The position numbers were made by a program, and so were the translations under genes. From Paramoeba atlantica (lineage: Eukaryota; Protista; Discosea): a stretch of 33,774 nt of DNA. This document shows positions 1-33,774 of the stretch, in pieces. Position 1 is the stretch's first letter, and every line of letters begins with the position of its first letter. The stretch covers positions 1 through 33,774 of the forward strand of contig CDRNVI010000118.1 in assembly GCA_977017575.1 (NCBI GenBank), read 5' to 3'. The notes beneath the pieces are model-generated. The model had not been told where the DNA came from and ran no database searches. It saw only the letters and a list, made by a program, of their open reading frames with translations.

Positions 1-1
1 C

Positions 2-319
2 ATCCCTCAGGCCGACTTTGATGCTCAACAGTTAAAGGTCTTACCTTGGCAAACCACCTCTTTATACCAAAGTACCAAAGCTTATTTTGAGTCAAAACAT
101 TGCCAAATGGTTGCTTTGGAAAGATTGTCCGATATAGATACCGTGACCGATATAGAAAGGTTCTCCGGCTATATTCGCAGTTTAGGAAGGTTCTGGATTG
201 CCCTATTTTCTAAAATTTTACAGCGACACGACCAGGTTTTTCATGTAACCGAAAAATCTCCTGAAATACATAGTCGACAAATCCCATTTAATAAAGGCTC
301 ACCTATTTGTTTTGCTTAA
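2..319 (+). CDS. DUF2064 / TIGR04282-like glycosyltransferase-family protein, C-terminal part (5' end outside window)
   Basis: Frame is open from base 2 (IPQADFDAQQLKVLPWQTTSLY...ALERLSDIDTVTDI...FNKGSPICFA*). The LPW...L.DID...D pattern is recalled from the DUF2064 family, and the gene lies upstream of the peroxidase-like gene and arsS. Family assignment is from recognition, not a search. Confidence 0.6.
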   Translation: MPQADFDAQQLKVLPWQTTSLYQSTKAYFESKHCQMVALERLSDIDTVTDIERFSGYIRSLGRFWIALFSKILQRHDQVFHVTEKSPEIHSRQIPFNKGSPICFA

Positions 320-419
320 TCACATTAATTCTTGAACCTATAAACTGGTTCTTTCCTATTATTTTTCAGAAATACACCTATAGTGCTATTTCTGTACACA
401 AACCAAAAAAGCAAAACAC

Positions 420-755
420 ATGGCAAACTCATATTACGATCCAGCGGACTTACGAAAGTTTGGAAAAATCACTGAATGGAGCGAGGAACTAGGTAACAAA
501 TTCTTTGATTATTACGGAAAGGTTTTTGAGGAAGGAGCTCTAAGTGCCCGCGAAAAATCCTTGATCGCCCTAGCTGTGGCCCATGTAGTCAAATGTCCTT
601 ATTGCATTGATGCCTATACGAAGGATGGCTTACAACGCGGAATCACTAAAGAAGAAATGATGGAAGCTGTACATGCCGGTGCTGCGATTGAAAGTGGAGC
701 TACCCTTGTACATGGGGTACAGATGATGAACAAGTACAATAAACTATCTATGTAA
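420..755 (+). CDS. AhpD/carboxymuconolactone decarboxylase-like protein (arsenosugar biosynthesis-associated peroxidase-like)
   Basis: 111 aa with GALSAREKSLIALAVAHVVKCPYCIDAY (CxxC AhpD core), directly upstream of arsS. Confidence 0.85.
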   Translation: MANSYYDPADLRKFGKITEWSEELGNKFFDYYGKVFEEGALSAREKSLIALAVAHVVKCPYCIDAYTKDGLQRGITKEEMMEAVHAGAAIESGATLVHGVQMMNKYNKLSM

Positions 756-831
756 TCACGTACCGCTGCGCTGTTGGACGTTAAAACTACTGCGTTGCCG
801 GAAATAAGATCAATTAATTCAGTTAAGTGAA

Positions 832-1920
832 ATGGAACAAAGTATATTGACCGATATTAAAAAAGCGGCAAAAAAATCATTAAAGGCACGTGAAAATGAG
901 CTTGCAGAAACCAACAAACAGTTGGATATCTTGAATGGAGGCATTTTTGCAGAGGGGGAGCTGCCCTATTTTAAAGATAAAATTGCTGAAATTGGCCATT
1001 TTCCCTTGCGCCCCAACAAATTGGAGATTCTACAAATCAATGTGGGCTATATGTGTAACCAGGTTTGCGAACATTGTCATGTGGATGCCGGACCGGACCG
1101 GAAGGAAATCATGACTCGCCAGACCATGGAGCAATGTCTGGAAGTAATTAAGAATACGGGTGCACATACTTTGGATCTTACTGGGGGTGCCCCTGAAATG
1201 AACCCAAATTTCAGATGGTTTGTGGAGGAAGCGGCAAAAGCGGGCATTCAGGATTTCATAGTCCGCTCTAATCTTACCATAATCCGGGCCAACAAAAAAT
1301 ACTATGATCTCCCCGAGTTCTTTAAAAAACATAATGTGCATGTGGTTTCGTCTATGCCACATTATACCCGAGGCAAAACGGACAAGCAGCGTGGTGATGG
1401 TGTTTTTGATAAATCCATTAAAGCTTTACAAGAGTTGAATTCCGTTGGATATGGTAGGCCGAATAGCGATTTGCGTTTGGATTTGGTTTACAACCCATCT
1501 GGAGCATTTTTACCCGGAGATCAGGCTGCCTTGGAGCAAGACTTTAAAAAAGCCTTGGATGAAGATTTCGACATTCAGTTTCACAATTTGTTTGCCATTA
1601 CCAATTTGCCCATTTCGCGCTTTCTGGATTATTTGATTGCTTCTGACAACTATGAAGACTATATGTATGCCCTGGTTGAGGCCTATAACCCTACGGCTGT
1701 TTCCAATGTAATGTGTACCAATACGATCTCCATAAGCTGGGATGGTTGGTTATACGATTGTGACTTTAACCAAATGTTGGACCTTAAGGTAGCCAGTAAG
1801 GTGAAACATATTAAGGACTACAATGAGGATGTCTTAAACCACCGCAACATCATTATATCACAACACTGTTATGGTTGTACAGCAGGCGCCGGAAGTAGTT
1901 GCCAGGGTACTGTGGCCTAA
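832..1920 (+). CDS. arsS: Radical SAM protein of the arsenosugar biosynthesis ArsS family (radical SAM + DUF3641 Cys-rich tail)
   Basis: CNQVCEHC (CxxxCxxC), DLTGGAPEMNP, YDCDFNQML and C-terminal HCYGCTAGAGSSCQG. No in-frame TGA, so this is the Cys (non-seleno) form. Confidence 0.88.
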   Translation: MEQSILTDIKKAAKKSLKARENELAETNKQLDILNGGIFAEGELPYFKDKIAEIGHFPLRPNKLEILQINVGYMCNQVCEHCHVDAGPDRKEIMTRQTMEQCLEVIKNTGAHTLDLTGGAPEMNPNFRWFVEEAAKAGIQDFIVRSNLTIIRANKKYYDLPEFFKKHNVHVVSSMPHYTRGKTDKQRGDGVFDKSIKALQELNSVGYGRPNSDLRLDLVYNPSGAFLPGDQAALEQDFKKALDEDFDIQFHNLFAITNLPISRFLDYLIASDNYEDYMYALVEAYNPTAVSNVMCTNTISISWDGWLYDCDFNQMLDLKVASKVKHIKDYNEDVLNHRNIIISQHCYGCTAGAGSSCQGTVA

Positions 1921-1975
1921 ATTAGGGTAAACTGTAGATAGTCCATCCGTATTTAAACCTTGTTATTTTACACTT

Positions 1976-2004
1976 AAACCGACCCACGGGTCGGTTTGCC
2001 TTTT
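1976..2004 (+). terminator. Probable intrinsic terminator after arsS
   Basis: Perfect inverted repeat AAACCGACCC (1976-1985) / GGGTCGGTTT (1988-1997) followed by GCCTTTT. Confidence 0.7.
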
Positions 2005-2107
2005 GCCTTCATTCCGTTTTGGGTCAATTTTTGTCATTTCACCGATTTTTCCTACAGCTACATCCGTAATTCTTTAGGTGAACCCAATTCTGAGGGAACT
2101 TTGTAAC

Positions 2108-2121
2108 AGACTTGATAGTCT
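2108..2121. promoter_or_regulatory. Candidate TetR autoregulatory operator (AGACT-N4-AGTCT)
   Basis: Dyad 24 nt upstream of the tetR start codon. Short, so the function is inferred. Confidence 0.4.
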
Positions 2122-2144
2122 AATAACCCCAAAACCCAAATCTT

Positions 2145-2762
2145 ATGGACAAGAACCTAAAAAAACGGGAAACCATGCACCGTTTGTGTGCCAAAGGCCT
2201 TGAAGTGTTCCACGAAAAAGGCTATTACAATACTAGCTTGGATGATATACTAAAAGAATTGTCTCTTTCTAAGGGTGCCTTTTACCATCATTTTAAATCC
2301 AAAGAGGACTATTTTATTAGCATTGTACAAAACTTGGTGGTGCAAAAAGTTTATGCGCTATTGGTGGAGCCGTTGAACACCCAAGAGAACCCTCTCCCCG
2401 TTATCCTGGATAGCTTAGAGCAAGCATTGGAACCAGGCAAACAAAACGAAATGGTCTATGGCTTTATGCTCAACGACTTTTTAACAGAGTTTAACAAACG
2501 AAATGCTGAAATAAGCACTTACCTGAAAGATATCATTAAGGTCTGGGAGGTAAATTTGGTTTCCTTGCTTAAAAGAGGCAAAATTGATGGCCATATAGCC
2601 CGTCATGTGGATTGTGAAGGAGTTGCCTCCTATACCATTGCTTCATACCTAGGTATGCGCACCCTTTTTATGGGCAATACCAATAGGCAGTTAAAGTATC
2701 AATATATGCAGCAGTTGAAGCAATATTTTAATTCATTAGCCATTAGACATGCTGTTGCCTAA
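2145..2762 (+). CDS. TetR/AcrR family transcriptional regulator
   Basis: N-terminal HTH: GLEVFHEKGYYNTSLDDILKELSLSKGAFYHHFKSKEDYF. Confidence 0.92.
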   Translation: MDKNLKKRETMHRLCAKGLEVFHEKGYYNTSLDDILKELSLSKGAFYHHFKSKEDYFISIVQNLVVQKVYALLVEPLNTQENPLPVILDSLEQALEPGKQNEMVYGFMLNDFLTEFNKRNAEISTYLKDIIKVWEVNLVSLLKRGKIDGHIARHVDCEGVASYTIASYLGMRTLFMGNTNRQLKYQYMQQLKQYFNSLAIRHAVA

Positions 2763-3808
2763 GCTTTTAAAACTTCTAAAAGTTTGTCCACTACCTTTTG
2801 GGGAGCTATGGATTCCATTGCGGACTGGTATCCTCCCGGAAGTTTGTTTCCATACACTGACGTTGGAATCTTTGGGTACTGTTCCCTATCGGCCATCAGG
2901 GCATTTTCTATGGGCTGATCAAAAGGGTAGAAGCCTACAAAAGGGTGGGTTACTCCCCATAATGTGACCACAGGAATTCCAAAGTTGGCTGCCATATGCG
3001 CGTTGCCACTGTCCATGGACAACATTACATCCAAATTGGAAATCAGTTGTAGTTCTTGGGAAAAATTGAGTTTCCCAGCCATGTTCAGTGTATTTTTAAA
3101 ACTGGATGCAACCGTATTCAACTGCTGAATTTCTAGTGCTCCGCCTCCAAACAACAAAATTTTATACTTATCGGTCTTACATAGAAGCGCAACCACCTCT
3201 CTCATTAGGTGTAAGGGGTACATCTTGCCCTGGTGTGCCGCGAAAGGAGCAATTCCAATCCATTTTTTACTGTCCTGCCCAACAAGTTCAACTACATTTT
3301 CTGACAATTGTTGCCGTTCAAGCAATATCGTTTCTTCCAGCTTAATGGGATACCCCAATTCTCCAAAAACATCGGCATAACGCTGAGGGGTGGTTTTGAG
3401 CTGCCGAAACTTTTTATTACTAGCTCTTGTCAATGCCTTTTTATCAGACCGCCCTTTGTTCAACTGGATGACGGGAATACCATCTAAGGCAAAGTACTTT
3501 TTTAACACTCCGCTTCTTAACACATTGTGCAGGTCTGCCACTGCGGTAAATTGGAATGTGCGGAGTTCTTTGTACAAACGCCACAACCCCACCAAGCCTC
3601 TGTGTTTGTTTTCTACATCGGCCTCAAAAACCGTAACACGATCTAACTGGGAAAAAATGGGAGAAAAGTGACCTTTGGTAAGCACTGTTAACTCCACCTT
3701 TGGGTATTTGTCCAGTACGGTTTTTATGACTGGAATGGTCATGGCCACATCTCCCATGGCAGATAGGCGAATAACAAGAATGCGGGTTGATTTACCCTTT
3801 TTGTCCAC
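2759..3808 (-). CDS. Glycosyltransferase family 9 (ADP-heptose:LPS heptosyltransferase-like)
   Basis: RILVIRLSAMGDVAM at the N-terminus and DVMLSMDSGNAHMAANFGIPVVTLWG. Confidence 0.9.
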   Translation of the reverse strand: MDKKGKSTRILVIRLSAMGDVAMTIPVIKTVLDKYPKVELTVLTKGHFSPIFSQLDRVTVFEADVENKHRGLVGLWRLYKELRTFQFTAVADLHNVLRSGVLKKYFALDGIPVIQLNKGRSDKKALTRASNKKFRQLKTTPQRYADVFGELGYPIKLEETILLERQQLSENVVELVGQDSKKWIGIAPFAAHQGKMYPLHLMREVVALLCKTDKYKILLFGGGALEIQQLNTVASSFKNTLNMAGKLNFSQELQLISNLDVMLSMDSGNAHMAANFGIPVVTLWGVTHPFVGFYPFDQPIENALMADREQYPKIPTSVYGNKLPGGYQSAMESIAPQKVVDKLLEVLKA

Positions 3809-4397
3809 GGAGAACCGGGTTTAGTTCATCGTCATTGTACATTTTCATCTGCTTATAGACTTTCATGTACTTGTCGCCAGATTCAATATCGGCCAATAAT
3901 TGATCAATTGCAGAGGACAAATCCTTCTTCTGTTCTAATAGGACAGTCAATTTTTTTTGGCAATTTTCAATGTGTTCCGAAGAAGCATCGGTACGGTTTA
4001 CCTCCTCCTGCATATGATAAATCTTTAGGGCCAGGATAGAAAGACGATCAAAGGCCCATGCCGGACTTTCTGTATTGATGGTTGCATCCTCCTTTACCTT
4101 AATGGACCTATATTTCTCCAAGAAATAGCTGTCTATATATTCTACTAAATCCGTTCTGTCCTGATTGCTGGCATCAATTTTACGTTTTAACTCAAGCGCG
4201 GCTACTGGATCAATGTCAGGGTCTCGAATGATATCCTCATAATGCCACTGCACGGTATCTATCCAGTTTTTTCGGTATAACAAGTGCTCCACCTTGTCTT
4301 TTGAGTAAGGGCTAACAAATTCTTGATTTACTTCGTCCTTAATATGATAAGTATCTATACTTTCTTGAAAGATATTAAAGGCAAATGCGCTGAACAT
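3792..4397 (-). CDS. DUF4254 domain-containing protein
   Basis: KNWIDTVQWHYEDIIRDPDI, IDASNQDRTDLVEYID and TESPAWAFDRLSILALKIYHM. Start placed at ATG 4397 (MFSAF) rather than 4484, which overlaps the upstream gene. A TATCTTTG -7 promoter-like element lies at 4416-4423 on the minus strand. Confidence 0.8.
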   Translation of the reverse strand: MFSAFAFNIFQESIDTYHIKDEVNQEFVSPYSKDKVEHLLYRKNWIDTVQWHYEDIIRDPDIDPVAALELKRKIDASNQDRTDLVEYIDSYFLEKYRSIKVKEDATINTESPAWAFDRLSILALKIYHMQEEVNRTDASSEHIENCQKKLTVLLEQKKDLSSAIDQLLADIESGDKYMKVYKQMKMYNDDELNPVLRGQKG

Positions 4398-4435
4398 AGG
4401 CAAATTAATTTCCCGCAAAGATATTGCTTTATGGT

Positions 4436-5367
4436 TTACCGATTGAGATCCAAAGCGAAAAGCAAAAACGGAATCAGTATACAAACCGCCATTACCAACT
4501 CCCTTAAACGTGTTTTTTTAATACTCTCCAAATAGTTGGTCAAGAAAACGGCCGCCGGAAAAAAAGTAATCAAAATAGTGGAAGACCCGTTGAAAGTGAA
4601 AATGCAGAGAATTATCCCGAGGACAAAAGCCAAAAACACAATCCGTAGGGGCACCAACTTTCCGCCTCCCTTCTTTCTCACTTTTAAAAAAACAAGAGAG
4701 GATACTACAAGTATCAGCGCCGTATAGATCAATAGTTTTGCAATGCCCTTTTGGACCAAAAGACTGGTAGACAAAAAATCAAGGGGGAAACGGTAATGCT
4801 GCTCAAAAAAGGACAGTTCCCCGTAGACTTTTAAAATGGTAAATGCACATATAAAAAGAGTGATACATGCAGCCATTGGTACCATCCAACTTTTTGCTGT
4901 TTTTCTATCATAAACATTGATGACCACAAACACCAGTACTAAAAAAATAAGGGCCCATTCATAAAAAAGGCTTGCCAGGCCTATTAAAAGGGAAGAGTCA
5001 AAAATCTTGTGCTTTACGTTTTTGGAGGATTTAATGGCCAGTAACCTCCAAACCGCTATCATTAAAAAAAACTGGCAAAGATGGCATTCTTATCCAATAA
5101 GGTGTCTGAAAAAGTGAGCAGTAGCAAAACAAAAAACAACATGGCATAGGAACTAAAGTCCGTTACCTTCTCAGTCTTAACAACTTGATTAATCACAAAA
5201 AGCATGAGAAGTAAAGCTCCAACTGTCAAGATTTCCAACGGTACAGCAATGGTGCTCTCGGTATTTAAAAGGTGGTGCCCAGAATAAAAGCAATAAACCA
5301 AGAATAAAAAGACGGATAAAACTATATAGTTTATTGGTTTTGTTTTTCCAAAAAAGCTTGAAATCAT
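4436..5367 (-). pseudogene. DUF6427-like membrane protein split by a one-base frameshift (or sequencing error)
   Basis: ORFs 5062-5367 and 4436-5062 join into one approx 310 aa hydrophobic protein (...NAIFASFF-L-MIAVWRLL...) if the T8 run at 5064-5071 (minus strand) is T9. Confidence 0.65.
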
Positions 5368-5387
5368 CTTAGGTTTTACTACTTTTG
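5358..5387 (+). promoter_or_regulatory. Bacteroidota sigma70-type promoter (TTG-N19-TAnnTTTG)
   Basis: TTG at 5358-5360 and TACTTTTG at 5380-5387, 19 nt before the ATG at 5407. Confidence 0.65.
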
Positions 5388-5406
5388 CAAAGTAAATATA
5401 GCCAAC

Positions 5407-5628
5407 ATGAGCAAGTTTTTTTACGGAATCGAAGACTTATTTGTAAATGTATTTTTTGCCCCTTACGATATGTTCCGCTTTATGGAAAGTTGGTGGGCCT
5501 CCAACGCTGTGAATTGGGTTTTTGCCATTATTGGTTTTGTGGCCCTGGTGTATTGGATGAAGGAGCTCAAAATTTTCAACGATAATGGAGAGGAAGACAA
5601 AAGTATTTCTTCGCACTCCTATCTGTAA
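5407..5628 (+). CDS. Small Flavobacteriaceae membrane protein (DUF6341-like)
   Basis: 73 aa, FFYGIEDLFVNVFFAPYDMFR...WWASNAVNWVF...YWMKEL...EDKSISSHSYL. Has its own promoter. Confidence 0.65.
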   Translation: MSKFFYGIEDLFVNVFFAPYDMFRFMESWWASNAVNWVFAIIGFVALVYWMKELKIFNDNGEEDKSISSHSYL

Positions 5629-5683
5629 CTTACCAATAGCTCTTTTTTTACGTCAAATTCCCATGACGGAGTAGCCTTGAACT

Positions 5684-6328
5684 TTATAGGTCAAATCCAA
5701 GGTCCTTTCTGTAGTACATACCCTCAAAATGTAGTTTTTCCAAATTTTGATAGGATTTGTCGAGGGCCTGCTTAAAATCTTCGCCAAAGGAAGTAACCGT
5801 AATCACCCTTCCTCCATTTGTTACTACTTTGTTATCTGTAGTTTTGGTTCCTGCATGGAATACCAGTGAATCCTTAATCTCCTCAATTCCTGTAATCTCC
5901 TTCCCTTTTTCATAAGCCTCTGGGTAACCTCCTGATACAGCCATAACAGTAGTAGCTGTCCTAGAATCAATTTGAAGGTTGATTTGATCTAAATTCCCAT
6001 TGGCCATGGCGGTAAGTATTTCCACTAGATCCGTCTGAACCCTTGGAATGACCACTTCGGTTTCGGGATCACCCATCCGCACATTGTATTCAATAACCTT
6101 AGGTTGATCTCCAACCTTGATCAACCCAATAAATATAAATCCAACGTAGGGCAGCTTATCCCTTTTAAGCCCTTCTACAGTAGGTTTTACAATTTGATGC
6201 TCAATCGTCTGCATAAAATCCTTATCTGCAAAAGGAACAGGGGAAATGGCTCCCATTCCGCCCGTATTGAGTCCGGTATCTCCTTCACCGATACGTTTAT
6301 AGTCTTTTGCCGTGGGCAGGATCTTATT
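5684..6328 (-). CDS. purD: Phosphoribosylamine-glycine ligase, C-terminal half only (5' half lost at the junction)
   Basis: [51 protein letters not shown] and TNGGRV. The frame runs into mitochondrial sequence above about 6328 with no start codon. Confidence 0.93.
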   Translation of the reverse strand, partial: NKILPTAKDYKRIGEGDTGLNTGGMGAISPVPFADKDFMQTIEHQIVKPTVEGLKRDKLPYVGFIFIGLIKVGDQPKVIEYNVRMGDPETEVVIPRVQTDLVEILTAMANGNLDQINLQIDSRTATTVMAVSGGYPEAYEKGKEITGIEEIKDSLVFHAGTKTTDNKVVTNGGRVITVTSFGEDFKQALDKSYQNLEKLHFEGMYYRKDLGFDL

Positions 6329-6330
6329 GA
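6320..6330. other. Bacterial / mitochondrial junction
   Basis: Abrupt switch in base composition, coding strand and genetic code. purD (minus) and cox2 (plus) both lose their 5' parts here. Confidence 0.9.
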
Positions 6331-6832
6331 ATTTAGTTTCGATAGTTATATGGTACCTACTAATGAATTATCAGATAAAGGTTTACGTTTATTAGAAACT
6401 ACAAATCCAGTAGTATTGCCTGTAGATACTTTTATAAAAGTATATGTAACAGCTAGTGATGTATTACATTGTTGAGCTGTCCCTTCATTAGGTATAAAAA
6501 TAGATGCTTGTCCTGGTAGGTTAAATCAGGTAAATTTATTTATAGATAGAATTGGTCATTTTTATGGTCAATGTAGTGAATTATGTGGTGTAAATCATGG
6601 TTTTATGCCTATTGAAATATATAGTATAACTAAATTAGATTATATTACATATTTATGTTTAGCTTGTGAAGATTTTAGAAATAATTCGTTTAATCAACTA
6701 ATAAATTATTATCATTATTTTTATGAAGATGGAAGTAATGCTATTGTTTTTACTAGAGGTTTCTATGATTGATGACAAGATCAACTTAATTTATCAATAA
6801 AAGAATTTTTAAATAAAGAAAATAGTATATAA
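6320..6832 (+). CDS. cox2: Cytochrome c oxidase subunit 2, 5'-truncated, with C-terminal extension (code 4)
   Basis: FDSYM...LRLLE...DVLHCW(TGA)[18 protein letters not shown]...[18 protein letters not shown] (CuA ligands). TAA at 6830-6832. Confidence 0.95.
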
Positions 6833-6835
6833 AAT

Positions 6836-7705
6836 ATGATTAATAAATTTAAACATTTTCATTTTTGACATATTGTAACAATTAGTCCATGACCTTTATT
6901 ATTATCTATGTTTGCATTATCAATGCCAGTAGGTTTAGTAACTTTTTTTCAAGGATTTTATTATGGTGTACCTGTATTTTTTATAGGTTTAATTATGGTA
7001 ATATTTATTATATGTTTATGATTTAGAGATATAGTAATTGAAGCAAGTTATGAAGGTCATCATACTAAACAAGTTCAATCAAGCTTAATTATAAGCTTTT
7101 TACTTTTTATTTTTTCAGAAGTAATGCTTTTTGTAGCTTTTTTCTGAGCTTTTTTTCATTCAAGTATTTTTCCTACAGTAGAATTAAATTGTAGTTGACC
7201 TCCCGTAGGAATGAGTGAAATAATTATGGATCCTTTTGGTATTCCTTTATTAAATACTTTATTATTATTAACATCAGGTGCTACTTTAACTTTAGCACAT
7301 TTATATTTAAAACAAGGATATATGGATAAATGTTTATTAACTATGGTTGTTACAATTGTATTTGCTGTATTATTTTTATCTTTTCAGTTTTATGAATATA
7401 GTGTTTCTGCTTTTGATATTTCAGATGGTGTTTATGGTTCAACTTTTTTTTGTTGTACTGGTTTACATGGTTTTCACGTTATTGTTGGTACTATAGCTTT
7501 AAGTATGACTACTTATCGTATATATTTATCACATTTTTCACGTAATCACCATTTAGGTTTTGAATTTGCAGCTTGATATTGACATTTTGTTGATGTAGTA
7601 TGATTATTTTTATATATGATTATATATTGTTGAGGTAGTGATATGGTAGCTCCTCTTATATTAGAATTAAAAGATGGAAAAGAGAATATTTTTTATTTAG
7701 TATAA
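6836..7705 (+). CDS. cox3: Cytochrome c oxidase subunit 3 (code 4), 289 aa
   Basis: SPWP, EGHHT, SEVMLF..FFWAFFH, DGVYGSTFF..TGLHGFHV and WYWHFVDVVW, with TGA at the conserved Trp sites. Confidence 0.96.
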
Positions 7706-7712
7706 CTTTACA

Positions 7713-9374
<1,662 letters not shown>

Positions 9375-9390
9375 TAATTTTACTAATATA

Positions 9391-9464
9391 ATCCCTCTGG
9401 TCTAATTGGTTAAGACATATCACTCATAATGGTACTGATATAGGTTCAAGTCCTATGGGGGATA
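9391..9464 (+). tRNA. tRNA with CAU anticodon (elongator Met or lysidine Ile2)
   Basis: Cloverleaf, acceptor ATCCCTC/GGGGGAT, loop CT-CAT-AA. Confidence 0.85.
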
Positions 9465-9465
9465 A

Positions 9466-9537
9466 ATAGTTGTAGTGTAGTGGTTAACATATTAGTCTTC
9501 AAAACTAATGACATAGGTTCAAATCCTATCAACTGTG
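9466..9537 (+). tRNA. trnW: tRNA-Trp(UCA)
   Basis: Anticodon arm TTAGT-CT-TCA-AA-ACTAA, G73. Reads the TGA Trp codons. Confidence 0.9.
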
Positions 9538-9569
9538 TTAATTATAGATGATATAATTAAATATAATAA

Positions 9570-9641
9570 AATAGGGTGACTGAAAGGTAAAGTATTGTTT
9601 TTTGGCAGCAAATCGTGTAGGTTCGAGTCCTACTCCTAAGT
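9570..9641 (+). tRNA. trnQ: tRNA-Gln(UUG)
   Basis: TTGTT-TT-TTG-GC-AGCAA. Acceptor pairs 1 and 2 mismatched. Confidence 0.88.
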
Positions 9642-9654
9642 ATTAAAATTTTTT

Positions 9655-9727
9655 TTAAGGATAGTATAAATGGTTATTATAATTGATTGCAAATCTATAG
9701 ATATCGGTTCGAGTCCGTTTCCTAACT
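9655..9727 (+). tRNA. trnC: tRNA-Cys(GCA)
   Basis: ATTGA-TT-GCA-AA-TCTAT, U73. Acceptor pairs 1 and 3 mismatched. Confidence 0.87.
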
Positions 9728-9754
9728 TTTTTAAATTTAATATAAATATAATAA

Positions 9755-9827
9755 ATACCTATAGTTTAATTGGTTAAAACATGCATTTGATAAGTGCAAA
9801 TTGATAGTTCGAGTCTATCTGGGGTTA
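9755..9827 (+). tRNA. trnI: tRNA-Ile(GAU)
   Basis: TGCAT-TT-GAT-AA-GTGCA. Acceptor pairs 2 and 3 mismatched. Confidence 0.9.
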
Positions 9828-9836
9828 TAAATAAAA

Positions 9837-9909
9837 AAATAGTTAGCTCAATTGGTAGAGCATCGGCCTTTTAAGCTGAGGGTTATAGGTTCGAGCCCTA
9901 TACTATCTA
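9837..9909 (+). tRNA. trnK: tRNA-Lys(UUU)
   Basis: TCGGC-CT-TTT-AA-GCTGA. Acceptor pair 2 mismatched. Confidence 0.92.
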
Positions 9910-9915
9910 TAAAAA

Positions 9916-9988
9916 TATGGAATGGTGTAATAGGTTAGCACATCGAGTTGTGATTTCGATAGTATGAGTTCAAGTCTCATTTCTTACC
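9916..9988 (+). tRNA. trnH: tRNA-His(GUG)
   Basis: TCGAG-TT-GTG-AT-TTCGA, C73. Acceptor pairs 1-3 mismatched and no encoded G-1. Confidence 0.9.
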
Positions 9989-10054
9989 TAAATTAAGAAT
10001 AATAAAATTAATAAAATATATATTTTATTAAAATTTTTTTATTAATTTGTAAAG

Positions 10055-10128
10055 ATAGATGTGATGGAATTGGTAGACATATTAGTTTTAGGCACTAAAT
10101 TTTAGGGGTTCGAGTCCCCTCATCTGTA
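10055..10128 (+). tRNA. trnL: tRNA-Leu(UAG), short variable arm
   Basis: Leu-type D-arm GGAATTGGTAGAC, TTAGT-TT-TAG-GC-ACTAA, 5-nt variable region. Confidence 0.88.
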
Positions 10129-10162
10129 TTGTATGTATAAAAAAAGAAAAAATATTTTTTAT

Positions 10163-10233
10163 AAGGATGTAGTTTAAAGGTAAAATATCTATTTTGGGTG
10201 TAGACGTTATAGGTTCAAATCCTATCGTCCTGA
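10163..10233 (+). tRNA. trnP: tRNA-Pro(UGG)
   Basis: TCTAT-TT-TGG-GT-GTAGA. A1 x G72 mismatch. Confidence 0.92.
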
Positions 10234-10246
10234 TAATTATAATAAC

Positions 10247-10320
10247 AAGGAGGTAGCTTAATAGGCTAAAGCTTTAACCTGTCGAGTTAAAAGATGAGGG
10301 TTCGAATCCCTTCCTCCGCA
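10247..10320 (+). tRNA. trnD: tRNA-Asp(GUC)
   Basis: TTAAC-CT-GTC-GA-GTTAA. Acceptor pairs 1 and 2 mismatched. Confidence 0.9.
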
Positions 10321-10620
10321 TAAAATATAATAAAATATGTTTATTTTATTACTATATAATCAAGATGTTTTGTATATAAAATATAAAATATTATCTATTA
10401 TATCTATTATATCAATTTATGATAAATGTACATTTACCATATGAAATAACAGTCATAAAACATACATATTTTACTTAAAATTTTTTTAAAAAGAGAAAAA
10501 ATTATAAAATAAATAATTATAGTAATTTAAAAGATTTTATTTTTTTAATAAAATAAAAAATTAGTAAATTAATATGATTATTTATTTTAGATATATCTTA
10601 CTTTAATAATATATGATTTA

Positions 10621-10692
10621 TTTTTCTTCGTCTAATGGTTAGGACATTGCTCTTTCACAGCAGAAATAAGGGTTCAAATCCCTTAGAAATGA
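10621..10692 (+). tRNA. trnE: tRNA-Glu(UUC)
   Basis: TTGCT-CT-TTC-AC-AGCAG. Pair 2 is U x U and pair 1 is U:G. Confidence 0.9.
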
Positions 10693-10866
10693 AATTATTT
10701 TATCCGTATTAATTTAATTTAATAAAATTTTTTTGTAAATTTTTGAAATCTATTATACACTGATTTAAGTATATTATTTGTCACATATAATAAGGGGGGT
10801 TTGGGGGGTTTGTATAAGAGATAATATTTTATTTTCATATACAAAAATTTTTATTAATTATTTTTT

Positions 10867-10949
10867 AATGGTGTGATGGAATTGGTAAACATGATAGACT
10901 TAAAATCTATTGCCTTTTAGGCTTGAGGGTTCGAGTCCCTCCTCCAATA
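10867..10949 (+). tRNA. trnL: tRNA-Leu(UAA)
   Basis: ATAGA-CT-TAA-AA-TCTAT, long variable arm GCCT-TTT-AGGC. Pair 2 mismatched. Confidence 0.92.
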
Positions 10950-10967
10950 ACGATGAGTTAATTATTT

Positions 10968-11040
10968 TTTAAGATGGAGTAATAGGTTAACTCAGTGGTC
11001 TCATGAGCCACAGATGTAGGTTCGAGTCCTACTCTTCTTA
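10968..11040 (+). tRNA. trnM: tRNA-Met(CAU), probably initiator
   Basis: D-arm GAGT-AATAGGTTA-ACTC and loop CT-CAT-GA resemble mitochondrial fMet tRNAs. Acceptor pairs 1-3 mismatched. Confidence 0.82.
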
Positions 11041-11139
11041 TATAATTACGTAAATATTATTATGGATTACATTTGAATATGTAATCAATTTTGAATTTTT
11101 ATTAATTAGTAAAATATATGTATAAAAATATTTTCGAAA

Positions 11140-11379
11140 ATGGCAGGACAAGAAATTATGTTAATTTTTGCAAAAAAAGTAGGTGCTGGTTTAGCTACTA
11201 TAGGTTTAGCAGGTGCTGGAGTAGGTATAGGAATAGTTTTTGGAGCTTTTTTAATTGCTTATTCACGTAATACTACAATTAAAAACGATTTATTTGGTTA
11301 TACTTTATTAGGTTTCGCATTAACAGAAGCAATTGCTCTGTTTGCCCTAATGATGGCTTTCTTAATCTTATATACTTAA
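11140..11379 (+). CDS. atp9: ATP synthase subunit 9 (c)
   Basis: [25 protein letters not shown]...[12 protein letters not shown] (proton-binding Glu). Confidence 0.97.
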
Positions 11380-11406
11380 TCAACCTATTTTTGTTGTTTT
11401 GTATTT

Positions 11407-11480
11407 AATTGGTTAGTTTAATTGGTTAAAATTATGATCTTCTAAATCATTAGATATAGGTTCGAGTCCTATACCAATTA
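11407..11480 (+). tRNA. trnR: tRNA-Arg(UCU)
   Basis: ATGAT-CT-TCT-AA-ATCAT, fully paired acceptor AATTGGT/ACCAATT. Confidence 0.92.
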
Positions 11481-11488
11481 TAATTTTT

Positions 11489-11569
11489 TATAGTGTGGCT
11501 GAGCGGTAAAGCGGTAGACTGTAAATCTATTGTATTTATACATCGTAGGTTCGAATCCTACCACTTCCA
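11489..11569 (+). tRNA. trnY: tRNA-Tyr(GUA)
   Basis: GTAGA-CT-GTA-AA-TCTAT, long variable arm. Acceptor pairs 1-3 mismatched. Confidence 0.92.
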
Positions 11570-11629
11570 TTTGATTAAAATATATAATAATGTTGAATAA
11601 TTTTTAAACAAATCATTTTAAAATTTTTT

Positions 11630-12626
11630 TATAAATTTAAAATAGTATTAAACGGATATCTTGCCAATAATAAGTTTATAGACGTTTTAAAACGTAATGT
11701 GAAAGTAAAATAATAATAATTTTTCAATATTCACGTATCTAAAGGGAAAACCCAATTAAATTAAATAATTAAAGAATATCTAATGAATTGAATCATCTTA
11801 GTAATTAGTTAAAAAAAATAAAAATGATATTATTAGTAGTGGCGAGCGAAAATAAAATAGCTAAATTAAACAATAATATAAATAAAAAATATAATAATTT
11901 GGAATAATTAACAAAATAAGTAATAGTCTTGTTATTTTTTATTATTATTATTGGTTTTGAGTAAAATAAAAACTAAATTTGTTTGAAGATTAGAGTACCA
12001 TCTCTAAAGGCTAAAGAATTATTATTGAGCGATAGTGAAAAAGTACTGTGAAGGAAAGATGAAAAGAAATTTTTTAAAAATGTTGAAATAGATTTTGAAA
12101 TTTAATACTAAATAGCACTTTAAGCATAAATAATTATATGTTAAAAGGTACCTTTTGCATAATGGGTCAGTGAGTTAATTATTGTAGCAAAATAAAAAAT
12201 TATTAAATTTTTTAATTGTAATTAATATATTTATAGTTATAATAATTAGACCCGAAACCAAGTGATCTAGTCATGGGCAGATTGAAGTTAATTAAATATT
12301 AATGGAGGATCGAACCCGTTTATGTTGCAATATATTGGGATGACCTATGATTAGGGGTGAAAGGCTAATCAAACTTGGAGATAGCTGGTTTTCTACGAAA
12401 TCTATTTAAGTAGAGATGAAATTTAAATTTATATAAGGTAGAGCTACCATATTGGGTTGTTGAATCCATATGAACTTCAAATAAATATAAAGTAAAAATT
12501 TTAATTTCGATATATGGCGAAAAGGTTGTATATCAAGAGGGAAAGAGCCCAGATTATAAATTAAGGTTTCTAAATTAATATTAAGTTAAAAAGTATATTA
12601 TAATATTAACAATGAATAGGAGGTAG

Positions 12627-12660
<34 letters not shown>

Positions 12661-14405
12661 CAGCTCACTATTGATAGATATTTATATACAAAAATATAAC
12701 GAAAATAAATATTATACCGAAATTATAAAATATTATTTAAAATAATAATATTGGTAGTAGAACGTTTTATAAAAGAAAAAAAAAATTGTTAAATTATAAA
12801 ATTAAAATTGAATATACTGGCATAAGTAGCAAAAATAATGTTATAAACATTATCATCTAAAAATCTAAGGTTTCTAATGTCAAGATAAACTGCATTAGGT
12901 TAATCGGTCCCTAAAATGAATATGATAGTAATAATTGAAGGGTAGTTAAAGAGTTATAAGGATAACATAATATTTTTAACGTTATTAGTAGATGACAGTT
13001 TATTTTTTAAATATTTTAGGATCAAATTTTAATAAATATAGTAAAACATTGTGTGATATATTCGAATATATTGATTGAAATATTTAAAAAATAAATTCAA
13101 GAAAGAATACTAATATATAAAACCGTACTAAATCCTACACAGGAGGATTAGTAGAGAATACTAAGATGAATAATTGAATAATATCGAAGGAACTCGGCAA
13201 ATTAACTCTGTAACTTCGGGAGAAAGAGTATTTTTATATATACATTATATGTATATAAAAATGTAACAGAATAGAGGATGGCGACTGTTTAACAAAAACA
13301 CAGGACTTTGCAAAATTAATTAATGATGTATAAGGTCTGACACCTGCCCGGTGCTATAAAGGTAATTGTTATTGTTAATATATTATTTAATGTATTAGCT
13401 TTATATAGAATGAATAGTAAACGGCAGCTGTAAATATAACGGTTCGAAGGTAGCGAAATTCCTTGTCGAGTAAGTTTCGACCTTGCATGAATGGTGTAAC
13501 GACTATCCTACTGTCTCCGGTATTATATTAGCGAAATTGAATTCTCTGTGCAGATGCAGCGTATTAATAGCTAGACGGAAAGACCCTATGCACCTTTACT
13601 GCAGTTATATTTTGTTATTAAAAATTAAATTTATAGGATACAAACTAATCGTTTTAAAATTTTAATATTAGTTAATTGTTTAGATAATCTTGGAATAGTT
13701 TGAATTTAATTTTTAAAACTTAATAATTTTTTATTGACAGAATATATTTGGTAGTTTCTCTGGGGCGGAGACCTCATAAAATGTAACTGAGGTGTACAAA
13801 GGTAATTAAAATTTTATTAGAAAATTTTGGCGTGTAATGGCTAAAAATTACTTAACTGTGAGATTTACAAATCAAACAGAGATCTTTTTTATTAAAAAGG
13901 TCGGTCATAGTGATCCAATATAATTGAATGGAAAATATATTGCTCAACGGATAAAAGGTACGCTAGGGATAACAGGCTTATGACTCCGGAGAGAAGATAT
14001 CGACGGGGTTGTTTGGCACCTCGATGTCGATTGGTCACATCCTGGTTAAGAAAAATGTTCCAAGGGTAAGGCTGTTCGCCTTTTAAAGTGGCACCTGAAT
14101 TGGGTTCAGAACGTCGTGAGACAGTTCGGTTCCTATCTACTATTAATTAATTAAAATTGAAGGAATCTTATCTTAGTACGAAAGGACTGGAGAAGGAATA
14201 TCACTGGTAAATCGGTTGTAATTATAATTGCATAGTCGAGTAGCTAAATATTAATAATATAATTATTGAATTCAATCAGATATAAGAAGATTATCCTAAA
14301 ATATTTTAAAAGTATTGATTGTAAAAGATTATTACGAAATTAAGTTATGTGTGTAAGTCCTGTGAAGGATTGAGCTAAATAATTTTAAGAATCAATCTAA
14401 TTTAT
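11630..14405 (+). rRNA. rnl: Mitochondrial large subunit rRNA (ends approximate, no intron evident)
   Basis: Conserved 23S-like blocks: AGTACTGTGAAGGAAAG, GACCCGAAACC, AGCTGGTTTTC, GTAACTTCGGGAGAA, GGTAGCGAAATTCCTTGTC, ACCTCGATGTCG, GAACGTCGTGAGACAGTTCGG, AGTACGAAAGGAC. Confidence 0.95.
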
Positions 14406-14530
14406 AAAAAGAAAAAAGAAAAAAGAAAAAAAATTTCTATATAAGAAAAAATAAAATATATAATATTTTGAAAATATTATATGTAATAAAACAACAAACT
14501 TTAAATTAAAGTTTGTAATTTGTAAAACAA

Positions 14531-14603
14531 TACTTGGTAGTTTCAATGGTAAAATAATTGGCTGTTAACCAATCAGATGTAGGTTCGAATCCTGCCCAGG
14601 TCG
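14531..14603 (+). tRNA. trnN: tRNA-Asn(GUU)
   Basis: ATTGG-CT-GTT-AA-CCAAT, G73. U1 x C72 mismatch. Confidence 0.9.
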
Positions 14604-14617
14604 TTGTATAAAAATAA

Positions 14618-14706
14618 GTTTATGTGGCTGAGTGGTTTAAAGTAATCCTCTTGAAAAGGATCGTATAATTTTAATTATACCGTGGGTTCGAATCCCACCA
14701 TAATCT
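14618..14706 (+). tRNA. trnS: tRNA-Ser(UGA)
   Basis: ATCCT-CT-TGA-AA-AGGAT, long variable arm GTATAATT/AATTATAC. Pair 2 is U x U. Confidence 0.92.
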
Positions 14707-14769
14707 TAATATAAAAAAAAAGGAAAAAATTTATGTAAATTATATAATATATAATATATTATATATAAA

Positions 14770-16298
14770 TACTTGTATGTTTTATTCTGGCTTTGAGTAA
14801 ATGCTAGTAGTTCGCTTAACACATGCTAGTCAATTAAAATTTAAAATTTAAAATTAATGGCGTAAGGGTGAGTAATATATAAAAACGGGACTTATAATTA
14901 TGTTTATATTATAAACTGGTTTATAAAGATTTAGGTAGTTGGAGGTGTAATAGACTAACAAGCCGATAATTCTTAGTTGATCTTAGAAGGAGGTACAACC
15001 ACATTGGGAATGAGAAAAGGCCCAAGTTCCATTAGGAGGCAGCAGTGAGGAATATTGAACAATGAGCGAAAGCTTGATTCAGCGAAACTACCTGAATTAT
15101 GACAATTTATTGAAAAATTCTTGTTTAAGTGAGCATAATGAGGTTAAACTTAAGAATAAGCATCGACTAACTTCGTGCCAGCAGTCGCGGTGATACGGAG
15201 GATGCGGGTGTTACTCAGCATTACTGGGCGTAAAGCGTATGATAAGTGGTTTATTTTTTAATAATATAATTTTAAAGGCGTTATTAGTAATAATGAATAA
15301 ATTATATATTAGTAAACTAAGAGTATTATTCAGATATATAGTATTCATAGAGGAAAGGTGAAATTTTATGATACTATGGAGACTATCAGAAGGTGAAAGC
15401 TATATATTAGATTTATACTGACACTAAAGTACGAAGGTATGGGTATCAAAGAGGATTAGAGACCCTTGTAGTCCATACAGACAACGATGGATGCTAACTG
15501 TAGGAAATATTTTTGTGGTTTAGCTAACGCGTAAGCATCCCGCCTGGGGAGTATGATCGCAAGATTTGAACTCAAAGAAAGTGGCTGAGATTTGGTACGA
15601 ACGGTGGAACATGTGGTTTAATCTGATATAACGCATAAAATCTTACCAATTCTAGATTGAAAAAAATTATAATAAATATAGTAAACTTTATATAATTTTT
15701 TTAAGCAGGTGTCGCATGGCTGTCGTCAGCTCGTGTAGTGATATGTATGGTTAGGTCCTGTAACGAGTGTAATCCTTACAATATAATAAAATATATGATA
15801 TATTATTATATTATTATATGTTATATTATTATATGTTATATTATTATATTTTATTATATTGTATTATTAATTATATATTAAATGAAATAGAGGAGGACGT
15901 CAAGTAGGTATGGCCCTGATGAATTGGGCTACACACGTGTTACAAAAATAATTACAAAAAAAAAATAAATTGTGAAATTTATTTAAATTATAAAGATTAT
16001 TATAGTTCGGATTATTTTTTGAAAATAAAAATATGAAGTTGAAATCGTCAGTAATCGAAAATTAGAATGTTTCGGTGAAATGGGATCCAAATCTAGTACA
16101 CACTGCCCGTCACGCCAAGAAAGTTGTTAATATTGGAAAAATTATAATTAATAATTTATATTTATTAATTATTTTTAATCTATTGGAGATAATTAATTTT
16201 TAATAAAATATTATTAATTATTTAATTTGAATGTATTGATAGTAATCAGGGTGAAGTCGTAACATGGTAGTGGTAGGGGAACCTGCCGCTGGATGGAA
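14770..16298 (+). rRNA. rns: Mitochondrial small subunit rRNA (ends approximate)
   Basis: CTTAACACATGC, GGAGGCAGCAGT, GTGCCAGCAGTCGCGGT, GGATTAGAGACCC, CATGGCTGTCGTCAGCTCGTG and GAAGTCGTAACATGG. No anti-Shine-Dalgarno CCTCC at the 3' end. Confidence 0.95.
15806..15850 (+). repeat. Three tandem copies of the 15-mer TTATATTATTATATG inside rns
   Basis: Copies at 15806-15820, 15821-15835 and 15836-15850 (last with a G>T change). Confidence 0.85.
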
Positions 16299-16299
16299 A

Positions 16300-16410
16300 A
16301 TAAATTTATATTTTTTTAAAGGTAAGCTTATCGAACCCCTTTAAAATATTATATATTAAATTATATTCTCGTAAAAATTTTTTATAAGAGTGTATAATTT
16401 ATATTAATAC
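16300..16410 (+). ncRNA. Candidate highly AT-rich mitochondrial 5S rRNA
   Basis: Immediately after rns: 9-bp helix 16314-16322/16338-16346 closing a loop with TCGAAC, and a second helix 16360-16370/16388-16398. Folded by eye only. Confidence 0.3.
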
Positions 16411-16423
16411 AAATCATATTTTA

Positions 16424-16512
16424 GGTGAGTTGACCGAGTGGTTGAAGGTGTCGATCTGCTAAATCGATATATTATTCATATAATATCATGGGTTCGAATC
16501 CCATACTTACCT
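16424..16512 (+). tRNA. trnS: tRNA-Ser(GCU)
   Basis: TCGAT-CT-GCT-AA-ATCGA, long variable arm, acceptor fully paired. Confidence 0.92.
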
Positions 16513-16545
16513 TATAAAAAAATAATTTGTAATTAAAAAAAGTTT

Positions 16546-16618
16546 TTGGGGGTAGCTCAGTAGGTAGAGCGAAAGCCTGAAAAGCTTTAGGTCATTGGTT
16601 CAAACCCAATTCTCCACA
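16546..16618 (+). tRNA. trnF: tRNA-Phe(GAA)
   Basis: AAAGC-CT-GAA-AA-GCTTT, A73. U1 x C72 mismatch. Confidence 0.92.
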
Positions 16619-16735
16619 TAAAACTTATATTAAATTTAATTATATATGGAATCATTAAAAAGAAAAAGAAAGAAAATTAAAAAAATAGAAAAAGTTTAAA
16701 AAAATAGAAAAATTAAGGAAAGAAATAATACAAAT

Positions 16736-17317
16736 ATGTTTGAAAAAAAAGAAAGTTTAATAAAAAATAGAAAAATTAAATTAATAAAAATTAATAGATT
16801 TAAATTACCTTCAGTTACTTGATTATATAAAAAAAGGTTTAATATAAAATTAAAAAGCAAGTATATATATGCAGCAAAATTATCTTTTTTTAAAAAAAGA
16901 TATTTATTTATTAATATACTAAAAAATTTTTTAAAGGGTTCAAAATTAGATTGGTTATCTTTGAAATTTTGTACTATTAATTTAATATTAAAATTTAGAA
17001 AAAATACTTATTTAAATTTTTCGCATATTAATGGTAATGTAATAAAAAATTTTTCATGTGGTTTTTATTATAAAAAATCATTAAAAAAAACATATTTTGC
17101 TTTAAATTCATTAATTGTAGCTTCAAAAATTGATTTTAAATATTTATATATGAAAAAATGATTCATATTAAATATAATTTATAAATATTATACTCGTAAA
17201 ATTTTGAGAAATTTAAAAGAATTATTTGAGACTACACCTTATAATTTAAAATTTATTAATTTTATAAAATCAAAAGCTCATAATGGTATAAGAAAGAAAA
17301 AGAGAAGAAGAAAATAA
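16736..17317 (+). CDS. rps11: Ribosomal protein S11 with basic N-terminal extension (193 aa, code 4)
   Basis: KNTYLNFS..NGNV..FSCG and C-terminal AHNGIRKKKRRRK. Confidence 0.82.
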
Positions 17318-17320
17318 TAA

Positions 17321-17645
17321 ATGAAAAAGAAAAAAATTATAAATTATTTAGATAATTCTTTTTTAAGTTTATTATCTATAGAATATAAAAAAAAATTAAA
17401 TAATAATATATCTATTGAATTAAAGTATTTTTATTGATTATATAAGAATGTATATATACGTAATATTAAAGGATTAATTATAAATTTTAATAAAAAACAA
17501 TATTTAAATATGGAAAGTTTTTTATTATATATATAGGTATAAAAATATACGATTAAATCAATTATATTTTGTTACTTCACCTTTTAATCTATTTTTAAAA
17601 TATAAAATTAGTAATATTAAAAAATATAAATTATATATATTATAA
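17321..17645 (+). CDS. Unassigned ORF, TAG at 17534-17536 then open in another frame to 17645; weak rps2-like N-terminal pattern
   Basis: ATG 17321 follows rps11 closely. W..K..YI....G.II(N)F pattern. Adding 2 nt to the (AT)n run at about 17526-17535 gives a continuous frame ending just before nad9. Confidence 0.3.
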
Positions 17646-17657
17646 ATAAAAAAAAAT

Positions 17658-18248
17658 ATGTTATTAAAAAAAAATAGTAATAATTATGCTGTAAATTATA
17701 TATTAAATTTACTAATTAAATATATTTCGCATATAAAAATAACAGATGAATTTATTAAAATTAAATTAGTATCAAAAGATTATTTAGGTTTTGTTTTAAA
17801 TATTTTTAATAAGCATACTTTTTTAAGATATAAGGTAATAACTGATATTTGCTGTAGTGATTTTATTGATAGAGCTAAACGTTTTGAAATTGATTATAAT
17901 TTATTAAGTATAGATTATAATTCTAGATTAATTATTTCTGTATCTTGTGATAAATTAGATGTTATAAGATCTATTACTGATATTTATTTAGGTGCCGATT
18001 GGTTAGAACGTGAAGTTTGAGATATGTATGGTATTTTTTTCATGGGTCATAAAGATTTAAGACGTATATTAACCGATTATGGTTTTGAAGGTTATCCGTT
18101 TCGTAAAGATTTTCCTTTAAATGGTTATTTAGAAATAAGGTATGATGAAGATAAACAATATTTGATTTATGAGCCTATTGAATTAATGCAAAATATGAGA
18201 TCATATAGTTTTACTAATCCTTTATTAAATAAAAAATATATACTTTAA
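17658..18248 (+). CDS. nad9: NADH dehydrogenase subunit 9 (196 aa, code 4)
   Basis: [17 protein letters not shown](TGA)[30 protein letters not shown]. Confidence 0.95.
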
Positions 18249-18252
18249 AAAC

Positions 18253-19437
18253 GTGAATAAAATATTTAAAAAAATAAAAACTTTTACAATTAATTTTGGA
18301 CCACAGCATCCAGCAGCTCATGGAGTTTTAAGATTAATATTAGAATTAAATGGTGAAATTATAGAAAGAGCTGATCCTCATATAGGATTATTACATAGAG
18401 GTACTGAAAAATTAATAGAATATAAGACTTTTATACAAGCTTTACCTTATTTTGATAGATTAGATTATGTATCTATGATGGCTCAAGAACATTGTTATTC
18501 ATTAGCTGTAGAAACTTTAAGTTCTACTAATGTACCTATAAGAGCAAAGATGATACGTATGATTTTTGGTGAAATAACTAGAATATTAAATCATATTTTA
18601 GGGTTAACTACACATGCGTTAGATGTTGGAGCGATGACACCTTTTTTATGACTTTTTGAAGAACGTGAAAAATTAATGGAATTTTACGAAAGGGTATCAG
18701 GTGCTAGAATGCATGCAGCATATATAAGACCAGGAGGTATTAGTCAAGATATACCTATGTCTTTTTGTGATGATTTATATAAATTTACACAAAATTTTAT
18801 TAACTCTTTAATGGAAATGGAAGAATTATTAAATAGAAATAGAATATGAAAGCAACGTTTAGTTGATGTAGGTATATTAGATTATAATCAAGCACAAACT
18901 TGAGGTTGTAGTGGAGTTATTTTAAGAGGATCTGGTATTCCTTGAGATATTAGAAAAAGTGAACCTTATGAATTATATAATGAAGTTGATTTTAAATCTT
19001 ATATAGGAAATAAAGGTGATTGTTTTGATAGATTTTTAATTAGATTAAAAGAAATGCATGAGAGTTTAAAAATAATTTTACAACTTTTAAATAATTTAAA
19101 AGAAGGTCCTATTTCAAATTACAATAATAAATTAACTATACCTTCAAGATCATTAATGAAGTTTTCTATGGAATCTTTAATACATCATTTTAAATTATTT
19201 ACAGAAGGTGTTAATATACCTTTTAATGATGTTTATAGATCTATAGAAGCTCCTAAAGGGGAATTTGGTGTTTTTTTAGTTTCGGGAGGATTAAATAGAC
19301 CGGTAAGATGTAAGATAAAAGCACCAGGGTTTAATCATTTACAATTATTAGATACATTATCAAAAGGACATATGATAGCCGACGTTGTTACTATTATAGG
19401 TACTTTAGATATAGTTTTTGGGGAGGTTGATCGTTAA
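18253..19437 (+). CDS. nad7: NADH dehydrogenase subunit 7 (394 aa, GTG start, code 4)
   Basis: [38 protein letters not shown] and C-terminal DIVFGEVDR. Continuous frame with TGA=Trp. Confidence 0.96.
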
Positions 19438-19470
19438 TCAAATATTAATATAATATTAAATATTATATAT

Positions 19471-19926
19471 ATGCAAAAAAAATTAAATCGATTTTTTAAT
19501 TTAAGAATTAATTCTAGAGGTGCCGCTTTTGAAAATTTAAATATAGGACCTAATTTAAGTCCTTATATGAATAGAGAGAAAATCAAAGAATTTTGTAATG
19601 AATTTAATAAACAAACTTTTATATATAGATCGGAAGATTTATTAATATATGTTAGATTATTTTTATATACTGATAAATCATTTGTTTTTTTAATAAAAGG
19701 ACCTTCTTTTAGTACTTTATTAAAATTGGTTTGAAATATTATGAGTTTAACTAATAAAAATATTATGGAAAATTCAATTACATTAAGAAGTCTATATGAT
19801 ATTGTTATATTGCGTAATTATTATTGATTTAAATTATATAATAATTTAAATCAAAATTGAATAAAATTGCGATTTAAAAATAGTTTTTTTTCTATATCAA
19901 ATTTACAAATTAATAAAATTATATAA
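19471..19926 (+). CDS. rpl11: Ribosomal protein L11 (151 aa)
   Basis: IGPNLSP, EFCNEFN..T and YTDKSF.F.IK.PS.S.LLK. Confidence 0.85.
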
Positions 19927-19932
19927 AAAAAT

Positions 19933-20313
19933 ATGAATAATAATATTATAGCTTTTTTTTATGTAAATCAATATAAATCGTTTAATAATTTTGAACAAAT
20001 TTATTTAAACATAATGAATTTATCTAATATTAATTTATTATATAAAATTTTTGTTAATATTAAATATTTTCTAATTATTAATAAGAAATATTTTAAAGAT
20101 TATTTTACTAATCTTTTAAATAATGATGAATTATTATTTTTATGATATAAAAATAAATTATATAGTAAAGGAACTTTAGAACAAATAAATAATAGTTTGT
20201 TATTAAATTTAAATAAAAAGTATTATTTATTTAATGAATTAATGAAATTCAATTATGAAAAAAAAATTATTAATACGTTAATAATATTTAAATATAAATT
20301 ATGGCTTCGTTAA
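19933..20313 (+). CDS. Unassigned 126 aa ORF between rpl11 and rps12, candidate divergent rpl10
   Basis: Open with TGA=Trp and overlaps the rps12 start by 13 nt. Identity rests on position only. Confidence 0.4.
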
Positions 20314-20711
20314 ATCAATTAATAAGAAATAAAGGCAGAGTAAAAAAAAAAAGACGTACAAAAGTTCTTTTGTTAGATTCTTGTCCACAAAAAAGAGGTG
20401 TTTGTATTGAAATTAGAAATAGTGTTAGTCCAAAGAAACCAAATTCCGCTAAAAGAAAAGTAGCAAAAATAAGGTTATCAACAGGTAAAAAATTAATAGC
20501 AGTTATACCAGGTCAAGGTCATAATTTACAAAAATATTCAGTTGTTATGATTAGAGGAGGACGTGCTAGAGATATTCCAGGTGTACGTTATAAATTGATA
20601 AAAGGAAAATATGATTTTAGTAATTGAGAACGTGAAGAACGAAATAAAAGTCGTTCTAAATATGGTTTGAAAAAAAAAAAGAAGGAAGGAAAGATTTTAA
20701 AAGATGAATAA
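20301..20711 (+). CDS. rps12: Ribosomal protein S12 (136 aa)
   Basis: [30 protein letters not shown] and RSKYG after TGA readthrough. Confidence 0.96.
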
Positions 20712-21123
20712 TTGAATAAAATATTTAATACAATTATTAATAAGAAAAGGAAAAAAACAACGAATTATATTAAGTTTAGAGAAAATTTTTATTAATATAA
20801 AAAAAATATATGGTTGTTTAAATACTTTTTTTAAACAAATAGAAACTAATATATTCATTAGAATGTTTTGTTATATTAAAAAAGTAGGAGGTAAAAAATT
20901 ATTAATACCACATATTTTAAAATCAAAAGATTCTATACCATATTCTGTTAAATTAATAGTTAGATCTATTAATTCTAGAACTGAGCGAAAATTTCAAGAA
21001 CGTATTCAAAATGAATTAATAGATGTATATAATAATAAAGGTTTATCTATAAAAAAAAAAAATGATATGTATAGATTAATAGAAGCAAATTATACTAATA
21101 TTAGATTTAAAAGAAAAAAATAA
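20704..21123 (+). CDS. rps7: Ribosomal protein S7 (139 aa)
   Basis: LIRKGKK, KKVGG....IP and NELIDVYNNKGLSIKKKND...EAN. Follows rps12 with an 8-nt overlap. Confidence 0.88.
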
Positions 21124-21126
21124 TAT

Positions 21127-21870
21127 ATGTTAAAAAGGAAAAAACAGTCAAAAACAATAAAATATTTAACATTTGGTTTAAAAAATTATGCAGGAGTTAA
21201 TAATATGGGTCATAAAACAGTTAAATCAAAGGGAACTAGAGTTAAAAAGAAATATAGATTAATTGATTTTTTTAGAACTTACGTTGATATACCTGCAATG
21301 GTATTAAGAATTGAGTATGATCCTAATAGATCTGCAAATATAGCTTTAATATGTTATAAAAATGGATTTTTATCTTATATTTTAGCAGCCGAAGGTTTGA
21401 AAGAAGGTATGGTTTTAAATTCAGTAGATAAAATTGTTGGTTCTACATATCCTTTAGTAAATATAAAATTTGGTTCTTTTATATCTTGTATGGAATTAAA
21501 AAAAAAAAAAGGAAGTAAAGTAGCTAGATCTGCAGGTTCTTTTTGTTTATTAATATCACAAATAAATGAAAATTATTATTTAATAAGATTTCCTTCTGGT
21601 TTAGAAAAATTAATTTTTAAATATAATAAAGCTATGATAGGTATTGTATCAAATAGAGGGCATAATTTAATAAAAAAAGGTAAAGCGGGTGTTAATATAA
21701 GATTAGGTAAAAAATCAACAGTTAGAGGTGTAGCAAAAAATTGTGTAGATCACCCTAATGGTGGTGGTAGAGGTAAAACTTCTCCATGAGTCGATTGTCC
21801 AAATTTTACAAGACGTGTATTAAAATTTGTACCTACAACTAAGAAAAAAAAAAAAAATGAATTTAAATAA
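21127..21870 (+). CDS. rpl2: Ribosomal protein L2 (247 aa)
   Basis: IEYDPNRSANIAL, ARSAGS and VRGVAKN.VDHPNGGG.GKTSPW. Confidence 0.95.
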
Positions 21871-22135
21871 TATTAAAAATATTAAAAATATTATTTATTT
21901 TTTAAATTTTTCAAAAATAGATAAATTTATTTGATTAAAGTTAAAAGTAAAAGGTTTTAAAATAAAAAATTATATGATTAATAAAAGATTAACTGTATAT
22001 AATGGTCGTTATTTTATTCCAATTAAAATTATAGATAGTATGGTTAATTATATGATTAATTATTTTTTTTTTTCAAAAAATATATTAATAAAAGATAAAA
22101 AGAAAAAGAAACGTATAAAGAAAAAGAAAAAATAA
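21857..22135 (+). CDS. rps19: Ribosomal protein S19 (92 aa)
   Basis: VYNGRYFIPIKIIDSMV, located between rpl2 and rps3. Confidence 0.82.
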
Positions 22136-22137
22136 TT

Positions 22138-23328
22138 ATGGGACATTTAGTTAATCCAATAACATATAGATTATCAAAAAGTAAATATTGAATTTCGTCT
22201 TGAAATAATATTACAAAAAAAAATTATAAATTATTTTTTTTAGAAGATTATAATATTATTAAATTTTATAATTGAATTAAAGTTATAATTAATTGAAACA
22301 AGTTAAATTTAGAAATATTACCGTTAAATATAATTAAAACATATAAAATGATGATAATAAATTTAAATTTATTAAATGATGATAATAAATTTTTAATTAA
22401 TGATATTAAGTCAAAAAAATATAAATTAAAAAAATATTATAATCAGTCAAAAAAATATATATTTAAATCTTTTTTAAAGTATAAACAGTCAAAAAGAAAA
22501 AAAAAATATAATTTTTTAAAAGAAAAAAAAAAAAAAAAATATATATTAAATTTTTTACGTAAATTTTTTTATAGTAAAAGAAAAAATTTTTATAAAAATA
22601 AAAAATATGTTTGATTTAATTATTTTTTTTGAGACATGCATAATAATAAATATTATTTATTTTATAATAAGTCTTGTAGAGGGTTTTATAGAAAGAAAAT
22701 ATTTAAAAATATATGAAAAAAAAAATCAATAAATAATTTTAATAATTTTAAATATTTTTATAAATATAAAAATATTTATATTTATAAAAATAATAAAAGA
22801 TTAAACAATTTTATTTTTAAATATAAATGATTTAATTTATTAAGAATTCCAACTAATCGTTGATTAAATAGATTAAAATATATTAAAAATACTAATTATT
22901 TAACTTTAGATAAAAAATTTATTTTTATATTAAAAAATTTTTTATCGTTTTTTATAAAAAAAATTTTTAAAGTTAATAATCCTATAATTAATTTTATAGA
23001 TAAAAAAGAAGTAAATTATTCTACTTATTCTTTATATAAGCTAATTTTATGAAGATTGCGTGTAGGTTATAAAATAGAGCATTATGCTTATTTATTACAT
23101 AATAAATTAAAAAATGAAAGAGGTATTATAGGTTTTAAAATAGGTTATGCAGGGAGATATAAAAAAAAGTTAAGAAATAAAAAGTTTATTAAACAATTTG
23201 GTGCTATTTCACCAAGTAATATAAATTCTCCTTTAAGTTATAATCAGTTTATTTTAATTATGCGGTATGGTGTTTGTGGTGTAAAAATGAGTTATGTTAG
23301 AAAAGTGTATTTATCTTCTATAATATAA
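22138..23328 (+). CDS. rps3: Ribosomal protein S3 with expanded low-complexity middle (396 aa)
   Basis: MGHLVNPITYRL at the N-terminus and GFKIGYAGR...YGVCGVK at the C-terminus, in one frame when TGA=Trp. Confidence 0.9.
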
Positions 23329-23376
23329 AAAGAAAGAAAAGAGAAAAAAAGTTGATTTATTAAGAAATAAATAGAA

Positions 23377-23826
23377 ATGAAAAAAATTTTTGTCAAAAAA
23401 CATTTAATTTTAAATTATTCTAATACTAAAAATTCGATAGAAAAAATATATAATGGTCAATTTGCTATATATTTTTTAGAAGGTGGTATACTATATAATA
23501 ATGAATTTAAGGCTTTATTATTTTTTTTAAAAAAAAGATTAAAATTTTTTACTAAATTATTTATACGTTTTCATCCAAGTTTTAAAAATACATCAAAACC
23601 TATAGGTGTTAGAATGGGTAAAGGTAAGGGTGCATTAAATGAATATTATTTTAATATATCAAAAGGTCAAATATTTATTGAATTTGGTTTTTCTAATAAA
23701 TTATTTATATTAAATGATAATGATAAAAAAAAATTATTAGAATATATTAAAGGAATTGTTAAATTAGCCTCATTAAAATCAAATATTAAATTTAAATTAG
23801 TTTATAATAAAGAAAAATGATTTTAG
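23377..23826 (+). CDS. rpl16: Ribosomal protein L16 (149 aa, ends at TAG after TGA readthrough)
   Basis: SKPIGVRMGKGKG and GQIFIEF. Confidence 0.92.
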
Positions 23827-24172
23827 TAGGTAGTTATTTAAATTGTAGTGATAATTCTGGTGCACGTATTGTAAAATGTATAAGAATTTATAAAAGAAAA
23901 AAATATGGATCTATTGGTGATGAAATATTAATAACTGTTAAAACAAATAATCCTAAAAAAAGAATAAAAAAAGGAGAATTATATAAGGCTTTAATTATTA
24001 GAACTAAATATAATTTAAAAAAAATATAAATTATTATAAATTTAGTGATAATGCTGTTGTTTTGATAAATAAAAAAAAATTACCTTTAGGTACAAAATTA
24101 TTTGGTATTAGTTTAAAATTTTTAAGATTTATAAACCGTAAAGTTTTCTTATTGATGCAAAGTATAATATAA
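23817..24172 (+). CDS. rpl14: Ribosomal protein L14, one-base frameshift at A8 run 24017-24024
   Basis: N-part SDNSGARIVKCI..IGDEI.ITVK. The C-part KFSDNAVVLIN...PLGTKLFG is in another frame and joins if the run is A9. Confidence 0.88.
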
Positions 24173-24176
24173 AAAT

Positions 24177-24734
24177 ATGAAAAGTATAGATTTCAAAAGT
24201 AATTTAAATATAATACAAAAGGATAACATTAGTAAATTGAATATAATGAGTTTTAATCAATTATCAAAAATTGATAAAGTTGATGTAAAAGTTAAATTAT
24301 ATTCTTCAGATGGTAATATAGTTAGAAGGTATCTTATTTTAAATAAATTATTTAAAAAATTATTTAATCAAAGAGTTTCTATTATAAAAATACAAAAAGA
24401 GACATTACGTAATTTTTCTGTTAGATCAAGACGTAATAATTTATCTTATTATATAGTTTTAGGATTAAGTTTAAGAAAAAATAATATTTATTCTAATTTA
24501 AATTATTTATATAATATTATTTTTAATTTATTAGATAAAAATAATGAAAGTAGTTTAATTTATAGAAAAGAAAATAAATATATAATAGAATTAAAAAATT
24601 TTAATTTTTTATTAGGATTAAATAGTGATGAAGATATATTGGTAAATAATTTAATTTTTAAATTAAATTTTATTATAAATTTTAATAATAATAATAATAA
24701 ATTACATGAAAAAATATTTTTTAAAAAATTATAA
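24177..24734 (+). CDS. rpl5: Ribosomal protein L5, divergent (185 aa)
   Basis: Position between rpl14 and rps14, with KIDKV.V and LSLRKNN.Y..L..L patterns. Confidence 0.65.
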   Translation: MKSIDFKSNLNIIQKDNISKLNIMSFNQLSKIDKVDVKVKLYSSDGNIVRRYLILNKLFKKLFNQRVSIIKIQKETLRNFSVRSRRNNLSYYIVLGLSLRKNNIYSNLNYLYNIIFNLLDKNNESSLIYRKENKYIIELKNFNFLLGLNSDEDILVNNLIFKLNFIINFNNNNNKLHEKIFFKKL

Positions 24735-24975
24735 AAATGAAAGAATATATAATAATAATAATACATTAGTATTATTATTAAAAATTTTAAAAATATATAG
24801 GAAAAAGAAAATATTTTTTTTGAATTTTCCTATACAGAATATTTTAAGAAAGAATTTTTGTATAGAAACTGGTTTAAAGAGATCTGTTTTTCGAGATTTT
24901 TCTTTATCTAGAATGAATATAAAAGAATCTCTTAATATGAAACAAATTAATGGTTTAAAAAAAATATCTTGATAA
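24706..24975 (+). CDS. rps14: Ribosomal protein S14 (89 aa)
   Basis: NFCIETG..RSVFRDFSLSR...G.KK.SW, with the terminal W from TGA then TAA. Confidence 0.9.
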
Positions 24976-24978
24976 GTT

Positions 24979-25371
24979 ATGAATTTTTTTTGTAGTCAAA
25001 TTAATAATGGGTATATAGCTAATTTAAAAAGTTTATATATACCATTAAAAAAAAAGTATTTACCTATATTATCACGTTTATACGAATTAAATTTGATAAA
25101 TAGTTTTATAATATGTAATAAATACCAAATAAAAATAACATTAAAATATTATAATAATAAGCCTTTAATTTTTTTAGAACAATTATCTTCAGGAGGTAAT
25201 AAACAATATTTAAAATTTAAAACTTTTAATAAAAATTTTTCTAAATTTTATTTTAATCCTTGTTTTTATAGTAGTAATAAAGGTTTGTTAACACACGATG
25301 AAGCTTATATTATAAAAAGTGGTGGTAAAGCCTTATTAAAAGTACATCTATTATATAAAAATATATTATAA
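24979..25371 (+). CDS. rps8: Ribosomal protein S8 (130 aa)
   Basis: INNGY, ITLKYY and SSNKGLLTHDEA...GGK.L. Confidence 0.88.
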   Translation: MNFFCSQINNGYIANLKSLYIPLKKKYLPILSRLYELNLINSFIICNKYQIKITLKYYNNKPLIFLEQLSSGGNKQYLKFKTFNKNFSKFYFNPCFYSSNKGLLTHDEAYIIKSGGKALLKVHLLYKNIL

Positions 25372-25374
25372 TAA

Positions 25375-25914
25375 ATGAAAAAAAAATTATATTTAGGAAA
25401 AAGTTCTTTATTAAATATTATACATAATAATAATAATATTTTTATGGAAAATATAATAAGTAATTATAAAAAAAATATAGATTTAACTATCTTAACTTTA
25501 TTTAATCAAAAAAATATATTTATATTAAATAATAAAACATTAATTATTAAAAGAAAGAAATATTATAGTTTATTTCAAAGATATATAAAAAAAAATTTAA
25601 TTGATTTGATAAGAGGTTATTGCCTAATTTTAAATGTTATAGGTTTAGGTTTTACTATGACTATTTGAAAAGATAATGAATTAAGATTTAATATAGGTTA
25701 TAATCATTTGATTTATTATAATATACCTAAAGGTATTTTAGTTAAATCTAGATCTAGAAGAAATCTTTTTTTATTTAGTAATTCTTATTTTTTGTTAAAA
25801 AAAGTATCTGTGGAAATAAAACAATTTAGAAAATTAAATGCATATAAATTGAAAGGAATAAAAGAAAAAAATGAATTATATATTAAAAAAAATTGAAAAA
25901 AAGGAACTTATTAA
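25375..25914 (+). CDS. rpl6: Ribosomal protein L6 (179 aa)
   Basis: RGY.L.LNVIGLGF, NIGYNH...Y.IP and FRKLNAYKLKGI. Continuous with TGA=Trp. Confidence 0.88.
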
Positions 25915-26059
25915 TTCAGCAATAAGTTTTAAGGTATTATTAAATTATAATTATAATTTAATTTATATACATAATTATAATTTAAAATTAATTTTCGATA
26001 ATAATTGACTTCAAGTTAAAAATTATTTATATGAAATGGGTATTATAAATAAACAATAA
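25871..26059 (+). CDS. 62 aa ORF overlapping the rpl6 3' end, candidate reduced rpl18
   Basis: MNYILKKIEKKELINSAISFK...LKLIFDNNWLQVKNYLYEMGIINKQ*. Fills the rpl6-rps13 gap. Confidence 0.35.
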
Positions 26060-26064
26060 AAAAT

Positions 26065-26379
26065 ATGAATATAAAACGTTATATAATTAATAATTATAAT
26101 ATTGGTTTATCTTTATTATCTATAATATTATTTAAATTTGGTTTATTATATAATAAATCTTATAAAAATATTAATAATAAAGGTTTATTAAAACAGTTAG
26201 AAAAAAATTTGTTATATTTTTTTAAAAGGAAGGAACAAATTAAACATATTAGATATAATAATATTATGAAAAAAATAGTTAATGGTTCTTATTTTGGTTA
26301 TAAACGTATTAGAGGGTTACCTATGTATAATCAACGATCAAAGACTAATAATAGATCATCGAGAAAAAAAATAATATAA
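26065..26379 (+). CDS. rps13: Ribosomal protein S13 (104 aa)
   Basis: GSYFGYKRIRGLPMYNQRSKTN. Confidence 0.9.
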   Translation: MNIKRYIINNYNIGLSLLSIILFKFGLLYNKSYKNINNKGLLKQLEKNLLYFFKRKEQIKHIRYNNIMKKIVNGSYFGYKRIRGLPMYNQRSKTNNRSSRKKII

Positions 26380-26382
26380 GTG

Positions 26383-28374
26383 ATGAAAACTACATGATAT
26401 AATAATATAATAAAACATAATATAAAAAATAATAAAATAGTTTTATTTGATAATAAAACAGATTATAATGAGTTATCTTTATATAATTTAAATTATAAGA
26501 GTAAAAATTTTTTATTATTAAATAATGTTATTGATGTTATTAGTGATAATATTTATTCAGAAATAAAAAATTTCAATCTTAATTTAATAATAAATATTTA
26601 TTATTTAATGAATAAATTTTTTAAATTTAATATTAATAAAAAATTTTATAAATTAGAGTATTTAAATAATAAATATTTATTATTGAATTTAAATAATTCT
26701 AAATCGTTTTTTGTTATAAAAGATAATTATAAAAATTTTTATAATAATTTTTTTCAAAATTCTTTTATGAATTTTTTAGATTGTAATAAAAAATTTATAT
26801 ATAATAGAAAGTTAAGGTATAAAAATTATAATTTTTTATTATCATATAAAAATAAATTAAGAAAAAAATTGTTTTTAAAGCAAACTCGTTTTAATAATAT
26901 AGATAATGAAGATTTTTTAAATTTTGGACCAGAAAATGGTTTATATTTTCAAACTATAAGTAATAGTTTTAGAAAGAAAAGAGAAGAAAAGAGAAGAAGA
27001 AAACAACAATTATTTCATTATAATAATAATATAATAAAAAAAACTATTTTTTTAAAAAAAGGTCAAGTATTTTTAGGTTATAATTTTAAGTCTTTATCAA
27101 AATTAAATTTATTTAATTTAGATTATATAAAATTTAATAATAATTTTTATATAAGAAAAAAATATTGTCTTGAAAAGAATAAAAAAAATTTATTTTTATT
27201 ATTTAGAAAAGAAAATTTATTAAAATATTATAATAAAAAATATTTAAAATATAAAAAATTTAATATAAAAAATTTTTATAATAATTATTATTTTTTATTT
27301 AAAAAATTATTGTATAAAAAAAATAAAAATAAATTATATAGAAAGAGAAAAATTTTAATTAAAAAAAAATTTAAAAATAAATTATATAATTATAATTTAT
27401 TTTTAAATAAACTAAATTTATTTAAAAATAAAAAAGAAAAGAGAAATTTATTTAATATTAGATATAATTTTTTTTATAAAATATATAATATTAATTTATG
27501 AAAAAAATATAAAAGAAAAGAGAAATTTTTAGATTATATAAAAAGAATAAAAAATAACTTTTATTCTTTAAAATTATATAAAAGAAAAGAAAAAAGAATA
27601 AAATTATATAATTATTCATATTTAATTAAAAGAAAAAAATTATTAAATTATAATTTTTTATATTTTATAAAAAATTTATATATTAATAGTATTTATAATA
27701 ATATTAAAAATAAATTTTTATATAAAAATTATAAAAAATTTTATATAATGAATAAATTTTTATATACTATTAATTCGAATATTGATTATAAAATATTAAA
27801 AATATTTTTAATAATATTAAATAATATTAAATTATTAAATAATTATAAAATTTCTAAAAATGTTAAAAATTTCTTTTTTAAGAATAGTTTTAATAACATA
27901 TTAAAAAAAAGAAATTGAAAACAAATAAATAAATATTTATATTTTCGTATTTTTAATAAATATAATTATAATAAAATTAATAATTATAAATATAAAAAGA
28001 AAAAAATTAAAAAATTTATAAATATAAAAAGAAAAAATTCAAAATTTTTTATTATTAAAAAATCAACAACAAAAGAAAAAAAAATATATAAATTTGATAA
28101 ATTTTTTTATAATATTTCTTTAAATTTAATTAAATTAAATAAATTACATAAAAAAAAGGGAATAAAGAAAAAAAATTATTTTAATAATAATAAAAATATG
28201 AAATCTTTAATAAATTATTATATTTACAATTATAATAATAAAGATTTATTGAATTTTAATATTTATAATTATAATTGTAAATATAATAAATTTAATAAAG
28301 ATTATTGTTCTCATAAATATAAAATTTTAAAGTTTATAAATATAAAAATTTTATATTTAATAGTTATGAATTAG
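26383..28374 (+). CDS. Orphan K/N/F/Y/I-rich ORF, 663 aa (code 4)
   Basis: ATG 3 nt after the rps13 stop, and no TAA/TAG for 663 codons in very AT-rich DNA. Confidence 0.7.
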
Positions 28375-28948
28375 ATTATTACGATATAATAAATAAATTT
28401 CATAAAAAAAATGAAATTTTTATATTATAAATGAAAAAGAAAAGAATGATTTATATTATAAATGAAAATCTATAAAGATACCTTATAATAATTTTTTAGT
28501 ATTTTCTTGTAATATTAATTGTGAAAATTATTTAATAAAAGTTTTAACTAAGATTAAAAAGAATTATATTTTTTATTCAAAAAATTTATTAAATAATAAT
28601 TCAATTATATCTAAAAGAAAAGAGAATAAAAGTTTAAAAAAGAGAAATTTTATATCTTATAATTGTAATTTAATTGATAATTTAAAATTAAATAAAAGAA
28701 AAGAGAAAAATTTAAAATCTTGAACTTATTATTTATTTATAAATAATAATTTAATAAAAGAAAAGAGAAAAATAATTTTAAAACCAATAAAAGAAAAAAA
28801 AAATATTAAAAACTCAATTTGTTTATGAAAAAAAAGAAATTGATTTATAAATAAATCTTTTACTCAGAAGAGTTCATATTTAAAATTTTATAATAGAAAG
28901 AAGAAAGTATTTATATTAATTCAAAAAAATAATTTAAAGAAAAGAGAA
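26973..28948 (+). repeat. Dispersed 13-mer AAAGAAAAGAGAA (7 exact copies here, 1 more at 23333)
   Basis: Copies start at 26973, 27433, 27512, 28614, 28695, 28757 and 28936, with a 12/13 match at 26983. Confidence 0.8.
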
Positions 28949-29860
28949 AAAAAATTATTAAATTTATATTTAACAGGAAAAAAGAGAAGATTCTATAGGT
29001 ATAATAATATTACATCTTTTTTTTTAAATTATAAGTTTATTAATAATAATAAAACATTATTATTTAAACAAATGAAAAAAAAATTAAAAATTTTATTTAA
29101 AAAAGGTTTATTTAAAAAAAGTAGTATGTATTTTTTTAGAAGAACATTATTAGTAGAATATCCTAAATGATCATTAATAAAAGAAAATTATTTTAAACGT
29201 AATGAAGATAATATAATGTCGTATTTATCAAAATATATACATTTTAAAATTTATAATATATATAGAAAAATATATAATATTGATTTATTATTTTTAAAAC
29301 GAATTAATCAATATAAAAATTTTAGTAAACTAAATTATTCAAAAATTTTAATTAATATTAGAAGTAATTTGTTACAATATTTTTATAACAAAAATAAGAC
29401 TTTCAAAAGTTTTATTAAAAATAAAGTTTACTATAATAAATTTTTAGTAAAAAATGTATCAATAAAAAATTATATATTATTTAATAATATTAATGATTAT
29501 ACTAATAATTATAAAAATATAAATAATTTGAAATATAATAATTCTATATATAGTTATTATAAATATTTTTTAAAATTAGTATTATTTAATAATTTGATTT
29601 TAAAAAATAATTATACTAAAAAAATAAATTGTGATATTAGTTTATTTATTACTAAATTTATGAAAAATTTAAATATAATATATAAGTATATATATAGTAT
29701 TAAGTATTCAAATAAAAAAAATTTAAATTATTATTCAAAATTAAATGAAATAAATTTTTTTAATAATATTTATGACTATGATTATAGTTTATTAAATAAT
29801 AATAGCTTAATAAATTATAAATTAAATACTGTTACTTTATTAAATTCTAAAAAATATTAA
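28406..29860 (+). CDS. Orphan K/N/F/Y/I-rich open frame, 484 codons, no ATG until 29072; may be the continuation of the previous ORF
   Basis: Frame is open from 28406 to TAA 29858-29860 with TGA=Trp. Includes ORF-track ORF 29216-29860. Confidence 0.6.
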
Positions 29861-30098
29861 TTAAATAATATTTAATTAATAAATTTAAAAAGAAATTTTT
29901 AAATTTGAATATTATTATTAATTTGAATAATAATAATATTTTTAAAATAAGGTAAAAAGAAAAAAATATTTTTATCTTATATATGTTTGCACCTTCAAGA
30001 TGTTGTATAGAAAAAGAAAGAAAAGAATAAACGTGAAAAAATGATTAAGAAAATTATTTAGTAATTAAATTATAGTAATAAAAAAAAAAATTATTATT

Positions 30099-30479
30099 AT
30101 GCCACAATTAGATTTAGGAATTTTATTTTTAGAATTAGTTTTAAATTTTATATTTTTTTGATTAATTTATATTTATTATGCAAGATATATATTCCCTTTA
30201 ATAAATAAAACTATTAAATTAAGAAAATATAAATTAAAATCTATAATAAAAAGATTATTATTATTAGAATCAAATATTTTATTTATTATAAAATTAAATT
30301 TAAGTATTTTATTAAATAATAATTTTTTATTAAATAAATTTGTTGTTTTATTAAAATCTAAAATTAATAATATTAAAATTATTATTTTTAGTAAATTATA
30401 TATATTAGGTTTAAATTTCTTAAAAAAAGAATCTTTATTAAATAAAAAATATTTTATAATAAAAACAATATATAAATAA
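30099..30479 (+). CDS. atp8: ATP synthase subunit 8 (126 aa)
   Basis: MPQLD N-terminus, one TM segment, then a basic region. Stop overlaps the cob start (TAATG). Confidence 0.88.
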
Positions 30480-31627
30480 TGAGATTAGTTAAAAAAGATA
30501 TTTTTGTAAATGCATTTTATAATGCTTTAGTAGTTTATCCAGCTCCTGCTAATATAACTTATGCTTGAAATTTAGGAGTTAGTGCTGGTTTGTTTTTAAT
30601 TATTCAGATTTTAACAGGTGTTATTTTAGCTATGTATTATACACCTAATGCTGATTTAGCTTTTGCTAGTGTTAGACATATAGTTAATGATGTACATTTT
30701 GGTGATATGCTAAGAATGTACCATGCTAGTGGATCATCAGTTTTTTTTTTTGTAATATATTTACATGTATTTAGAGGTTTATATTATGGTTCATATACTT
30801 ATCCTAGACAATTTGTATGAGTATCTGGTGTTATAATATTATTAATTATGATTATAACAGCTTTTGTAGGTTATGTTTTACCTTGGGGTCAAATGAGTTT
30901 TTGAGCAGCAACTGTTATTACTAATTTAGTGTCAGTTATACCTTTTGTAGGTAATGATATATTATTATGATTATGAGGTGGATTTTCTGTTGATGAAGCT
31001 ACATTACATCGTTTTTTTAGTTTACATTATTTATTACCTTTTGTTATAGCAGCTTTAGCTGGAGTTCATATTATATTATTACATGAAGTTGGTTCTAATA
31101 ATATATTAGGTATTAATCATAAGGTAGATCAAATACCATTTCATCCTTATTTTGTTTTTAAAGATTTATTTAGTTCATTATTATTATTATTTGGTTTTAA
31201 TATGTATGCTATAAAACATACTCCAAGTATAATAGACGCAGATAATTATTTAGAAGCAAATCCTTTAGTAACACCCGTACATATCGTACCAGAATGATAT
31301 TTTAAAGCTTTTTATGCAATTTTAAGATCTGTACCAGATAAAGCAGGTGGTTTTATCTTATTAGTTTTATCTATTATTGTTTTAATAATATTTCCATTTT
31401 ATGTGAAAGCACCTATAGTTAGTGGTTATTTTAGACCTATTTATAATTTAGGTTTTTGATTATTTATTATGGATTTTATTACATTAACCTGAATAGGAGG
31501 TAAACCTATAGAAGAACCTTATTATTTTATAGGTCAAATGGCTACAAGTTTTTATTTTATATATTTTATTATATTGTTACCTGTTATTGTTAAATTAGAA
31601 AAATCATTATATAAAAATATTACTTAA
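30479..31627 (+). CDS. cob: Apocytochrome b (382 aa, intronless, code 4)
   Basis: YPAPANI.YAWN, heme ligands in [35 protein letters not shown] and HIVPEWYF. Confidence 0.97.
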
Positions 31628-31631
31628 ACAT

Positions 31632-32135
31632 ATGAATAAAATTTTTAATTTTATAATTTTTTATATTTCTATATTATTTTTAGTTAATATGTTTTCAAAT
31701 CATTTATTTTTTTTTAATTCTGTTGGTAATTTATTAATTATAATTATATTATTAATTATATCTTTATTTACTTTTTATATTTCTTCGTTAAAAAGTAATT
31801 TCTTAATTATAAAAAAAAATGAAATATATAAACAATATTATTTAAAATTATTAAAACTATATTATATTTTTTATTTATATAAAAATATAATATTTCAAAA
31901 TATTTTAATATCTACATTTCAAAATTATTATTTTAAATTTATAATTTTATTTTATAATATTAATTTAAATATATTATTAAATTCTATATCAAATTTATAT
32001 AGTTATTTATATAATAATTTTTTAAATACTTTTTATATTAATAATTATTTTATATTTAGTATTAAATTTAAATTATTAAATCAAATAAACTATAAAAATT
32101 TTATTTTTAAAAAATATTTTACTATAAAAAAATAA
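31632..32135 (+). CDS. Membrane protein, probable ATP synthase subunit 4 (b / orf25-like)
   Basis: 167 aa with two N-terminal hydrophobic segments and a polar tail. Size and topology fit atp4 but no diagnostic motif was recognised. Confidence 0.4.
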   Translation: MNKIFNFIIFYISILFLVNMFSNHLFFFNSVGNLLIIIILLIISLFTFYISSLKSNFLIIKKNEIYKQYYLKLLKLYYIFYLYKNIIFQNILISTFQNYYFKFIILFYNINLNILLNSISNLYSYLYNNFLNTFYINNYFIFSIKFKLLNQINYKNFIFKKYFTIKK

Positions 32136-32138
32136 TAT

Positions 32139-32495
32139 ATGAATTTTGAATATAGTATAATTATTATCTCTATATCATTAAGTATGATTATTTCTTTAGT
32201 ATTATTTTCTATTATTTTACTTCTTATTTATTCAAAATTTGAGATAGAAAAAGTTTCAGCATATGAATGTGGTTTTCACCCTTTTGAAGATACTAGACAT
32301 AATTTTAATGTAAGATTTTATTTAGTATCTATTTTATTTTTAATTTTTGATTTAGAAATAATATTTTTATTTCCATGATTGACTTTAGTTAATTTTTTAG
32401 GAACAAGTGGTTTTTTAGTAGTATTGATTTTTATTACTATATTAACTATAGGTTTCATATATGAATGATTAAAAGGTGCTTTAACCTGAGAGTAA
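32139..32495 (+). CDS. nad3: NADH dehydrogenase subunit 3 (118 aa)
   Basis: [34 protein letters not shown] and YEWLKGALTWE. Confidence 0.96.
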
Positions 32496-32513
32496 AAAAT
32501 TATTTTATATATT

Positions 32514-33266
32514 ATGAATAAATTTTTTCAACCATTAGATCAATTTGATATATTTTCTTTATATATAAATTTTTATTTTAGTGATTTTTATATAACAAAC
32601 TTATTTATATATTTATTTATTATTTTTTTTATAATAAATATTATAACAAGTAATGTATTATTATCTAAATTAAATTTAGTTTATAAATCGTTATGACAAT
32701 ACATATATGAGAATTTTATATATTTATTTCCGTTAAATGTTTTAGTTACACAAGTAGGTAAAAGAGGTGAACCATATTTTGTTTATATAGCTAGCTTATT
32801 TTATTTTATATTAATAGCAAATTTTATTGGTTTAGTACCAAGTTCTTTTACTATTACAAGTCATATAATTTTAACATTTTTATTAGGATCAATTACTGTT
32901 ATAGGATTAACTATAATAGGTTTTTTAAAACAAAAATTACATTTTATACAGTTATTTATACCAAAAGGTGTTCCTAATATTTTATTACCTATGTTAATAG
33001 GTATCGAAGTTATTTCTTATATTGCAAGAGGTTTTAGTTTATCTATACGGTTATTTGCAAATTTAATGTCGGGACATTCATTAATACATATTTTATTATT
33101 TTTTATTGTAAAAATATTAAAATTTAATTATATTATAGGTATTTTAGGAATATTATTAATAACTGTAATTTTTTTATTAGAGTTTGGTATTTCATTTTTA
33201 CAAGCTTATGTATTTATTGTTTTAGTTTCTATTTATTTAAAAGATTCTTACGAAGCTGGACATTAA
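32514..33266 (+). CDS. atp6: ATP synthase subunit 6 (250 aa)
   Basis: QPLDQF, NFIGLVP.SFT.TSH, IEVISYIARGFSLSIRLFANLMSGH and LE.GI.FLQAYVF. Confidence 0.96.
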
Positions 33267-33284
33267 AAAACATTTATTTTAACA

Positions 33285-33605
33285 ATGTTTAATATCTTAA
33301 TTCCTTTTGAAACATTTATACCTATTTTAAGTTTTAGTTTATTTATTATAGGTATAGCGGGTATTTTTATTACACGTAGAAATATAATAATAATAATAAT
33401 GTCTATAGAGTTAATTTTAGCATCTGTAAATTTATTATTTATTTTTTTATCAATATATTTAGATGATATATATGGTCAGATATTTGCTTTATATATATTA
33501 ACTATAGCAGCTTCTGAATCAGCTATTGGTTTAGGATTAATAGTTATTTATTATAGATTAAGAGGTATTATATCTATAGATTATATTAGTACTATAAAAG
33601 GTTAA
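33285..33605 (+). CDS. nad4L: NADH dehydrogenase subunit 4L (106 aa)
   Basis: RRNIIIIIMSIELIL and LDDIYGQIFALYILTIAASESAIGL. Confidence 0.95.
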   Translation: MFNILIPFETFIPILSFSLFIIGIAGIFITRRNIIIIIMSIELILASVNLLFIFLSIYLDDIYGQIFALYILTIAASESAIGLGLIVIYYRLRGIISIDYISTIKG

Positions 33606-33624
33606 ATTTTTTTATATACTTTTT

Positions 33625-33774
33625 ATGTATTTATTAGTATTATATTTACCATTAATAAGTTTTTTAATTATAAGTTTTTTTGGGCGTTTATTAGGAAATA
33701 AAGGTAGTTTTATAATTGCGAATTTTAATATGTTATTAACAGTGTTGTTATCATATTATATTTTTTATGAAACT
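33625..33774 (+). CDS. nad5: NADH dehydrogenase subunit 5, N-terminal 50 codons (runs off window)
   Basis: MYLLVLYLPLISFLIISFFGRLLGNKG, directly after nad4L. Confidence 0.85.
   Translation, partial: MYLLVLYLPLISFLIISFFGRLLGNKGSFIIANFNMLLTVLLSYYIFYET

Follow-up and report, generated by a model that had tools for sequence, protein, structure and literature searches.

5′ editing of mitochondrial tRNAs, of the type to be considered here, has been proven in Acanthamoeba, Dictyostelium, Polysphondylium, Physarum and chytrids (PMC4284800), and whether G·U pairs are edited too differs by species (PMC4284800). The only repair enzyme so far demonstrated is a Thg1-like protein (TLP), and this in Dictyostelium alone (reviewed in PMC4284800 and PMC6471195), where DdiTLP3 acts as the polymerase of repair and the mitochondrial G-1 opposite C73 is supplied by DdiTLP2 (PMC6471195). 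Closer to the DNA described here, the paper on the Paramoeba pemaquidensis mitochondrial genome is silent on tRNA editing (PMC5601477).

The window, that is the whole stretch of 33,774 nucleotides that we analyzed, is a chimeric contig in which bases 1-6327 are a flavobacterial (bacterial) piece and bases 6328-33774 are a portion of a mitochondrial DNA of ~39.4 kb in all. The latter uses UGA as a Trp codon, with TGA codons in-frame in cox1 and other genes, and the mitochondrial DNA as a whole has a G+C content of ~20%. The only named match to its ATP6 is from Paramoeba aparasomata (68% identity) and the gene order cob-orf-nad3 resembles that of P. pemaquidensis; judged by sequence, the host amoeba belongs to the Paramoeba family (Amoebozoa, Dactylopodida). 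Nineteen tRNA genes, all on the + strand, are located at 9391..16619, and the identical set was returned by ARAGORN and Rfam. No additional tRNA was found elsewhere in the ~39.4-kb mitochondrial DNA, so these 19 are its complete set, from which tRNA-Ala is absent. A preliminary description had called the acceptor-stem defects of these genes genome-wide, a term that is fair given that the set is complete.

To place all 7-bp acceptor stems in one register we took the end of the T stem as the anchor of the 3′ strand and U8 as that of the 5′ strand, and pairing was scored twice, manually and by an automatic rule. Across the 19 tRNAs, pairs 1-3 are mismatched in 24 of 57 cases versus 1 of 76 for pairs 4-7 (Fisher p = 8e-10), the lone inner mismatch being a U·U at pair 6 of tRNA-Leu(UAA). 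Fourteen of the 19 tRNAs, corresponding to 14 anticodons and hence a broad substrate range, have a mismatch at pairs 1-3. Both the 14 of 19 and the single inner U·U had been claimed before, and our tRNA-by-tRNA list reproduces the earlier one exactly. As a control, 19 flavobacterial tRNAs were scored by the same rule and gave 0/57 mismatches at pairs 1-3 and 0/76 at pairs 4-7. ARAGORN draws tRNA-Cys and tRNA-His with a bulge and an inner mismatch, both of which vanish in the canonical U8 register; the mismatches at pairs 1-3 persist in that register.

Reading along the strand, with the 5′ bases predicted from the opposing 3′ strand given in parentheses, tRNA-Met1(CAU) at 9391..9464 has no mismatch in pairs 1-7, and its C4-G69 and C5-G68 pairs suggest that it may be a lysidine-type tRNA-Ile. 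The UGA-decoding tRNA-Trp(UCA) at 9466..9537 is also without mismatch and has a U2·G71 wobble. tRNA-Gln(UUG) at 9570..9641 carries A1·G72 and A2·A71 (predicted A1 to C and A2 to U), and its Rfam match covers model positions 3-68 only. In the canonical register with U8, tRNA-Cys(GCA) at 9655..9727 carries U1·C72 and A3·A70 (predicted U1 to G and A3 to U), and it is followed by tRNA-Ile(GAU) at 9755..9827 with U2·U71 and A3·G70 (predicted U2 to A and A3 to C) and by tRNA-Lys(UUU) at 9837..9909 with A2·C71 (predicted A2 to G). All three outer pairs are mismatched in tRNA-His(GUG) at 9916..9988, namely U1·C72, A2·A71 and U3·U70 (predicted G1 U2 A3), and the Rfam match of this gene is limited to model positions 5-66. 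tRNA-Leu(UAG) at 10055..10128 has no mismatch and a U2·G71 wobble. The A1·G72 of tRNA-Pro(UGG) at 10163..10233 (predicted A1 to C) is also present in the relative L113, one of three introduced below. tRNA-Asp(GUC) at 10247..10320 carries A1·C72 and A2·G71 (predicted G1 C2), and tRNA-Glu(UUC) at 10621..10692 combines U2·U71 (predicted U2 to A) with a U1·G72 wobble.

tRNA-Leu(UAA) at 10867..10949 has A2·A71 (predicted A2 to U) in addition to its inner U6·U67. Three outer mismatches are again found in tRNA-Met2(CAU) at 10968..11040 (U1·U72, U2·U71 and U3·C70; predicted A1 A2 G3) and in tRNA-Tyr(GUA) at 11489..11569 (U1·C72, A2·C71 and U3·U70; predicted G1 G2 A3), and for each of these two genes the Rfam match spans only model positions 4-67. 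Between them, tRNA-Arg(UCU) at 11407..11480 is paired throughout, whereas its orthologue in the relative L111 is mismatched at pairs 1, 2 and 3. Of the remaining genes, tRNA-Asn(GUU) at 14531..14603 has U1·C72 (predicted U1 to G), tRNA-Ser(UGA) at 14618..14706 has U2·U71 (predicted U2 to A), tRNA-Ser(GCU) at 16424..16512 is without mismatch and tRNA-Phe(GAA) at 16546..16618 has U1·C72 (predicted U1 to G). These predictions are the same as those made previously for templated 5′ ends, including GGA in Tyr, G1 in Cys, Phe and His, and C1 in Pro.

The composition of the two strands is strikingly unequal. The mismatched 5′ bases are A or T in 24 of 24 cases and their 3′ partners are G or C in 13 of 24; G+C amounts to 14% at 5′ positions 1-3, 42% at 3′ positions 70-72 and ~52% at pairs 4-7. 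That 42% G+C is kept at positions 70-72 in a mitochondrial DNA of ~20% G+C argues that these bases are used. Thus, from its sequence, the 5′ strand looks like the replaced side and the 3′ strand like the template.

Three related mitochondrial DNAs (L111, L112 and L113) carry the same pattern of mismatches, which affect 7/12, 8/21 and 17/51 of their pairs 1-3, respectively, versus 0/16, 0/28 and 0/68 of their pairs 4-7. In the comparison with L113, 23 of 60 bases have changed on each strand of pairs 4-7 with zero mismatches there in either genome, whereas the changes at pairs 1-3 (29/45 and 25/45 bases) are uncompensated. On this sequence comparison, selection for pairing ends at pair 4 and compensatory change is restricted to pairs 4-7. 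The 3′ positions 70-72 are fast-evolving as well, 8 of 12 differing from L111, and the templated end of tRNA-Tyr in L111 would be A1 A2 C3; the identity bases said to be restored by templating are therefore not conserved among the relatives.

Taken together, the position of the mismatches, the compositional asymmetry of the strands, the restriction of compensation to pairs 4-7, the relatives and the amoebozoan lineage make Acanthamoeba-type 5′ tRNA editing in Paramoeba-family mitochondria a well-supported reading of these genes. From the mismatch pattern, the A/T decay of the 5′ side, the G+C of the 3′ side and the relatives, all of them observed, we infer each of the following RNA-level steps and enzymes. 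The tRNA genes would be transcribed with 5′ ends unable to pair with the 3′ acceptor strand. Leader and trailer would be cut away, after which a nuclease would take up to three 5′ nucleotides off; we know of no species in which the nuclease of 5′ tRNA editing has been identified. A nucleus-encoded 3′-to-5′ polymerase would then copy positions 72, 71 and 70 and so restore Watson-Crick pairs, with at least 24 nucleotides exchanged in 14 tRNAs; this enzyme would belong to the Thg1 superfamily and, to go by DdiTLP3 of Dictyostelium, would be a TLP. In tRNA-His the base at -1 (position 9915) is A, so G-1 is not encoded in the gene, and the discriminator is C73, the sole C73 among the 19 tRNAs; one extra templated step opposite C73 would yield G-1, an addition that we propose by analogy. 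The earlier statement that the same TLP system adds an unencoded G-1 thus stands with respect to "unencoded", while its attribution to that system is by analogy only. We consider this reading as a whole, in which the TLP is named by analogy, to be highly probable.

Several other explanations were weighed. An artefact might be suspected in a chimeric contig from an assembly in which redundant mitochondrial contigs are numerous, be it through misplaced gene boundaries, errors in long reads or defunct mitochondrial copies in the nucleus, but two independent tools give the same genes, T stem and U8 together determine the register, no mismatch occurs in the control tRNAs, and the mismatched set comprises the only tRNAs of a mitochondrial DNA that is otherwise intact and gene-dense. 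Furthermore, the 7.25-kb tRNA stretch is repeated at ~100% identity in ~19 other contigs of the assembly, which rules out read errors, and we regard an artefact of any of these kinds as scarcely credible. Aberrant tRNAs are tolerated by some mitochondria, and the tRNAs could in principle function with frayed acceptor ends and a mature sequence equal to the gene. However, the acceptor stems of tRNA-His, tRNA-Met2 and tRNA-Tyr would then retain just four pairs, and neither the preservation of pairing by compensatory change at pairs 4-7 and not at 1-3 nor the G+C retained at positions 70-72 is in keeping with unedited tRNAs. Since Acanthamoeba mature tRNAs with the same pattern proved on sequencing to be edited, and similar edits occur in other lineages (PMC4284800), the absence of editing is very unlikely. 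Mismatches alone are silent on which strand is exchanged, and so the strand rebuilt might instead be the 3′ one, with the 5′ one as template, a mode of editing found in some animal mitochondria. Against this, the decay to A/T sits on the 5′ side while the 3′ strand keeps its G+C, and neighbouring tRNA genes do not overlap, being spaced by at least 1 nt; on these grounds we rejected the animal-mitochondrial class of 3′-side editing. Moreover, templating by the 3′ side would yield ends with G1 or C1, for example His G1 and Pro C1-G72, as is common for these tRNAs, whereas copying the 5′ side would give all-A/U ends. We regard editing of the 3′ side as very unlikely too.

The identity of the polymerase is the part of the reading in which a different answer is easiest to imagine, namely that the same 5′ editing takes place but that both the rebuilding of 5′ ends and the addition of G-1 fall to the true Thg1 of the amoeba or to some enzyme outside the family. 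Searches with Pfam Thg1, Thg1C, a bacterial TLP query and an 82-sequence TLP profile recovered just one Thg1-family gene and no TLP gene in the assembly, from which the host nuclear genome is largely missing. This sole gene (G000:C151, ~44055-45456, minus strand) lies on an AT-rich contig, has two GT-AG introns, and matches PF04446 over its three exons and PF14413 at 1.6e-45. Among solved structures its best matches are the Thg1 enzymes of human, yeast and Candida, led by human THG1L (7e-57), with no TLP chain matching, and the translation of exon 3 contains HINNLYN, a eukaryote-specific Thg1 motif that reads the anticodon (PMC6471195). By sequence, therefore, it is a true eukaryotic Thg1 and not a TLP, and it has no evident mitochondrial leader. 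In favor of a non-TLP polymerase, PMC8127990 reports G-1 addition by human Thg1 and a C opposite G-1 in mitochondrial tRNA-His. On the other hand, HINNLYN-bearing Thg1 enzymes depend on the His anticodon whereas editing requires an enzyme that accepts any tRNA (PMC6471195), and, as noted above, a TLP is the sole repair enzyme demonstrated to date. A TLP gene may also simply be missing: the only Rpb1 and Rpb2 in the assembly belong to one eukaryote, lack introns and come from contigs with 44-54% G+C, and because the amoeba nuclear genome is mostly missing the TLP blank is weak evidence. We thus judge a polymerase other than a TLP to be unlikely, if the least so of the alternatives. Its stricter form, an amoeba lineage without any TLP in which the single true Thg1 carries out both mitochondrial G-1 addition and general 5′ repair of 14 tRNAs, seems to us more doubtful still; if true, the arrangement would be opposite to that in Acanthamoeba, where all family members are TLPs and Thg1 is absent. 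In the earlier claim of Acanthamoeba-type editing by a nucleus-encoded TLP, then, the editing is borne out by mismatch position, asymmetry and relatives, while the enzyme is named by analogy, only a true Thg1 having been found.

The Paramoeba-family case is a solid new example of a process that is itself already known. It leaves knowledge of the mechanism unchanged and widens the range over which mitochondrial 5′ tRNA editing is known by a family that counts fish-gill pathogens and Perkinsela-bearing hosts, with this organism as endosymbiont, among its members. Its relatives illustrate how a repair system would leave both strands of the top three pairs free to drift, with compensatory selection still acting on pairs 4-7. 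The mitochondrial DNA of P. pemaquidensis (KX611830; PMC5601477 supplementary note 1.5), from the same amoeba family, is like the present one AT-rich with nearly all genes on one strand, and both have a ~170-codon ORF between cob and nad3. It has 48.5 kb, 20 tRNAs including tRNA-Ala and a duplicated cob (PMC5601477), compared with ~39.4 kb, 19 tRNAs without tRNA-Ala and, in the window, a single cob. In Dictyostelium discoideum (PMC5041481, PMC6471195), as here, mitochondrial tRNA-His has C73 and an unencoded G-1, several tRNAs are 5′-mismatched and the nucleus has a true Thg1. Dictyostelium has DdiTLP3 and DdiTLP2 in addition, whereas here, with the nuclear genome largely absent from the assembly, a TLP gene was not found. 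Chytrid fungi are a lineage unrelated to Paramoeba and their mitochondrial DNAs have far fewer tRNA genes. They nevertheless share the positional signature, and the mechanism inferred for them has the same two steps (Spizellomyces and others; Laforest et al. 2004, cited in PMC4284800). Unlike Acanthamoeba, the present lineage belongs to Dactylopodida/Paramoebidae and its editing is predicted from the genes; Acanthamoeba possesses two TLPs and no Thg1, whereas the sole family member here, with the host nuclear genome mostly missing, is a true Thg1. In Acanthamoeba mitochondria, too, UGA codes for Trp and the genes share a single strand. Finally, in Acanthamoeba castellanii as here the mismatches are confined to acceptor pairs 1-3 (Lonergan and Gray 1993; reviewed in PMC4284800), and the tRNAs affected number 12 of 15 in that species (PMC4284800) and 14 of 19 in the Paramoeba mitochondrial DNA, both hosts being Amoebozoa.

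Both ARAGORN and Rfam identified the same 19 tRNA genes in the window on which the preliminary description had based its account of mismatched acceptor stems. We took the seven bases following the T stem as the 3' strand of each acceptor stem and the seven bases preceding U8 as its 5' strand, and assigned this register twice, by hand and by an automatic rule. For tRNA-Cys and tRNA-His the registers proposed by ARAGORN, with a bulge and an inner mismatch, were replaced by the canonical U8 register. Mismatches occupy 24 of the 57 positions in pairs 1–3 and are spread over 14 of the 19 tRNAs, whereas in pairs 4–7 a single mismatch was found among 76 positions, a U·U at pair 6 of tRNA-Leu(UAA) (Fisher p = 8e-10). 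Every mismatch listed in the preliminary description was recovered by this independent assignment anchored on the T stem and U8, and the observation is thereby confirmed. The same rule applied to 19 flavobacterial tRNAs gave zero mismatches. The local Rfam alignments leave off the ends of tRNA-His, tRNA-Tyr, tRNA-Gln and the second CAU tRNA (Met2), as expected if those ends are unpaired. Since the 7.25-kb tRNA stretch is ~100% identical in ~19 other contigs, the mismatches are not read error.

The two strands of the stem differ in character. On the 5' side each of the 24 mismatched bases is A or T, whereas G or C accounts for 13 of the 24 bases opposite them. Taking all 19 tRNAs together, G+C content is 14% at 5' positions 1–3, about the level of the whole mitochondrial DNA, against 42% at 3' positions 70–72 and ~52% in pairs 4–7 on both strands. 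Positions 1–3 on the 5' side behave neutrally, unlike positions 70–72 on the 3' side. Templating from the 3' strand predicts G1 in tRNAs Tyr, Cys, Phe, Asn, Asp and His and C1 in Pro and Gln; the encoded UAU would become GGA in tRNA-Tyr and GUA in tRNA-His. The restored GGA (Tyr), G1 (Cys, Phe and His) and C1 (Pro) claimed earlier are reproduced by copying that strand. U·G pairs occur in tRNAs Trp, Leu(UAG) and Glu.

Three related mitochondrial DNAs, retrieved via their atp9 genes, all repeat the pattern. Mismatches affect 7 of 12 positions in pairs 1–3 and 0 of 16 in pairs 4–7 in the closest of them (L111), 8 of 21 and 0 of 28 in L112, and 17 of 51 and 0 of 68 in L113. Between the window and L113, 23 of 60 positions per strand have changed in pairs 4–7 with no mismatch in either genome, and these changes are therefore compensatory; in pairs 1–3, 29 of 45 and 25 of 45 positions have changed, uncompensated. 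Between the window and L111, pairs 1–3 have changed at 8 of 12 positions per strand and pairs 4–7 at 0 of 16 and 1 of 16, and tRNA-Arg, fully paired in the window, carries a triple mismatch in L111. Taken together, these comparisons indicate that selection on the gene maintains pairing no further out than pair 4 and that pairs 1–3 drift on both strands; relatives consequently do not share the "restored identity bases". L111 shares with the window the gene order atp9-R-Y-rnl-N-S, and its atp9 is 89% identical; it carries mitochondrial DNA from an amoeba closely related to this one. It is an 8.75-kb contig (JAANSU012558790.1) within a very fragmented NCBI assembly (GCA_024449705.1), and probably derives from a contaminant or associate of the organism sequenced there.

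The mismatch pattern is best explained by 5' editing of the Acanthamoeba type, all of whose steps at the RNA level are inferred here. A nuclease would take off up to three 5' nucleotides, and an enzyme of the Thg1 superfamily would then rebuild them in the 3'-to-5' direction with the 3' strand as template (PMC4284800; PMC6471195). The tRNA-His gene has A at −1 and a C73 that none of the other 18 tRNAs shares. G−1 is therefore not encoded, as had been proposed; one extra templated step could provide it.

By analogy with known systems, the repair enzyme here may be a Thg1-like protein (TLP). Searches of the assembly with Pfam Thg1 (E up to 10), Thg1C, a Bacteroidota TLP and a TLP profile made from 82 diverse sequences of a representative search returned a single Thg1 gene, at ~44055–45456 on the minus strand of C151, a 168-kb AT-rich contig (32–38% G+C). 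A word-index protein search with this bacterial TLP had found only near-identical Bacteroidota proteins and was unfit for building a wider profile. The C151 gene encodes a true Thg1, with Pfam Thg1 matches in three exons, a Thg1C match and the eukaryote-specific HINNLYN motif (defined in PMC6471195). When its exons were searched one by one, the best solved relative was human THG1L (7e-57) and no TLP chain matched; no NCBIfam model matched the piece searched, and the exon 3 piece has no paralogue in the genome. The start of the protein resembles cytosolic Thg1 proteins, and the in-frame upstream sequence is low-complexity and acidic-rich and so is unlike a mitochondrial leader. The gene has two introns, both GT-AG. 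As Thg1 is not known from kinetoplastids, whose genes are almost devoid of introns, it is presumably the amoeba's.

That a TLP is really absent was considered and dropped, as searches with Rpb2 and Rpb1 gave the genes of one eukaryote only. The genes fall into three paralogues, each found twice with equal scores and in frames that lack introns, and the large RNA polymerase subunits lie on C34, C69, C15, C53, C44, C66, C54, C99, C70, C47 and C64; the three Rpb2 loci retrieved are 44–54% G+C. One bacterial RNA polymerase copy is on C89. The assembly is a mixture in which a single kinetoplastid-like genome, present as two haplotypes, predominates. As the Rpb1 and Rpb2 searches revealed no second eukaryote's set, the amoeba's own nuclear genome is at best thinly represented, and because most of it is missing the failure to find a TLP is not evidence of absence.

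The window is itself composite. Bases 1–6327 are ~41% G+C and code for bacterial proteins nearest to those of Flagellimonas/Muricauda-type Flavobacteriaceae (92–93% amino-acid identity for the ORF at 832–1920); this part also contains a cut-off purD. From 6328 on, the sequence is mitochondrial and AT-rich (G+C down to 10% in places), begins in the 3' part of cox2 and carries every gene on the + strand. Other contigs that carry this mitochondrial sequence extend upstream of the 6328 position into mitochondrial genes, and the 6327/6328 junction is a chimeric join of ~6.3 kb of flavobacterial DNA to mitochondrial DNA. When joined with contig C114, the window yields a mitochondrial unit of ~39.4 kb, which is scattered over some 20 redundant, permuted contigs (C95, C108–C135 and C221). 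The first 11.2 kb of C114 (1–11261; 35–40% G+C) are non-mitochondrial and include a tRNA-Ser(CGA), which suggests further chimeric joins in the assembly.

The 12 kb absent from the window (C114:28237–40212) contain no tRNA, RNase P RNA or 5S rRNA, and the window's 19 tRNAs are therefore the complete mitochondrial set. The whole mitochondrial DNA (window 6328–33774 plus C114:28237–40212) is without tRNA genes for Ala, Gly, Thr and Val; the functions of these tRNAs, of RNase P RNA and of 5S rRNA, not being encoded, must be imported. UGA is read as Trp, since cox1 alone has 13 in-frame TGA codons and a tRNA with anticodon UCA is present; proteins with in-frame TGA were searched as stop-free pieces only. 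The first CAU tRNA (Met1, 9391–9464) has C4-G69 and C5-G68, which we take to be marks of a lysidine-type tRNA-Ile; it may read AUA, leaving Met2 as the sole Met tRNA. Three AT-rich stretches within inter-tRNA spacers (9990–10048, 10384–10473 and 10505–10589) match their own reverse complements at 77–84% and are possible hairpins.

An ATP6 piece has Paramoeba aparasomata as its sole named relative (68% identity), together with metagenomic relatives at 99, 85 and 83%. The order cob, ~170-codon ORF, nad3 is common to the window and, according to its supplement, P. pemaquidensis; here the ORF (31632–32135, + strand) has 167 codons and parallels "orf171" of that species. In contrast, the cob duplication of P. 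pemaquidensis is absent from this window, and its mitochondrial DNA has 20 tRNAs including tRNA-Ala, compared with 19 here without tRNA-Ala. 5' tRNA editing goes unmentioned in the P. pemaquidensis genome paper and supplement (PMC5601477), and our literature search brought up no report from Paramoeba or Neoparamoeba. Such editing is well known among Amoebozoa and in chytrids (PMC4284800), and in Dictyostelium the addition of G−1 to mitochondrial tRNA-His is the role of DdiTLP2 (PMC6471195); the present finding is a further instance of this known process.
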